A DNA stretch of 64,000 bases from Bacteroidetes bacterium UBA1941 (GTDB lineage Bacteria > Bacteroidota > Bacteroidia > Chitinophagales > LD1), in contig DDEZ01000010.1 in the NCBI GenBank assembly GCA_002336805.1, forward strand, positions 74,895 to 138,894, in the 5' to 3' direction. A model generated the notes under the pieces. The model saw nothing but the letters and a program-made list of their open reading frames with translations, was not told the DNA's origin and made no database searches. This document shows positions 1-64,000 of the stretch, in pieces. The position numbers and the translations under genes were made by a program. Position 1 is the first letter of the stretch. Each line of letters opens with the position of its first letter.

Positions 1-853
1 GCACGCTGTCTATATTGACCAGGTGCGCATTCTCAGAGCGAAGCTTATCTATGAAATCCCCTACGTATGCAGTAGACCCGCGCAGTCCCTTCTCTTCAGA
101 GCCGAAACTAAGGAAGCGCAGGCGCGTGTGCTGGAGCGTAGACTGCCCGCGGTGAGTAGGATCAGCAAAGGCAGACACTACATTCTTGGCGATAATAACG
201 CCGGAGAGATTGTCGCAGGCACCAGGTACACACTCGGGGCCGTGAAAGGTGATGTAAATAATGGTAAGGGGCGAGATGATGACAAAGAAGAGATAGATGT
301 AGAAAGTAAAGCCGGGCATATCATCATACACAAAGTAGTCTCCCATCTCATAGATCACGAGGAATAGCGCAAATAAAACCATCATCAGGCCGGTGGCGAT
401 AGTCAGGTGCGCGCCATACTGTTTGAAGCGATACCACCAGGTGCATTCATTGGTGCTGTCCATATGACCACTGAAAATGAGGGTAGACTTGACTTCCTTT
501 TGCGGCTCCAGCGTGGCTGATACATTCCATGAAGTCTTTTTAGGATACAGGAAATCAGCAAGGCCGATATTCTGCATCAGGTCACTGACGAGTACGACAG
601 CATTGATCAGCGCTATGATCATAGCTGCCAGTGGTGAAAACCAGAAGACGACCAAGGCCAGCAGGTATAGTGCCGCATACAGCTTCATCTTTCCAAACTT
701 GGCAGTCAGGTATGACTCAAATGGCAATACCTGCACATCATCCGTATGGCGCAGCATATCATTGGCTATATAGTCCTGTGCCTGATGCTCAGCCTGGCTC
801 CCTGCTGGCCGCGGGCCAAAACGGGCGATGATGTCTTCGATCTGGTCTTTCAT
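1..853 (-). CDS. M28 family metallopeptidase with hydrophobic insertions (N-terminal part; C-terminus lies beyond the window edge)
   Basis: Absent from the ORF track because it has no in-window stop. The reverse frame opens with ATG at 853-851 (ATGA overlap with the stop of 850..1362) and stays open to position 1. My translation reads MKDQIEDIIARFGPRPAGSQAEH...LIFSGHMDS...GACDNLSGV...FGSEEKGLRGS. These are the His, Asp and Glu-Glu metal-ligand blocks of M28 aminopeptidases. Confidence 0.7.
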   Translation of the reverse strand, partial: MKDQIEDIIARFGPRPAGSQAEHQAQDYIANDMLRHTDDVQVLPFESYLTAKFGKMKLYAALYLLALVVFWFSPLAAMIIALINAVVLVSDLMQNIGLADFLYPKKTSWNVSATLEPQKEVKSTLIFSGHMDSTNECTWWYRFKQYGAHLTIATGLMMVLFALFLVIYEMGDYFVYDDMPGFTFYIYLFFVIISPLTIIYITFHGPECVPGACDNLSGVIIAKNVVSAFADPTHRGQSTLQHTRLRFLSFGSEEKGLRGSTAYVGDFIDKLRSENAHLVNIDSV

Positions 854-1362
854 TTGGGTAGCACTTTGTTTACTCGTTCGCGGTCATTGGTTTCGGTCCT
901 GGTGGATATCTTTAGTTCCTTGTAGGTGGTCACTGAGTCGCGCTCACGGGTGAATACGAGGTCGTTGGCCTCGCCGATGATGATCTCTGCAGTGGTGTAG
1001 ATGATACAGCCATCCATCATGTGACCGCCTATGACTTTGCCGTCTTTATCCGCTATGGATATGTGCAGGTGATTGCCATCGGGACTAAGGGTGCCCGTGA
1101 GAGATACGATCTCAAAGGTCTCCTTCCATGTCTGAGTCTCGTTTCGGTTAGACAGCCTGAGGGTGGCCTGTTTCAGGCTGCCGGCACAGGTGATGATATA
1201 GCCTGCCTTGATCTTCTTCTCCTTTACAAACTCGGCGATCCTGACCTTGAGGTCATCTCCGGGATTGACGCGCAGGGCGTGGATGGTTTGTGTACTCATA
1301 CCAGTTTGTGCTGAGGTGATACCGCATATCGCGATCAATAGCATAACGAGTAACCGTCTCAT
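850..1362 (-). CDS. PPC (DUF296) domain protein, secreted
   Basis: 170 aa. Signal peptide MRRLLVMLLIAICGITSAQ. The core IITCAGSLKQATLRL...FEIVSLTGTLSPDGNHLHISIADKDGKVIGGHMMDGCIIYTTAEIIIGE matches the PPC/DUF296 fold pattern. Confidence 0.75.
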   Translation of the reverse strand: MRRLLVMLLIAICGITSAQTGMSTQTIHALRVNPGDDLKVRIAEFVKEKKIKAGYIITCAGSLKQATLRLSNRNETQTWKETFEIVSLTGTLSPDGNHLHISIADKDGKVIGGHMMDGCIIYTTAEIIIGEANDLVFTRERDSVTTYKELKISTRTETNDRERVNKVLPK

Positions 1363-1365
1363 GAC

Positions 1366-3015
1366 TTAGATTTTACTTTCTACTATACCTATGATCTCTT
1401 TTTCGAGGTCCAAGGTTTTATCGAGAAGCTCTTTGCCTGCTTTGATCTTTTCCCCGGCGTAGGCTTTGTCGTCGAGGCCGGAGGCATTGATCTTTACATT
1501 CAGGTAGGCGCCATATACGGCAGTGCGGGCGCAGAGTGCGCCTACACCGGCATCAGACGCAGAGTTAGGATTGCCTATCTCGGCCATGGCTTTGATCACG
1601 GCCATAGAGTCGTAGCTAAGCTGCATGACCCGGTACGGTACCTCTATGGCATAGCGGGTAGCGTCCTGTATGGCTTGTTTGCGGCTCTTCTTTTCTTCAT
1701 CTGTTGCTTTCGGCAAACCGAATGCATCCATGATCTTATTGAAGGCCTTTGTGTCTTCATCTACCAGTGCCAGCAGCTTGTCTTTGTATTGCTGGCCTTT
1801 CTCTGCCCAGTCTGAGAACTCCTGCCACCTGTCATCCCAGCCTTTTTTGTGCGAAGAGAGATTGGCCACCATGGTGCCAAGAGAGATGCCTAGCGCGCCC
1901 ACATAGGCAGATATGGAGCCACCACCCGGAGCCGGAGATTCACTGGCTGTCTCCTCAGCAAAGGCATTCAGCTTCATATTGATGAGAGGTGATGTGCTAT
2001 GGTCAGCGAGCATATACTCTATGATACGCTTTTGCGGATCGAAAGGGCCTAACTCATCAAGGCTCATAGACTTGATGGCTATTTTGATCAGCTCAGCCTC
2101 AGATACGCCTATGGAGCGCTGCTGCTTTAGCAGGAAGTAGCGACCTGCATCGAGCATAGACTGCAGTGGTATGAGGCCGATCAGCTCAGAGCCTGTCACG
2201 CGCATACCACGGTTGTAGGCGCTCTTGACACACTCATCAAAGGCTACGTGTATCGGGGTCACATCTATATCCACGAGGTTCATGGAGACTTGCGCTATCC
2301 CATATTCCTGTATGAACCAGCCAATGCCTTTTACAGATTTGCAGGTGCCGGGTTGTACTAGGTCTTCACCTTTTTCATTCTTCACCTTGCGTCCTTGCTC
2401 ACGCACGTCAAAGGCTACAGAGTTGGCACGTCGGGTAGAGGTTGTATTGAGGTTTACGTTGTATGCTATGAGTATTTTGCGGGCGCCGATGGCGATGTTG
2501 CCACTGCGTACGTTCCACTCTGCAGGGCCGAAGTCTGGCTGCCAGTCTGCTGTTTTGATCTTGTCTTTGATGCCCTCGTACTCCCCGGCACGCACGCTTG
2601 CCAGATTTTTTCTATGTGGTGCCGAGGCGGCAAATTCATATAGGTAAACAGGTATGCCGAGCTTACTGCCTACCCGCTCACCGAGCTTCTTTGCGCAAGC
2701 GATGCAGTCTTCCATTGTAGCATTGGCTATCGGGATGAAAGGACACACATCCGTAGCACCAAAGCGTGGATGCTCGCCTTTGTGCTTGCTCATATCTATG
2801 AGGTCGGCGGCTTTGGCTATGCCGCGGTAAGCCGCCTCCACTACGCTTTCCTCATCTCCTACAAAGGTCACTACAGTACGGTTCGTGGCTTTGCCCGGGT
2901 CTACATTGAGCAGCTTCACACCGTCTACTGACTCTATGGCATCGGTGATCTGGCGTATCACATTCATATCATTGCCCTCGCTGAAATTGGGCACACATTC
3001 GATTACTTTCTTCAT
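1366..3015 (-). CDS. ftcD: bifunctional glutamate formimidoyltransferase / formimidoyltetrahydrofolate cyclodeaminase
   Basis: 549 aa. The N-terminus MKKVIECVPNFSEGNDMNVIRQI...VVTFVG is the formiminotransferase signature. The C-terminal ~200 aa (SPAPGGGSISAYVGALGISLGTMVANL...) is cyclodeaminase-like. Confidence 0.9.
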   Translation of the reverse strand: MKKVIECVPNFSEGNDMNVIRQITDAIESVDGVKLLNVDPGKATNRTVVTFVGDEESVVEAAYRGIAKAADLIDMSKHKGEHPRFGATDVCPFIPIANATMEDCIACAKKLGERVGSKLGIPVYLYEFAASAPHRKNLASVRAGEYEGIKDKIKTADWQPDFGPAEWNVRSGNIAIGARKILIAYNVNLNTTSTRRANSVAFDVREQGRKVKNEKGEDLVQPGTCKSVKGIGWFIQEYGIAQVSMNLVDIDVTPIHVAFDECVKSAYNRGMRVTGSELIGLIPLQSMLDAGRYFLLKQQRSIGVSEAELIKIAIKSMSLDELGPFDPQKRIIEYMLADHSTSPLINMKLNAFAEETASESPAPGGGSISAYVGALGISLGTMVANLSSHKKGWDDRWQEFSDWAEKGQQYKDKLLALVDEDTKAFNKIMDAFGLPKATDEEKKSRKQAIQDATRYAIEVPYRVMQLSYDSMAVIKAMAEIGNPNSASDAGVGALCARTAVYGAYLNVKINASGLDDKAYAGEKIKAGKELLDKTLDLEKEIIGIVESKI

Positions 3016-3103
3016 TGTTTACTCTTTTCACATGCTGTGACTATCTAGCGGTGGCCGCAGCATTAGCTTTACTATGTTTGTTATGGAAAGGCAATTTATA
3101 ACA

Positions 3104-3871
3104 ATGGATGAAAAACTGAAAGCTTTCGGGCGCATACTACAGATCATGAATGAACTCCGGGAGCAGTGCCCCTGGGACAAGAAGCAGACGCTGGAGACCC
3201 TCCGCCCGCTCACGATAGAGGAGACCTATGAGCTGTCTGATGCCATCATCAAGAAGGACCTGACGCTGCTCAAAGAAGAACTGGGCGACCTGCTGCTGCA
3301 TATCGTATTTTATGCAAAGATAGGTGAGGAGCAGGGAGCCTTTGACATGGCTGCTGTGATCAATGACCTGTGCGAGAAGCTGATCCGCAGACACCCACAT
3401 ATATATGGAGATGTGAAAGTGGAGAACGAAGAAGAGGTAAAGCAGAACTGGGAGAAGATCAAGATGAAGGAGGGCCGCAAGTCTGTGATGGGCGGTGTAC
3501 CCGAATCACTACCAGCCCTGATCAAAGCCTGGAGGGTGCAGGACAAGGCGCGCCAGGTGGGCTTTGAGTGGGATAATATAGAGGATGTGTGGAAGAAGGT
3601 AGAGGAGGAGACGCAGGAGCTGCACGAGGTGGTCAAAGAAGGAAATGCCGACAGGATAGAGGACGAGTTTGGTGACCTGATGTTTGCCCTGGTCAACTAC
3701 TCACGCTTCCTCAATGTGGACCCGGAGACGGCACTGGAGCGGACCAACCAGAAGTTCCTGAAGCGCTTCAGATATATAGAGGAGGTGGCGGCCGGTCAGG
3801 GTAAGGCCCTTACGGATATGACTCTCGGCGAGATGGACGCGATCTGGAATGAGGCAAAGGGAAGGGTATAG
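3104..3871 (+). CDS. mazG: nucleoside triphosphate pyrophosphohydrolase MazG
   Basis: LREQCPWDKKQTLETLRPLTIEETYELSDAI plus a second EExxE-type repeat (EEETQELHEV..IEDEFGDLMFAL) is typical tandem MazG. I prefer the ATG at 3104 (MDEKL) over the track start at 3074. The ATG at 3074 sits inside a TAtgTTTG -7-like box at 3073-3080. Confidence 0.88.
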   Translation: MDEKLKAFGRILQIMNELREQCPWDKKQTLETLRPLTIEETYELSDAIIKKDLTLLKEELGDLLLHIVFYAKIGEEQGAFDMAAVINDLCEKLIRRHPHIYGDVKVENEEEVKQNWEKIKMKEGRKSVMGGVPESLPALIKAWRVQDKARQVGFEWDNIEDVWKKVEEETQELHEVVKEGNADRIEDEFGDLMFALVNYSRFLNVDPETALERTNQKFLKRFRYIEEVAAGQGKALTDMTLGEMDAIWNEAKGRV

Positions 3872-3919
3872 AGTTGGCTGGTGACGGCTGGCAGGTGGCT
3901 GGCTAATCCGGCTCAGGAA

Positions 3920-4071
3920 GGAATAATTGATTTTGAACCGGCGTCTGGGTTTGCAACTGAAGGATGAATGGGGGCTGAGGAATTGTTTTTTAACCGGAGC
4001 CGGGGTTGGCCAGGACTGGCCTTTGGAATTGATTTTTAACCGAAGGGCTCATTTAGTGAATTGATATTCAA
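3920..4071. repeat. three to four imperfect direct repeats of GGAATTGATTTTTAACCG in the rpsP upstream region
   Basis: ggaataattgattttgaaccgg at 3920-3941, ggaattgttttttaaccgg at 3979-3997, ggaattgatttttaaccga at 4025-4043, and a degenerate gaattgatattcaa at 4058-4071. They are preceded by GGCTGG words spaced 10-11 bp apart at 3876, 3886 and 3897. Confidence 0.5.
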
Positions 4072-4178
4072 ATAGTTGATTGTTTTTGTTTTATTCTAAT
4101 GTGTCTAAAGAATCGTGGCTACTTATCCTGATGACCTAAATCAGGAGCGATCTTTTTGACTTTTTCTTCCGAGAGGCA

Positions 4179-4208
4179 TTGACCTTTTCGGGGGATTTTC
4201 TATATTTG
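4179..4208 (+). promoter_or_regulatory. Bacteroidota sigma-A type promoter for rpsP-rimM (TTG-N19-TAtaTTTG)
   Basis: TTG at 4179-4181, an exact 19-nt spacer, and TATATTTG at 4201-4208. It lies 58 nt upstream of the rpsP ATG and matches the -33 TTG / -7 TAnnTTTG consensus. Confidence 0.5.
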
Positions 4209-4266
4209 CGCTCCCATTTTTTAGTAACTATTTATTCACATCCAATCCTTAAATTAACTTTAAGAC

Positions 4267-4812
4267 ATGGCAACAAAGATCAGACTTCAAAGACACGGCC
4301 GCGGCAAGCGCCCTTTTTACCACATCGTAGTGACTGACTCTCGCGCTCGTCGTGATGGCAAGTACATAGAGCGTCTGGGCGAATACAACCCACTGACCTC
4401 TCCGGCTACGATCAATGTAGATGTAGACAAAGCAGTAGACTGGCTGACAAAGGGTGCAGAACCTACAGACACAGTACACGCTATTCTGAAATATAAAGGT
4501 GCTATGTACAAGAAGCACCTCCTGCGCGGTGTAGCGAAGGGTGCTCTCTCTGCTGAGGCAGTAGAGGCAAAGTTTAATGAGTGGGTAGCTGCTCACCAAA
4601 ACTCTGTACTGGACCACAAGAAGAAACTCCACCTCTCTAAGGAAGATCGTCTGACTAAGATGATGGCTGAAGAGACCAAGAAGAAGAACGAGCGCGAAGC
4701 TAAGCGCCAGGCTGCCCTGACAGCAGCAGAGGCTACTGAGGCTCCGGCTGAAGAAGCACCAGCTACTGAGGAAGCACCAGCCGCAGAAGGCGAAGCTCCT
4801 GCAGCAGAATAA
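4267..4812 (+). CDS. rpsP: 30S ribosomal protein S16 with Ala/Glu/Pro-rich C-terminal extension
   Basis: MATKIRLQRHGRGKRPFYHIVVTDSRARRDGKYIERLGEYNPL is canonical S16. The C-terminal ~90 aa are low complexity (EATEAPAEEAPATEEAPAAEGEAPAAE). Confidence 0.95.
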   Translation: MATKIRLQRHGRGKRPFYHIVVTDSRARRDGKYIERLGEYNPLTSPATINVDVDKAVDWLTKGAEPTDTVHAILKYKGAMYKKHLLRGVAKGALSAEAVEAKFNEWVAAHQNSVLDHKKKLHLSKEDRLTKMMAEETKKKNEREAKRQAALTAAEATEAPAEEAPATEEAPAAEGEAPAAE

Positions 4813-4821
4813 ATCAAACAA

Positions 4822-5328
4822 ATGGCTGATCATATATCAGTAGGAATACTCAGAAAGCCCCACGGACTCAGTGGGGCTTTTAATTTTACCCTGACGCGTG
4901 AGCTGAAGTCGCTTAAGAAGCACCCGGCTCATTTCTTTATAGAGGGCAAGGGCGGTTTTGTACCCTATTTTATCGCATCCTTTGACCTGAAGGATATGTT
5001 CACTGGCCTGCTCACACTGGAGGACGTAGATAGTGTAGAGAAGGCGAAGCAGTTGACTGGCTGTGAGCTATACCTGGATGAAAAGCTGGTCAACACATTT
5101 TTTAAGAAGGACACGGATGACTACGGATTCCTGATAGGATACGCTGCCTGGGATGGGGAGCGGGAGCTGGGGACCGTATCTGCTATAGAAGAGATGCCCG
5201 GACAAGTGCTGGCGGTGCTGGATGTGGCAGGCGAGGAGGTGATGGTGCCGCTGGTAGATGACCTGGTGGTAGAGGTGGATAAGAGGAAGAAGAAGATAGT
5301 ATTTGAACTGCCAGAAGGGCTGGTATAG
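4822..5328 (+). CDS. rimM: 16S rRNA processing protein RimM
   Basis: 168 aa, directly after rpsP (conserved rpsP-rimM synteny). N-terminus ISVGILRKPHGLSGAF, with a C-terminal PRC-barrel-like part. Confidence 0.85.
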   Translation: MADHISVGILRKPHGLSGAFNFTLTRELKSLKKHPAHFFIEGKGGFVPYFIASFDLKDMFTGLLTLEDVDSVEKAKQLTGCELYLDEKLVNTFFKKDTDDYGFLIGYAAWDGERELGTVSAIEEMPGQVLAVLDVAGEEVMVPLVDDLVVEVDKRKKKIVFELPEGLV

Positions 5329-5382
5329 TTCCAATCTCAAATTTTAATAAGACTTTAACGACTGCAGTGGATTAGCTCCGGG

Positions 5383-6729
5383 TCACTTCTGATCCTGCTG
5401 GAGATGTTCTTTGCTCGTACCCATCTGCAGCTCCTGCTGGCGGATCAGGTAGTCCCAGTTTTTATGGCCGTCCATATTGTATTCCTCTATGGTACAGATG
5501 CGGTTTCCCGGCTGGCCGGTTACCTTGATCCTACCATAGTTCTTGTGGAATAAGACGGTGCCTGCTACGCGGTAGCGATTGTGGCTGGAGTAGTTGCTCG
5601 GGTCCATGGGGCTGGTGAGCGGCGAGCAGGTGAAGTCATAGAAAGGGTACCCCTTCCACACGTGGCGGCTCATCTCACTATAGTGCATATCACCACTGAG
5701 GAAGACTACTCCTTTGATATTATTGGTAGCTATGAAGTCCAGCAGGGCGTCACGCTCTTTGCCGTACATGGCGTAGCACTCGCCGTGGTTGTCCTCATTC
5801 AGCACCTGAGATCCTACGCATATAAACTTGAAAGATGCATCGCTATGTAACAGTTTACGCTTGAGCCAGGCGGACTGATCGGGACCAAAGAAGGAACCTG
5901 TATCACAGGCCTGGTCACGCCACCAGCGATCATCCGTCATGAAGAACTCGGTGTCGTAGTACTTATAGTTGAAGTAAGTCTGGTGTATACTGTCTTCGTA
6001 TGGATTGACCCAAAAACCGCGGAAAAGGACGAGTGAGGTGTCTTTCAGCGGGAAATTGCGATCTGCATCATTAGGACCATAGTCATGATCATCCCAGATC
6101 GTATACTGTGGCATAGATGCCAGGAAATTATTGAGCAGCGGGTATTTGATACGGGTCTTGAGATTGCAGGCATACATCTTTTCATAGCTGGAGTGCTCCT
6201 TGCCCATGTAGTAAATGTTGTCGCCCAGCCAGATCATAAAGTCGGCCTTTGTTCTGGCCATACTGTGAAAGATGCGGACCGAGGCGCCGGGTAGCACTGC
6301 CTTCATGATGCCCAGGCTCAGATAGGCGCAGGAGCCTACCAGAAAGTCAATGTCCTTTAGCGTGTCACCTATGGTAGTAAAGGCGCAGTCAGGTATGCGC
6401 AGCGGCGTACGCAGCCCCTCTGTAGTGACGATATAAGTATGGCCCGCCTCCAGGCTCTGAAAATCGAGTGACAGTGCGGTGTCGCCTTTGCTATCGGCCA
6501 GTTTGAATACTTTGGATGGGAGAGATGTGCTCTTATTGAGAGTGTCTGACAGCGTCACGCTGAAACTACCGGAGCCTTTGTACGCCAGCCATACCTTGGC
6601 AGATGTTTTGGTCACAGACCCGGCAAATGGCCCTGCCAGAATCTTGGCAGTAGTGGTGTCCTGACCTATAGCAGAGGAGGAAAACCATAGCAAAAGCAAT
6701 GCACAAAGGCAGTATTTCATCGTGGGCAC
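5383..6729 (-). CDS. PhoD-like alkaline phosphatase / metallophosphoesterase, secreted
   Basis: Signal peptide. Metallophosphatase blocks FMIWLGDNIYY, YTIWDDHDYGPND and VVFLSGDMHYSE. Confidence 0.8.
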   Translation of the reverse strand: MPTMKYCLCALLLLWFSSSAIGQDTTTAKILAGPFAGSVTKTSAKVWLAYKGSGSFSVTLSDTLNKSTSLPSKVFKLADSKGDTALSLDFQSLEAGHTYIVTTEGLRTPLRIPDCAFTTIGDTLKDIDFLVGSCAYLSLGIMKAVLPGASVRIFHSMARTKADFMIWLGDNIYYMGKEHSSYEKMYACNLKTRIKYPLLNNFLASMPQYTIWDDHDYGPNDADRNFPLKDTSLVLFRGFWVNPYEDSIHQTYFNYKYYDTEFFMTDDRWWRDQACDTGSFFGPDQSAWLKRKLLHSDASFKFICVGSQVLNEDNHGECYAMYGKERDALLDFIATNNIKGVVFLSGDMHYSEMSRHVWKGYPFYDFTCSPLTSPMDPSNYSSHNRYRVAGTVLFHKNYGRIKVTGQPGNRICTIEEYNMDGHKNWDYLIRQQELQMGTSKEHLQQDQK

Positions 6730-6835
6730 AGCAGGTGAGCGGAAGTGAAGTGCAATAATATCGACTTATCCTGATTAATCAGTACGGCCTCATGTTCATT
6801 TAAGTTAGCTACTATAAAATATCGGCGAAAGGATG

Positions 6836-8482
6836 TTATGTCAGGTCGCCTTTGGTTTTGAGCTTCTTCTTATGTATAAAGGTACGGGCCATGGCCTTCA
6901 CAAATCTGATACCGGCCGTCGGTTTCTTAGCAAAAGAAATCCGCTCCACGCGTTTCATGTAGAGGGGCTTGCGCTGCTTTTTGACCTTTGTGATAGTGCT
7001 GGAGTGGGGGATGGACACTGTGCCCACCACATGGTCATCCTCATCTACGATGCTCATGCGCACAGACTCCCGGCCATAGATATCTATCTGGCCAAAGGCA
7101 TTCTTGTAGTTCTTATTGTGGATACCATTGCCCCCGCCATTCCAGAGGTACTTTTTGATATTGGGATAGCCGGAGACGGAGCCTATCAGATTCATGTAGT
7201 GTGCCAGTACCGTGCCCGTCACAGAGAGGCCGCTGGCATTGACCTCCGGCAGGCCGGCGTTGCGCCCGTCATCTACTACATTGTGGTGGGTATCGCCGCT
7301 GATCACCAGCACATCTTTGATGCCATTGTCACGGATATAGGCCAACAGCGTATCCTGGCTGGCAGGGTAGCCTGCCCAGTAGCAGGACCACGAGGAGGAG
7401 AGGCGAAAGCCTGTGCCCTGATCGGCGATCTCCAGGTCCTGATAGTGGATGCCGAGATCGATCAGGTGGCGGAGGTTCTTATTGAAGGGAACTCCCATCA
7501 CGAGAAACTTCCAGTCTGCGGTAGAGTTCTTGAGGCCATTCTTCAGCCATTGCATCTGCTCGTCACTGATTATCTTGTGCTGTGGGCTCGGATCAAAGGT
7601 CCAATGATTGGCCACGGAGTCATATTGAAAGCCGCGCACATTCAGTTCTGCGTCCTGGCGCGTATCGAGTACGAAGAACTCTGCATTGCCCATACGGAAG
7701 CTGTGATAGATGCCGTGACTGGTATCTGCAAGCGGATAGGCAGGATAGTAGTGCATGTAGCCCTGTATCACATTACTACGCCATTTGCATAGATCTGAGT
7801 CGATGTCAAAGTAGTTGACAATGCCCCTCACTGAATCCTCGCGGTACCTGGCGGCGCGCAGGTGCTCGTGGATGCCCATGCCTGTGCCGTCATGATTGTC
7901 TGCCACATAGTCTATGAGCGTGTAGGGCAGCATCTCTTTCATTGACTTCTCGGTATAGCGCTTTTGATAACCCTTGAAGATGAACTCCTCTGTAGTAGGA
8001 TAGCCAGGCACCATATAGTCGGGATAGGTCCAGTCACCGGTGTGGATGAAGACATCGGGCTTGTGCCGGGCCATGACATCGTAGGCCTTCATATTCTCTG
8101 TCTCCTGGCAGGAGCCGGTGGTGATAGTGTAGTGCCTGCGGGTGCCCTCTGCCGGCCAGGTGGTGAAATTGCCCTGACGAATATCGGGTTTGCCATCTAT
8201 CACTATGTGGTAATAGTAACGGGTATCTGGTGAGAGCCCATGTACATCTACGAGGCCTCGGTTATGCAGCGTGGCATCTGTGGTGGCGGAATAGACGGTA
8301 GCTGCACTGAAAGAAGAATCACGTGCTACCTCCAGCCGGAATGACACCGGCCTGCCAGTGAAAAACAAGATGCGGACACTGGTATCTGTCGCTGCGCCCA
8401 GTATAGGAGCGTAGAGTATATCCTGTGCAGATGACGATAGGGCCAGGCATAGCGCCAGCAGGACTCCGGTGAGATGTTTCAT
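6836..8482 (-). CDS. PhoD-like metallophosphoesterase, secreted (divergent paralogue)
   Basis: Signal peptide MKHLTGVLLALCLALSSSAQ. An N-terminal PhoD_N-like beta domain (TDTSVRILFFT...YYYHI), then FIHTGDWTYPD, DNHDGTG and VLVISGDTHHN. Confidence 0.75.
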   Translation of the reverse strand: MKHLTGVLLALCLALSSSAQDILYAPILGAATDTSVRILFFTGRPVSFRLEVARDSSFSAATVYSATTDATLHNRGLVDVHGLSPDTRYYYHIVIDGKPDIRQGNFTTWPAEGTRRHYTITTGSCQETENMKAYDVMARHKPDVFIHTGDWTYPDYMVPGYPTTEEFIFKGYQKRYTEKSMKEMLPYTLIDYVADNHDGTGMGIHEHLRAARYREDSVRGIVNYFDIDSDLCKWRSNVIQGYMHYYPAYPLADTSHGIYHSFRMGNAEFFVLDTRQDAELNVRGFQYDSVANHWTFDPSPQHKIISDEQMQWLKNGLKNSTADWKFLVMGVPFNKNLRHLIDLGIHYQDLEIADQGTGFRLSSSWSCYWAGYPASQDTLLAYIRDNGIKDVLVISGDTHHNVVDDGRNAGLPEVNASGLSVTGTVLAHYMNLIGSVSGYPNIKKYLWNGGGNGIHNKNYKNAFGQIDIYGRESVRMSIVDEDDHVVGTVSIPHSSTITKVKKQRKPLYMKRVERISFAKKPTAGIRFVKAMARTFIHKKKLKTKGDLT

Positions 8483-8562
8483 GCGATGGGGATTGATGGC
8501 TAATATATCGACATTGAGCTAATTGATTTGTCCGGTCGCTGAGATTATAGCACATTTGGCAG

Positions 8563-9615
8563 ATGGAGTTTTCATCAGAGGAGATAGCGCTCATCCGGGA
8601 GCAGGCAGCAGAAGCAGAGGAGCGCTGTGCGCTGAGCCGGGAGGTGCTGGACGTGATCTATCGCCACAGGCTTTTCAAACTGTTTGTGCCTCAAAAGCTG
8701 GGCGGCGCCATGATGCCATTGCCGGAGGCGGTCAGGATATTTGAAGAGGCGTCGCGTATAGATGGTAGCTTCGGCTGGCTGGTCACTATAGGGTCAGGCG
8801 GTGGGTATTTTGCCGGTGTTTTCGCGCCTGAGATGGCTACGAGTTTATATGCGCCGGCAGATGCCGTAGTGGCAGGTAGTGGCTATGTGAGTGGTGAGGC
8901 AGTGTGTATAGATGGGGGCTACCAGGTGTCCGGCTCCTGGCGCTACTGCAGCGGTGCTGATAATGCTACCATATTCACAGCCAACTGCAGGATACAGGGG
9001 AGCGATCAGGTGCGGTCTTTCATATTCACCAGAGATCAGGTCACTATCAGCCACGACTGGGATGCACATGGCCTCAGGGCTACAGGCAGTCATACTATAC
9101 AGGTCGACAAAGTTTTCGTACCATGGCAGATGACTTTTGATATTGCTAATGGCAGGCGATCTGAGGATGCTGTGATCTATCGCTATCCGTGCATCCCTTT
9201 TGCTGAGGTGTCCTTTGCCGCTGTATGCGCTGGTATATGCAGGCACTATATGGAGGAGGCCGAAGCTATGAACCGCCATTATGGTCAGGGTGATGACAAG
9301 GCGAATCTGAAGAGATACCAGACGGTGATGAGCGTGATCCTCAGCCAGCGGCAGCTACTGGAGGCGGAGCTAAAACGCTTCCATGAAGTACTGGGCATAT
9401 CCTGGCAGTTGATGCTGGATGACGGGATGGTATCAGAGGCAGTCTATGAAGAGGTGGGCAACCGCTCACGCATACTCACTAGTGTAGCGCTCACTACGGC
9501 TCAGGCCGTGTATCCGTGGCTGGGCTTGGGCGCGGCCATGCAGCACAGTACGATCAACCGTATCTGGCGCGACCTGCATACGGCCTCACAGCACATTCTT
9601 CTGAAGGAGTTTTGA
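8563..9615 (+). CDS. acyl-CoA dehydrogenase-fold flavoprotein (type-2 ACAD / flavin monooxygenase-like)
   Basis: 350 aa. LFKLFVPQKLGGAMMPLPEAVRIFEEASRIDGSFGW and SGSWRYCSGADNA resemble the ACAD middle and C-terminal domain pattern. The 3' end overlaps the convergent gene by 30 nt. Confidence 0.6.
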   Translation: MEFSSEEIALIREQAAEAEERCALSREVLDVIYRHRLFKLFVPQKLGGAMMPLPEAVRIFEEASRIDGSFGWLVTIGSGGGYFAGVFAPEMATSLYAPADAVVAGSGYVSGEAVCIDGGYQVSGSWRYCSGADNATIFTANCRIQGSDQVRSFIFTRDQVTISHDWDAHGLRATGSHTIQVDKVFVPWQMTFDIANGRRSEDAVIYRYPCIPFAEVSFAAVCAGICRHYMEEAEAMNRHYGQGDDKANLKRYQTVMSVILSQRQLLEAELKRFHEVLGISWQLMLDDGMVSEAVYEEVGNRSRILTSVALTTAQAVYPWLGLGAAMQHSTINRIWRDLHTASQHILLKEF

Positions 9616-10509
9616 TGAACGCTGCTCCTTACTTTTTTTGATAAAATACTTAGGGTCGAAATTGATGCCCATGTGGAGCTGCAGATATGGTTTCCATGGG
9701 TTGCTTTGATCAATAAACTCAAAGTTGATAGGAGCACCCTCCAGATAGGTGATAAACGATAAGTGAGACGGTAGCTCCTTTCTGATGCCGAATGCCAGTG
9801 GACTGATATTGATGAACGGTCTGATAGCCTGTACATATCCATAGACTGGCGAAGAAGGCGGGTAGTACGAGGTCTGCTCATAGCCCCGGCCCTGATAGCA
9901 ATTAAAGCCCGTACTGACGCCAAACTGGAAGAACATACCCACGCGATGCCCCCACGACCAGCGGAACCAAATAGGTACCTCAAACCGCACCTGAACGCCA
10001 CGGTCTACTGAGCCATTGGCAGAGGTAGAGATTTGCTGGTAAGAATAATTGCTGGCATTCATGACCTGTGAGCTGAGCCCCGCGAGAAAAGAAAAATTGC
10101 GGTGAGGCCGGCATAGCTCAGCTAAAAAGGAAAGTCCTCCTCCAAAAACGTACTGACCGCGTGTGCCCGGATAGACAGGCGCCTGGGTATACATGATCAG
10201 TGAGCCGCAGGCCTCGATCCGGGCATAGCTGCTGCTTCTGATATTGAGCCTTCTCTCTGTATGCCTGTCAGCTACTACTATACGCGGATCATGCCTGACA
10301 CTGTCTACCTGTGCAGTAGGTATACTGATCGTGTTGCCACCGTATATCTCGATCTTGTAGACGGACTCTCCAGGTGCGCTTTTTATGCGCCCTCGGTAGA
10401 TGCTGCCATCGTGTACGTATATCACATCCTGCGTGATATCATCCTGTGCAAAGCTGCTAAGCCCGAGCAACACCGCCAGCGTGAAGAGAGAAAATCGGAT
10501 AGTTTTCAT
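9586..10509 (-). CDS. hypothetical secreted protein, N-terminal small beta domain plus Gly/Tyr-rich barrel-like region (paralogue of 10518..11381)
   Basis: Signal peptide MKTIRFSLFTLAVLLGLSSFAQ. It shares the N-terminal block DGSIYRGRI....VYKIEIYGGNTISIP.AQV with the neighbouring gene. Confidence 0.5.
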   Translation of the reverse strand: MKTIRFSLFTLAVLLGLSSFAQDDITQDVIYVHDGSIYRGRIKSAPGESVYKIEIYGGNTISIPTAQVDSVRHDPRIVVADRHTERRLNIRSSSYARIEACGSLIMYTQAPVYPGTRGQYVFGGGLSFLAELCRPHRNFSFLAGLSSQVMNASNYSYQQISTSANGSVDRGVQVRFEVPIWFRWSWGHRVGMFFQFGVSTGFNCYQGRGYEQTSYYPPSSPVYGYVQAIRPFINISPLAFGIRKELPSHLSFITYLEGAPINFEFIDQSNPWKPYLQLHMGINFDPKYFIKKSKEQRSSKLLQKNVL

Positions 10510-10517
10510 AGAGGATA

Positions 10518-11381
10518 TTAAAAGCAGATACCTATGTCAAATGAAGGAATGATCATAGCACCACCACCACCGGAGTAGCTGTGAGAAGTGCCTCCACTGC
10601 CATCAGGCTGGTAGTCGTCACGGCTGAAGGAAGCCTGCTGCACGGTGAGGTGCGCTCCTAAACTCGGATATACGTGACGATTATAAATCTTGACCCCAAA
10701 GCCAGCAGCGCCCATGGCTCCGCCACGTAGTGTGACAGTGCGCCCATAGCTACCTGCGACGCCGAACTCTGAATAACTATATTGATAAAAGCCTTTGATA
10801 CCGATGCCATAGCCGGCGGAAAAGCTATAGTATGGCGTGATACGGCTGCGCAGGATATCGCCACAAAAATGTAGGTAAACAGGCACATAGCCACCTGCGC
10901 AGCCCGTGACTGCATCAGTGAGTGGAAAGGGAAGAATATAGGCGTGTATGCCGACTCCTACTCCGAGGGAGGCGTACTGATTAAACTTATAGCCATTGAT
11001 CACATCTATACCATACTCTACGACAGTATGCAGGTGCGCCTGTACGAAATATCCCCTCGGCCTGTATCGGTAAAAATTGGAGTATGGAGTGTATAAATGA
11101 TACGCACCGTCAGTGGTGTCAAACTGGTATTGGTGCCTGGGATGGTTGCTTTTTTCTTTGTAGATATCAATCACATTGGCATAGGGAATGGCTATCACGC
11201 TACCACCTAGTATCTCTATTTTGTATAGGCTGTCGGGAATGATCTGAACGATCTTGCCGGCGTAGGTAGTGCCGTTTTTCAGGGTGAGGATGTCGTCTGT
11301 CTTCCATCGCCTGTCCTGGCCCATGGCATATAGCGCGACGGGCATCAATAGCATGAGCAAATACGTTTTTAGGAATTTCAT
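10518..11381 (-). CDS. hypothetical outer-membrane beta-barrel-like protein (paralogue of 9586..10509)
   Basis: Signal peptide. NGTTYAGKIVQIIPDSLYKIEILGGSVIAIPYANV, alternating Gly/Tyr/aromatic strands, and a terminal Phe (DIGICF). Confidence 0.5.
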   Translation of the reverse strand: MKFLKTYLLMLLMPVALYAMGQDRRWKTDDILTLKNGTTYAGKIVQIIPDSLYKIEILGGSVIAIPYANVIDIYKEKSNHPRHQYQFDTTDGAYHLYTPYSNFYRYRPRGYFVQAHLHTVVEYGIDVINGYKFNQYASLGVGVGIHAYILPFPLTDAVTGCAGGYVPVYLHFCGDILRSRITPYYSFSAGYGIGIKGFYQYSYSEFGVAGSYGRTVTLRGGAMGAAGFGVKIYNRHVYPSLGAHLTVQQASFSRDDYQPDGSGGTSHSYSGGGGAMIIPSFDIGICF

Positions 11382-11431
11382 AGGATATGAAGGTAGCCTT
11401 TATCTGTCAGATCCAGGAAAAAGCTGTGGTG

Positions 11432-12250
11432 TTACTTTTTCTTGCGAATACTCCCCAGCATGTATACAAAACGGAAGGTAAAGAGATTGTTGTACTGTCC
11501 GTTTACCTTGGTGCCATCCTGTGCACCCCGTACTTTCAAAACAGAATAGCGATAGATGAACCCGAGGCCGTAATGCTTTTTGACAAAGACATGCAGCCCG
11601 CCAAATGCTGACAGCGCAAACTGCCGGGGCTGCCCCAGCGGTGGGTCTTTGGTCACATTGATGCCATCATAGTCCAGCTCCCTGTAGCGCACCATAAATC
11701 CCGGTATCAGACCGGCACTCACCATCACGACATCGCGATAGTGCGCATTCAGTGCTACAGGCACCTCTACATAGTCCCACTGTACCTGGTACCTGCGGGA
11801 TACCTGGTCACTGGTGGGCAGGCGCGCGCGGGCACCCTGCATACTGTAGTTCAGCTCGAGGCTGGTGGAAAGATATGGATGGAAGCGTGCCATGACACCG
11901 GCGCCAAATGAGGCTCCGATGTACTTGTATCCCCACTCCTGATCGCCATCTACCTGGCAGGCATTAAAGCCGGCATGAAACAAGCCGCGAAATATGCCCA
12001 GATCATGAATATCATATGCACCGGATTGGGATCGTTTGCCGGAGGCCTTTTTAGCCCTGGATGGGGCTATCACATTGCCGTTCTCATCTTCCTCCTCGGA
12101 TGGGAGAGTGGTGGCTGCCGGGGTATCGGCCTGAGGCTGGGCTTTCTTTTTGTGGAGGTCTATACTGATGGTCCCATTTTTATAATCTGCCTGTGCCCGC
12201 ACTGACAGCACGGAGCACAGCAGCAGCGCTATGATCAGGCACCTGCGCAT
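11432..12250 (-). CDS. porin-family outer-membrane beta-barrel protein
   Basis: Signal peptide MRRCLIIALLLCSVLSVRAQ, a disordered linker, then alternating hydrophobic beta-strand patterns (GIFRGLFHAGFNA...YSFGAGVMARF...). Confidence 0.5.
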   Translation of the reverse strand: MRRCLIIALLLCSVLSVRAQADYKNGTISIDLHKKKAQPQADTPAATTLPSEEEDENGNVIAPSRAKKASGKRSQSGAYDIHDLGIFRGLFHAGFNACQVDGDQEWGYKYIGASFGAGVMARFHPYLSTSLELNYSMQGARARLPTSDQVSRRYQVQWDYVEVPVALNAHYRDVVMVSAGLIPGFMVRYRELDYDGINVTKDPPLGQPRQFALSAFGGLHVFVKKHYGLGFIYRYSVLKVRGAQDGTKVNGQYNNLFTFRFVYMLGSIRKKK

Positions 12251-12254
12251 CAGA

Positions 12255-13145
12255 TCAGAGGTCCATTTTCATCAGTACAGCAAAATGGTCTGAGAGGTCC
12301 TTATGTGTCTTGCTCCATGGCTGCATGAAGCGCCTGACACAGCGCACCACACGGCCGGCCCTGAATCCATTGGAGCGGTAAAAGACATAATCTATCAGGT
12401 TGCGCTTGTCCGGGCGGTAGCTGTCCATATCATTGAGGAGATGGTCAGAGGTAGCCTGCAGCTCACCGGTGATGTCTCCATCCTCTACCTCCATACACTG
12501 TATCAGGCTAGGGTAGAGGTCAGTACTATTTTTTCGCGTATTGAAATCTCCTGCGGCAAACTGGGGCTCGCCGCTGACGGCATGTTTTTTCAACAGGGCT
12601 CCGGCCTCTTTATATTGGCTTATCTTCAGCTCATTGCTACCACCTGCCTGCATGTGAGTGCCCAGTACCTGAAACTTCTGTATCGGGTGCTGAACCTCTG
12701 CCAGCAGGCAGCCTTTGCGGCCGGCGCAGTCTATGCCTTTGCATTGCGTATAGCGGATGCTCTCCAGCTCTTTGATAGGATACTTGCTGAACATGAGTAC
12801 GCCGCCTGCTTTCCTGAAAGTAAAGACGATGTGATTTTTGAAGCCAGCGGTATAGGGGTATTTCTCTTTCAGCCTTTTGCGCAGGATGCGGATGGCGAGA
12901 CCGTCAAAGCCCTCCTGAAATACGATCACGTCCGGATTCTCTTCGATCAGTTTAGCAGGTATCAATTTCGCGCGCTTGACGGGATGGTGCTTGATGCTAA
13001 GCGCTATACGCGGCAGCATCTTGATATTGTAGGTCAGGATACTGATCTCACGAGGGGTGGGGGTGATGCTCACTGTATCACTCGGCTCTGCGGTAGCTGA
13101 GGCGAGTGTGGCGATCAATGTGCAGATCAGCAGCAGGTATTTCAT
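12255..13145 (-). CDS. endonuclease/exonuclease/phosphatase (EEP) family protein, sphingomyelinase-C-like
   Basis: Signal peptide. ILTYNIKMLP, VIVFQEGFD, GTHMQAG, AGDFNT and LSDHFAV are the EEP catalytic blocks, arranged as in bacterial neutral sphingomyelinases. Confidence 0.75.
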   Translation of the reverse strand: MKYLLLICTLIATLASATAEPSDTVSITPTPREISILTYNIKMLPRIALSIKHHPVKRAKLIPAKLIEENPDVIVFQEGFDGLAIRILRKRLKEKYPYTAGFKNHIVFTFRKAGGVLMFSKYPIKELESIRYTQCKGIDCAGRKGCLLAEVQHPIQKFQVLGTHMQAGGSNELKISQYKEAGALLKKHAVSGEPQFAAGDFNTRKNSTDLYPSLIQCMEVEDGDITGELQATSDHLLNDMDSYRPDKRNLIDYVFYRSNGFRAGRVVRCVRRFMQPWSKTHKDLSDHFAVLMKMDL

Positions 13146-13262
13146 ACAGGATTGTGTTTAACCAAAAATACCCTTTCGCAGTGTGCGAAAACGTTAAATT
13201 TCAACAAGTCACGGCAATTAATTCACATGTGTCAGGGATTTGTCATTTTAACGTTGAACCAT

Positions 13263-13292
13263 TTGTTTAGGCTATTTATATGATTAGATTTG
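13263..13292 (+). promoter_or_regulatory. Bacteroidota-type promoter (TTG-N19-TAgaTTTG) for the M43 protease gene
   Basis: TTG at 13263-13265, a 19-nt spacer, and TAGATTTG at 13285-13292. It lies 34 nt upstream of the GTG start at 13327. Confidence 0.45.
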
Positions 13293-13326
13293 TTATCGTT
13301 TTATTATCATTTAAAAACCGAAAAAG

Positions 13327-15498
13327 GTGAAAAATATCTTTACTTCTCTCGTCGTATTCATGGCGGGCGTATCTATGGCTACAGCTCAGACCCAGGGGTT
13401 CAGCTGTACTGCCGGTGAGGAGACTCAGAAACAATACGCAAAGCATCCCGAGCTATTGGTAGCAAAGGAACAGCTGGACGCATTCACAAGGGACTATGTG
13501 CGCCAGCAGCAGCTGCGCAGGGCCTCCGGCCAGCGTGTGGTAAATGACTCTACCAAGATCATACCTGTTGTGTTTCACATACAGCACGATGCCGGTGTAG
13601 AGAATATCTCCGACCAGACTGTGTACACAGAGATGGCTCACTGGAATGAGTACATGCAGGCGCGTAACCCTGAGCTGTCTACCACTGATTCCACATTCAT
13701 ACCACTGATCGGTAATCCTAATATCGAATTCCGCCTGGCGCAGATAGACCCTAACGGTAATCCTACCAACGGTATAGAGCGTATATATACGCAGTCTACC
13801 TATCTGGGCAATAACAATACTAAGCTCGATCCATGGCCACGTGACAAATACCTGAACGTGTGGCTGACAAAGGGTATCGATAAAGATGTGACCTTCTACG
13901 GTACACTGGCCTACTCGATGTATCCTTCTTCTGTAGCTACTTATACCAATAATGATATCATAGACGGTATCCTGGCTAAGTACTTTGTGGTAGGAGCCAA
14001 TGCACAATTCAGCCGTCCGACACTGGCGCACGAGTGCGGTCACTGGATGAACCTCGCGCACACATGGGGCAATACCAATGCGCCTGAGATAGACTGTGGT
14101 GATGACGATGTGGACGATACCCCTATCACCAAGGGTAACCAGAATACCTGTATCCACTACCTGAAAGTGTGCAACCCACCTATCATAGAGAATGAGCAGA
14201 ACATCATGAACTATGCTGACTGCCACTTCATGTTCACACAGGGTCAGGTAGATCGTATGAATGCTGCACTGGGTTCTTCTACAGCCGGACGTTCTAATAT
14301 CTGGACTGCGGCTAACCTGGCTGCTACCGGTACTACTGACTCACTGGTATATCCTAATCCAAACTCAGTGGCAGTGCCAGTAGCTGATTTTGCGGTAAAT
14401 AACAGGCTGGCCTGCGCCGGCGGCACTCCGGTGACCCTGACCGATGTATCATGGAATGCCGAGATCACCAGCCGCAACTGGACACTCCCTGCAGGTGCTG
14501 CATTTGAGAATGGCACTACGGCCAGCGATGCTGTGGTGAAAGTTTCATTTAGCAATGCCGGCTGGCAGCCTATCAGCCTGACTGTGACCAATGCAAATGG
14601 CAGCAATACCAAGACCAAGTCTATGGTTTATGTATCAGATGGCTTCCCGGTAGCTACACCTTACTTTGAAGGCTTTGAGGACGGTAATGTGGCTCAAAAC
14701 AAATGGCAGCCTCTCAACTATGACAATAACAATACATCTTTCTCCTATCTGACCGGTACCGGTCACTATAGCAATGCATGCTACAAGATGAATATGTACA
14801 ATGCTACCTACGATGGAGACCGTGATGACCTCATGTCTCCTATGTTTGATCTGAGTGGTATCGATATCAGCCAGCAGACACTGGAGTTTGACTACTCATG
14901 GGCTACCAATGATGCCAATCACATGAGCGACTCTATAGCTACCATAGCTGTATATGCTACGAAGGACTGCGGCAGCACCTGGACCCGTATATACTACAAT
15001 CTGGGAGGCTACAACATGTACAATGCCGGTACAATAGCAAATCGCGCCTATGTACCTGGCCAGACCGACGAATACTGGAGGCATATCACTATCAACCTGC
15101 CACAGGCGTTCGTAGGTCAGCAGGCTGTCAACTTCAAGTGGTCTGTGACAAGTGCGAAGGGGGCTAACCACTTCTATATAGACAACATCAATCTGGGTCA
15201 GGACCCATCTGGTGTATCTGCTGTGGCTGCTAATACAGTAGGCTCTATCAATATCATTCCTAACCCATCTAACGGTGGTATGGCGACCCTGGCTATGGAT
15301 ATAGCAAACGCCTCTGAGAATACAACTGCAAAGCTGTATGATATGGAAGGCCGTGAGGTGATGACCATATTCTCTGGTGAGACTCAGGCCGGTCAGAAGA
15401 ACGTGAAGTTTAATACAGCGAATATATCTAACGGCGTATACCTGGTAAAGGTATCTGATGGCAAGACATCAGTGCAGAAGCGCTTTGTGAAGATGTAA
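13327..15498 (+). CDS. M43 (pappalysin/cytophagalysin-like) zinc metalloprotease with T9SS C-terminal sorting domain
   Basis: HECGHWMNLAHTWG (HExxHxxGxxH, codons from 14029). Signal peptide. The C-terminal IIPNPSNGGMATLAMD...GVYLVKVSDGKTSVQKRFVKM is a Por secretion tail. GTG start. Confidence 0.85.
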   Translation: MKNIFTSLVVFMAGVSMATAQTQGFSCTAGEETQKQYAKHPELLVAKEQLDAFTRDYVRQQQLRRASGQRVVNDSTKIIPVVFHIQHDAGVENISDQTVYTEMAHWNEYMQARNPELSTTDSTFIPLIGNPNIEFRLAQIDPNGNPTNGIERIYTQSTYLGNNNTKLDPWPRDKYLNVWLTKGIDKDVTFYGTLAYSMYPSSVATYTNNDIIDGILAKYFVVGANAQFSRPTLAHECGHWMNLAHTWGNTNAPEIDCGDDDVDDTPITKGNQNTCIHYLKVCNPPIIENEQNIMNYADCHFMFTQGQVDRMNAALGSSTAGRSNIWTAANLAATGTTDSLVYPNPNSVAVPVADFAVNNRLACAGGTPVTLTDVSWNAEITSRNWTLPAGAAFENGTTASDAVVKVSFSNAGWQPISLTVTNANGSNTKTKSMVYVSDGFPVATPYFEGFEDGNVAQNKWQPLNYDNNNTSFSYLTGTGHYSNACYKMNMYNATYDGDRDDLMSPMFDLSGIDISQQTLEFDYSWATNDANHMSDSIATIAVYATKDCGSTWTRIYYNLGGYNMYNAGTIANRAYVPGQTDEYWRHITINLPQAFVGQQAVNFKWSVTSAKGANHFYIDNINLGQDPSGVSAVAANTVGSINIIPNPSNGGMATLAMDIANASENTTAKLYDMEGREVMTIFSGETQAGQKNVKFNTANISNGVYLVKVSDGKTSVQKRFVKM

Positions 15499-15522
15499 TC
15501 TGAAAGATCTCTATAGAAAAAA

Positions 15523-15550
15523 GGGTAGTACGGCAGTACTACCCTTTTTT
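15523..15550 (+). terminator. rho-independent terminator after the M43 gene
   Basis: gggtagtac / gtactaccc 9-bp stem, loop ggca, followed by TTTTTT. Confidence 0.7.
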
Positions 15551-15575
15551 ATTGGTACTCCTTCTTTAGGAAATG

Positions 15576-15608
15576 AAAAGCCCCGGCAGATATCCTGCCG
15601 GGGCTTTT
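15576..15608. terminator. bidirectional hairpin terminator (serves lpdA on the minus strand)
   Basis: gccccggcag / ctgccggggc 10-bp GC-rich stem, flanked by AAAA on the left and TTTT on the right. It lies 22 nt past the lpdA stop. Confidence 0.7.
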
Positions 15609-15629
15609 CAATAAAAATATTGTGACGTA

Positions 15630-17033
15630 TTACATTGTCAGAGACCTATTGTCCGTAGCGGCGAGACAGGCTTCTTTGAAGGCCTCTGTGTAAGTAGGGT
15701 GCGGGTGGCTCATGCGGCTGATGTCCTCTGCCGATGCGCGGAACTCCATAGCTACTACACCCTCTATGATCAGGTCAGCGATACGCGGTCCGATCATATG
15801 CACACCGAGTATCTCATCGGTTTCCTTATCCGCTAGTATTTTGACAAAGCCATCTGTATCGCCGGAGGCACGGGCACGGCCTGATGCTTTGAAGCTGACC
15901 TTGCCTGTCTTGTACGCTTTGCCCTGAGACTTGAGGTCCTGCTCGGTAGCTCCTACGCTGGCAGCCTCCGGCCAGGTGTAGCACACACCAGGGATCAGGT
16001 TATAGTTGATGTGTGGCTTCTGGCCGGCTATGATCTCTGCTGCCAGCACGCCTTCCTCTTCTGCCTTGTGGGCCAGCATGGCACCGCGCACTACGTCACC
16101 TATGGCGTATACGCCCGGCACCGATGTCTCGAGGTGGTCATTGACCGGTATGCGCTTGCGCTCATCGAGGGTGATGCCGATATTCTCCAGGCCGAGACCC
16201 TGCGTGTATGGACTGCGACCTACCGCTACTAGGCAGTAGTCACCCTTGATCTCGATAGCTTCGCCTGCTTTATTGTCTGCGGTTACATTTACTTCTTTAC
16301 CTTTCACGGTAGCTCCTTTCACCTTGGTAGAGAGCATGAACTCCATCCCATCTTTCTTGAGCACACGGAGCAGCTCACGGCTCAGGTCTTCATCCATAGA
16401 CGGAGCTACCTTGTCCAGAAACTCTACCACTGTGACCTTAGAGCCCAGCCTGTGGTATACCGAGCCCAGCTCCAAACCTATAATGCCGGCACCGATGATG
16501 ATGAGGTTCTTTGGGATCTCTGTAAGGGAGAGCGCCTCTGTAGAGGTGATGATGCGCTTCTTATCTATGGGGAGGAAAGGTAGCGCGGTAGGCTTAGAGC
16601 CTGTAGCGATGATCACTTTCTCCGTTTCTATCTCCTGCTTTTCGCCAGCCTTGTTAGTGATGGCGATCTTGTTTTTGGTCACAAATGAGCCGAGGCCGTT
16701 GTATACGTCTACCTTGTTCTTCTTCATGAGGAAGGCGATGCCATCTACGTTAGCCTTCACCACTTCGCCTTTGCGCGCGATCATGCGGCCAAAGTCTACA
16801 GTGAGTCCTTTGACACCGATACCGAAGTCTGTAAAGCGCTTCTCTGCATTGTGGTAGTGCTCAGATACATCGAGCAGCGCCTTGGATGGGATACAGCCCA
16901 CATTGAGGCAGGTGCCTCCCAGTACATCGTATTTTTCGATTATAGCGACCTTCATGCCGAGCTGTGCCAGGCGTATAGCTGCTACGTAACCTCCGGGACC
17001 GCCACCTATCACGGTGACATTATAATTAGACAT
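15630..17033 (-). CDS. lpdA: dihydrolipoyl dehydrogenase (E3)
   Basis: VIGGGPGGYVAAIRLAQLG, the redox-active GGTCLNVGCIPSK, and the C-terminal HPHPTYTEA. Confidence 0.95.
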   Translation of the reverse strand: MSNYNVTVIGGGPGGYVAAIRLAQLGMKVAIIEKYDVLGGTCLNVGCIPSKALLDVSEHYHNAEKRFTDFGIGVKGLTVDFGRMIARKGEVVKANVDGIAFLMKKNKVDVYNGLGSFVTKNKIAITNKAGEKQEIETEKVIIATGSKPTALPFLPIDKKRIITSTEALSLTEIPKNLIIIGAGIIGLELGSVYHRLGSKVTVVEFLDKVAPSMDEDLSRELLRVLKKDGMEFMLSTKVKGATVKGKEVNVTADNKAGEAIEIKGDYCLVAVGRSPYTQGLGLENIGITLDERKRIPVNDHLETSVPGVYAIGDVVRGAMLAHKAEEEGVLAAEIIAGQKPHINYNLIPGVCYTWPEAASVGATEQDLKSQGKAYKTGKVSFKASGRARASGDTDGFVKILADKETDEILGVHMIGPRIADLIIEGVVAMEFRASAEDISRMSHPHPTYTEAFKEACLAATDNRSLTM

Positions 17034-17131
17034 AGTATATGATTTATTGCGGGTGTGAAAGTAGCTATAAATGGCTCAAGGCACAAATGATAAAGTGATA
17101 GCTTTTTCTTATCTTACTATAAACAAAGACT

Positions 17132-17995
17132 ATGAAACAGCTACTACTCCTCTGCATGCTAGCCTCTGGCATGGTGTCTGCCAGAGCACAAACCCTGCAA
17201 CCATCGTTGCGCCGCGATATCTACGATTTTGCGGTAGGAGATACTTTTGAGTATGCAGGTGAGACGTATCAGAATATGTGCTCGGTCAGCGTTTCTGATA
17301 TGATCATCGTGCTTTCCCGACAAAATACTGCTACATCTGTATCATATGGTGTAAAGGTAAACTCTACGTCCTCTCATCCGCCGTGCAACTCCCCGGGCTA
17401 CATCACTTCAGCTAGCATCTATGATACCCTACGCTATGGAGATCTGGATTCTACTATCTTTTACTATCATGATAGCCTGCTATACCACCGTGACTCAGTG
17501 CTGACGGATGTCGATACGATCTATCAGGATTCGGTCATGCAGTACAGGAAAGTAAATGTACACATATGGCGCTTTGGGGCCTGCTGCGCGGGAGATACAG
17601 CGTACGCCGATGGGCTAGGGTTGGTATTTGCCGGCTATGGCTCTGAGGACTATACGGTGAGCCAGGGCGGCTATGGAATGGTGTACTACCACAAGGCTAA
17701 TGGTGATGTGTGGGGCACGGCGCGGTATTTCACAGTAGGTGTGGAGGATGTGACTGAGGAGCAGCCCGCACTATATCCCAATCCAAGCAACGGAAGTATC
17801 ACACTGCGGATGGATGATAACAGGAGAGGAGGTGTGCTCACAATGTACGATATCAGTGGCAGGATGCTGATGAGGCAGCAGATCGGAGATGACAATAGTA
17901 CTTTTGACCTGCTGTGGGCTGACGGGTACTATACCTATACTATAACGATGGCTGATGGAAAGTCTTCTACCAGCAAATTAGTGATACGCCGCTAA
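17132..17995 (+). CDS. hypothetical T9SS-secreted protein
   Basis: Signal peptide MKQLLLLCMLASGMVSARAQ. The C-terminal LYPNPSNGSITLRMD...GYYTYTITMADGKSSTSKLVIRR is a T9SS sorting domain. The N-terminal 200 aa have no motif I recognise. Confidence 0.7.
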   Translation: MKQLLLLCMLASGMVSARAQTLQPSLRRDIYDFAVGDTFEYAGETYQNMCSVSVSDMIIVLSRQNTATSVSYGVKVNSTSSHPPCNSPGYITSASIYDTLRYGDLDSTIFYYHDSLLYHRDSVLTDVDTIYQDSVMQYRKVNVHIWRFGACCAGDTAYADGLGLVFAGYGSEDYTVSQGGYGMVYYHKANGDVWGTARYFTVGVEDVTEEQPALYPNPSNGSITLRMDDNRRGGVLTMYDISGRMLMRQQIGDDNSTFDLLWADGYYTYTITMADGKSSTSKLVIRR

Positions 17996-18005
17996 TACAC
18001 TTCAT

Positions 18006-18037
18006 AAAAAAACGGCTACCATTCGGTAGCCGTTTTT
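18006..18037. terminator. bidirectional rho-independent terminator between 17132..17995 (+) and sucB (-)
   Basis: aaaaaaacggctacc attc ggtagccgttttt: a 9-10 bp stem with an A-run and a T-run on either side. Confidence 0.7.
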
Positions 18038-18054
18038 GTTTATCTGCAGAGATA

Positions 18055-19317
18055 CTATATCATCTCCAGTAGTAGGTCGATAGGATCTGCGCCGAGCAGC
18101 ATCTTGTCCGGATTCTCCAGGAAGTCCTTAATGGCTACGAGGAAGCCTACAGATTCCTTGCCATCTATGATACGGTGGTCGTATGATACGGCCAGGTACA
18201 TCATAGGGCGGATCTCTATCTTGCCGTCTATGACCATCGGGCGGTCCTGCACCTTGTGCATACCGAGGATAGCAGACTGCGGAGGATTGATGATCGGGGT
18301 GCTCATGAGAGAGCCAAACACGCCACCGTTGGAGATGGTAAATGTACCACCGGTCATATCATCCATAGTGAGCTGTCCGTCGCGGCCCTTGATAGCTAGT
18401 GATTTTACTGTTTTCTCTATATCAGCGAGGCTGAGTGATTCAGCATTGCGGATCACCGGCACTACGAGCCCCTTAGGTGTAGATACAGCGATGGAGATGT
18501 CACAATAGTCGTGGTACACAATATTGCCTTCATCGATGTAGGCATTTACAGCAGGATACTTCTCCAGTGCCAGGCAGACAGCCTTGGTAAAGAAGCTCAT
18601 CATGCCGAGGTTGACCTCATACTTCTTCTTAAACACATCGCCATACTTGGCGCGGATCTTATTGATATTGGTCATGTCCACCTCATTGAATGTGGTGAGC
18701 ATGGCTGTGCTATTCTTTGAGTATACGAGACGCTCAGCTACAGTTTTGCGCAGTCGGCTCATCTTCTCTACCCGCTCTCCGCGGCTAAATGCTTCTTTTT
18801 TGGCACCGCCAATAGAGGCTTTATTCTTGATCGCTTCCAGTGCATCCGCCTTGGTGATACGGCCGGATACGCCTGTTCCCTTTACATCTTTATTGGCTAC
18901 TCCGCCTTCATCCAGTATCTTCTGGGCTGCAGGTGGGGCAGCGCCTGTGGCATAGCTCGCCTTGGTCTCAGCTACTGGAGCTTTGGTTTCCGCCTTTGGT
19001 GCCTCTGCTTTTTTCTGAGGCGCTTCTGCTTTCTTTTCTTCTGCCTTAGGAGCTTCCGTTTTTGCTTCTTTGGCCGGTGCGGCTGCGCTCTCATCTATAG
19101 TCGCTACGAGCGCACCTACTTTCAGGTCATCGCCTTCGCTGGCTACAAGTTTCACCTTGCCGGCGGCAGGAGAGGGGAGCTCCTGAGAGGCTTTGTCTGT
19201 CTCTACCTCACAGATAGGCTGGTCCAGCTCTACATAGTCGCCGTCCTTTACCAGAAATTTAGAAAGAGTAACCTCGGTGATCGATTCCGCTACCGCGGGG
19301 ATTTTTAATTCAGCCAT
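18055..19317 (-). CDS. sucB: dihydrolipoyllysine-residue succinyltransferase (E2 of 2-oxoglutarate dehydrogenase)
   Basis: Lipoyl domain [19 protein letters not shown], an Ala/Pro/Lys linker, and the catalytic C-terminus [19 protein letters not shown]. Confidence 0.95.
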
Positions 19318-19342
19318 TGTTTCTTTTAAGCTTTTGCGGGAG

Positions 19343-19372
19343 CAAAAATAGGATTAATATGAATAAGGGCAA
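19343..19372 (-). promoter_or_regulatory. Bacteroidota-type promoter for sucB (TTG-N19-TAttTTTG)
   Basis: The minus strand reads ctgTTGcccttattcatattaatccTATTTTTG. TTG at 19372-19370, an exact 19-nt spacer, and the -7 box at 19350-19343, 25 nt upstream of the sucB ATG. Confidence 0.5.
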
Positions 19373-19392
19373 CAGTGTTTTGCGCCATGCGC

Positions 19393-20796
19393 CTACAGAC
19401 TGTACTCCATATTGCCCACCAGGTAGATATACTCGAAGTAAGTACGGAGGAATTTGAGCCTGTATTCGGCCAGTTTTAGCTCTGTCTCGAGTAGTTTGCT
19501 CTCCCGTGTATTGATCAGGAATAGGCTACTTTCGCCATGCTCGTATTTCAGCTTTTCGGCATCCAGCAGCAGCTGGCTGTATTTAGCATTTGTCTCAGCA
19601 TTCTGGATCTGCTCTTTGAGCAGGTCGAGGTTTTGCTCAGTGAGAGACACTTTTTGAGATATCTCGTTTTTTTTGTTTTGGAGCTCCTGCTGATTATTGG
19701 TGCGCTCCAGGCGGGCTACCTGATAGTCGCTGCGGGAGGTACGCAGGAGCAGCGGCATGGTGAAATTGACCGCCACGCGATAGTTGCTGATATCGGCCAC
19801 GGTGCTGCCGGCAGCATTGGTATTAAACAGAAAATTGTACTTGACATCCAGTTTGGGCTTGATGAGTTCTGCTTTGTAGCGGAGGTCAGCTTTCAGGATG
19901 TTGTCTGTCGTCTCATACTTTGTGATGAGTGGATTGCTGTTACCGGTCCCTTTGGCCTTGTAGCCCCAGGCTAGCAGCGCTTTGTAGCAATAGTACTCCA
20001 GGCTGTCTTTCACACGGTTTTCGCCGATCGTATTCATGGGGCCCTCACTGCTCCAGTTTAGCATAGTAAGGGAGATAGACCTCTTCCTGTATTCCAGCTC
20101 GGCACCACGCAGGTCCAGGTCACGGCTTCTGTAAAGGATGCTGGCTTCTATCGTGTCAGCTATAGCCTTCTCACCGAGGTCGGCCAGGATCCTGATGCCG
20201 CTGTAGCGGTCCTGCGCCAGCTGCAGAAAGTAGCGCTGTATGCTGATCTCCCGATTGGAATACAGCCAATCGAAATAGGTCAGAGAGGCATTGTACATAA
20301 GGTCGTTCAGCAGGATATTGCGGTCGGCCTCATAGTAGCTCCTGTAGCCTTTGGCTTTCACTAGCTCAGTCCGTCGCTTGTCTATGACGAGGCCCTGCAG
20401 CAGTGAGGCCTCTACTCCTATATATGGCAGTCCATAGGTCGCAGTTTTGAACTCGGGGTTGAGATAGTAGCCGGAGCCATACTCGTAGCCGGTAGTGATA
20501 TACTGAGAGGTATAGATGGGCTGCTTCAGCTTGGTGAGCAGGGTAGAGTAGTAGGTCTTGCTGTCAAAGTTCTTATTCTCATACTCTACGCTGACCAGCG
20601 GATCGTAGCCGCCCTGCGCTGATTTGAATAGCCAATCTCCCTTGGCCTTGATATTATTGGCCCGGACAGCGAGGGGATGGTAGGTCTTTACATTATTGAT
20701 AAAATCATTGTACTCTGGTATGCGCTGGGCAGAAACACCAGAGACTATAAGCCAGGCGACAAAGAGCAGGAGCTTATTTTTTCTTCTTGTCGTCAT
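19393..20796 (-). CDS. TolC-family outer membrane efflux protein
   Basis: Two-repeat coiled-coil / beta-barrel pattern. I prefer the ATG at 20796 (MTTRRKNKLLLFVAWLIVSGVSAQ gives a clean signal peptide). This start overlaps the upstream gene's stop by 23 nt. Confidence 0.8.
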   Translation of the reverse strand: MTTRRKNKLLLFVAWLIVSGVSAQRIPEYNDFINNVKTYHPLAVRANNIKAKGDWLFKSAQGGYDPLVSVEYENKNFDSKTYYSTLLTKLKQPIYTSQYITTGYEYGSGYYLNPEFKTATYGLPYIGVEASLLQGLVIDKRRTELVKAKGYRSYYEADRNILLNDLMYNASLTYFDWLYSNREISIQRYFLQLAQDRYSGIRILADLGEKAIADTIEASILYRSRDLDLRGAELEYRKRSISLTMLNWSSEGPMNTIGENRVKDSLEYYCYKALLAWGYKAKGTGNSNPLITKYETTDNILKADLRYKAELIKPKLDVKYNFLFNTNAAGSTVADISNYRVAVNFTMPLLLRTSRSDYQVARLERTNNQQELQNKKNEISQKVSLTEQNLDLLKEQIQNAETNAKYSQLLLDAEKLKYEHGESSLFLINTRESKLLETELKLAEYRLKFLRTYFEYIYLVGNMEYSL

Positions 20797-23059
20797 ATGT
20801 GGTAGTAGTGGTTGGTTTGTAAAAGTCAGGAGGGAATCCATTTACTTTTCTCCATATTTCGTATGCTAGCGGTACCTTGTTCAGCAGGGCAAATCCCTTG
20901 GCACCAGTACCTACGGACAGTACGTGCGGCCATTCCTGATCCCCACGGGCCACGAGTATCCTGAATTTGCCATTGGCAGAGATAGCCCTGTCTATAGCTA
21001 CTACGCGGCCAGTGTAGGTGCCCACACTCATACCCGGCCAGCCGGAAAAGACAAATGCCGGCCAGCCATCAAAAGTGATCTGCACACGCATATCTTTCTG
21101 TACGAGGGCCAGATCCATCGGGTCTATGTATAGCTCCACGGATAGATTTGGCGTCTGCGGTACAAAGCTGATGAGCGGCATACCTTCTTTCACTATATCT
21201 CCCACGCCCTGGACGAAGGTCTGGGTCACGTAGCCATCCTGAGGAGCAGTGACATAGTAGTATCCCGACCGGATGGTATAGCCTGTGAGCTGCCCCTGCA
21301 TCTTGGTCAGGGCAGCCTCTGCATCGTACATAGAGGATAGCGCGGAGAACTTGTCAGACTCAGCCTTGGTCATTTTCTCATTGTAGTCCTGCTGTATGGC
21401 ATTGATCTCTATGAGCAGATTGGTGATCTCGTTTTTGCTATTGATCCATTTGTTTTCTGCTGCTATGGTCTTGGCCTGGCTCTCCTGGAGTTTTGCCTTG
21501 CGTGACTCGAAGTCGGTGCGTGATATCACGCCTTTGGTCAGTAGCTCTTCGTACCGCTTGAACTGGTTTTGATTGATGTCATTATTCTGCTGGATAGAGA
21601 AGTACTCTATACTATCACTGGTTACCTTATTTCTCGCCTGCAGGAGTTTGTTTTTGGCCTGCTCCAGTTTGAGAGAGCGTGCCTGATTGAGCGCGTCAAG
21701 CTGCTGGTCTATGGCAGATACCTTCTGCTCGTATGAGCCGATGGTAGACTCTTTTGATTTGAGCTGGGACTCTACACGGCCTATGAGCTGCGGGTCAAAG
21801 TAATCGTCTTTGATCTCGGATATATATGCAATAGTATCGCCCTTCTTTAGTACTTCGCCCTCCTTTACAAACCACTTCTCTATACGGCCGGGTATACGGG
21901 AGGGGATGGTCTGAGGCTTGTCAGATGGGTTGAGGGTGGTTACTTTGCCTGTACTGGTCACGGTTTGGTTCCACGGCATGAGCAGGGTGAGGAAACCGAC
22001 TGCCAGCATAGTATAAAACAGGATACGTGTGACACGTGCATAGCGGTACTGGTATACGCTGTCATATACTTCCTTGCCCACGTTAGGGTCAGGAGTGGTG
22101 AGCAGGTAGTTTAGCATACCATCATGGCCCAGCGCCTGGTCGAGCTTTTCTATGGAGGTGAGTACGTCGTATACAGTATCGAGGCTGGTGATGAGTTTCT
22201 CCACCCCGTTTATAATAAGGATGACAAGTATCTCAGAGGCTACGAACTGGCCGATATTGATGTAGCCCTGCTGTACCAGCCATATACCGAGGAAAAGTAA
22301 TAGGGCAGTAAATACAATCTTAAAGATGAAAATACTCCTGTACTGCAGGTCTAACACCTGAAAGTGCTGACTCTTGTAGCGAATGTATTTCACGAGAGAA
22401 GCATCGGCAGCTTTTGTCGGTTCGTCTCCCGTTTTCAACCCATCCTGCGCTGCATCAAATACCTGATGGAGTTTGTCTACGAACTTGTACTTTTCCTTAG
22501 ACTCCGATAGGCTGGTATCCATAGCATTCCTGCCGGTGAGGCGGATGATGATGAAGAAGATAAGGGCTGTAACGATCGTGAATATGATAAAGACAGGATT
22601 GTAAAGACTGAGCAGGATAAAGCCAAAAAAAATGCTGATCAGTGCATAAGAGAGCTCCATCAGGATCTTTGACAAACCTTTCTGGAGGGTGAGTGTGTCG
22701 AAAAAATAGTTGATGTGATTATCCGTCCGGGTAGCACGCTCGTGATCCTGGCGGAGGCGGGAGAGTTTCTGCGAAAAACCAATACCAATACGGGCTACAA
22801 TATGCTGCTGAAGGGTTTCATTGGCGCGCATCTTCCACATCTGGAAAAGGCCCATGAATATCACAGCCAGGATAGTCAGGATGCTGAGCAGTACCAGCGA
22901 GGCTGACATCTGGCCCGCCATGGTATAGGTGACCACTGCCTGGATACCTAGCGGTACAGTCAGATAAAAGACACCCTGCAGGATAGCGAGTATGTAAATA
23001 ACTCTGACCTGTGGGTAGAGAGGTTTGAGGAAGCGTAGTAATTTTTTGATCGAGTGCAT
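20774..23059 (-). CDS. fusion protein: ABC type-1 exporter transmembrane domain (no nucleotide-binding domain) + HlyD-family periplasmic adaptor
   Basis: Start taken at ATG 23059 (MHSIKKLLRFLKPLYPQ...). Residues ~1-330 carry six hydrophobic helices and the ABC_membrane pattern (LLRFLKP...ILAILQGVFYLTVPLGIQAVV...LQQHIVARIGIGFSQKLSRL). After a further TM (ILFYTMLAVGFLTLLMPW) come the HlyD barrel-sandwich (IPGRIEKWFVKEGEVLKKGDTIAYI), a long Q/K/E coiled coil and VTAPQDGYVTQ. There is no Walker A or LSGGQ anywhere. Confidence 0.8.
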   Translation of the reverse strand: MHSIKKLLRFLKPLYPQVRVIYILAILQGVFYLTVPLGIQAVVTYTMAGQMSASLVLLSILTILAVIFMGLFQMWKMRANETLQQHIVARIGIGFSQKLSRLRQDHERATRTDNHINYFFDTLTLQKGLSKILMELSYALISIFFGFILLSLYNPVFIIFTIVTALIFFIIIRLTGRNAMDTSLSESKEKYKFVDKLHQVFDAAQDGLKTGDEPTKAADASLVKYIRYKSQHFQVLDLQYRSIFIFKIVFTALLLFLGIWLVQQGYINIGQFVASEILVILIINGVEKLITSLDTVYDVLTSIEKLDQALGHDGMLNYLLTTPDPNVGKEVYDSVYQYRYARVTRILFYTMLAVGFLTLLMPWNQTVTSTGKVTTLNPSDKPQTIPSRIPGRIEKWFVKEGEVLKKGDTIAYISEIKDDYFDPQLIGRVESQLKSKESTIGSYEQKVSAIDQQLDALNQARSLKLEQAKNKLLQARNKVTSDSIEYFSIQQNNDINQNQFKRYEELLTKGVISRTDFESRKAKLQESQAKTIAAENKWINSKNEITNLLIEINAIQQDYNEKMTKAESDKFSALSSMYDAEAALTKMQGQLTGYTIRSGYYYVTAPQDGYVTQTFVQGVGDIVKEGMPLISFVPQTPNLSVELYIDPMDLALVQKDMRVQITFDGWPAFVFSGWPGMSVGTYTGRVVAIDRAISANGKFRILVARGDQEWPHVLSVGTGAKGFALLNKVPLAYEIWRKVNGFPPDFYKPTTTTTYDDKKKK

Positions 23060-23169
23060 ATTGTGGATAGGTTTCCAAATATGCGGCCCAAAGCGCACAA
23101 GTCTCTGCGAGGTTTAATGTATGGGGCCGATTTTAACAGAAATTACGACCCAAACGATGTCAGGTAAAC

Positions 23170-25896
23170 TTATTCAAAGGATTTAGAAAGTATCTCATCC
23201 TGCTCCTTCACGTGCTGCTTCTTGAAACCTGTCGCTGGTGAGGCTGAGTTTTTACGAGCTATGACGCGCAGTTTCATCTTGTCATACAGGCCACTCTCGT
23301 AGAGTCTGCTCAGCAGGAATGTCCATGCGCCATTATTCTTAGGCTCCTCCTGTACCCAGACGAATTCTGCCTTAGGATATTTCGCGGTGAGTGCCTCCAG
23401 CTGGGTGTACGGCAGCGGGTAGAGCTGCTCCATACGTACCACGGCTACATCCTTCACGCCGTCTTTTTCTTGTTTTTCCAGCAGCTCATAGTAGATCTTG
23501 CCGGTGCAGAGTACTACGCGGCGTACCTTCTTGCCGTCTTTGAACTGTGGATCGTCCAGCACCTCCTGGAAACCACCTTTAGTCACATTCTCCAGCGGAG
23601 AGATGGCGCGCGGGTGGCGGAGGAGCGACTTAGGGCTCATGACCACGAGTGGCTTGCGAAACTCCCAGGCGAGCTGACGGCGCAGTGCGTGGAAGTAGTT
23701 GGCCGGATCAGTGATGTTTACCACCACCATATTCAGCTCAGCGCAGAGTTGGAGGTAGCGCTCCAGGCGGGCTGAGGAGTGCTCAGGGCCTTCGCCCTCA
23801 TAGCCGTGAGGGAGCAGCATGACCAGGCCGCTCTTGCGCTGCCATTTGGTCTCGCCGGAGGCCACGAACTGGTCTGTGATGATCTGCGCACCATTGCTAA
23901 AGTCTCCATACTGCGCCTCCCAGATCACGAGTGGATCAGGGTGCGTGATAGAGTAGCCATACTCAAAGCCGAGTACACCATACTCACTCAGGTGTGAGTT
24001 ATAGATAAAGAACTTACTCTTGTCAGATTCGAGCGGAGAGAGGCGGCTGTATTCGCGCTCGGTATTGATATCAGTGATCACAGCATGGCGGTGTGTGAAA
24101 GTACCACGCTTCACGTCTTCGCCGCTGAGGCGTACGTTTTTGCCATCCAGCAGGATGCTGCCGTAGGCCATCAGCTCGGCTGCAGCCCAGTCTACGATCT
24201 TATTGGTCACCAGTTTGTCCTTGCGGTCCTCTATGTGCTTCTGCACTTGGCGGAGCGGTGTGAGGTCTGCAGGTATGGTGGTGAGCGCATCGATCAGTTT
24301 ATCGAGATTGCCCTTGCTGATGCCGGTATCAGGAGACTTTTCAAAGTCCTTGCTGGTAGCTGAGCGGAGAGTCTGCCATGCAGTCTCCGTAGACTGCGGC
24401 TGGTATGGAGGTGGGTTTTCCTTCACGGCATCCAGACGCGCCTGAAGGTCTGCCCAAAATTCTTTCTCCAGCCTCTTGGCCATATCATCAGTGATAGAGC
24501 CTTCTTTTTCCAGTTTGCTGATATAGATATCGCGTGGATTGGTATGCGCGTCTATCAGCTTGTACATCATAGGCTGGGTAAACTTAGGCTCATCACTCTC
24601 ATTGTGGCCCCACTTGCGGTAGCACACCATGTCTATGAAGATATCCTTGTTGAATTTCTGCCTGTACTCTGCTGCTATCTCTGCAGCATATACTACCGCC
24701 TCTACATCATCGCCATTCACATGCAGTACGGGAGCCTCGATGGTGGCAGCGATAGAGCTGCAATAATCAGACGAGCGGCCATCTTCAAAGTCTGTCGTAA
24801 AGCCTATCTGGTTATTGATCACATAGTGCAGCGTGCCGCCTGTGTAGTAGCCCGGCAGCTTGGCCATCTGGAGTACCTCATAGATGATGCCCTGGCCTGC
24901 CACAGCTGCGTCACCGTGGATGAGGATAGGCATGATCTTGTCATAATCTGAATTGTATATCGCATCAGACTTGGCACGTACGAAACCTTCTACCACAGGG
25001 TTTACCGCCTCAAGGTGTGATGGGTTAGGGATCAGCTTGAGGTAAACTGATTTATTGCTATCTGTAGGGTACTGGTGTGAGTAGCCGAGGTGGTATTTCA
25101 CATCACCATCGCCCAGAGAGATATCGTAGAGCGCAGTACCCTGAAACTCGTTGAAGATCTCTTCATAGGTCTTGCCCATGATGTTGGCCAGGATATTGAG
25201 GCGGCCGCGGTGTGCCATGCCTATCACGATCTCCTCCACATTGCCCTCGGCAGCAGTATGTATCACCGCATCGAGGCCCGGTATGGTAGACTCGCCACCC
25301 TCCAGGGAGAAGCGCTTCTGTCCGATATATTTTGTACCGAGGAATTTCTCAAATACGACCGCCTGATTGAGCTTTCTCAATATGCGCTCTTTCTTCTGTA
25401 CGCTGTATTTGATCGCGTCCAGCTTTTCTATCTTCTCGCGGAAGTAGGCGATCTCTTCCTTCACACGTACGTAGCCGTACTCAAAGCCTATCGGGCCGCA
25501 GTACACAGCCTCCAGCCGAGCGACGATATCGCGCAGGGTGGCATTGGCCAGGCCGAGCTCAGAGCCGATGGCAAATTTCTTGTCAAGGTCCTTGTCCGTG
25601 AGGCCAAAGTCGCTCAGTTCCAGGTCTGGATGGCGGTCCATACGCGGGCGTATAGGATTGGTCACAGCCTTGAGGTGGCCCTTATTGCGATAGGCTGCGA
25701 TGAGGGCGTATACCTTAAACTCATCTGCAGATACGCTGCCTCCCGGCTTGCCATTATAGCTAGTGGATGCGAGGTCAAAACCTTCAAAAAACTTCTTAAA
25801 CTCCGGGTCTACTGATTCTGGTTTGCTTTTGAAATCCCTATAGAGATTTTCCAGGTACTCGGGCGTAGCGTTGCTGAGATATGAGTAATTATCCAT
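23170..25896 (-). CDS. sucA: 2-oxoglutarate dehydrogenase E1 component
   Basis: 908 aa. MDNYSYLSNATPEYLENLYRDFK..., the ThDP-binding region IHGDAAVAGQGIIYE, and LLPHGYEGEGPEHSSARLERYLQL. Confidence 0.95.
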   Translation of the reverse strand: MDNYSYLSNATPEYLENLYRDFKSKPESVDPEFKKFFEGFDLASTSYNGKPGGSVSADEFKVYALIAAYRNKGHLKAVTNPIRPRMDRHPDLELSDFGLTDKDLDKKFAIGSELGLANATLRDIVARLEAVYCGPIGFEYGYVRVKEEIAYFREKIEKLDAIKYSVQKKERILRKLNQAVVFEKFLGTKYIGQKRFSLEGGESTIPGLDAVIHTAAEGNVEEIVIGMAHRGRLNILANIMGKTYEEIFNEFQGTALYDISLGDGDVKYHLGYSHQYPTDSNKSVYLKLIPNPSHLEAVNPVVEGFVRAKSDAIYNSDYDKIMPILIHGDAAVAGQGIIYEVLQMAKLPGYYTGGTLHYVINNQIGFTTDFEDGRSSDYCSSIAATIEAPVLHVNGDDVEAVVYAAEIAAEYRQKFNKDIFIDMVCYRKWGHNESDEPKFTQPMMYKLIDAHTNPRDIYISKLEKEGSITDDMAKRLEKEFWADLQARLDAVKENPPPYQPQSTETAWQTLRSATSKDFEKSPDTGISKGNLDKLIDALTTIPADLTPLRQVQKHIEDRKDKLVTNKIVDWAAAELMAYGSILLDGKNVRLSGEDVKRGTFTHRHAVITDINTEREYSRLSPLESDKSKFFIYNSHLSEYGVLGFEYGYSITHPDPLVIWEAQYGDFSNGAQIITDQFVASGETKWQRKSGLVMLLPHGYEGEGPEHSSARLERYLQLCAELNMVVVNITDPANYFHALRRQLAWEFRKPLVVMSPKSLLRHPRAISPLENVTKGGFQEVLDDPQFKDGKKVRRVVLCTGKIYYELLEKQEKDGVKDVAVVRMEQLYPLPYTQLEALTAKYPKAEFVWVQEEPKNNGAWTFLLSRLYESGLYDKMKLRVIARKNSASPATGFKKQHVKEQDEILSKSFE

Positions 25897-26110
25897 TATA
25901 TGACATAGAAATAGTGTGCGAACTTACGGCAAAATCAGGGAATAGGCAAAGCCTTTTATATGAACATATACCCGTGGTTTTCAACCATTGTAGCCATGAT
26001 GAATTAACATCTGGACAATGATTGAATTACCTGTTTTACCGAAATTTGGCCTACTGCACATACTGCCTTTCCTTTATTTGGTTACATTTATTTAACAATA
26101 AACCACCGTA

Positions 26111-27991
26111 ATGAATAGAATTTTTACGCTCATCGCATGCTGCGCTGTAGCTGCTATGGCCTATGGACAAAATAGTCACTTGCTACCCTCGCGCCCGCTG
26201 GTAGATAGTGCGCTGGCTCCTTTTTTTCATGGAGTAGCCTCAGGAGACCCGCTGGCGGACAGGATCATACTATGGACACGTGTCACTACCGATGATCCTA
26301 CAGTATCTGTAGACTGGCAGATAGCCACCGATACCGCTTTTGCCAATGTAGTGACCTCCGGCACTGTCACGACCGATACATCAAAGGATAATACTGTCAA
26401 AGTAGACGCCACAGGCCTCAGCCCTGCTACATGGTACTACTACAGGTTTACAGCCTATGGCAAGCACTCGTCTACAGGCCGTACGCGCACTGCGCCATCC
26501 GGCAATACAGACAGCCTCCGCTTTGCTGTCGTAGCCTGCTCTAATTTTCAGGCAGGATTCTTTAATGTTTACCAAAGTATAGGTACCCGCAATGATATAG
26601 ATGCCGTACTGCACCTGGGCGACTACTACTATGAGTACAAAGCCAGGGGCTATGGCTACACCGGAGATAGTACCCGTCTGCATGATCCCGGTGACCATGA
26701 TGCCCAAACGCTGGCAGACTACCGTATGCGCCACTCTCAGTACAAACTGGACCCGGACCTGCGGCTATGCCATCAGCAGTACCCCTTTATCACGATCTGG
26801 GATGACCATGAGACTGCCAACGACTCCTACCTGCTGGGTGCAGAAAACCATGATCCTGCTACAGAGGGCGACTGGTTTACACGCAAGGATGCCGGCAAGA
26901 AGGCATATTTTGAGTGGATGCCTATACGCGAGGTGTCGACCAATAATGATACAACCGTGCGTCGCACAGAGAAGTGGGGTGACCTGATCGACTTCATCAT
27001 GCTGGATACCCGCTATGAGGGCAGGGACTCTACGCTGGGTACATTTATACCTGATACAGTGTCCTACGTGACTGATACCAACCGCCAGCTGCTGGGCAGG
27101 CCACAGCTACAGTGGTTTAAAGGAGAGCTCAGTGCCTCTACAGCCAGGTGGCGCATCATAGGCAATCAGGTCATGATAGCCCCTCTCACCACCTATCCCG
27201 GTGTACGTACCATAGTGAATGGTGACCAGTGGGACGGGTACCCGGCCGAGCGCAAGCGTGTGCTGGACCATATCATGCAGAATCAGATCAATAATGTGGT
27301 ATTCATCACAGGAGATATACATACCTCATGGGGCAATGATGTACCTCACCCGGACTCTACGTATGACCTGGCTACAGGCCACGGCTCAGTGGCTACTGAG
27401 TTTGTGACCACCAGTATCACTTCTCCCAGCAATGGGCTGGACATCATACCTGTAGGCGCCGTACAAAATTTCAACCCGCACATGAAGTATGTAGAGCTGC
27501 TGAAGCGCGGCTACCTGCTGCTGGATGTAAATAAACAGCGTGTACAGGGTGACTGGCTGCATGTCAATACTGTCACCAGCCACAACTTCACAGTGACTGA
27601 CGATGGCTACTGGATGAATATGAATGGAGAGCGATTCCTGCGCCTGGCGGCGGGACCGCTGGGACCGCGTCCGGGCAACCCACCACTGCTGCCATATACT
27701 ATCGTGACCGGTATAAAGAATGTGGCCAATAACCTCATCGTAATGGGCTGCTATCCAAACCCGGCAGAAAACGAGGTAGCCATACAGTACTATCTCTCTG
27801 AGCCGGCCAAAGTGACCATAGCCATCACAGATATGAGCGGCAAAACAGTATACACCCGCGAAGAGCAGCAAACCCAATACGGCCTGTATAGTGGCAAGGA
27901 ATACATAGACAATCTGGCCGCAGGTAGCTATGTGGTGAGCATCACCGCCGGTGGCAAAACCTACAGCAAGCAGCTGGTAAAAGCTAAATAA
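26111..27991 (+). CDS. phoD: alkaline phosphatase D with T9SS C-terminal sorting domain (tandem copy A)
   Basis: FFHGVASGDPLADRIILWTRV (PhoD_N), LHLGDYYYEY, ITIWDDHETAND, VVFITGDIHTSW, and the tail CYPNPAENEVAIQYYL...GSYVVSITAGGKTYSKQLVKAK. Confidence 0.9.
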   Translation: MNRIFTLIACCAVAAMAYGQNSHLLPSRPLVDSALAPFFHGVASGDPLADRIILWTRVTTDDPTVSVDWQIATDTAFANVVTSGTVTTDTSKDNTVKVDATGLSPATWYYYRFTAYGKHSSTGRTRTAPSGNTDSLRFAVVACSNFQAGFFNVYQSIGTRNDIDAVLHLGDYYYEYKARGYGYTGDSTRLHDPGDHDAQTLADYRMRHSQYKLDPDLRLCHQQYPFITIWDDHETANDSYLLGAENHDPATEGDWFTRKDAGKKAYFEWMPIREVSTNNDTTVRRTEKWGDLIDFIMLDTRYEGRDSTLGTFIPDTVSYVTDTNRQLLGRPQLQWFKGELSASTARWRIIGNQVMIAPLTTYPGVRTIVNGDQWDGYPAERKRVLDHIMQNQINNVVFITGDIHTSWGNDVPHPDSTYDLATGHGSVATEFVTTSITSPSNGLDIIPVGAVQNFNPHMKYVELLKRGYLLLDVNKQRVQGDWLHVNTVTSHNFTVTDDGYWMNMNGERFLRLAAGPLGPRPGNPPLLPYTIVTGIKNVANNLIVMGCYPNPAENEVAIQYYLSEPAKVTIAITDMSGKTVYTREEQQTQYGLYSGKEYIDNLAAGSYVVSITAGGKTYSKQLVKAK

Positions 27992-28032
27992 GACACGACA
28001 TTTATAACCTAAACAAATAAAGTAGCCCCTCA

Positions 28033-29907
28033 ATGAACAAGATCGCACTGATACTGATGTGCATGGTAGCTGCCATAGGCCTGCAGGCACAAAGCTACCT
28101 GCTCCCATCACGCCCGCATGTAGATAGCACGCTGGCACCCTTCTTTCACGGTGTAGCCTCCGGTGATCCGCTGGCTGACCGCGTGATACTCTGGACGCGT
28201 GTCACCACTGATGACAACTCTGTGAGTGTAGACTGGCAGATAGCCACTGATACGGCCTTTGCCAATGTAGTAGGCTCCGGTACCGTGAGTACCGATACCT
28301 CACGAGATCATACAGTGAAAGTGGATGCCACCGGCCTCACAGCAGGCAGCTGGTACTACTATCGCTTCAAGGCGTATAACAGGTACTCCGCCACAGGCCG
28401 CACGCGCACCGCACCGGTAGGCAATACCGACAGCCTGCGTTTTGCGGTCATAGCCTGCTCCAATTTCCAAGCGGGGTTCTTTAACGTGTATCATGATATA
28501 GCAACGCGCAACGATATTGACGCGGTACTGCACCTGGGCGACTACTACTATGAGTATGAGGGACAGGGCTACGGATATGATGGTGATACCAACCGTATAC
28601 ATGACCCTGACCACGAGGCGCTGACACTGGCAGACTACCGCATGCGCCACTCTCAGTACAAGCTGGACGCAGATCTGAGGTACTGTCACCAGCAGTATCC
28701 ATTCATCACCATCTGGGATGACCATGAGACAGCCAATGACTCCTACTATAGTGGCGCTCAAAACCATACTCCATCTACTGAGGGTGACTGGTTTACGCGC
28801 AAGGATGCAGGCAAGCGTGCCTACTTTGAGTGGCTGCCTATCCGTGAGATATCGGCGGGCAATGATACGATCCTGCATCGTACAGAGCACTGGGGCGACC
28901 TGCTGGACCTGATCATGATAGATACCCGCTACGAGGGCCGCGATTCATCCCTGGGCCAGTTTATCCCAGCCAGCAATGCATTTCTCTCAGATACGGGCCG
29001 CCACCTGATAGGCAATGAGCAGCTCACATGGTTTAAAGGAGAGCTGGATAACTCTGCCGCCAGATGGAAGGTGATAGGCAACCAGGTAATGATAGCGCCG
29101 CTACACGTCAATGTAGGCACAGGAGATCAGGTGCTAAACGGCGACCAGTGGGATGGCTATCCGGCTGAGCGCAAGCGTGTACTGGATCACATCATGCAGA
29201 ATAACATTAAGGATGTGGTCTTCCTGACTGGTGATATCCACTGCTCATGGGGCAATGATATTCCTCATCCGGATTCTACATACAATCAGTCCACAGGCCG
29301 TGGATCGGCAGCTACAGAGTTTGTATGTACGAGTGTGACATCACCTACATTCAACGGTCTCGGCTCGGTGCCACTATCACTGATACAGGTTTTTGACAAG
29401 CATGTGAAGTATGCAGAGCTGAGCAAGCGCGGCTACCTGCTGCTGGATGTAAACAAGGTGCGTGTACAGGGCGACTGGATACATATGAGCACAGTGACCA
29501 GCAAGACCTACACACCGACGGATGATGCACAGTGGATGAACCTGGATGGTGAGCGCTTCCTGCGCCAGGCACCATCTGTACTCGGACCTCGTCCGGGCAA
29601 TCCACCGCTGACTCCATTTATCACAGGTATAGGAGAAGTGGCCAACAACATCCTCATACTCGGTATGTATCCTAACCCTGCCGAGAACGAAGTGGCTATC
29701 CAGTACTACCTCTCAGAGCCATCTAAGGTAGATGTGACCATCACGGACATGAGCGGACGCAATGTGTACACACATACCACGCAGCAGACCCAGTATGGCT
29801 TGTACAATACCAAGGCCTTTATAGACGGCCTGGCTGCAGGCAGCTACGTAGTGAGCATCTCTGCCAACGGAAAAACATACAGCAAGCAGATCGTAAAGGG
29901 TAAGTAA
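28033..29907 (+). CDS. phoD: alkaline phosphatase D with T9SS C-terminal sorting domain (tandem copy B)
   Basis: Collinear with copy A over the full length, with the same catalytic blocks and T9SS tail. A 41-nt spacer separates the copies. Confidence 0.9.
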   Translation: MNKIALILMCMVAAIGLQAQSYLLPSRPHVDSTLAPFFHGVASGDPLADRVILWTRVTTDDNSVSVDWQIATDTAFANVVGSGTVSTDTSRDHTVKVDATGLTAGSWYYYRFKAYNRYSATGRTRTAPVGNTDSLRFAVIACSNFQAGFFNVYHDIATRNDIDAVLHLGDYYYEYEGQGYGYDGDTNRIHDPDHEALTLADYRMRHSQYKLDADLRYCHQQYPFITIWDDHETANDSYYSGAQNHTPSTEGDWFTRKDAGKRAYFEWLPIREISAGNDTILHRTEHWGDLLDLIMIDTRYEGRDSSLGQFIPASNAFLSDTGRHLIGNEQLTWFKGELDNSAARWKVIGNQVMIAPLHVNVGTGDQVLNGDQWDGYPAERKRVLDHIMQNNIKDVVFLTGDIHCSWGNDIPHPDSTYNQSTGRGSAATEFVCTSVTSPTFNGLGSVPLSLIQVFDKHVKYAELSKRGYLLLDVNKVRVQGDWIHMSTVTSKTYTPTDDAQWMNLDGERFLRQAPSVLGPRPGNPPLTPFITGIGEVANNILILGMYPNPAENEVAIQYYLSEPSKVDVTITDMSGRNVYTHTTQQTQYGLYNTKAFIDGLAAGSYVVSISANGKTYSKQIVKGK

Positions 29908-29925
29908 TAAACCAACCCATAAGCT

Positions 29926-29960
29926 AACGGCTGGCAGGATCATCTTCGCCAGCCGTTTTT
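29926..29960 (+). terminator. rho-independent terminator after phoD copy B
   Basis: aacggctggc / gccagccgtt 10-bp stem, 12-nt loop, then TTTTT. Confidence 0.65.
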
Positions 29961-30008
29961 ATTTGAGGATATTTTATACATTCATCGGATAGATCAAAAC
30001 CAGACCAG

Positions 30009-31811
30009 ATGTCCGCTCAATTCTACTCTAAAGAGAACCTTCGCTTCATGCTGCACGAGATGTTTCCGATAGCGGAACTGTGCAAGCTCGACCTTTTCAA
30101 AGATCATACGCCCGAGAGCCTCGACATGATCATAGATGCAGCCGCCACGCTCTCTGAGCAGCAGCTGCGCCCGATACTCGTAGAGATGGACAGCAAGCCT
30201 CCATATATAGAAAATGGCCGTGTGAAAGTACATCCTAAGATGCGGGAGATCATGCAGCAGTTTGGCCGCGATGGCTGGATATCTATGTCTGCGCCGCATG
30301 AGTATGGCGGGTTGCAAGTACCTTTCACCATCGTGCAGGCCGTGGGCTTTATCATGGCTGCGGCCAATTACTCGCCGATGGTTTATGGTTTCCTCACTAC
30401 AGGCGCGGCTCACCTCATAGAGTCGTTTGGTACAAAGGAACTCAAGGATACCTATATCCCCAAAATGTATGCAGGAGAGTGGCAAGGCACTATGGCGCTC
30501 AGTGAGCCTGGTGCCGGTAGCTCCCTGTCTGATATTGTGACTACGGCTACGCGTACGGAGCATGGGCACTACCTCATCAAGGGCCAGAAAGTCTTTATCA
30601 GCTGTGGCGATAGCGATGCGGTGGATAATATCGTGCACCTGATGCTGGCCCGTATAGAAGGCGCGCCAGCGGGTACGAAGGGGATATCGCTATTCGTAGT
30701 GCCACGCCTGCGGCCGGAGGCAGATGGCAGTTTGACTTTCAATGATGTCAATACTGCTGGTGTGTTTCACAAGATGGGGTACCACGGTGCACCGATAGCA
30801 CACCTGATGATGGGCGAGAATAATGACTGCCGCGGCTATCTGGTGGGAGAGGAGCACAAGGGCCTCAGTTATATGTTTCAGATGATGAATGAGGCGCGGA
30901 TAGGTGTAGGCTGCAATGCCACATCTATATCCTCTGCTGCCTACTATAATGCTTTGGAGTATGCTAACGTCCGTACGCAAGGCCGCAAGGTCACCGAGAA
31001 AGATCCATCTAAACCTCAGGTAGCACTCATAGAGCACGCTGATGTGCGGAGGCTCCTGTTATTTCAAAAGGCTGTGACGGAAGGTTCGCTATCTCTGGTG
31101 CTGGAGGCATGTAGCAGGTATGACCGCTGGATGGCCAGTGAGGGACAGGAGAAAGAAAATAATCACATGCTGCTCGAACTGCTCACACCCATGGTGAAAT
31201 CATATCCGGCAGAGATGAGCATCCTATCTACCAGTGCAGGTCTGCAGATATTTGGTGGATACGGCTATACTAAGGAGTTTCTGGCGGAGCTCTTCTTCCG
31301 CGAGACACGTATCCACACGATACATGAGGGCGCCACAGCCATACATGGTATGGACCTGCTGGGCCGCAAGGTGATGATGAAAAACGGCATGGCTACAATG
31401 CTCCTGATGCAGGAGGTGATGACTGATATCCAAAACGCCCAGCAGTATGACGATCTGAAACCATATGCTATCGCACTCGGAGATAAGCTGATGAAGCTAC
31501 AAGAGATCACTATGCACCTGATCGGTGTGGCGCAGGCCGAAGGACCGGAGGCGTACCTGTCAGACGCCACGCTGTATCTGGAGCTGTTTGGTATCCTGAC
31601 GGTGGGCTGGCAGTGGCTGAAGCAGGGCGCCAAGGTGGAGGAACTGAAACGATCCGGTAGCAGGTCCTACTCACCGGAGTTCCTTCAATCAAAGCTTCAT
31701 GCAGTACAATACTTCTTTGAGTATGAGGTGCCTAAGGCTGATGGCCTGATAGTGCGACTGAAGAGCACTAACCGTGTCACCCTCTCGGCAGTGCGCGGAG
31801 AGATCGTATAA
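30009..31811 (+). CDS. long-form acyl-CoA dehydrogenase (about 600 aa, with N- and C-terminal extension domains)
   Basis: The ACAD core (GEWQGTMALSEPGAGSSLSDI, ISCGD, IFGGYGYTKEFLAELFFRETRIHTIHEGATAIHGMDLLGRK) plus the extra N- and C-terminal domains typical of the 600-aa subclass. Confidence 0.88.
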   Translation: MSAQFYSKENLRFMLHEMFPIAELCKLDLFKDHTPESLDMIIDAAATLSEQQLRPILVEMDSKPPYIENGRVKVHPKMREIMQQFGRDGWISMSAPHEYGGLQVPFTIVQAVGFIMAAANYSPMVYGFLTTGAAHLIESFGTKELKDTYIPKMYAGEWQGTMALSEPGAGSSLSDIVTTATRTEHGHYLIKGQKVFISCGDSDAVDNIVHLMLARIEGAPAGTKGISLFVVPRLRPEADGSLTFNDVNTAGVFHKMGYHGAPIAHLMMGENNDCRGYLVGEEHKGLSYMFQMMNEARIGVGCNATSISSAAYYNALEYANVRTQGRKVTEKDPSKPQVALIEHADVRRLLLFQKAVTEGSLSLVLEACSRYDRWMASEGQEKENNHMLLELLTPMVKSYPAEMSILSTSAGLQIFGGYGYTKEFLAELFFRETRIHTIHEGATAIHGMDLLGRKVMMKNGMATMLLMQEVMTDIQNAQQYDDLKPYAIALGDKLMKLQEITMHLIGVAQAEGPEAYLSDATLYLELFGILTVGWQWLKQGAKVEELKRSGSRSYSPEFLQSKLHAVQYFFEYEVPKADGLIVRLKSTNRVTLSAVRGEIV

Positions 31812-31876
31812 GGTCGTTGATTTTACCATAGCGTAATGTGAGATTCTGCTTTATTTGTAGCAATCAACTGATCGCT

Positions 31877-33004
31877 ATGCGCTACCTTTTCTTTGCCTGT
31901 CTTCTATTGATTTCTCACCTGGCTACAGCACAGACTGGTGCGGGACTCAAGCTGAATGAGATACAAGTCATAGGCAGCCACAATAGCTACAAGAAGCTGC
32001 CAGATCCTCGCGTCATGAAGTTTCTACTGAAGTTTCGTAAGCAGCTCGGTGACGAGGGCAATCCGATACGGATAGACTATGGTCACTTGCCGTTTGATTC
32101 TCAGTTTATGTACCATATGCGTGGCCTGGAGATAGATATCTACAATGATCCCCAAGGCGGTGCACTCTACAAAAGGAAGGTAAATGCCTTTGTGCACGGA
32201 GTGCCTGTGAGATCTCATGTAGAGGAGCTAAAGAAGCCAGGATTGAAGGTCCTCCATATAAAGGATGTAGACTATCAGACACATTATTACACTTTCAAGC
32301 AATCGCTGCTGGCGCTGAAACAATGGAGTGATGCGCACCCGTCGCATCTGCCGATATTTGTAAATGTAGAGCCCAAAACGGGTGGGCCGGGAGATCAGAG
32401 CAGTGCATTGCGGTTCTTTGGGTTCAAGAGGGTAGTGCCTTTTGATAGTGTGGCTTATGGTGAGATAGATGCAGAGATACGCTCCGTCTTTGGCGATAGC
32501 CTCACCAATGTACTCACGCCGGACCGCCTGCGCGGGCATTACACCAATCTGAAAGAGATGGCACTAGACCACGGCTGGCCTGCGCTGGATGCATGCAGAG
32601 GCAAGGTAGTCTTTATCATGCTCGGTGGCTCCAAGGATACCTATCTCAAGGGACATCCATCTCTACAGGGGCGAGCTATGTGTATATATGGCTCACCTGA
32701 GCGCGTTGACGTCGCCTTTGTGATGCAGGATGAGTCTATCAGTGACAGTGCTAATATCGTAAAGCTGGTAAAGCAGGGATACATCGTGCGCACGCGCTCC
32801 GACATAGAGACAATGGATGCCCGTGCGAATGATCCTCACCGCAAGCTGACAGCTTTTGCGAGTGGAGCACAGATCACATCTACAGATTATTATGTGCCGG
32901 ATCTCAGGCTGAGTACTTTTGAGGTGCAATGGGACGGCAAGCACTCAGGACGTATCAATCCGGTGACGATACCGGCGAGGAAAGCCGACTGGCTGGAGGA
33001 GTAG
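31877..33004 (+). CDS. PI-PLC-like (PLC X-domain superfamily) phosphodiesterase, secreted
   Basis: I prefer the ATG at 31877 (MRYLFFACLLLISHLATAQ signal peptide). LNEIQVIGSHNSYKK is the PLC-like catalytic His block. The remainder is consistent with the Ca-dependent bacterial PI-PLC-like family. Confidence 0.6.
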   Translation: MRYLFFACLLLISHLATAQTGAGLKLNEIQVIGSHNSYKKLPDPRVMKFLLKFRKQLGDEGNPIRIDYGHLPFDSQFMYHMRGLEIDIYNDPQGGALYKRKVNAFVHGVPVRSHVEELKKPGLKVLHIKDVDYQTHYYTFKQSLLALKQWSDAHPSHLPIFVNVEPKTGGPGDQSSALRFFGFKRVVPFDSVAYGEIDAEIRSVFGDSLTNVLTPDRLRGHYTNLKEMALDHGWPALDACRGKVVFIMLGGSKDTYLKGHPSLQGRAMCIYGSPERVDVAFVMQDESISDSANIVKLVKQGYIVRTRSDIETMDARANDPHRKLTAFASGAQITSTDYYVPDLRLSTFEVQWDGKHSGRINPVTIPARKADWLEE

Positions 33005-33007
33005 GCT

Positions 33008-34063
33008 TTACAACGCAGCCCAGTTTTGGGTTTCATCATATCGCAGATGACCTTTTTCTATCACCAGCGGAGAGGAGATATTGTTTGTATATAAGGAGCC
33101 GGTGCCTAGCCCTTGTACCATGCCAGTATTCCGGGATGCGGCCCACTGAGCGATAGCATTCAGGCCTATATTGCCCTCTAGTGCAGAGGTGGCCCACCAC
33201 GGGATATTTAGTTTGCCAGCGGCTGCGACCCAGTCATCACAGGCCGCGAGGCCGCCGAGGAGGCTGGGCTTGAGTATGATATATTGTGGCCTGATGGTCT
33301 CCAGCAGGCGGCGGCGTATGAAGCTATCACTGGTGCCGATCAGCTCTTCATCCAGTGCTATGGGAATGATATTTTCGCGACACAGGTTGTGCATCAGCAG
33401 GTATTGCTGCGGCTTTATCGGCTGCTCTATGGAGTGTATCTTATAGGTCGATAGACGCTTAAGTTTTTCCCGCACATTAGCTGCGGTAAAAGCGCCATTT
33501 GCATCCAGGCGGATCTCTATCTGTGCAGGACTGTAGTTGGCGCGGATACTTTCTATCAGGCGGCATTCCTCGTCAAAATCTATTGCGCCGACCTTGATCT
33601 TGATACAACTGAAACCATCGGCCAGTTTCTGAGCTATCTGCTCGCGCATGAAGCCTTCATCTCCCATCCAGACGAGCCCATTAATGGGGATAGCTTTTTT
33701 GCCCTGATAAAAATCTGATCCTTTTATGATCTCGTGTTTGCCTCCGTTTTTCAGATCGAGCAGGGCCGTCTCCAGTCCAAAGGCTATAGATGGGAACCGA
33801 TCCAGCAGTGCTGCCGGCAGTTTGCCTGTGTGATAGTAGGCATCTGCTATCTGGCTCATCTGACCGCAGAGACTGCGGAGAGCGGCCTCATAATGTGGCA
33901 GGTCGTCTATGCTGAGCCCCTCTATATAGCTGCACTCTCCTGTACCGGTCACCCCGTCCTGCTCTATGGTCAGGTAGTATCCATGCTTGTGCGTCATACG
34001 TGCACGGGAGGTGAGTACGGGGCGTTTGAATTCGAGGCTATAAGAGTGATAGGATGCGCGCAT
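33008..34063 (-). CDS. menC: enolase-superfamily enzyme, probable o-succinylbenzoate synthase
   Basis: 351 aa. N-terminal capping domain (YYLTIEQDGVTGTGECS). Barrel with IKIKVG, RLDANGAF and ALDEEL metal-ligand spacing. The menC assignment, as opposed to a dipeptide epimerase, is inferred only from size and family pattern. Confidence 0.6.
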   Translation of the reverse strand: MRASYHSYSLEFKRPVLTSRARMTHKHGYYLTIEQDGVTGTGECSYIEGLSIDDLPHYEAALRSLCGQMSQIADAYYHTGKLPAALLDRFPSIAFGLETALLDLKNGGKHEIIKGSDFYQGKKAIPINGLVWMGDEGFMREQIAQKLADGFSCIKIKVGAIDFDEECRLIESIRANYSPAQIEIRLDANGAFTAANVREKLKRLSTYKIHSIEQPIKPQQYLLMHNLCRENIIPIALDEELIGTSDSFIRRRLLETIRPQYIILKPSLLGGLAACDDWVAAAGKLNIPWWATSALEGNIGLNAIAQWAASRNTGMVQGLGTGSLYTNNISSPLVIEKGHLRYDETQNWAAL

Positions 34064-34073
34064 GATCAGTTCT

Positions 34074-34781
34074 TTATTCTATACCGCGCTCAGCCTTGAT
34101 CTGCTCAAAGGCCTCCTGTACTTTGCGGAATTTTTCGGCCATTGCCTTCTGCTCAATAGGAGAGAGGCCTATGTTCCTGTCAGGGTGATATTCCAATACC
34201 AGTTTGCGATAGGCCGCTTTGATCTCCTCAAAAGTAGCGTTATGCGGCAGGCCGAAGATATTGTACCGTTTCACCTCAGCAATATAGGACTGGCGTATCC
34301 GGTTAAACTCAATGTCATTGATATTAAGCCAGCCGGCTATCACGAATATCATGTTGCGCTCCTGCTGACTGAGGTCGGCATCTGCTATGGCTATATCAAA
34401 CAGGAAATGTATGATCTGGATGCGGGTAGAGGGAGAGGATGAGATGCGCAGGTCATCGCAGGCCTTGCGGGTATCATACTGGCGATCGAGGCAGTGATGC
34501 AGTATCGCCATTTTTTCCTCTATGTGTGCGGGGTCAAAGTGCTCCGTAAAGAAGCTGCGGACAAAGTCCAATTCCTGGCGGGTCACACGGCCGTCCCCTT
34601 TTATCAGTGCCGATGCGAGCAATATGAGGTTGGTCTCAAACTCGGAGGTGTTGGCCGTCTTGCTGTATTTTTTTGCGGGCTTGCCTATCTGCTCTCCGGC
34701 GGCATAGCCTATCATACTGCCCATAGGGCCACCCACTACAAAACCCAATCCGGCTCCCAGCCATTTCTCGTACTTTGCCAC
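34074..34781 (-). CDS. DjlA-like co-chaperone: TerB-type domain plus C-terminal J domain
   Basis: N-terminal Gly-rich membrane segment, a TerB-like repeat (LILLASALIKGDGRVTRQELDFV; FLFDIAIADADLSQQERNMI), and a J domain YNIFGLPHNATFEEIKAAYRKLVLEYHPDRN. Confidence 0.8.
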   Translation of the reverse strand: MAKYEKWLGAGLGFVVGGPMGSMIGYAAGEQIGKPAKKYSKTANTSEFETNLILLASALIKGDGRVTRQELDFVRSFFTEHFDPAHIEEKMAILHHCLDRQYDTRKACDDLRISSSPSTRIQIIHFLFDIAIADADLSQQERNMIFVIAGWLNINDIEFNRIRQSYIAEVKRYNIFGLPHNATFEEIKAAYRKLVLEYHPDRNIGLSPIEQKAMAEKFRKVQEAFEQIKAERGIE

Positions 34782-35563
34782 TATGCTGCCTGTGCTGACT
34801 TTCTATAGGTGAAGATAAACATAATAATGCCCAGCAGTATGAGCGGTATGCTCAGTAGCTGCGTAGAACTGATCGGTCCTACCGTCTTCTCCGGCTCCTT
34901 CATAAACTCCAGCATAAACCGGGTGAGGAATGTGAAAGTGAAAAAGAATGCCACGTAAAAGCCGGGACGCTTGCCACCCATACTGCGATATATCTGTGTA
35001 ACGATGAACAGCAGGATAAAGTAACAAATGCTCTCGTACAGCACCACCGGATGCCGGGGCTCGGTCTCGCCCGGGAAGATGAATGCCCAAGGTACATCGG
35101 TCACTTTGCCTATCAGCTCGGAGTTCATCAGATTGCCAAAGCGGATGAGGGCAGCGGGCAGATAGATGATGAGCGCTACGCGATCCAGCAGCCACAGCAA
35201 CTCAAACTCAGGGTGCGACCTGTGAAAGAGGTAAATAGCCGCAAGCCCGCCTATCACGCCGCCGTGGCTCGAGAGGCCGCCCTTCCACACACTGAATATC
35301 TCTATGGGATGGGCCAGGAAAAATGAGGGCTGGTAGAAGAAAACCTGTCCGAGGCGTGCGCCGATAATAGCCCCGATGAAGATATACTGAATGATCAATA
35401 CCAGATTCTCCTCGCTGAGGTTCTCCTTGGCCAGGATCCAGCGGCCCAGGAAGAAACAGCCGAAGATGGACAGGGTCCACATCAGGCCATACCACTGCAC
35501 AGAGAAAAGATGAAAATTGATCGGAATGGTCGGGTTGACATTCCAATGTATAAAGAGCTCCAT
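34781..35563 (-). CDS. lgt: prolipoprotein diacylglyceryl transferase
   Basis: VQWYGLMWTLSIFGCFFLGRW, GGLSSHGGVIGG, and seven TM segments. Its stop shares 1 nt with the start of the DjlA-like gene. Confidence 0.9.
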   Translation of the reverse strand: MELFIHWNVNPTIPINFHLFSVQWYGLMWTLSIFGCFFLGRWILAKENLSEENLVLIIQYIFIGAIIGARLGQVFFYQPSFFLAHPIEIFSVWKGGLSSHGGVIGGLAAIYLFHRSHPEFELLWLLDRVALIIYLPAALIRFGNLMNSELIGKVTDVPWAFIFPGETEPRHPVVLYESICYFILLFIVTQIYRSMGGKRPGFYVAFFFTFTFLTRFMLEFMKEPEKTVGPISSTQLLSIPLILLGIIMFIFTYRKSAQAA

Positions 35564-35700
35564 GGGTCAAGATTAGTGATTTTGGCGTAAACACTGCCGT
35601 CCTGTCTGAGAAAAGAAACAGCAGCGCTCACGTATGCGTATAAGGAGTAGGCCGGATTGCGGTTTTTTTATCATTTTTGAAGAATAACATTATATCTATC

Positions 35701-36306
35701 ATGCAGAAAAGGACATGGGCTCTCGCAGCCATCATCGGAGTTTTAGGTCTTGTAGCCGCTTGCAAAAAGGACAATAAGGCTGCCGCTCCGCAGGGAAACG
35801 TACCGCACGCTATCAGTGATACCTTCTACTGGCGCGCCAAACTGGACACTACCTGGGCCTATCATGGCGATAATAATAAGAGCGAGTGTAATGGCTCTAC
35901 GGGCCTCTGCAGTTCATTTCTTTATGATGCTACTTTCAAACTGATAGACAGCGCTAATCCGTATCCGCATGACTCTATCATCCGCACATGGGTAGGCAAG
36001 ACATTCTACACCAGTAGTGATACAGCGTCAAAGGCTTATCTCTTTACTTTCTCGTATCCTGATAGCCTGGGCCGTACAGTATCTACAGAGTATACCAGCA
36101 ATCTGGGCTCCAGCCTGACCATCACAGCTATCACGGCAAATGGCCACTCTACGCTGACTGCACCGGACTCTCCGGCGCTGTACTACAACCTATATAAGGT
36201 GAAGGGAACATTCAAGGCTAACTTGTCACGATCTCTGGATACCAATATCGTACACCTGACACAGGGAGACTTCCAGATCAGTGTGATGGAGAGCACCCAT
36301 CAGTAG
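35701..36306 (+). CDS. hypothetical lipoprotein
   Basis: I prefer ATG 35701 over the TTG at 35677. MQKRTWALAAIIGVLGLVAAC has a lipobox Cys. I recognise no motifs in the mature part. Confidence 0.55.
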   Translation: MQKRTWALAAIIGVLGLVAACKKDNKAAAPQGNVPHAISDTFYWRAKLDTTWAYHGDNNKSECNGSTGLCSSFLYDATFKLIDSANPYPHDSIIRTWVGKTFYTSSDTASKAYLFTFSYPDSLGRTVSTEYTSNLGSSLTITAITANGHSTLTAPDSPALYYNLYKVKGTFKANLSRSLDTNIVHLTQGDFQISVMESTHQ

Positions 36307-36309
36307 CCG

Positions 36310-37056
36310 TCATTTATCCAATACCAGCCTGAAGCCTCCATTGCCAAAGTGGTAGTGGTCGTACACGTTTCTGTTGCGTGCTTTTGAGTAGCAGCGGTTG
36401 TCTGCACTGCGCCATGAGCCTCCGCGTAGCAGGCGAAAGGCTGCCGGTTTATCATTTCGCGGATCGGTAGCAGGGCTCACTGCATAGTAGCCCGGATCAT
36501 AGTAGTCACTGCACAGCTCCCAGGCATTGCCCGCCATATCGTAGAGTCCTAGTTCATTTGGTTTCCGCAGGCCTACGGGGTGTGTCGTATCCCCGGCGTT
36601 GGGCCGGTACCAGGCCACCTCGGCCAGATCGTTGCTGCCGGGATAGCGATAACCTCGCGTCTGTGCACCACCCAGTGCGGCGTATTCCCACTCTGCCTCT
36701 GTAGGCAGACGGTACTGGTGCTCCGTTTTCTGATTGAGTCTGACTATAAACTGCACTACCTGCTCCTGCGTCACAGATTCTACGGGGCAGTCGGGGCAGT
36801 TTCTGTGACGGGATGGAGTGTCGCCCATGACCTGAGCCCAGAGCTTTTGCGTCACTTCGTATTTGCCTATGTAGAAGCTTCTGAGCGTGACGGCGTGTAC
36901 CGGTTTCTCATTTTTCTCACCTGTGGTGCTACCCATCTGGTAGGTGCCACCGGCGACCAGTACCATATCAGGTAGCGTCACCTGCGCCTGTACGGCAGAG
37001 GATATATATAGGAATGCTGGCAGGATAGCGTATTTCAGGGCTTTGATGTCTGGCAT
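36310..37056 (-). CDS. formylglycine-generating enzyme (SUMF1/FGE) family protein, secreted
   Basis: Start taken at ATG 37056 (MPDIKALKYAILPAFLYISSAVQAQ signal). MVLVAGGTYQMGS, YIGKYEVTQKLW, LPTEAEWEYAA, YDMAGNAWELCSD and LRGGSW. The 89-codon extension upstream in the track has no protein-like character. Confidence 0.85.
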   Translation of the reverse strand: MPDIKALKYAILPAFLYISSAVQAQVTLPDMVLVAGGTYQMGSTTGEKNEKPVHAVTLRSFYIGKYEVTQKLWAQVMGDTPSRHRNCPDCPVESVTQEQVVQFIVRLNQKTEHQYRLPTEAEWEYAALGGAQTRGYRYPGSNDLAEVAWYRPNAGDTTHPVGLRKPNELGLYDMAGNAWELCSDYYDPGYYAVSPATDPRNDKPAAFRLLRGGSWRSADNRCYSKARNRNVYDHYHFGNGGFRLVLDK

Positions 37057-37074
37057 TTTTGATATGTTTAGTAC

Positions 37075-38247
37075 ATGAGAAACTCTGCTGTGAAAAGTAA
37101 GCAAATAGCTGCACTTATCCTGGTATTTGCGCTCAGCCTGCCGGTGTTTTGCCAGGCCGGCACCTGGGTGGATACACTGGACACCTATGCCCGTGAGAAA
37201 TACCTGCCACCATCCCGCTATATGTGGACCTGGGTGGATGCAGCCCTGCTCAATACGATGGTAAAGCAATATGACCTGACCACTGACCCTGCCAAGAAGC
37301 AGATCTACCTGGCCTACGTGCAAAAGGCGATGAAAGTATCCAGTCCCGTGGCTAACGGACGTATGCCTAATGATGTAGCGTCTGCACTGGGCTTCGCATT
37401 CCTATATCGGGTCACGCGAGAGGAAAAGTACAAGCTAAAGGCAGAAAAGATCTACCGCCAGTACCTCAAGATCAAAAGGACAAAAGAAGGCGCTGTGTCG
37501 CACCTGCCTGTCAATATTGAACTGTGGGACGATACGGTATTTATGGTAGGGCAGTTTCTGCTGGCCATGTACCAGGCTACGGGTGAGCAGCAGTATTTGG
37601 ATGAGTTCATGAAGCAGCTGTGCCTGCACCGTGATAAGCTGCAGGATACGCAGACCGGCCTATGGGTACATGGCTGGGATAGTGACCATAAAGACCACTG
37701 CTTCGTATGCGGCCAGACCCACTGGCCGGACAAAACGACCCGCCGTAGCGCAGAGATATGGGGCAGGGGCAATGGCTGGATCGTAGTGACATTGGCCGAT
37801 GCACTGAACATAGTGGGCCATCAAAATCCAGTCTATCCCGAGCTATCCGGCTACCTGAAGGAGATGATCCAAAACCTACCGGCTTTGCAAGATTCCAAGA
37901 CTGGTCACTGGTACCAGCTGCCGGTGCGGAATACGGATAGCGCCAATTTTATCGAAAGCTCCTGTACTGCCATGTTTGCCTATGGTATAGAAGCAGCGCT
38001 AAAGCTGGATATAGTGAAAGGAGAGGAGTATAAAAGGAGTGTCGCACTAGCTTATAATGGACTGCGTACACATAGCCTCGTACCTGTGGCTGGGCAGTAT
38101 CTCATTACCCGCAATGTGTGTACTGCCACCTGTATAGGAGATAAGAATTACTATCTGCACAGAAAGGTGCAGAAAGGGAAACCGTATGGTATAGGTATGT
38201 TCATCCAGTTTGGGCTCAACTATGAGCTGGACCACCACCTGCGCTGA
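37075..38247 (+). CDS. glycoside hydrolase family 88/105 (unsaturated glucuronyl / rhamnogalacturonyl hydrolase-like)
   Basis: Signal peptide. WTWVDAALL, LWDDTVFM, GLWVHGWD, WGRGNGW and ESSCTAMFAYG match the (alpha/alpha)6 GH88/GH105 pattern. Confidence 0.78.
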   Translation: MRNSAVKSKQIAALILVFALSLPVFCQAGTWVDTLDTYAREKYLPPSRYMWTWVDAALLNTMVKQYDLTTDPAKKQIYLAYVQKAMKVSSPVANGRMPNDVASALGFAFLYRVTREEKYKLKAEKIYRQYLKIKRTKEGAVSHLPVNIELWDDTVFMVGQFLLAMYQATGEQQYLDEFMKQLCLHRDKLQDTQTGLWVHGWDSDHKDHCFVCGQTHWPDKTTRRSAEIWGRGNGWIVVTLADALNIVGHQNPVYPELSGYLKEMIQNLPALQDSKTGHWYQLPVRNTDSANFIESSCTAMFAYGIEAALKLDIVKGEEYKRSVALAYNGLRTHSLVPVAGQYLITRNVCTATCIGDKNYYLHRKVQKGKPYGIGMFIQFGLNYELDHHLR

Positions 38248-38248
38248 T

Positions 38249-38614
38249 CTATCGCGGCGGGGTCACTCCCGGTGTAGCAGGTGTAGTACCTATGCCAGCG
38301 GGCGATATCACACCTCCCGGCGCTGTGGATCCACCCATACCGGTTGCTCCACCTATGCCAGTATAACCTGAAGACCCTCCTATACCGCTATAGCCTGTGC
38401 TACCTGTCGCACCCGTATAACCGCCATACGGCTGAGGATTAGTCAGAGATGGCTGATATCCCGGACCTCCGGGATTGGTGAGGGTGGGATTGACATTCTG
38501 AGAGCCGGGTGCGCTGGGGGATCCGGGAGAGCTACCCGGAGTCTGAGCCGAAACTGTGAGAAAGATAGTAGCCAGCGCCAGTGTAGCAGATGCCTTTATG
38601 ATGTTGCTTTTCAT
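38249..38614 (-). CDS. small secreted Gly/Ser/Thr/Pro-rich protein with a Gly-X-Y run
   Basis: Clear signal peptide MKSNIIKASATLALATIFLTVSAQ. The low-complexity mature part includes 11 consecutive G-X-Y triplets. Coding status rests on the signal peptide and the open frame only. Confidence 0.45.
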   Translation of the reverse strand: MKSNIIKASATLALATIFLTVSAQTPGSSPGSPSAPGSQNVNPTLTNPGGPGYQPSLTNPQPYGGYTGATGSTGYSGIGGSSGYTGIGGATGMGGSTAPGGVISPAGIGTTPATPGVTPPR

Positions 38615-38869
38615 GATGCGATGTTTTAGGCTTACTGTAAGGCGATAATTGTACCAAGAAGGCCAAAGCTACGCTCAAATGCTCCGGGTGGGCAAGGCTT
38701 TCCGCCATGTGGGGTAATGTATTTTCTGCTTTTGCAAAACCAAATTTCGGTACTACAATTTTTATCCTCTTTTGCGATTCATATCGGTGCAGAAAATATT
38801 ATTGAAAAAGGCATACTAAAAGGACCACACTAGCGTACTTTAGAGTAATAAAATTTCCCCACCCAATTT

Positions 38870-41800
38870 ATGCGTACCGCATTCCGATTGGCAGCAGTTT
38901 CCTTTCTGTTTCTGCTCGCTGCCTGCAACCTGAAAAACAGAGTCAACCTAGTTTCCACCAATGCCAAAGATGAAGTGCCGGTCCTCGGCAATCTCGTCTT
39001 CACCTTTGACAAAAACCTCGTAGGCGATACTATGCTCAACGCATGGGATACCACGCAGTACATCCGCTTTGATCCGCCTATCTCCGGGCGGTTTCAGTGG
39101 ACGAGCTCATACGAGCTGACCTTCTCTCCGGATTACAGCCTCGATCCGGCCACAGACTACCACGCTGAGGTGACCAGCAAACTGACCTCACACTCGATCT
39201 ACTCAGTAGGCAAGATACCTGACATCAATTTCCATACACCCTATCAGCGGCTGGAGTCCGGCAATGCGCTCTGGACGACCATCGATGAAAGTTCGCACAC
39301 ACCTATAGGCCAGCTGGAGCTATTCTTTTTCTACAAAGTAGATCCGGCGCAGCTCAAGGATAAACTCTCTATAGAGGTGGATGGCGCCAAGGCTGACTTC
39401 AAGGTACTGACCACACAGGCCGATGAGCACATCCTGGTGAACCTGACCACGCTGAAGATAGAAGACAAGGACTACCAGATCAAAGCCACCATCGCACCGG
39501 GCATCACACCATACGGCGGCAAGACAGGCACCAAACAGCCGATAGAATACAAGACCACGCTGCAGTCGCCATACATCCTCACGGTAAATAACATCGAGGC
39601 AGAGCATGATGGCAATACCGGTACTGTACACCTCTATACCTCGCAGCAGATGCTGGAAGAAGGGCTGGACAAGGCGATCAGCTTTGACCCGGCGGTGTCA
39701 TTCAAGACGCAGGTGACGCAGGACGGCCTGATACTGACCTCAGACAAATTTGACGTGACCAAGGAGTACACGCTGACCATCAAGGCCGGTGTGAAAGGCC
39801 GGATAGGTGGTGTGCTAAAGGAGGAATACTCCCACTCTGTCGCCTTTGGCCAGCTGGAGCCGTCTATCAGGTTTACCAATCAGAAAGGCGTGTACCTGAC
39901 GCCTAAGGGCGCAAAGAACATAGAGGTGCAGATCATCAATGTGCCTCAGGTGCAGGTGAGCATCTCCAAGATATATGAGAATAACATCCTGGCCTCAGGC
40001 CGCTACAGCTACTATGATGATGACGGCGATAGCGGTGACGGCTACGTCTCTGCTGACGGTGAGCGCAACTATGGCGATAACCTGCAGGTAGGAGACAAGG
40101 TCTATGAGACCACCATCGAGACTAAGAATCTGCCTAAGAAGGGCAATAGCCGCCTGTTCAAATTTGACTTCCCTGATAAGCTGCGGGAGTACAAGGGGAT
40201 GTACAAGATCACTATCCGCTCTCAGGGGCAGTACTACCTGAATGAGAGCCGCTATGTATCGCTCTCAGATATCGGCCTGATAGCCAAAGATGGCAGGGAT
40301 AAGATGTTTGTCTTTACCAACTCTATCAAGACCGCGCAATCTATGGCTGGCGTAGCAGTATCTGTATACGGCGCTAATAACCAGGTGATGGGCACCGGCA
40401 CGACCAATAATGACGGTGTGGCTGAGATAGAGCTGAAGCACCGCGACTTCACAGGCTTTCGTCCGGCGCTGATCATAGCCAAGACACAGCAGGGAGACTT
40501 CAACTATATGCCCTTCAATACCACCCGAGTGGAGACCTCACGCTTCGAGGTAGGTGGCAAGAAGGCGAACAGTACGGGCCTTGACGCCTTTGTCTATAAT
40601 GAACGTGATATGTACCGCCCGGGTGAGACGATCCACTCCTCAGTGATCGTCCGTGACCAGCGGTGGCGGAGCCCCGGAGAGATACCGGTGCGACTGAAGT
40701 ACCTGCTGCCAAACGGCCAGGAGCTGAAGTCATATCGCAAGACGCTGAACGATGAGGGCAGCGTAGAGGTGGCGCTGGAGCTGTCTCCGGCCAGTATCAC
40801 AGGTAGCTACTCGCTGGAGGTCTACACCTCCAATGATGTGCTGCTGGCTACCAAGAATATCATGGTGGAGGAATTTATGCCGGACAGGATACGCGTGACC
40901 ACCAGCCTGGACAAGCCATACCTCAAGCCGGGCGATAAGACCAACCTGAGCATCAACGCCATGAACTTCTTCGGTCCGCCGGCGTCTAACCGCAACTATG
41001 AGGTAGAGATGCAGATCAGTGCCAAATATTTCTCACCAAAGAAGTACAGCAGCTATAGTTTCTCCCTGGCCAATCAGACCACGGAGTTCAATAAGATAGA
41101 GCGCACGGGTACTACAGATGAGAAAGGCAATGCGAGTGAGCAGTTTGAAGTGCCAAAGGAATACATCAATAACGGTGTGCTGGAGGGCGATATCTTTGCT
41201 ACGGTGTTTGACGAGTCGGGCAGGCCTGTGAGCAGGCGGTCATCGGTAGACATTTACACGCAGGATGTATTCTACGGTATGGACCGCGATGGCTACTACT
41301 ACTATCCGCTCAATCAGGTCATCAAATTTCCGCTGGTGGCGCTGAATAAGGATGAGAAACCCGTCAGCACGCAGGGCCACATCGTGGTCATCAAACATGA
41401 CTACAAGACCGTACTGAGCCGCAGCAGCGAGTATTTCCGCTATGAGTCTCAGAAGGAGGACCGCACCATCGTAGACCAGCTCATCAATATCAGCGGGGAG
41501 AATACCGTGTACTCCTTTGTGCCAAAGACACCGGGCGACTATGAGATCCGCCTGGCCAAGCCGGGTGCAGATGCCTACGTGATGTACAGTTTCTACAGCT
41601 ACGGCGGCTATGGGTATAATACGAATACATCCTTTGAGGTCAATACGGAGGGCAACATAGATATCAGCCTGGATAAGGAAAAATACAATGCGGGAGAAAC
41701 GGCCAAGGTGCTCTTCAAGGCGCCATTCAACGGTCGTATCCTCGTCACGCTGGAAAGCGACCATGTGATAGATCATTTCTATATCAATACGGACAAGCGC

Positions 41801-44269
41801 ACTGCTACTGCTACGCTGAACCTGAAAGCCGACTATGTGCCTAACGCGTACATTTCAGCTACACTGATCAAACCGCACGAGGAGACAGACCTGCCGCTGA
41901 CGGTGGCGCATGGCTACCTGCCCATCATAGTAGAGGAGAAGGCCAACAAGATCCCTGTGCAGATCATAGCGGAGAAATCTGTCCGCTCCCACACCCGCCA
42001 GAAGGTGACGGTGAAAGCCGCTCCCGGCTGCAAGATCACGCTGGCTGCGGTGGATGAAGGTATCCTCCAGATCACGGGCTACAAGACGCCTGATCCGTAT
42101 GGCTTCTTCTATCAGAAGCGTGCGCTGGATGTGAATTCATTTGACCTGTACCCACTGCTTTTCCCTGAGATAAATGGCTCTATCAGCAGCACCGGTGGTG
42201 ACGGCTCTGATATGTCTAAACGAGTGAACCCGATCAAGAACAAGCGCGTGAAACTGCTCAGCTATTGGAGCGGCATCACCCAGGCCAATGGAAGTGGCGA
42301 AGGGCGCTATGAGTTTGATATTCCGCAGTTCTCCGGAGAGGTGCGGCTCATGGCGGTGGCGTATAAGGACAAGTCCTTTGGCAGTGCCGATGCGCACATG
42401 ACGGTGGCTGACCCTATCGTGCTGGTCACCTCGCTGCCGCGCTTTATCAGTCCGCGAGATACGATAGATGTACCTGTCACTATTTCTAATACTACTACGA
42501 CTAGTACCAATGCATCTGTGACGGCCAAGGCCGAAGGGCCGATACAGTTCGTCGGCTCGGTGTCTCAGTCCGCTACTGTGAATGCGAAAGGGGAGGCGCG
42601 TGTGATGTTCCGCCTCGTGGCCAATGGTGCTCCTGACGAGGCCAAAGTAACGGTGACCGTCAATGGCGCCGGTGGCAAATATGAAGACGTGACCGATATC
42701 ACCGTACGTCCCGCAGCCTCGCTGCAAAAGGGCAATGGCAGCGGCGTGATAGATGGCGGCACGGCCAAGACCGTGGAGATAGGCGACCCGCGCTTTATCC
42801 CCGCTATGGCGGACTATAGTGTGGTGGTGAGCCGCTCGCCTATGGTGCAGTTTAGCGATCACCTCACGTACCTGGTGCAGTATCCGTATGGCTGTACGGA
42901 GCAGACGGTGTCGGCGGCTTTCCCGCAGCTGTACTTCCAGGATCTGAGCGGGCTGATGAGTCCTACTTTGGCCAAGACTGCCAACTACAACATCAATGAA
43001 GCGATCCGCAAGATCAAGATGCGCCAGCTCTACAATGGCGCGCTGACCCTCTGGGATGGCGAGGGCTCTGAGTGCTGGTGGGCCTCGGTATATGGTGCGC
43101 ACTTCCTCATAGAGGCTAAGAAGGCAGGCTATGATGTCTCTGACGACCTGCTGGACAAGCTGCTGGAGTACCTCAATGCACGCCTGCGCAATCACGACCT
43201 GATCACCTGGTACTACAACCGTGGCCTGAATAAAAAGATAGCGCCACATGAGGTAGGCTATAGCCTATATGTACTGGCCCTGGCGGGCAAGCAGGACCTG
43301 AGCACGATGAACTACTACAAGTCCAATCCGCAGCTGCTCACTACTGACTGCAAATACCTCCTCTCTGCGGCCTATGCGTTGGCGGGGGACAAGGGCAAAT
43401 ACAAGGAGATGCTGCCGTCTACATTCGTAGGTGAAGTATCTGATAAGGAGACTGGTGGCAGCTTTGCCTCTGCGGTGCGTGATGAGGCCATAGCGCTGAA
43501 TGTGCTGGCCGAGGTAGACCCGCAGAACCCGCAGATACCGATCATGTCACGGCACGTGTCAGAGTCTATCAAGCGGGAGTATTACCTGAGTACGCAGGAG
43601 CGCGTGTTCAGCTTCCTCGCCCTCGGCAAGGTGCTGCGTGCAAATGCCTCTGCGACGGTCACAGCCGATATCAAGGTGAATGGCAAGGTGGTTGGTTCTT
43701 TCACAGGGCAATCACTGAAACTCAGCAAGAAGAAACTAGGCGGCAGCAAGATAGAACTGGTGACCAAAGGCACGGGCAAGCTGTACTACTTCTACGAGAA
43801 TGAGGGCATTACGGCAGATGGCTCCTTCAAGCAGGAGGACAGTTATATCAAGGTGCGCAAGGAGTTTTATGACCGCTTCGGACATCAGCTCACGTCGCTC
43901 AATTTCAAACAGAATGACCTCGTGATCGTACGCCTGAATATAGAGAGCAGCTACAACCGGTCTATAGACAATGTGGTGATCACCGATATGCTACCGGCTG
44001 GTTTTGAGATAGAGAATCCGCGGCTGAAAGAAGTGCCGGGCATGGACTGGATCAAGGATGCGTCCACACCTACCGCCTCAGACTACCGCGACGACCGTGT
44101 CAATCTCTTCACAGACCTCTACACCGGCCGTCCGCAGCACTACTACTATGCCGTGCGCTGTGTCAGCCCGGGTGCCTTTATCATGGGGCCTGTGATGGCA
44201 GATGCCATGTATGCGGGTGAGTATCACTCCTACAATGGTGGGGGAGTGGTACGGATCACGCAGAAGTAG
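38870..44269 (+). CDS. bacterial alpha-2-macroglobulin family lipoprotein with thioester motif
   Basis: 1799 aa. Lipobox LFLLLAAC. Repeated MG-domain beta patterns. Thioester GCTEQ at codons 1341-1345 (nt 42890-42904) within QYPYGCTEQTVSAAFPQLY. The downstream alpha-helical TED part and C-terminal receptor-binding-like domain resemble YfhM/ECAM. Confidence 0.9.
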   Translation: MRTAFRLAAVSFLFLLAACNLKNRVNLVSTNAKDEVPVLGNLVFTFDKNLVGDTMLNAWDTTQYIRFDPPISGRFQWTSSYELTFSPDYSLDPATDYHAEVTSKLTSHSIYSVGKIPDINFHTPYQRLESGNALWTTIDESSHTPIGQLELFFFYKVDPAQLKDKLSIEVDGAKADFKVLTTQADEHILVNLTTLKIEDKDYQIKATIAPGITPYGGKTGTKQPIEYKTTLQSPYILTVNNIEAEHDGNTGTVHLYTSQQMLEEGLDKAISFDPAVSFKTQVTQDGLILTSDKFDVTKEYTLTIKAGVKGRIGGVLKEEYSHSVAFGQLEPSIRFTNQKGVYLTPKGAKNIEVQIINVPQVQVSISKIYENNILASGRYSYYDDDGDSGDGYVSADGERNYGDNLQVGDKVYETTIETKNLPKKGNSRLFKFDFPDKLREYKGMYKITIRSQGQYYLNESRYVSLSDIGLIAKDGRDKMFVFTNSIKTAQSMAGVAVSVYGANNQVMGTGTTNNDGVAEIELKHRDFTGFRPALIIAKTQQGDFNYMPFNTTRVETSRFEVGGKKANSTGLDAFVYNERDMYRPGETIHSSVIVRDQRWRSPGEIPVRLKYLLPNGQELKSYRKTLNDEGSVEVALELSPASITGSYSLEVYTSNDVLLATKNIMVEEFMPDRIRVTTSLDKPYLKPGDKTNLSINAMNFFGPPASNRNYEVEMQISAKYFSPKKYSSYSFSLANQTTEFNKIERTGTTDEKGNASEQFEVPKEYINNGVLEGDIFATVFDESGRPVSRRSSVDIYTQDVFYGMDRDGYYYYPLNQVIKFPLVALNKDEKPVSTQGHIVVIKHDYKTVLSRSSEYFRYESQKEDRTIVDQLINISGENTVYSFVPKTPGDYEIRLAKPGADAYVMYSFYSYGGYGYNTNTSFEVNTEGNIDISLDKEKYNAGETAKVLFKAPFNGRILVTLESDHVIDHFYINTDKRTATATLNLKADYVPNAYISATLIKPHEETDLPLTVAHGYLPIIVEEKANKIPVQIIAEKSVRSHTRQKVTVKAAPGCKITLAAVDEGILQITGYKTPDPYGFFYQKRALDVNSFDLYPLLFPEINGSISSTGGDGSDMSKRVNPIKNKRVKLLSYWSGITQANGSGEGRYEFDIPQFSGEVRLMAVAYKDKSFGSADAHMTVADPIVLVTSLPRFISPRDTIDVPVTISNTTTTSTNASVTAKAEGPIQFVGSVSQSATVNAKGEARVMFRLVANGAPDEAKVTVTVNGAGGKYEDVTDITVRPAASLQKGNGSGVIDGGTAKTVEIGDPRFIPAMADYSVVVSRSPMVQFSDHLTYLVQYPYGCTEQTVSAAFPQLYFQDLSGLMSPTLAKTANYNINEAIRKIKMRQLYNGALTLWDGEGSECWWASVYGAHFLIEAKKAGYDVSDDLLDKLLEYLNARLRNHDLITWYYNRGLNKKIAPHEVGYSLYVLALAGKQDLSTMNYYKSNPQLLTTDCKYLLSAAYALAGDKGKYKEMLPSTFVGEVSDKETGGSFASAVRDEAIALNVLAEVDPQNPQIPIMSRHVSESIKREYYLSTQERVFSFLALGKVLRANASATVTADIKVNGKVVGSFTGQSLKLSKKKLGGSKIELVTKGTGKLYYFYENEGITADGSFKQEDSYIKVRKEFYDRFGHQLTSLNFKQNDLVIVRLNIESSYNRSIDNVVITDMLPAGFEIENPRLKEVPGMDWIKDASTPTASDYRDDRVNLFTDLYTGRPQHYYYAVRCVSPGAFIMGPVMADAMYAGEYHSYNGGGVVRITQK

Positions 44270-44280
44270 GCTTACGAGGC

Positions 44281-44322
44281 CGTATCGCGACCCTGTTTCC
44301 TAGCAAACAGATACGCGATACG
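44281..44322. repeat. stem-loop H1 with conserved GTTT-CCTAGC-AAAC apex
   Basis: Outer stem cgtatcgcg (44281-89) / cgcgatacg (44314-22), inner stem ctgttt / aaacag, loop cctagc (44299-44304). Confidence 0.6.
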
Positions 44323-44335
44323 ATAAGCTGATACT

Positions 44336-44376
44336 GTTTCCAGTTTCCGTTTCCTATGCAAACGGAAACCGGAAAC
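44336..44376. repeat. stem-loop H2 with conserved GTTT-CCTATGC-AAAC apex
   Basis: gtttccagtttccgttt (44336-52) pairs with aaacggaaaccggaaac (44360-76): 17 bp with one A.C mismatch, loop cctatgc. Confidence 0.6.
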
Positions 44377-44446
44377 CATGGTCGTACACCGTGCTCGTTT
44401 CATAGTAAAAGTGGACGATGGACTTGCTGACCTTACCCGTGCCTTA

Positions 44447-44497
44447 CGTTGTTGTTCGTTGGTTTTTCCTAGCAAATACCAACGAACAACAACAACG
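44447..44497. repeat. stem-loop H3 with conserved TTTT-CCTAGC-AAAT apex
   Basis: cgttgttgttcgttggt (44447-63) pairs with accaacgaacaacaacaacg (44478-97), leaving one extra GTT unit as a bulge. The apex contains cctagc (44468-73). Confidence 0.6.
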
Positions 44498-44745
44498 GCT
44501 CTAACGATCTTCCTTTTGTGAATAACTACTCGCTTATTTATATGGTTAAATTGGCTAAAAATGCTATATTTGCATATTATTGAAAGCGAACTGATATACT
44601 TATATATAGGTGTATATGGGTAGGTATTTTACTGAAAAGAGTAAAAGCTTTTGAGATTTGCACGAAGTGCTATGCAAAGTCTGTATCAAGCCTGACGGCT
44701 TATTGATATGGACTTTTTTTATTTGATAAAGCCTTGACTCGGCTT

Positions 44746-44799
44746 GTACCCGTTTCCAGTTGTCCCAGCTTCACGGCGTGGGAAACAGGAAACGGGTAC
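44746..44799. repeat. stem-loop H4 sharing the CGTTTCCAG arm word with H2
   Basis: gtacccgtttcc (44746-57) / ggaaacgggtac (44788-99) is a perfect 12 bp. The inner stem tccca / tggga is imperfect. Confidence 0.5.
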
Positions 44800-44865
44800 G
44801 TCGCTCTCGTCAGGCTGGTGTGTCAGTGAGAAATTTCTTTTGACTAAACGCTTGCAAACAAGAGC

Positions 44866-45054
44866 GCGTCATTCCGAAGTTTTTCCAATCAATAAAAAAT
44901 AGACGTGATAAAACTGACCTGTCCCGCACCTCTGGTCGGGAAGGAATCCCCGAATACACAAATGACGGTGAGCGCATCACTGGCCCTGTTGAGGTTTGGG
45001 ATTCCTTCGAAAATAACGCTCCTATTTCTTACGGGAATTTTCTCGGAATGACGC
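44866..45054. repeat. nested long-range inverted repeat (MITE-like element or structured RNA), about 190 bp
   Basis: The outer arms gcgtcattccgaag (44866-79) and ctcggaatgacgc (45042-54) pair over 11-12 bp. The inner arms aaggaatccc (44941-50) and gggattcctt (44998-45007) are a perfect 10 bp. Confidence 0.45.
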
Positions 45055-45143
45055 CCTTTGATTTGTGCCATATACTTGGAGAAAGGGAATAACTCTCTAT
45101 CTGACTCCTTGTGAAATCGGTAAAATCCGTAAATCAATAAATA

Positions 45144-45584
45144 CTACTTGCTGCCAATGAATAGCTTCTCCTGGCCATAGTCTACCACCACATTGTGGAG
45201 CTTCAGCAGGTCGGAGCCGAGGATGCCGTCTATCTTTTTGATCTTCATCTTGCGGTAGGTGCCATTCACATGGCTCAGGTCCACGCCGGCTACGAAGTAT
45301 TGGGAGATATTGAGGTCGCCTATGGTGAGTTTTTTGAGCGTACCGGTGTAGGACTCCATCACCGTGCTGTGCAGGCCGGTGGTCTCCTGCTTGATCACCT
45401 TCATCTTGCGCGCCAGCTTGGTCTCGTAAAAGGTCTTGTCTATCACAGACTTTGATGCGCCGGTATCTATGAGAAAGCGGCATTTTTTGCCCTCTACAGT
45501 CACAGTGATAAAAGGGTGGTAGCCACCGCCCATCATTTCTGATACAGTGAATTTGATGCCTTTCGGCTTGGTTGTTTTTGCCAT
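45144..45584 (-). CDS. retropepsin-like (clan AA) single-domain aspartic protease
   Basis: 146 aa. FLIDTGASKSVID contains the D-T-G catalytic triad in the retropepsin context. GILGSDLL is a flap/dimer-interface-like block. No signal peptide. Confidence 0.8.
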   Translation of the reverse strand: MAKTTKPKGIKFTVSEMMGGGYHPFITVTVEGKKCRFLIDTGASKSVIDKTFYETKLARKMKVIKQETTGLHSTVMESYTGTLKKLTIGDLNISQYFVAGVDLSHVNGTYRKMKIKKIDGILGSDLLKLHNVVVDYGQEKLFIGSK

Positions 45585-45595
45585 TTGAGCTGGAT

Positions 45596-45630
45596 AAAAT
45601 AAAAAAGACCGTATATGTGAATATACGGCC
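45596..45630 (-). terminator. rho-independent terminator of mdh
   Basis: The minus strand reads ggccgtata ttcaca tatacggtc: a 9 bp stem including one G.U pair, followed by TTTTTTATTTT. It lies 22 nt after the mdh stop. Confidence 0.65.
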
Positions 45631-45651
45631 TTTCTATTGGTTTAGTTTGGA

Positions 45652-46587
45652 TTATACTGTCAGTGTGTTGAGAACTTCATTCATAGAGCGGACAGCGTCA
45701 GCGCTCTTGTTGAATGCTTCCTGCTCTTCAGCATTCAGCTTGTAGTCCACGATCTTCTCCCAGCCGTTCTTGCCTATCACTACAGGCACGCCGAGGCAGA
45801 TATCCTTCTGGCCGTACTCACCATCGAGGGCTACGCAGCATGGGTATACTTTCTTCTCATCGCGCACGATGCTCTCTACGAGGGCAGCACCAGCCGCACC
45901 CGGAGCGTACCAGGCAGAGGTGCCTATCAGCTTGGTCAGGGTCGCGCCGCCTACCATCGTGTCAGCAGCTATCTTTTGCAGCTCCTCTGCAGAGAGGAGG
46001 TGGCTCACCGCGTGAGAGTTGAGGAATGCGAGGCGGGTGAGTGGTATCATGGTCGTATCGCCGTGGCCGCCTATCACTACTGCGTGCAGGTCGCTCGGAG
46101 AGCACTTCAGCGCAGCGCTGAGGTAATACTTGAAGCGGCTGCTATCCAGTATGCCACCCATGCCTATGATGCGGTTTTTAGGAATGCCGCTGCTCTTCAG
46201 CGCGAGGTAGGTCATGGTGTCCATCGGGTTGCTGATCACTACGATGATCACGTCCGGAGAGTGCTTCAGGAGATTTTCTGTCACCGTCTTTACGATGCCG
46301 GCGTTGGTGCTGATCAGCTCCTCGCGCGTCATACCCGGCTTGCGCGGGATGCCTGAGGTGATCACTGCTACGTGGCTGCCTTGTGTCTTGGTATAGTCAT
46401 TGGTAGAGCCTATGACCTTGGTGTCAAAGCCCAGCAGCGTAGCTGTCTGGCTCATGTCCATGGCTTTGCCCTCGGCCACACCTTCCTTGATGTCTACGAG
46501 TACCAGCTCCTGGCAGAGTTCTTTCCTGACGATATTGTCAGCTACGGTAGCGCCTACTGCACCTGCACCTACTACGGTTATTTTCAT
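45652..46587 (-). CDS. mdh: malate dehydrogenase (LDH-like type)
   Basis: Start taken at ATG 46587: MKITVVGAGAVGATVADNIV (Rossmann fold), GIPRKPGMTREELI and VIGGHGDTMIP. The 35-codon upstream extension in the track is rejected. Confidence 0.95.
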   Translation of the reverse strand: MKITVVGAGAVGATVADNIVRKELCQELVLVDIKEGVAEGKAMDMSQTATLLGFDTKVIGSTNDYTKTQGSHVAVITSGIPRKPGMTREELISTNAGIVKTVTENLLKHSPDVIIVVISNPMDTMTYLALKSSGIPKNRIIGMGGILDSSRFKYYLSAALKCSPSDLHAVVIGGHGDTTMIPLTRLAFLNSHAVSHLLSAEELQKIAADTMVGGATLTKLIGTSAWYAPGAAGAALVESIVRDEKKVYPCCVALDGEYGQKDICLGVPVVIGKNGWEKIVDYKLNAEEQEAFNKSADAVRSMNEVLNTLTV

Positions 46588-46731
46588 GATATTTTGATTG
46601 ATAAATGGTGAAATAAAAGACGGCGCAAACGTAAGGTAATTTGAGGAAAAGGGGAAAAGATTTTTATCAGCCGCCACGCGGTCATTATCCACCGTTTTAC
46701 CTGCGAAAAATCCGCTATTTTCAGCCCTCCG

Positions 46732-47709
46732 ATGCCACAGTCATTCCGCACCATCATACCGCTGCCACGGGCACCTTTCAGCCTCAGTCACAAGGACCGC
46801 CTGGTCACCATAGGCTCGTGCTTTTCGGAGCATATAGGAAAGTATTTTGCGGCGTATAAGTTTGACACCGACATCAATCCCTTCGGCCAGCAGTACAATC
46901 CCGGCTCGATAGCTACTGCCTTAGACCGCCTGCTGTCGGCAAAGCCCTACAGCGCAGATGAACTAGTAAAGCACGATGAGCTGTACCACTCCTTTGATCA
47001 TCACGGCAGCTTCTCCCTGCCGGGAAAAGAAGAGACGGCAGCCGCTATCAATGAAAGGCTACAGCTATCATCGGAGAAACTAAAGCAGGCAACTGTACTG
47101 TTTCTCACCTTCGGCACGGCTCATGTGTTTAAGCTGAAAGGGACAGGCCGCATCGTCTCAAACTGCCACAAGATACCGGCAAAGGAGTTTGATTTTGAAA
47201 TGCTATCGACAGAGGAGATCGTACACTTGCTATCGCAAAGTTTAGAGGCACTCTGGCAGGTCAATCCTGCTGTGAGAGTAGTGCTGACCGTCAGCCCTGT
47301 GCGCTACTTCGCTTTCGGTCATTTTGAGAACTCAGTGAGCAAAGGCCGCCTGCATGATGCCAGTTATCAGCTGACGCAAAAATATCCGCAAACGTTTTAC
47401 TTCCCCGCTTATGAGATCGTGATGGATGAGCTGCGCGATTACAGGTTCTTTGCCGATGATATGCTGCATCCCAATAAGCTCGCCATAGATTACGTATGGG
47501 AGCAACTGGTAAAGACCTTTATCCCTGTGAAGGATCAGGAACTACTGCAAGAGATAGACGAGATCACCACTGCCGCCAATCACCGCGTACGCAACCCCGA
47601 TAGCGAAGCGCATCAGAAGTTTAAAGAGAAGTACTTAGCTAAAATCAAAGCGCTGGAGGAGAAGTATGGGTTTGATTTTGCTAGAGAGGTTGAACTGATA
47701 AACAGGTAA
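46732..47709 (+). CDS. GSCFA-domain protein
   Basis: VTIGSCFSEHIG is the eponymous GSCFA motif. 325 aa, a typical family size. Confidence 0.85.
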   Translation: MPQSFRTIIPLPRAPFSLSHKDRLVTIGSCFSEHIGKYFAAYKFDTDINPFGQQYNPGSIATALDRLLSAKPYSADELVKHDELYHSFDHHGSFSLPGKEETAAAINERLQLSSEKLKQATVLFLTFGTAHVFKLKGTGRIVSNCHKIPAKEFDFEMLSTEEIVHLLSQSLEALWQVNPAVRVVLTVSPVRYFAFGHFENSVSKGRLHDASYQLTQKYPQTFYFPAYEIVMDELRDYRFFADDMLHPNKLAIDYVWEQLVKTFIPVKDQELLQEIDEITTAANHRVRNPDSEAHQKFKEKYLAKIKALEEKYGFDFAREVELINR

Positions 47710-47712
47710 TGA

Positions 47713-48669
47713 ATGGGCAGTACTGAATTCTTAAATCTTTCTGACAAGGATAAATACTACTACTTTACCTCATGTATTGATACTGAAGAGCAACTCGAAG
47801 ACTTTTGGAAGGAGTTAGTAGAAGTGAAGCAGCGTAAGGAGTTTATATTTAGAGGAGTAGAAGAAGCTAGGTATAAACTGTATAATTCTGCGCAGCGGTA
47901 CTTTTTGGAATACAAAGATTCAAAATTATACTGCGTTGGTTATGATTTGTTTATACAAAATAGCATTGAGACAATTCGCACGTGGAATAATAATAGCGTT
48001 GAACGTTATTTAAGTCAAAGAGGCATAGGTGCGAATAGTATAGCGTATCTGAGTCTGATGCAGCATTTTGGTGTTCCAACTCCTCTATTGGATTTTACTT
48101 ATAATCCTTTTGTAGCTTTGTATTTTGCATCCAAATTCACAAAGGTTGAGTCATGCGTAAATCAAATTGATAATTATTCATCATTGATTCTGGTGCATAG
48201 TCAACATTTCATTATCCAAAATGCGTTGGATTATTTTCAGCAACTTTTGAAATCTTATGATGATGGTGTTGTACCTTATCGAGCACTAAAGTTTGCTCTT
48301 TTTCTACTGTTCGATAGTAATAATGATGTTTTCAAAATTACCAATAACCACAATATCATAAATCAAGAAGGAGTATTATTCTTTAACGATCATGCGAAAC
48401 TACCTTTGGAAGAATATTTCACTACAACGAGTAAATACGCCAAAGCATTAAGAGGGCAGGATGTAAATGATGGTGAGAATAGATTATTTGCTTGTTGGAA
48501 TATTTCTAAGCGTTTGCATAGTATTATTCAAAGGAGACTAAGAAAGGATTTCTCAATTGATAGAGAATTTTTGTTCCCGGACTTTACGAAACTTGAATCT
48601 GCGTTTCATAGTTCTGTCGAAAGATACAATCGTCAATTTCCCCCGCCGGAAAGTCCTATGTGGCGATAA
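47713..48669 (+). CDS. FRG-domain protein (function unknown)
   Basis: FIFRGVEEARYKLYNSAQRYF (the F/Y-R-G motif) and MQHFGVPTPLLDFTYNPFVALYFA (the conserved second block of the FRG domain). The gene is visibly AT-rich relative to both neighbours. Confidence 0.85.
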   Translation: MGSTEFLNLSDKDKYYYFTSCIDTEEQLEDFWKELVEVKQRKEFIFRGVEEARYKLYNSAQRYFLEYKDSKLYCVGYDLFIQNSIETIRTWNNNSVERYLSQRGIGANSIAYLSLMQHFGVPTPLLDFTYNPFVALYFASKFTKVESCVNQIDNYSSLILVHSQHFIIQNALDYFQQLLKSYDDGVVPYRALKFALFLLFDSNNDVFKITNNHNIINQEGVLFFNDHAKLPLEEYFTTTSKYAKALRGQDVNDGENRLFACWNISKRLHSIIQRRLRKDFSIDREFLFPDFTKLESAFHSSVERYNRQFPPPESPMWR

Positions 48670-49598
48670 AGCATCTTATCATACCGCATCACCACAGAGA
48701 TGTCTTTGCCCCGCAGATAGGAGAGTAGCTCCTGCTCCGGTCCCCTGTGTGTGAGCAGCACAAAGTCGCCACCCCAGGCGCCGAGAGATTTGACCTCACC
48801 CCAGTAGTCGGAGAATAGCTGCGACTTGATCGTAGGCGTTTGGAGTGCCTCAGATACGATGGCCTCATGCTCGCGGATGATCTGCTCCATCTTTTCCAGC
48901 GTCTGGCTTTGCAGCATGCTGTCGGTCAGTTTGCTCAGCCATATCACGGCTTCTTTATTGGCCTTGATGCGTTCGCGGTAGGAGGTGATACTGGTGGAAG
49001 AGACGACCTTCTTGCCCGTATAGGCAAAGTACAACTGCTCTGCATACGGCGGCAGGAAATGAACCTGCTCCCACGTAGCCTTGCCGTCTTTCAGCGCGTA
49101 TACTATCGGCTCATCACTCCCGGCTACGGCTACGTCATAGCCCGAGCCGCCCATTGTAGCGTGCAGCAGTGCCACTCCATCCACACCAGCCCATGCAGAC
49201 AGGCAGTACACGAGTGTAGAGCTGGTGCCTAGTCCCCATTCATTAGGAAACTCGAGACTGGTCTCTACGGCTATATCATTGTCTCCGAAGAGAAAGGACG
49301 GATTCATTAGTCTCGCCTGCTGGAGCATCTGAGAGAGTGTGCGTGCGTCTTTGCTATCAGTATTGATGCACTGCAGCGTCTGCTTGTCAAAAGTGAGATG
49401 CAGCCAGGGTTCTTTGAGGTGATTTAGCGCTATCCAGTAGAGGGTATTGCTTTGCCCGCTCAGTTCTTTCACGCGTAGGTGCTGGCCAAATTGTACGGGT
49501 ATGGTCAATACTTTAGCTCCTTCCAAAGCAAAATACTCGGAGGTCAGCATGAGTTTGCCGTGGCCGTAATAGTGGTGCTGGTCGGATGTGTGCTGCAC
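48633..49598 (-). CDS. GHMP-family kinase of the Bacteroidota mevalonate pathway (GYDIA-type)
   Basis: GHGKLMLTSEYFALEGAKVLTIP, GLGTSSTLVY (the GHMP ATP motif) and GGSGYDVAVA (the GYDIA-like motif, as I recall the family name). Its GTG start overlaps the HMGR stop by 1 nt (TAGTG). Confidence 0.72.
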   Translation of the reverse strand: MQHTSDQHHYYGHGKLMLTSEYFALEGAKVLTIPVQFGQHLRVKELSGQSNTLYWIALNHLKEPWLHLTFDKQTLQCINTDSKDARTLSQMLQQARLMNPSFLFGDNDIAVETSLEFPNEWGLGTSSTLVYCLSAWAGVDGVALLHATMGGSGYDVAVAGSDEPIVYALKDGKATWEQVHFLPPYAEQLYFAYTGKKVVSSTSITSYRERIKANKEAVIWLSKLTDSMLQSQTLEKMEQIIREHEAIVSEALQTPTIKSQLFSDYWGEVKSLGAWGGDFVLLTHRGPEQELLSYLRGKDISVVMRYDKMLYRHIGLSGGGN

Positions 49599-50941
49599 TA
49601 GCTGCTCTTTCGTAGCGTTTCGAGATAGTCGCGTACTGACGATACGGAGATCGTCTTATCCTCAAAGTAAACCCTCGCTTTCTCAGCCTCAGTATCTGTG
49701 GCCTGGTACTGCGCGAGGATATTGGTGAGGTGCATCTTCATATGGCCCTTCTGTATGCCGGTAGTGGTCAGGGAGCGCACTGCGGCGAAGTTCTGCGCCA
49801 GGCCTACTGCCACGATCACAGACATGAGCTCCTTTGCATTAGGATTGCCCAGCAGCTCCAGGGAGCGCTTGGCCAGCGGGTGTAGCGAGGTAAGGCCACC
49901 CACGGTACCGATAGCCAGCGGCATGGTCATACCAAAGGTGAACACACCATCTTTTACCGTGCAGTCACTGAGACTGCGATATTGGCCATCACGACTGGCA
50001 TAGGTATGTGCGCAGGACTCTACCGCGCGGAAGTCATTGCCGGTAGCCATCACCACGGAGTCTATACCGTTCATGATGCCTTTATTGTGCGTAGTGGCTC
50101 TGTATGGATCTATGGTAGCGATGGTCACCGCCCGGCGGAATTTCTCCGCAAACTCCTGTGCACTCATCTTGCCTCCCTCAAAGGTGCCAAGCTCTTCTAT
50201 CTTACATGAGACCTCGCAGCGCACCACGCAGTCTGGTGTATAGTTAGAGAGGATGCACATCACGATCTCGATGTCTTTCTCCGTAGGAGTGAAGATCGGG
50301 CTCTCGTCCATCATGTCCTTGAGCAGTGCGCCAAACTCCTCCAGGCAAGAGTTGATAAAGTTGGCCCCCATAGAGTCTACCGTCTCAAAGTAGCCGCGTA
50401 TCTGGTAGTAGTTTGGCTCGATGTGAGAGAAGTCTATCAGCTCGAGGTCCTTGACCCCGCCACCGCGCTCCTCCATCTTGGCAGTGATAGGCTTGACGCC
50501 TGCTATCAGCTTGCTCTTTATCTCTTTGAAGTAGGCTATGAATTTATCCTTGTCACCCTTATAGATGATATGTACCTGGCCGATCTTGACTGTAGACACC
50601 ACGGTAGATTTAAATCCGCCACGTGTCAGCCAGAACTTCGCCGCATTGGACGCTGCCGCTACCACAGAGCTTTCCTCTGTGACCATTGGCACGGCGTAGA
50701 CCTTGTCATTGATCTTAAAGTTGGGCGCGATACCAAAGGGTACGGGGAAATTGGCGATCGTGTTTTCGCTAAAGCCGTCGAGCAGCTTCTGCGATTCTAT
50801 ATTGTCATGCCAGAATCCGGCAAACTCATTGAGTACCTCGATAGGATTGGCATAAAGGAAGTTTTTGGCTATCCATTTTATCTTATCGCGCTTGTTGAGT
50901 TTCGAGAAACCCGTGATGATCTGACCTTCTTCCTCCGTCAT
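49598..50941 (-). CDS. hydroxymethylglutaryl-CoA reductase, class II
   Basis: ENTIANFPVPFGIAPNFKINDKVYAVPMVTEESSVVAAASNAAKF, DSMGANFIN and ATGNDFRAVE match the class II (bacterial) HMGR blocks. Confidence 0.9.
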   Translation of the reverse strand: MTEEEGQIITGFSKLNKRDKIKWIAKNFLYANPIEVLNEFAGFWHDNIESQKLLDGFSENTIANFPVPFGIAPNFKINDKVYAVPMVTEESSVVAAASNAAKFWLTRGGFKSTVVSTVKIGQVHIIYKGDKDKFIAYFKEIKSKLIAGVKPITAKMEERGGGVKDLELIDFSHIEPNYYQIRGYFETVDSMGANFINSCLEEFGALLKDMMDESPIFTPTEKDIEIVMCILSNYTPDCVVRCEVSCKIEELGTFEGGKMSAQEFAEKFRRAVTIATIDPYRATTHNKGIMNGIDSVVMATGNDFRAVESCAHTYASRDGQYRSLSDCTVKDGVFTFGMTMPLAIGTVGGLTSLHPLAKRSLELLGNPNAKELMSVIVAVGLAQNFAAVRSLTTTGIQKGHMKMHLTNILAQYQATDTEAEKARVYFEDKTISVSSVRDYLETLRKSS

Positions 50942-51039
50942 GCCGCGCTAAAATAAGTTTTCGCTCTCACACAGACAATTGCCTGAAAGCCAAATATGAG
51001 GATCATCGGTAGTTTGATAGACAACGCAGGTAAGTTTCA

Positions 51040-52410
51040 CTAAGCAAAAACCTTTTCTGCCACGCTGAAAGTGGCTCTGGTAAACATGCCCGGACGCTGG
51101 CTCAGCACCAGCGGGGAGATGATATGCACGGCATTGCGGATCATGCGGTAGCTGCGGCTGATATTAGCCGGAGTGGGCCGGGGCAGGATGATCCTGCGCG
51201 CACCATGCACCGCTACGGCAAAGAAATGCCGGATCAGTTTATTGCTGTCCCTATTGATGGCCGAGAGGAGGGAGAGGGGCACCTCTGAATTTTTGCCCCC
51301 CTGCTGCAGATAGCTGTAGCAGGCCTCTTTCAGATCCGGGTCACTCATTACCTTATAGAGCGCATCGGCCAGGATATTGATGCTGGCATTGGCTGCATAG
51401 CGTGTTTCATAGAAGGCGGCTACTGCGTTTTCTATGTTTTCCTGCGTAAAGCTCTCGCGGATGGCTATCAGCCTGTCAGCCAGATTGTGTACATCTGTCA
51501 GGGCTACAGTCATGCCGCCGCCGGTGAGGGGATGGCGCATATTCAGTGAGTCGCCTACGAGTACAGCACCGGCTTTCAGTCGCGGATTGGCAGGTATCAG
51601 GTGGTTTGGCATCACACGAAATTTGCCTTCTTCTACCGCACGGAAGTATGCCGGCTGTATTTCCTTTGGCATCTGGCTGCCGATGGTCTCGCGGAGGTAG
51701 TGCGTCAGTTCCTCGCCTTTGCGTGGTGCCTGGTCTGAGGGGAAGTCTATCAGTACGCGCGTCTCCTCAGACGATACCGGATACACCAGCACCGGACTCG
51801 GCTCCGCCGCTATCACATGCCCGTGACCGGGAAATGGTAGCTCACAGTCCTTCATCAGCAGGCCGAGAAAGTAGCTGCTCACCGTCTTGGTCGTGTCAGA
51901 CAGCTTCTCGCGAAAGGCCGAGAACATACCATCACACACGATGGTCAGCGGTGCAGACACGAGAGAGGTAGCATCGGCTCCTTTAAGGATATATTGTACG
52001 CCGGAGATGACACCATCTGCTTCTGTGAGGCTGACTGCATTGCCCTCCAGTACGGTGATATTGTTTTGGGCTAAAAGCTCCGCACGGAGTGCCTGCAGCA
52101 GTTTGCCATTGCGCAGGCCACGGCCTGTCTGTGCGCCCGGATACTCTATGGAGAAGTGCTGGTCACGCAGGAAGAGAGCATAGCCGGTGATCTCCTGTGC
52201 ATCATAGCCCTCCAGCGCCTTGCTGAGGCCCATCTGCTCTAGCTGTGTCACACCGCCGGGCTGCATCAGCTCACCTACTATGCGGTCCTGCTCACGCATA
52301 TCTTTCTCCACCACCGCTACGCGGAAACCATGCCTGCCCAGATAGGCAGCTATCGAGGCACCAGCCACGCCGGCACCTATCACGCAAATGTCATACTTAC
52401 TAGCACTCAT
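51040..52410 (-). CDS. squalene monooxygenase (squalene epoxidase, ERG1-type flavoprotein)
   Basis: YDICVIGAGVAGASIAAYL (the FAD GxGxxG), IVGELMQPGG (the ERG1-family GEL(L/M)QPGG motif), and VGDSLNMRHPLTGGGMTVAL. Confidence 0.85.
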   Translation of the reverse strand: MSASKYDICVIGAGVAGASIAAYLGRHGFRVAVVEKDMREQDRIVGELMQPGGVTQLEQMGLSKALEGYDAQEITGYALFLRDQHFSIEYPGAQTGRGLRNGKLLQALRAELLAQNNITVLEGNAVSLTEADGVISGVQYILKGADATSLVSAPLTIVCDGMFSAFREKLSDTTKTVSSYFLGLLMKDCELPFPGHGHVIAAEPSPVLVYPVSSEETRVLIDFPSDQAPRKGEELTHYLRETIGSQMPKEIQPAYFRAVEEGKFRVMPNHLIPANPRLKAGAVLVGDSLNMRHPLTGGGMTVALTDVHNLADRLIAIRESFTQENIENAVAAFYETRYAANASINILADALYKVMSDPDLKEACYSYLQQGGKNSEVPLSLLSAINRDSNKLIRHFFAVAVHGARRIILPRPTPANISRSYRMIRNAVHIISPLVLSQRPGMFTRATFSVAEKVFA

Positions 52411-52429
52411 CTCTTGATTCTTGTCTCTA

Positions 52430-53632
52430 TCAGAACAGCACCGCCTTCTGCAGATCGATCTCCTCCATAGGTTGTATCTTACTCTTATAGCGGATCTTGT
52501 GGAGATTGGCTATGATGGTGTGGCAGCGCTCCTTGGTCAGGTCGTAGTGCGGGTCGTTTTTGTCCAGCTTTTTCAGGATGTCGTTTGCAAATTTCTCCAT
52601 CACCTTATGCACGCTCTCCATGTCTGTGGTATGCAGCATCAGCACGGCGGCTATGCCCTTGCGGATCTTGACCACCTCACGGTACACGTCAGGGTTGTTG
52701 TAGATCTTGGCCAGGGTGGCTATGGCCATCACCTGGGGTATAGCGCAGAAGCGGAACACCTGTGGATGGCGTATAAGGCTCAGATAGTCAATGCAATCAC
52801 CAACATATTGTAACGCATCGGTTACCAGATCATTGAGACAGGCACGGCTCTCGGCAGAGGTCGGATCCTGCATCAGCTCCTCCAGGCGGTGGGTGTACTT
52901 ACCCCATATTTCCTTTGGCCAGAAGCTACGGCCGAGGCTCAGGTCCTCATAGTAGTCGCGGGTGATATTGGTCTTCTGCAGCAGCAGGCCCATAGAGTTG
53001 GACAGCTTCAGTTGGTCTTTGAGCGCAGCGCTCTCTATACCTGAGGCAGAGAAAAGGCCCGACAGGCCGATACCCACGATACCCGCCACATAGTGGCAGT
53101 AGTGGTCATAGTCATGCAGGGTCACCAGCTTGCGCTCGGCAAAGTCTGCCATGCCGTTGCCCATCTTCCTGGTACTGGCCAGGATCACCTGCTGATAGTC
53201 TATCTTGAGAGATTTGAAGACGCGGATCACTTTATCAAAATTGGCCAGCAGCACGCGGTAGTCGTCAGAGTCACCCACCCCTTTGATCTGCCAGCCATCC
53301 TCCACACACTTCATGTGAAACTCGCGCAGCAGCGGCAGGCGCAGCTCGGCAGGGTAGAGCATATCATCCTCTACAGAGTCCAGGCCGCGGAGTACGAGGT
53401 AGTAGATACAAACAGGATCGCGCAGCTCTGTCGGCAGCTGATTGATGACCACGGCAAAGGAGCGGGACACCTTATTCAGCGCAGCATAGCAGAAGTCGCG
53501 GTCGCTCAGCTTCTCTGCCAGTACCTCCAGCGGCTCGTCGCTCTGGCGGATGTCAAAGCCGCCAAACTTGAGGCGAAACATGGCGATGATTTCATTAGGT
53601 CGGTGTGCGGATCTGATCAGGTCGCGTACCAT
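52430..53632 (-). CDS. squalene synthase (farnesyl-diphosphate farnesyltransferase, eukaryote-like ERG9 type)
   Basis: CYAALNKVSRSFAVVI, YYLVLRGLDSVEDDM (the first Asp-rich motif), MGLLLQKTNITRDYYEDL (the second Asp-rich motif) and GRSFWPKEIWGKY. All closely parallel eukaryotic SQS blocks. Confidence 0.9.
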   Translation of the reverse strand: MVRDLIRSAHRPNEIIAMFRLKFGGFDIRQSDEPLEVLAEKLSDRDFCYAALNKVSRSFAVVINQLPTELRDPVCIYYLVLRGLDSVEDDMLYPAELRLPLLREFHMKCVEDGWQIKGVGDSDDYRVLLANFDKVIRVFKSLKIDYQQVILASTRKMGNGMADFAERKLVTLHDYDHYCHYVAGIVGIGLSGLFSASGIESAALKDQLKLSNSMGLLLQKTNITRDYYEDLSLGRSFWPKEIWGKYTHRLEELMQDPTSAESRACLNDLVTDALQYVGDCIDYLSLIRHPQVFRFCAIPQVMAIATLAKIYNNPDVYREVVKIRKGIAAVLMLHTTDMESVHKVMEKFANDILKKLDKNDPHYDLTKERCHTIIANLHKIRYKSKIQPMEEIDLQKAVLF

Positions 53633-53857
53633 AATTTTTTATTTTCGGGTTAAGTGAAATGTTTGTTTTTATCAATGAAATACCCGTATCTTGCAACTAT
53701 AAAGTTTAAGCCAACGGATACTTTGTTTAAATCAAAGCTAGATTAAGTCGGTTGAACTGCGAAATTTTATCGGCAAAAAATTATACACAGGATTTTTCCA
53801 CCTGAGGCCTTCGGAAAGCAATACGCAGATAGCGTTTTGATACAGAAAAGATTAAAC

Positions 53858-56128
53858 ATGTACGAAAAGAAAACCTGGGCTCACTGGCATCTCACATCTG
53901 ATCGCGGCAGGTCGGTCTGGCACTTCCGCTCACCGCAGGGGCTGCCGGCAGACTGGCGCGGACCGCTGTCTACAGATCAGCAGGCCTTCCTCCGCGAGAT
54001 GGAGGAGGACTTTGTCTATGACAAAAAGCAAAACCCCAATAGCGCAGACTGCGTCTACCGCAGCCAGCGTGCAGTGATCAGTACGGACCGTGACCAGCCA
54101 CACCGTGATGCCCGCCAGTCTGTACGCGAGGCGATCAACTACTATCAGACCCTCCAGACCACAGACGGCAACTGGCCCGGAGACTACGGAGGCCCTATGT
54201 TTCTACTGCCGGGACTGGCCATCGCCTCCTATGTCACAGAGAGCCCCTTTACCGCGCCGGAGGCCATGCTGATGCGCCGCTATATGCTAAACCACCAGAA
54301 TGATGACGGCGGCTGGGGCCTGCACCTGGAGGGGCACTCTACCATGTTTGGGACGGTGCTGCAATATGTAGCCTTACGGTTACTAGGCGCACGGGCAGTG
54401 GATACTGAGGTGGTCAGAGCGCGAAAATGGATACAGGTACACGGTGGTGCTACGGGCATACCGAGCTGGGGCAAGTTCTACATGAGCCTGCTGGGCCTCT
54501 ATGAGTGGGAGGGCTGCAACACCCTGCTGCCAGAGCTATGGCTCCTGCCAAAATCACTGGCTATCCATCCCTCACACTACTGGTGCCATACGCGCATGGT
54601 GTACCTGCCCATGGCCTACTGCTATGGCCACAAGATCGTGATGAAGCCTACTGCGCTGATACAGGAGCTGCGTACGGAGCTCTATACTGAGCCCTACGGC
54701 CAGATCCGCTGGGCTGCCTGCCGGGACCTGTGCAGCGATACGGATATCTATTTCCCGCAGTCAGCTACGCTGAAATCGCTGAACGGTGTACTCAATGTCT
54801 ATGAGAAAATGCACCTAAAGGGTACCCGCAAAAAGGCGCTTCGCTTTGCGCTGGACTATATCAATGCCGAGGACCAGCAGACCAACTATATCAATATCGG
54901 CCCGGTCAATCAAGCGCTGAACTCGATAGCCGTATGGCATGCCTATGGGCGCGAGTCGGAGCAGTACAGAAAGCACCGTGAGCGCTGGGCCGACTACCTC
55001 TGGGTGGCAGAAGATGGCATGAAGATGCAGGGCTACAATGGCTCTCAGCTGTGGGATACGGCCTTTGCCATGCAGGCGGTGAAGGAGGCCGCGATGGATG
55101 GTGAGTTTGCACAGATGGTGCAGCGTGGATATGACTATGTAGACAAAAGCCAGATACGCGGTGAGGTGGTGGACAGAGAGAAATTCTTCCGCCACATGCA
55201 GATAGGTGGGTGGCCCTTCTCTACGGTAGATCATGGCTGGCCTATCACAGACTGCACGGCAGAGGGCCTCAAGACCTTTATGCTGCTGAACCCTCAGGCT
55301 GAGCCGGAGCGGCTCTACCAGGCTGTGAATGTGCTGCTTTCCTACCAAAACGCTGACGGGGGCTGTGCCAGCTATGAGCTGACCCGCAGCCCTCAGTGGC
55401 TGGAGCTGCTCAACCCCTCAGAGGTCTTTGGCAATATCATGATAGACTACTCCTATACGGAGTGTACCTCGGCCTGTGTGCAGGCGCTGATCGCCTTTCA
55501 CCAGCGGTATCCGGAGCATCGGCTAGAGGAGGTGAAAAGCTTTATCGAGAAGGGTGTACGCTTCATCCTCTCGCAGCAGCGGGCTGATGGCTCGTGGTAC
55601 GGCTCGTGGGCAGTGTGCTTCACCTATGGTACCTGGTTTGGTGTGGAGGCGCTGAGCCGCTATGTAGCTATGAATGGCGCTGGCTGGCAGATGGACATCA
55701 GGGACAAGGCCAAAACTGCTTTGCAGAAAGCTACCGGGTTCCTTCTAGCCAAACAAAACGCTGATGGCGGCTGGGGAGAGTCTTTTGAGAGCTGCGTGCG
55801 CAAGGAATACATCCCATCACCACAGTCTCAGGTGGTCAATACGTCTTGGGCGCTGCTGTCGCTCTTAGCCGCAGGCTGTACACAGTATGACAAACTGGAG
55901 CATGCTGCGCAGCTTCTTATTTCCCGGCAGGAAAAGAACGGCGACTGGCCGCAGGAGAATATCAGTGGCGTATTCAACCACAACTGCATGATCACGTACA
56001 CGAGCTATCGCAATGTGTTTCCTATCTGGGCGCTGGGCAGGTTTGCGCGCAGCGGCAATAATCTACTTGAATGGACTGCGGAGGACATAGTGGCGCGGTT
56101 TGAGCCTGCCGGTAAAGAGGCCCATTAG
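53858..56128 (+). CDS. oxidosqualene cyclase, cycloartenol-synthase-like
   Basis: Start taken at ATG 53858 (the track start at 53837 is TTG). VDHGWPITDCTAEGLK carries the OSC DCTAE catalytic motif (nt 55250-55264), not the DxDD of squalene-hopene cyclases. Repeated QW motifs are present (QNDDGGWG, QNADGGCASYE, QRADGSWYGSW, QNADGGWGES, QEKNGDWPQE). Confidence 0.9.
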   Translation: MYEKKTWAHWHLTSDRGRSVWHFRSPQGLPADWRGPLSTDQQAFLREMEEDFVYDKKQNPNSADCVYRSQRAVISTDRDQPHRDARQSVREAINYYQTLQTTDGNWPGDYGGPMFLLPGLAIASYVTESPFTAPEAMLMRRYMLNHQNDDGGWGLHLEGHSTMFGTVLQYVALRLLGARAVDTEVVRARKWIQVHGGATGIPSWGKFYMSLLGLYEWEGCNTLLPELWLLPKSLAIHPSHYWCHTRMVYLPMAYCYGHKIVMKPTALIQELRTELYTEPYGQIRWAACRDLCSDTDIYFPQSATLKSLNGVLNVYEKMHLKGTRKKALRFALDYINAEDQQTNYINIGPVNQALNSIAVWHAYGRESEQYRKHRERWADYLWVAEDGMKMQGYNGSQLWDTAFAMQAVKEAAMDGEFAQMVQRGYDYVDKSQIRGEVVDREKFFRHMQIGGWPFSTVDHGWPITDCTAEGLKTFMLLNPQAEPERLYQAVNVLLSYQNADGGCASYELTRSPQWLELLNPSEVFGNIMIDYSYTECTSACVQALIAFHQRYPEHRLEEVKSFIEKGVRFILSQQRADGSWYGSWAVCFTYGTWFGVEALSRYVAMNGAGWQMDIRDKAKTALQKATGFLLAKQNADGGWGESFESCVRKEYIPSPQSQVVNTSWALLSLLAAGCTQYDKLEHAAQLLISRQEKNGDWPQENISGVFNHNCMITYTSYRNVFPIWALGRFARSGNNLLEWTAEDIVARFEPAGKEAH

Positions 56129-57304
56129 CGCATTCACTATCGGGTTGCGGTGTCTGAGATAGCCGTACATGGGCTGCGGTATAGCACCTATGGTACTTTT
56201 CACCTCAGGTGCTGTGCGGCCAAAGTGCAGCAGGCGCAGGTCATGCTCCGTAGCATAGCGCACTACATCATATAGCATCCGCTGGTACAGGTTGTGCTCC
56301 TTATTGACAGAGTAGTCTATGCCGCAGTAGTGTACCTCCGTCTTGTACGGCAGGATGAAGAGCGACATAAATCCCACCATCCGTCCATCCAGAAAGTACC
56401 CGAACACCTTGTACATATCCGGACTCTGGCGCAGCTGTGCAGGGTAGTAGTCCTTTGGTAGTTTGGCTATGTTGAAGTCTGCTTTGTCAGCCACATTGCG
56501 GTAGAGCTGGTACGCCCGCTCTATATTCTCCTCCAGCTCGTCTGCGGTCAGCTGGCGCGAGGTGAGCTGCTGGCTGGTACTGATGATCTTTTTGGCGCGT
56601 ACGCGGTACTTGGACGAGATGGCAGCCAGATAGTCGTCAAAGCTGTGCCACTCCTGCGGCAGCCGCATACTCATATCAGCCTCTACATAGATACGCTTAT
56701 AGTTATTGGTCAGGAATGCCTCATCAAAATCACCCACCGGCTCATACATATCAGGCATGAGCACGGCCTTGATGTATTTGCGCTGAGCGAGTATGTGGTC
56801 TATAGTATGTGAGAGAAAATAGGACCGCTCCTGTATGGTAAACTCAGGCAGGAAAGAGATGCCCTGCTCACCGGTGATAAAGAGATTGCCGCTCACCAGC
56901 AGGGGGATATCTATTTTGGCCACGAGGCCTTTGGTCAGGTTGAGCAGCTTATTTTTCAGGCCCTCATTATCCTGCGGGAAATAAGCCGTAAGATTAGTAC
57001 CGCGAAACCTGACCACCTGAAAGTAGCTGACACCTATCAGGCGTCCCTCGCGGCGGATCAGGGCGTAGAGAAACTCCATCTCGCCCGTCAGTGTGCGCTC
57101 CAGCAGCTGGAGATAGGCTGGCTGTAGCAGTGGCTGGTCGTGGCCTATAAATCGGAGCCAGTCTGCCTCCGGCACTGCGGCTATGGTATCGTACAATGAA
57201 ATATCTACAGCGGTCTCCCGGCTGATAGCAGACGAGCGGGGACAAAGACTCACAGACATGCAGCTGGACATATCTGACAGGGTTTGGTAATCGGGAGTAG
57301 GCAT
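56063..57304 (-). CDS. GNAT-fold FemAB-like / DUF482-like acyltransferase family protein
   Basis: 413 aa. The N-terminal LYDTIAAVPEADWLRFIGHDQPLLQPAYLQLLERT, the central DYLAAISSKYRVRAKK and the C-terminal GIDYS...LYQRMLYDVVRYA resemble the FemAB-like GNAT arrangement. This is a family-level call only. The 3' end overlaps the OSC 3' end by 66 nt. Confidence 0.45.
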   Translation of the reverse strand: MPTPDYQTLSDMSSCMSVSLCPRSSAISRETAVDISLYDTIAAVPEADWLRFIGHDQPLLQPAYLQLLERTLTGEMEFLYALIRREGRLIGVSYFQVVRFRGTNLTAYFPQDNEGLKNKLLNLTKGLVAKIDIPLLVSGNLFITGEQGISFLPEFTIQERSYFLSHTIDHILAQRKYIKAVLMPDMYEPVGDFDEAFLTNNYKRIYVEADMSMRLPQEWHSFDDYLAAISSKYRVRAKKIISTSQQLTSRQLTADELEENIERAYQLYRNVADKADFNIAKLPKDYYPAQLRQSPDMYKVFGYFLDGRMVGFMSLFILPYKTEVHYCGIDYSVNKEHNLYQRMLYDVVRYATEHDLRLLHFGRTAPEVKSTIGAIPQPMYGYLRHRNPIVNALMGLFTGRLKPRHYVLRSPFK

Positions 57305-57437
57305 GCCATCATAGACGTACGAGGCTCAATTTTATGTCAAAGGTGTATTTTTTTCTTTAGTTTCAAAGTGCGGGCAAGATGCCAACAGTGCCGGACAATA
57401 TAGAACCAACCACTGCGTTTTAGCAAAAATTTGATCT

Positions 57438-58151
57438 ATGAGAAAATATCACCTCCTATTCCTTTTGACAATGATCTGCCGCTGTGCGGTGGCAGCAGAT
57501 AATAGCAGCGATAAGAAACTTTTTATTGGTGTAAATTTTGCGCCGGGAGTAGGGTTTCGTACTCTGCATCTCTCGGATGGGAGCGGTGGCCGGGCGGAGG
57601 CTTATGCTTTGTACCAACAAAATGATAAGCCAATATTTGGCTATAATATCGGAGCAGACGTTACTTATCAGTTCACGCGAACAATAGGACTGCAAACTGG
57701 AGTATCCTATTCGATGAAGGGACTTTTATATAGTGCGCAGTCCATGTTTAGCTCTACTCCCACGACTCTCTCGACATTGTATCGTTTCCACTTTGTAGAT
57801 ATACCTGTGCAAGCCAGATTTTACGCCGGCAAAAGTAAAGTAAAGTTTGTCGGAGGGGTAGGTCCTGTGTTTGATTTCCTTTTCGGTCAGCAAAACATAT
57901 CAGAAGCAGTAGAGAATGGACATACCACATATCATAGTAGTCACACCTACCTGCCCGCACCCAAAGGCCCAAACATCTTCACCATGTCGGCCATGGCCAG
58001 TGCAGGGATAGACTATCGTATCAATGGCCTGATGGGTATCCGGGCAGAACCGTATTTCAGCCATGGATTCTTGCCCTTTGTCTCTAATGGTATCAGGACA
58101 TATTTTTGGAATGCTGGTGTCAACTGCGCTTTCTACTTCGGAGTGAAATAA
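57438..58151 (+). CDS. porin-family outer-membrane beta-barrel protein
   Basis: Signal peptide, then LFIGVNFAPGVGF, alternating strands, and the C-terminal NAGVNCAFYFGVK. Confidence 0.55.
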   Translation: MRKYHLLFLLTMICRCAVAADNSSDKKLFIGVNFAPGVGFRTLHLSDGSGGRAEAYALYQQNDKPIFGYNIGADVTYQFTRTIGLQTGVSYSMKGLLYSAQSMFSSTPTTLSTLYRFHFVDIPVQARFYAGKSKVKFVGGVGPVFDFLFGQQNISEAVENGHTTYHSSHTYLPAPKGPNIFTMSAMASAGIDYRINGLMGIRAEPYFSHGFLPFVSNGIRTYFWNAGVNCAFYFGVK

Positions 58152-58154
58152 CTA

Positions 58155-59066
58155 TCACACGTTCCAAACCTGCCCTGCGGCAAATAGAATAGAAAATAGA
58201 AACGTAGAGATAGCCAGCTGCGGCAGGTAGGGGTCAAACTCACGCGGCTCTTTCACACGCCATACCAGCAGTACATTGCGCCAGAAGAGGGGCATGGTGA
58301 GTATGAAAATAAAAGCCACAGACGAAACCAGGTGCATGGCTACAAAGGCGATAGCAGCAGCCCAGCCTACGGTGATCAGCAGTGTGTGGTAGATACGTGC
58401 ATTGCGGTCGCCCATTTTTACCACGATGGTGTTCTTGCCGGCTTTGGCATCGCTGAGGCGGTCGCGCATGTTATTCAGGTTGAGCACGCCGGTGGCAAAG
58501 CAGCCCACCGCCACACCCGGCAGCAGCACCGACCAGTCCAGCACATGAGCCTGCAGGTAGTAGCTACCACCCACCCCCACGAGGCCGAAGAAGAGCAGCA
58601 CAAACACATCTCCCATACCGTGATAGCCATAGGCACCCGAGCCGATGGTATACTTTAGCGCAGCGACTATGGCACCGATACCGATAGCCAGGAATAGGAG
58701 CGCCGTGACAGCCTGCTCACGCAGCGAGGCGAAGATCAGCCCACAGCCACTCAGCAGGCACAGTGCGCCACAGATGATGATAGCAGTACGTATCTCTGCA
58801 AAGGACAGGATACCGGCCTGTATGGCCCTCTTAGGGCCTATGCGGTCATCGTTGTCAGTGCCTTTCTCACTATCGCCATAATCATTGGCCAGGTTGGATA
58901 ATACTTGTAGCAAAAGCGTAGTGAGCAGTGCCAGCCCGAATACCAACCGACTAAACTGCTGGTGATAGGGGATAAACGATCCCACAATTATACATGAGAA
59001 GGAGAGGGGCAGTGTACGCAGGCGAAAGGCGTACAGCCAGGCTTTGACTTTTGACGGCTGATCCAT
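58155..59066 (-). CDS. menA: 1,4-dihydroxy-2-naphthoate polyprenyltransferase
   Basis: UbiA-fold. LSNLANDYGDSEKGTDNDDRIGPKR (the NDxxD first motif) and NNMRDRLSDAKAGKNT (the second Asp motif). Nine TM segments. Confidence 0.88.
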   Translation of the reverse strand: MDQPSKVKAWLYAFRLRTLPLSFSCIIVGSFIPYHQQFSRLVFGLALLTTLLLQVLSNLANDYGDSEKGTDNDDRIGPKRAIQAGILSFAEIRTAIIICGALCLLSGCGLIFASLREQAVTALLFLAIGIGAIVAALKYTIGSGAYGYHGMGDVFVLLFFGLVGVGGSYYLQAHVLDWSVLLPGVAVGCFATGVLNLNNMRDRLSDAKAGKNTIVVKMGDRNARIYHTLLITVGWAAAIAFVAMHLVSSVAFIFILTMPLFWRNVLLVWRVKEPREFDPYLPQLAISTFLFSILFAAGQVWNV

Positions 59067-59319
59067 GAGGCGCGAAAGTACGGTTTTTGTGGTTGTCGGG
59101 ATACAGAGGTAGTGTCCTTGAAGAAAATGGATAAATATTGACCCACTATCGGTCTAGGATTGAGGGAGCTAAAATAATGCTGTTGTCACACTTAAAATAC
59201 TAAAATATTCATTTGTTGATAAAATCTAGTCTTTTACAAATATAACTTGTATGAATAATGAATGCATGTACTCATTCTTTGCGTATACTATTTAAATTTA
59301 ATAAGGAAAACCTAAACCC

Positions 59320-62298
59320 ATGGGCCTGGGCCAAAACGACCTACAGTTTAAGCAGTTTCTTAAAGCTGCTTCCGTTCTGCTGCCACTCACAGTTTTTACT
59401 GTGGGTTGCATGGTTTTGGCTGGCTGGCAGTGGGATATAGAGGTGCTACGGAGGCCACTGCCTCATCTGGCAGCTATGAACCCCCTATCTGCTGTCTTGT
59501 TTATAGTAAGTAGTTTCTCTTTGCTGCTGTGCCGCGCTGGCACACGCTACAGGTACATCTCGCTCATACTTGCAGTAGCAGGACTTATCGTAGCTGCCTT
59601 GAGGTTGGTAGATGCTGCTGGTGGATTAGGATGGGACGTAGATCTCGTCTTTTTTCGCCATCGTCTCTGGCTGGCAGAACCCGGCAATGTATCCAACCGC
59701 ATGGGGCTGAATACTGCTTTGGGGTTCTTGCTCATATACGGGTCCCTTATGCTCACATACATCAGGAGGAGTATACTGATGCAGAGGGCTGCTGTAGGTC
59801 TGGCGCTGGCAGCTATGGTGCTAGGCACTTTTTCATTGCTTTGCTATCTCTATTATGTGCCTGAGTTTTATTCCCTGCTGGGGCATCTGCCCATCTCGGT
59901 GCATTCTTCTATCTCCTTTATGCTGATGGCTGCTGCCATCGCGGGCATCCATGAAGAGGTACCTCTTATGCGCGCTATCAGCAGCCGGCACTACGGCGGT
60001 GTCATAGCCCGTAGGCTCATACCTGCTATCATTGTTTTACCTGTTCTGTTTGGCTATTTGCGTCTGTATGCCTCCTGGGTCAGGCCATTTAGCACGGAGC
60101 TGGGAGTAGCTTTTCTTATCACGCTTATCATCATCTCTCTCCTGGGGCTCACCTGGTATCTCGCAGCCTTGCTCAATAGGTCCGATGCCCTGCGCACCGA
60201 GGCCGAGGTCAAGCTGCAAAAGTTTAATACCGACCTGCGCCAGGATGTATCACGCCAAACCCGCAAGATACTGGACAATGAGCAGCAGTTTCGCGAGAAG
60301 ATGGACAACATGCGCGAAGGTATACAGATCATAGACCATGACTGGCGCTATGTATATGTGAATGATGCCCTCGTAGCACAGAGCCACTATACCCGTGAGC
60401 AGCTACTGGGGCATACTCCTATGGAGCTCTACCCGGGTGTAGAAAGCACCGAGCTGTATAGGGTGCTGCAATCCGTCATGACAGGCAGGGTCGCCCAGCG
60501 CACAGAAAATGTATTTACTTTCCCGGACGGTAGCCAGAATTTTTTCGACCTCAGTATACAGCCTGTGCCTGAGGGTATTTTCATATTGTCTGTAGACATA
60601 ACACAGCAGCGTAGAAATGAGCTCCATATAATAAAGATGAATCGCTTGTATTCATTTATAAGCGCTGTCAACCAAAGCATAGTGCATATCCGTGGTGAAG
60701 AAGAGCTGCTGGATAAACTCTGCGACATTGCATTAGATATAGGTTCATTCAATAGTGTTTGGATAGGCCGGGTCAATGATCAGGATAAGCTTGACTTGTC
60801 TATAATGATGCCGACAGGCAATGGAAAATCAGAAGTGGCTGCCTTCTCTGGTATAGCCCCTGATGACCAGTTTTTTAATACTGCACCTATAGGCATCGCA
60901 TGGCGCACTGGTCAGTATGCAGTAAGTAACGATGCCCAGAATGATCCGCGCCTCACACCATGGCATGATCAGATGCGCGAAGCCAATATAAAATCGGTTA
61001 TCGCCTTTCCCATCAAAAAATATGGCGAGATCATAGGAGTTTTCGGCTTCGATTCTGGATCGGTCAGTTTCTTTGATACAGATGAGATTGCCCTTTTGGA
61101 AGAAGTGGCAGGGGATATTTCTTTTGCTATGGAGGTCATGGAGCAGGACCGCCAGCGTAGCGCTGCCGAAAGGCGGCTGCAGATCAACGAGTCTCATTTG
61201 GAGAGGGCGCAGGCTCTGGCACATGTAGGTCATTGGGAGGTTAGCTTTGCTACAGGCCGCGCAGTATGGTCAGCAGAATCCTGCCGGATGTTTGGTTTAG
61301 ATCCTTCAGATAATATCCAATCCTATGAGACCTGGCTCTCATTCATTCATCCTGATGATGTAGAGGCCGTGCTGGCAGCAAACAGGAAGGCGGAGGCGCT
61401 ACTATCAGGCACCTCTATGGATCACCGTATCATCCGGCGCGATGGTACAGTGCGCTACCTGCACTCAGAGGCTAAGTATGAGCTGAATGAACAAGGTCAG
61501 CCTATAGGCATGTACGGTATCTCACAGGATATCACCGAGCGCAAACTGGCAGAGGATGAGATACACCAGCTCAATGAGCAACTGGAGCACCGTGTGGAGG
61601 AGCGCACTGCCGAACTCACTGAGGCCAATAAAGCGCTGGAGGCTTTCAGCTACTCGGCATCGCATGATCTGCGGGCACCGCTGCGTGCTATCAGTGGCTA
61701 TATAGGCGTGATCAATGAGGAGTACGGCAAAGACTTTAATGAGGACCTGACGCAGCTATTTGCTCAGGTGAGCGGAGGGGCTAAACGTATGAATGTGATC
61801 ATAGATGATATGCTCACGCTGGCCCAATACTCGAAGGGCTCTCTGCAGCTCACAGACGTGGATATGGATATGCTCGCACAGGCAGTGTGGGACAATCTGG
61901 CGCTGACAGCTCCTCATCGTGCTATACTGATCAAAGATAAACTACCGGTGATCAAGGGCGACTTCTCCATGCTTCAGCAGGTTATATTCAATCTTTTCTC
62001 CAATGCGATCAAATACTCCTCCAAGAAGGATAAACCTCAGGTAAAAACAGGTGCCACACGCACTGCGACCGACGTCATTTTTTATATACAGGACAACGGT
62101 GCTGGCTTTGATATGACAGCCTACAGTAAGCTGTTCGGAGCCTTCCAGAGACTGCATGGTGCCAATGAGTTTGAAGGCACGGGTGTAGGCCTGCTCCTGG
62201 TCAAGCGCATCATAGAGAAACATGGCGGCCAGGTATGGGCTGAGGGTAGGGTGGGAGAGGGCGCTACATTTTATTTTTCGCTGCCTATACAGAGCTGA
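59320..62298 (+). CDS. sensor histidine kinase: multi-TM N-terminal domain, PAS, GAF, PAS, HisKA, HATPase_c
   Basis: About 8 hydrophobic helices in the first 290 aa, then two PAS-like blocks flanking a GAF-like block. H-box FSYSASHDLRAPLR, N-box NLFSNAIKYS, G-boxes QDNGAGFD and GTGVGLLLVKR. No response regulator is adjacent. Confidence 0.9.
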   Translation: MGLGQNDLQFKQFLKAASVLLPLTVFTVGCMVLAGWQWDIEVLRRPLPHLAAMNPLSAVLFIVSSFSLLLCRAGTRYRYISLILAVAGLIVAALRLVDAAGGLGWDVDLVFFRHRLWLAEPGNVSNRMGLNTALGFLLIYGSLMLTYIRRSILMQRAAVGLALAAMVLGTFSLLCYLYYVPEFYSLLGHLPISVHSSISFMLMAAAIAGIHEEVPLMRAISSRHYGGVIARRLIPAIIVLPVLFGYLRLYASWVRPFSTELGVAFLITLIIISLLGLTWYLAALLNRSDALRTEAEVKLQKFNTDLRQDVSRQTRKILDNEQQFREKMDNMREGIQIIDHDWRYVYVNDALVAQSHYTREQLLGHTPMELYPGVESTELYRVLQSVMTGRVAQRTENVFTFPDGSQNFFDLSIQPVPEGIFILSVDITQQRRNELHIIKMNRLYSFISAVNQSIVHIRGEEELLDKLCDIALDIGSFNSVWIGRVNDQDKLDLSIMMPTGNGKSEVAAFSGIAPDDQFFNTAPIGIAWRTGQYAVSNDAQNDPRLTPWHDQMREANIKSVIAFPIKKYGEIIGVFGFDSGSVSFFDTDEIALLEEVAGDISFAMEVMEQDRQRSAAERRLQINESHLERAQALAHVGHWEVSFATGRAVWSAESCRMFGLDPSDNIQSYETWLSFIHPDDVEAVLAANRKAEALLSGTSMDHRIIRRDGTVRYLHSEAKYELNEQGQPIGMYGISQDITERKLAEDEIHQLNEQLEHRVEERTAELTEANKALEAFSYSASHDLRAPLRAISGYIGVINEEYGKDFNEDLTQLFAQVSGGAKRMNVIIDDMLTLAQYSKGSLQLTDVDMDMLAQAVWDNLALTAPHRAILIKDKLPVIKGDFSMLQQVIFNLFSNAIKYSSKKDKPQVKTGATRTATDVIFYIQDNGAGFDMTAYSKLFGAFQRLHGANEFEGTGVGLLLVKRIIEKHGGQVWAEGRVGEGATFYFSLPIQS

Positions 62299-62352
62299 TA
62301 CTAGAACCCATTCACTCTGATACCCGCTCATTTGAATGTGTCGCCAGATATA

Positions 62353-63171
62353 TTACGAATTAACAGAGGCTATAAACGCCACGTTCATGTTTTCATAGAG
62401 TTTGGCAGACAATTCTTCGTATCGTTTGTTGATTTCCTGATCCTGAAATCCCATATCATTCCATGAGCCCATGCCTCCAAATACATTAGAATAGCCAGCG
62501 GCAAAAATCAATTGCTGATTTGCCAAAGGCATGGTTGCAGGGACCATATCGGTGTGATAAAAACCTTCGGATGGCTTCTCTGATGTTAATGTATTTATGG
62601 CTTTCTCAAAAAAATGATCTGCCCACCAGGTTAAACCTTGTTCAGTAGCAAATTTTTTTATTTCAAGCAGAGTTTCCTTCAGTTGGCTTTTTGTTTTTAA
62701 TAAAGCAGGTTTCAATACCCGGATAGGTTGATTGGCATCTATCAGGTCATATGTGACTATCCATATTTTTCTGTCTGATGCCTTTTGATCACCCACTTGC
62801 CACTGTGCAATATAAAAATCTGTGTAGTGATCGTAGACTGCTTCTATAGCCCACGAGCCACCACCGCCTATAAATCCCGCCAACTTGTGATCTCTGGCAA
62901 ATGATTGGTCCCTGGAATGATGGTAGTCTAATTTCAAGCTTCTGCAGCCACCTTGCGACAGCAGAGCAAACCACTCATTGGGATTTTGAGCTATGACTTT
63001 CTTTTTAAGTCTGGTAAAAAAGAAGGCCTTTTTCATCGCTTGAAAATCTACAGAAGCGCAATATTGAAAAGTGCTATTGCCGGGATAAAAATCAGATATA
63101 GGTTTTTGCGTTTTGAGATAAGAATTGCCATGAGTCGCCAATGCGATAAGTTGTGCGAGTGGGCCATTCAT
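62353..63171 (-). CDS. hypothetical protein (no recognised domain), moderately AT-rich
   Basis: 272-aa uninterrupted ORF with no signal peptide. Distinctive blocks are FIGGGGSWAIEAVYDHY and FGGMGSWNDMGF. I cannot place it in a family. Confidence 0.5.
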   Translation of the reverse strand: MNGPLAQLIALATHGNSYLKTQKPISDFYPGNSTFQYCASVDFQAMKKAFFFTRLKKKVIAQNPNEWFALLSQGGCRSLKLDYHHSRDQSFARDHKLAGFIGGGGSWAIEAVYDHYTDFYIAQWQVGDQKASDRKIWIVTYDLIDANQPIRVLKPALLKTKSQLKETLLEIKKFATEQGLTWWADHFFEKAINTLTSEKPSEGFYHTDMVPATMPLANQQLIFAAGYSNVFGGMGSWNDMGFQDQEINKRYEELSAKLYENMNVAFIASVNS

Positions 63172-63210
63172 TTTTCGGGTTTTTAAAGTTCTTGTAGTAA
63201 GGCAAGCTAA

Positions 63211-64000
63211 TCACTCCAGCATTTTTTTCAATTCGTGCAGCTTCATCAGCGCCTCTATCGGCGTCAGCGCATTGATCTCCAGCTTTTCTATCTGAGCCGC
63301 TACACCCTTTAGCTTCGGGTCTGTCATGTCAAACATGCTCATCTGCATTGTCTTGGCCTGCATACCTTTCATCGTGTCTTTGATGTCAGACTGCACGCGC
63401 TTAGACTCCAGCTCTGCCAGTATCTCATTGGCGCGGTCTACTATCAGGCGCGGCATACCCGCCATCTTCGCCACATGTATACCAAAGCTATGCTCTGAGC
63501 CGCCCGGCACCAGCTTGCGGAGGAAGATCACCTTATTGCCCACCTCTTTGGTAGAGACGTGGTAGTTCTTAATGCGTTCGTATTTATCTGCCAGTTCATT
63601 CAGCTCATGGTAGTGCGTAGCGAAGAGTGTTCGCGGATGCGCCCGCGGGTAGTTATGCAGAAACTCCGCCAGCGACCAGGCTATCGAGATGCCATCATAC
63701 GTAGAGGTGCCACGTCCTATCTCATCCAGCAGGATCAGGCTGCGCGCCGTCAGGTTATTCATGATGCCCGCCGTCTCATTCATCTCCACCATAAAGGTTG
63801 ACTCACCCGCACTCAGGTTATCACTAGCTCCCACCCTCGTGAAGATCTTATCTACAAACCCGATCGTGGCTACTGATGCCGGCACATAGCTGCCTATCTG
63901 CGCCATCAGCACAATGAGCGCCGTCTGGCGCAGCAGTGCAGATTTACCGCTCATGTTAGGCCCCGTGATCATCAGTATCTGCTGCTGCGTATCATCCAGG
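63211..64000 (-). CDS. mutS: DNA mismatch repair protein MutS (C-terminal ATPase and dimerisation part; N-terminus beyond window edge)
   Basis: [10 protein letters not shown] (Walker A), [16 protein letters not shown] (Walker B) and FATHYHEL. The frame stays open upstream of the track start (…[15 protein letters not shown]) up to position 64000. Confidence 0.92.

Follow-up and report, generated by a model that had tools for sequence, protein, structure and literature searches.

Does the oxidosqualene cyclase (OSC) encoded in this window, the whole 64,000-nucleotide stretch of DNA that was analysed from a Chitinophagales (Bacteroidota) bacterium, form cycloartenol or lanosterol? Judged from its sequence, the gene product is very probably a working OSC of the class II triterpene cyclases, and most likely a cycloartenol synthase (EC 5.4.99.8).

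53858 to 56128, plus strand: OSC gene, predicted cycloartenol synthase (Pfam, TIGR01787, match to 1W6K, AF2 model)

The reading frame (53837 to 56128, plus strand) is intact and contains all catalytic residues. It offers two starts, an ATG at 53858 that gives a protein of 756 amino acids and an in-frame TTG at 53837 that gives 763; the ATG is probably the real start, and 756 amino acids is also the length in the closest relatives. Residue numbers used here are those of the 763-amino-acid version. The protein matches the Pfam families SQHop_cyclase_N (156 bits) and SQHop_cyclase_C (195 bits) and passes the cut-off of TIGR01787 (680 bits compared to 323), whereas it falls below the curated cut-off of the NCBIfam 2,3-oxidosqualene cyclase subfamily TIGR03463 (696 vs 851 bits). 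Because TIGR01787 was passed and the HMMER match to human lanosterol synthase (LSS; 1W6K) has an E of 5.7e-209, this shortfall implies a narrow seed for TIGR03463, and the identity as an OSC is not in doubt.

The AF2 model, for which a 77-sequence alignment was the input, reached a pLDDT of 92.4, compared to 36 for single-sequence AF2. The model has the two-domain (beta-gamma) alpha/alpha-barrel fold of squalene cyclases, and its ranking against PDB folds placed 1W6K (human OSC with lanosterol) first (TM 0.86/0.90), followed by plant OSC and then squalene-hopene cyclase (SHC). QW-type motifs occur at residues 572-587 and 631-646. Residues 470-476 read ITDCTAE, which is the xxDCTAE form rather than the DxDD of squalene-hopene cyclases, and D472, C473, and C543 align to human D455, C456, and C533. 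Besides these three, the human enzyme shares W387, F444, W581, H232, and Y503 (human numbering) with the OSC, at 49% identity and with the same fold. This is the single squalene/oxidosqualene cyclase of the whole genome, in which no SHC was found.

The following residues bear on the choice of product:

55034 to 55036, plus strand: Tyr400, codon TAC (Arabidopsis CAS1 Tyr410; human LSS Thr381; codon and alignment)

55232 to 55234, plus strand: His466, codon CAT (CAS1 His477; human LSS Cys449; codon and alignment)

55244 to 55246, plus strand: Ile470, codon ATC (CAS1 Ile481; human LSS Val453; codon and alignment)

55250 to 55264, plus strand: DCTAE motif with catalytic Asp472 (GAC, 55250-55252; human Asp455) and Cys473 (codon and alignment)

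The preliminary description had read a Tyr before NGSQ, and a His and an Ile at positions -6 and -2 from the catalytic Asp. All three codons are in frame, the peptides KMQGYNGSQLWDT and STVDHGWPITDCTAE were found as described, and an alignment to human LSS, part of the check that it had proposed, bears out positional homology. In the HMMER alignment to 1W6K, which pairs query residues 92-738 with chain residues 73-721 and is free of gaps around both motifs, Y400, H466, I470, and D472 fall on human T381, C449, V453, and D455. Reference comparisons were made with human LSS from the PDB, the published motifs of Arabidopsis CAS1 (AtCAS1), and an OSC sequence that we take to be that of Fluviicola taffensis (L044). 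The AtCAS1 motifs, KMQGYNGSQ (406-414) and TADHGWPISDC (474-484), contain Tyr410, His477, and Ile481 (PMC7060231). The first is matched by KMQGYNGSQ in all 9 residues and the second by TVDHGWPITDC in 9 of 11, so that Tyr410, His477, Pro480, Ile481, and Asp483 all have their counterparts in the OSC. The OSC thus carries the Y/H/I triad of cycloartenol synthase (AtCAS1 410/477/481).

The same triad is present in every one of 121 aligned sequences, consisting of the OSC and its 120 best homologues, and in 142/151 full-length homologues from the pooled homologue searches. A scan of genome contigs for homologues yielded only Bacteroidota MAGs and a single MAG of the Verrucomicrobiaceae. Because the triad is a conserved character of the clade, chance is not the relevant question. 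H477 and I481 are required in all CAS1 enzymes, and mutagenesis of AtCAS1 showed that H477N alone produces a lanosterol synthase and that I481V does so partly. Wei et al. (2016) found that in every bacterium they tested the product followed a single residue, with I453 accompanying cycloartenol and V453 lanosterol without exception (PMC4919349).

These data make it highly improbable that the OSC is a lanosterol synthase in spite of its triad. Several homologues are labelled "lanosterol synthase" by JGI pipelines, but these labels are automatic annotation. Close relatives within Fluviicola carry Y/H/V, which implies that position 453 is evolutionarily labile. However, the OSC contains both I470 and H466, and none of the tested bacteria with I453 formed lanosterol (PMC4919349). 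Neither of the residue combinations of lanosterol synthases (EC 5.4.99.7), Val453 and Thr381 with Cys/Gln449 (animal/fungal) or with Asn449 (plant), was found in the OSC, which has Ile470, Tyr400, and His466 at these positions.

Although AtCAS1 cannot form cycloartenol without the triad, the presence of the triad alone leaves room for other products derived from the protosteryl cation. Residue-based product calls on bacterial OSCs have failed before: in 2016, the Eudoraea OSCs were classed as lanosterol synthases, but they were later shown to make eudoraenol. Further active-site positions were compared by alignment:

54185 to 54187, plus strand: Tyr117 in GDYGGP (AtCAS1 Tyr118; human Tyr98; Leu in cucurbitadienol synthases)

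54587 to 54589, plus strand: His251 (human His232; AtCAS His257), with Trp249 upstream (human Trp230); not the Ser/Tyr of arborinol enzymes

55373 to 55375, plus strand: Tyr513 (human Tyr503; AtCAS Tyr532), proposed partner of the His in abstraction of the C19 proton

The residues that support C19 deprotonation are conserved in the OSC (Y513, H251, Y117, and Y721, equivalent to AtCAS Tyr532, His257, Tyr118, and Tyr734), as is the equivalent of AtCAS P480. Mutagenesis of AtCAS indicated that Y532, H257, and Y734 are needed for cycloartenol, and that Y118L leads to cucurbitadienol; conversion of AtCAS to a cucurbitadienol synthase depends on residues outside the triad. Relative to human OSC, 31/38 active-site positions are identical, and the seven differences are the triad itself together with C233T, I338V, I452P, and T502S (human numbering). 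At the triad, V357, and S512, which account for five of these differences, the OSC has the same residues as the putative F. taffensis enzyme.

A non-sterol or more rearranged triterpenol, such as arborinol, eudoraenol, or cucurbitadienol, would have precedents in the products of some Bacteroidota OSCs. Eudoraea, which belongs to this phylum, and metagenomic OSCs make arborane triterpenols, and cucurbitadienol synthases are distinguished by residues outside the triad. Even so, such a product is extremely unlikely here. The signature of arborinol formation in bacterial OSCs (PMC12324236) consists, in human numbering, of W230S, H232Y, N697Y, and a substitution at either 503 or 521, and it is absent from the OSC, where W249, H251, Y513, F531, and N714 are of the sterol type and not S/Y/C-or-V/Y. 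Likewise, Tyr117, which is Leu in cucurbitadienol synthases, is retained.

It is also unlikely that an active enzyme yields, instead of clean cycloartenol, several products together, or chiefly parkeol or some other isomer arising by deprotonation of the C9 cation. Lanosterol and parkeol are made by Gemmata and by one hot-spring metagenomic OSC, and some first- and second-shell residues of the OSC are unlike those of plant CAS and F. taffensis: P469 vs Ala, T252, and S512 compared to AtCAS Thr531. The Pro at -3 from the catalytic Asp (HGWPITDC) differs from the Ala of the F. taffensis enzyme (HGWAITDC) and is the residue of plant CAS1. Against a mixture, His466 and Ile470 are both present, AtCAS1 yields lanosterol only upon changes at 477 or 481, and F. 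taffensis, whose OSC also combines Y/H/I with S512, yielded cycloartenol only.

F. taffensis DSM 16823 (OSC Fluta_3214) belongs to the Bacteroidota and makes cycloartenol (Wei et al., 2016; PMC4919349). Its putative OSC (L044) is 49-51% identical to the OSC described here and also has W230, H232, Y503, and N697 (human numbering). At only about 50% identity, it is nevertheless the nearest enzyme that can be linked to a measured product. In a maximum-likelihood (ML) tree obtained by a quick search under LG+G4, the OSC and L044 fall in a 22-row clade with an SH-aLRT of 100, so that the OSC clusters with the putative enzyme of a host that demonstrably makes cycloartenol. Within this clade, the OSC belongs to a 9-row subclade of its own (SH-aLRT 98), all of whose members are Y/H/I. 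Human LSS (T/C/V) is elsewhere in the tree, and the placement of human and fungal-type LSS (T/C/V and T/Q/V) in other clades argues further against a lanosterol synthase. P0279, an arborinol-like representative with S/Y at positions 230/232 and a Y at 697, is in a different clade as well, which argues against an arborinol-type enzyme.

Thus, the claim that the enzyme is a cycloartenol synthase is supported by the triad, the second-sphere residues, the absence of arborinol substitutions, and a clade shared with the F. taffensis OSC, and cycloartenol is the predicted product. The preliminary description had also likened the pathway to the plant/algal-type route "as in some myxobacteria". The cycloartenol route is retained; in contrast, the nearest characterised precedent is Fluviicola of the Bacteroidota and not the myxobacteria. 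Stigmatella aurantiaca and Cystobacter fuscus do have OSCs with I453 and accumulate cycloartenol, but in published trees their OSCs belong to Group 2c, whereas F. taffensis is placed in Group 2d.

The genes next to the OSC gene point to a supply of its substrate:

52430 to 53632, minus strand: squalene synthase, eukaryote-type, divergent from the OSC gene (PF00494, 167 bits; TIGR01559, 444 bits, cut-off 287)

51040 to 52410, minus strand: squalene epoxidase of the ERG1 type, which makes 2,3-oxidosqualene (PF08491, 285 bits)

49598 to 50941, minus strand: HMG-CoA reductase of class II, which supplies precursors through the mevalonate pathway (PF00368, 300 bits; TIGR00532, 274 bits)

48633 to 49598, minus strand: GYDIA-family GHMP kinase, mevalonate-pathway-type (NF040656, 314 bits)

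The squalene synthase and squalene epoxidase genes adjoin the OSC gene, and this synteny is kept in 11 related loci. At the Fluviicola OSC loci (L023 and L040-L055, each covering at most about 5 kb), no homologues of squalene synthase, squalene epoxidase, or polyprenyl synthase were found, save for a polyprenyl synthase that adjoins the OSC gene in the MAG L023. A FemAB-like GNAT gene, which is adjacent to the OSC gene and overlaps it convergently, was rejected as a member of the pathway, because the two genes are neighbours in just the four closest relatives (L001 and L003-L005) and not clade-wide.

The OSC was found in 15/17 sampled genomes of the same family and in 33 of the 201 sampled genomes of the order (about 16%). 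An intact gene may still be silent or its product inactive in the organism, with no sterol formed under normal conditions; Corallococcus coralloides has OSC and SE homologues, yet only squalene was detected in culture. This outcome is very unlikely for the OSC considered here, whose frame is undamaged with every catalytic residue in place. Moreover, its occurrence throughout most of the family, together with squalene synthase and squalene epoxidase genes alongside it in the related loci, points to purifying selection on a working pathway.

For the OSC as a cycloartenol synthase, we infer expression, activity, and product, and we take the catalytic mechanism from work on the plant and human enzymes. 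The mevalonate-pathway genes would feed squalene synthase and then squalene epoxidase, giving (3S)-2,3-oxidosqualene, whose epoxide would be protonated by Asp472 of DCTAE. The substrate, folded in the chair-boat-chair form, would give the protosteryl cation, in which the charge would then reach C9 through hydride and methyl shifts. The His466/Tyr513 pair, positioned by Ile470 and a network of Tyr400, Tyr117, and Tyr721, is then proposed to deprotonate the C19 methyl group, which would close the 9beta,19-cyclopropane ring and release cycloartenol and not lanosterol. The predicted last step thereby differs from that of the human enzyme, in which deprotonation at C8/C9 gives lanosterol.

OSCs of the cycloartenol type are a known group, are common among related bacteria, and have been described in the Bacteroidota before; cycloartenol-producing OSCs from metagenomes were among those tested in PMC12324236. 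This locus is one further well-conserved Bacteroidota example and an easy candidate for expression, and it leaves unchanged the picture that emerged from Wei et al. (2016) and from later surveys. Bacterial sources of cycloartenol and protosterols bear on the reading of sterane and protosteroid fossils as markers of eukaryotes and on reconstructions of the origin of sterol synthesis.

Arabidopsis CAS1 is a eukaryotic ER enzyme that feeds a long phytosterol pathway (SMT, CPI, and CYP51), whereas CYP51 was not found in the genome studied here. The single P450 of this genome was rejected as CYP51, since its best PDB matches are CYP97, CYP4, CYP46, and CYP102, and CYP51 is absent from the top 60. 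A search of the genome with Sterol_MT_C gave no match, but this negative carries no weight, as the controls were equally silent. No downstream sterol genes were found in the F. taffensis genome by Wei et al. (PMC4919349). Homologues of ERG4/ERG24 occur in 20/33 OSC-positive genomes of the order, compared to 11/168 OSC-negative ones. The absence of CYP51 and this co-occurrence with the OSC together suggest that cycloartenol might not be the end product, and that the lineage might use a short, bacteria-specific pathway to reach a cycloartanol-type protosterol, in which the side chain of the cyclopropyl sterol is saturated and demethylation has not taken place. We regard this proposal as tentative and rather doubtful. 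If it is true, these common bacteria of soil, sludge, and freshwater would be a source of saturated protosteroid biomarkers. The genome itself contains a 359-amino-acid homologue of the ERG4/ERG24 family of sterol reductases that is unlinked to the OSC gene; in the relative L011, an ERG4/ERG24 homologue is located about 5 kb from the OSC gene.

The predicted oxidosqualene cyclase (OSC) gene and the codons for the residues discussed here (numbered in the 763-aa form) are placed as follows:

53837..56128, + strand: OSC open reading frame, 763 aa if translation starts at TTG
55034-36, + strand: TAC, Y400, in frame
55232-34, + strand: CAT, H466, in frame
55244-46, + strand: ATC, I470, in frame
55250-52, + strand: GAC, D472, in frame

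The Tyr, His, and Ile codons named in the preliminary description were borne out exactly, and these residues and D472 are located inside KMQGYNGSQLWDT and STVDHGWPITDCTAE. The likely start is the ATG at 53858, because the closest relatives are 756 aa long and an ATG is present there. Both squalene-cyclase domains were detected (Pfam), and the enzyme passed NCBIfam model TIGR01787 (680 bits; cut-off 323) and fell below the cut-off of the narrow model TIGR03463 (696 vs 851). Among solved structures, human lanosterol synthase (LSS) 1W6K matched it best (E 5.7e-209, 49% identity, residues 92-738). An AlphaFold2 model made from a 77-sequence alignment was confident (pLDDT 92.4) and matched human OSC best (TM 0.86/0.90), followed by plant OSC and then squalene-hopene cyclases. 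This OSC is the sole cyclase of its superfamily in the 4.2-Mb genome.

Positional homology with human LSS was checked in two alignments. The HMMER alignment to 1W6K is gap-free around both motifs and, counted along it, places Y400 on T381, H466 on C449, I470 on V453, and D472 on D455; an independent MAFFT alignment gave the same mapping. Arabidopsis CAS1 contains the motifs KMQGYNGSQ (406-414) and TADHGWPISDC (474-484), with Tyr410, His477, and Ile481 (PMC7060231). The window motifs agree with these at 9/9 and 9/11 residues, and CAS1 Pro480 is matched by a Pro at -3 from the Asp. His477 and Ile481 are required in all CAS1 enzymes, as is Val481 in LAS1 enzymes (PMC4208727). In AtCAS, H477N by itself gives a committed lanosterol synthase, I481V converts the enzyme partly, Tyr118, Tyr734, Tyr532, and His257 influence product outcome, and Y118L leads to cucurbitadienol (2026 preprint). 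The equivalent residues Y117, H251, Y513, Y721, P469, and I470 are all retained in the window enzyme. Compared with human OSC, 31/38 active-site positions are identical; the other seven comprise the triad and the changes C233T, I338V, I452P, and T502S.

The main rival within the phylum is that the enzyme makes arborane triterpenols, as do Bacteroidota OSCs from Eudoraea, where this product is due to W230S, H232Y, and N697Y together with changes at 503 or 521. By contrast, the window enzyme carries the sterol-type residues W249, H251, Y513, F531, and N714, as do 120/120 of its closest homologues, and a representative with an arborinol-like pattern (P0279) was placed in another clade of the tree described next.

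A maximum-likelihood tree was built from 102 OSCs: the window enzyme, human LSS, the OSCs of related loci, and representatives at 50% identity. The window enzyme and the OSC of Fluviicola genome G035 (L044) fall in a common 22-row clade (SH-aLRT 100) with 18 Y/H/I, 3 Y/H/V, and 1 Y/N/V triads; the window enzyme's 9-row subclade (SH-aLRT 98) is Y/H/I throughout. Other T/C/V sequences cluster with human LSS; a group with A/H/V triads is basal and falls outside. We take L044 to be the F. taffensis DSM 16823 enzyme; its position at 3.70 Mb agrees with locus tag Fluta_3214 of 4,131 genes. It has a Y/H/I triad, within GAKMSGYNGSQ and STIDHGWAITDC, and shares 49-51% identity with the window enzyme. 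Cycloartenol is the sole sterol of F. taffensis, and bacterial Ile vs Val at 453 tracked cycloartenol vs lanosterol in every strain analysed (Wei et al. 2016). The triad homology, the retention of supporting residues, and the clade common with the F. taffensis OSC support, as a prediction, the cycloartenol-synthase reading of the preliminary description, and judged from sequence the main product is probably cycloartenol. The window enzyme is a typical member of the Bacteroidota clade of cycloartenol-type OSCs, which has been known since 2014-2016.

Two forms occur among closely related Fluviicola OSCs: Y/H/I with HGWAITDC (L042, L044, L045), which includes the F. taffensis enzyme, and Y/H/V with HAWAVTDC (L041, L049, L053). 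This Ile/Val difference at 453 is a natural switch that could test the single-residue rule. In the Flavobacteriales OSC of the Wandonia haliotis cluster (P0129/P0199), Ser replaces the conserved Tyr98, and the triad is Y/N/V, resembling that of plant lanosterol synthases; the tree neighbour of this OSC is a Y/H/I enzyme from a Fluviicola MAG. Two long "hypothetical proteins" from plant assemblies, P0015 (Oryza meyeriana, 1257 aa) and P0154 (Populus, 1155 aa), are among the high-ranking homologues of these bacterial OSCs. Because its triad differed between two alignments, P0015 appears to contain at least two OSC-like segments.

OSCs were found in 15/17 sampled genomes of the same family, in 33/201 genomes of the order, and in 16/36 genomes of the GTDB genus that includes a Fluviicola MAG. 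Genes for squalene synthase (SQS; TIGR01559, 444 bits), squalene epoxidase (SQE; PF08491, 285 bits), HMG-CoA reductase, and a GHMP kinase lie on the opposite strand, divergent from the OSC across a spacer of ~200 bp. The SQE-SQS/OSC layout was found again in 11 related Chitinophagales loci, the relatives being Chitinophagales or Chitinophagaceae MAGs. In ten loci (L010, L013-L015, L017, L021-L023, L027, L029), a polyprenyl diphosphate synthase, probably farnesyl diphosphate synthase, directly abuts the OSC, whereas the window cluster has HMG-CoA reductase and GHMP kinase instead. No sterol-modifying gene is among the conserved OSC neighbours across related loci.

Two genes considered for downstream steps lie elsewhere in the genome:

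C12:601391-602650 (L032:1471-2835): the genome's only cytochrome P450, CYP97/CYP4/CYP102-like
C8:97442-98521, outside the window (L039:7943-9022): ERG4/ERG24-family sterol reductase homologue, 359 aa, PF01222 175 bits

The P450 resembles CYP97, CYP4, and CYP102 and was rejected as CYP51; because it is the only P450, the genome encodes no canonical sterol 14-demethylase. A genome search for the sterol methyltransferase C-terminal domain gave zero matches, an uninformative result because the search's controls were equally silent. Nine genes of the FA_hydroxylase (ERG3/ERG25/"sterol desaturase") family are present, including C7:424238-424639 and C7:425539-425943, ~1 kb apart (L034-L038). The single ERG4/ERG24 homologue is unlinked to the OSC cluster; among PDB structures it matches the Delta14-sterol reductase 4QUV best (E 1.3e-41). 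Among the 201 genomes of the order, such homologues occur in 20/33 OSC-positive vs 11/168 OSC-negative genomes (odds ratio 22, Fisher p 1e-11, uncorrected for phylogeny), and in one relative (L011) an orthologue lies ~5 kb from the OSC. This co-occurrence and proximity suggest that the protosterol may be reduced further.

One further gene converges on the OSC:

56063-57304, - strand: FemAB-like/GNAT acyltransferase gene, overlapping the last 66 nt of the OSC

Besides the window, just the four closest relatives (L001, L003-L005) share this adjacency to the OSC, and a functional sterol link is therefore unsupported. The OSC itself has a ~25-residue tail beyond the usual FPIWALGRF end (56059-56125; residues 734-756 of the 756-aa form), which was modelled with pLDDT <50 and coincides with this antisense overlap.
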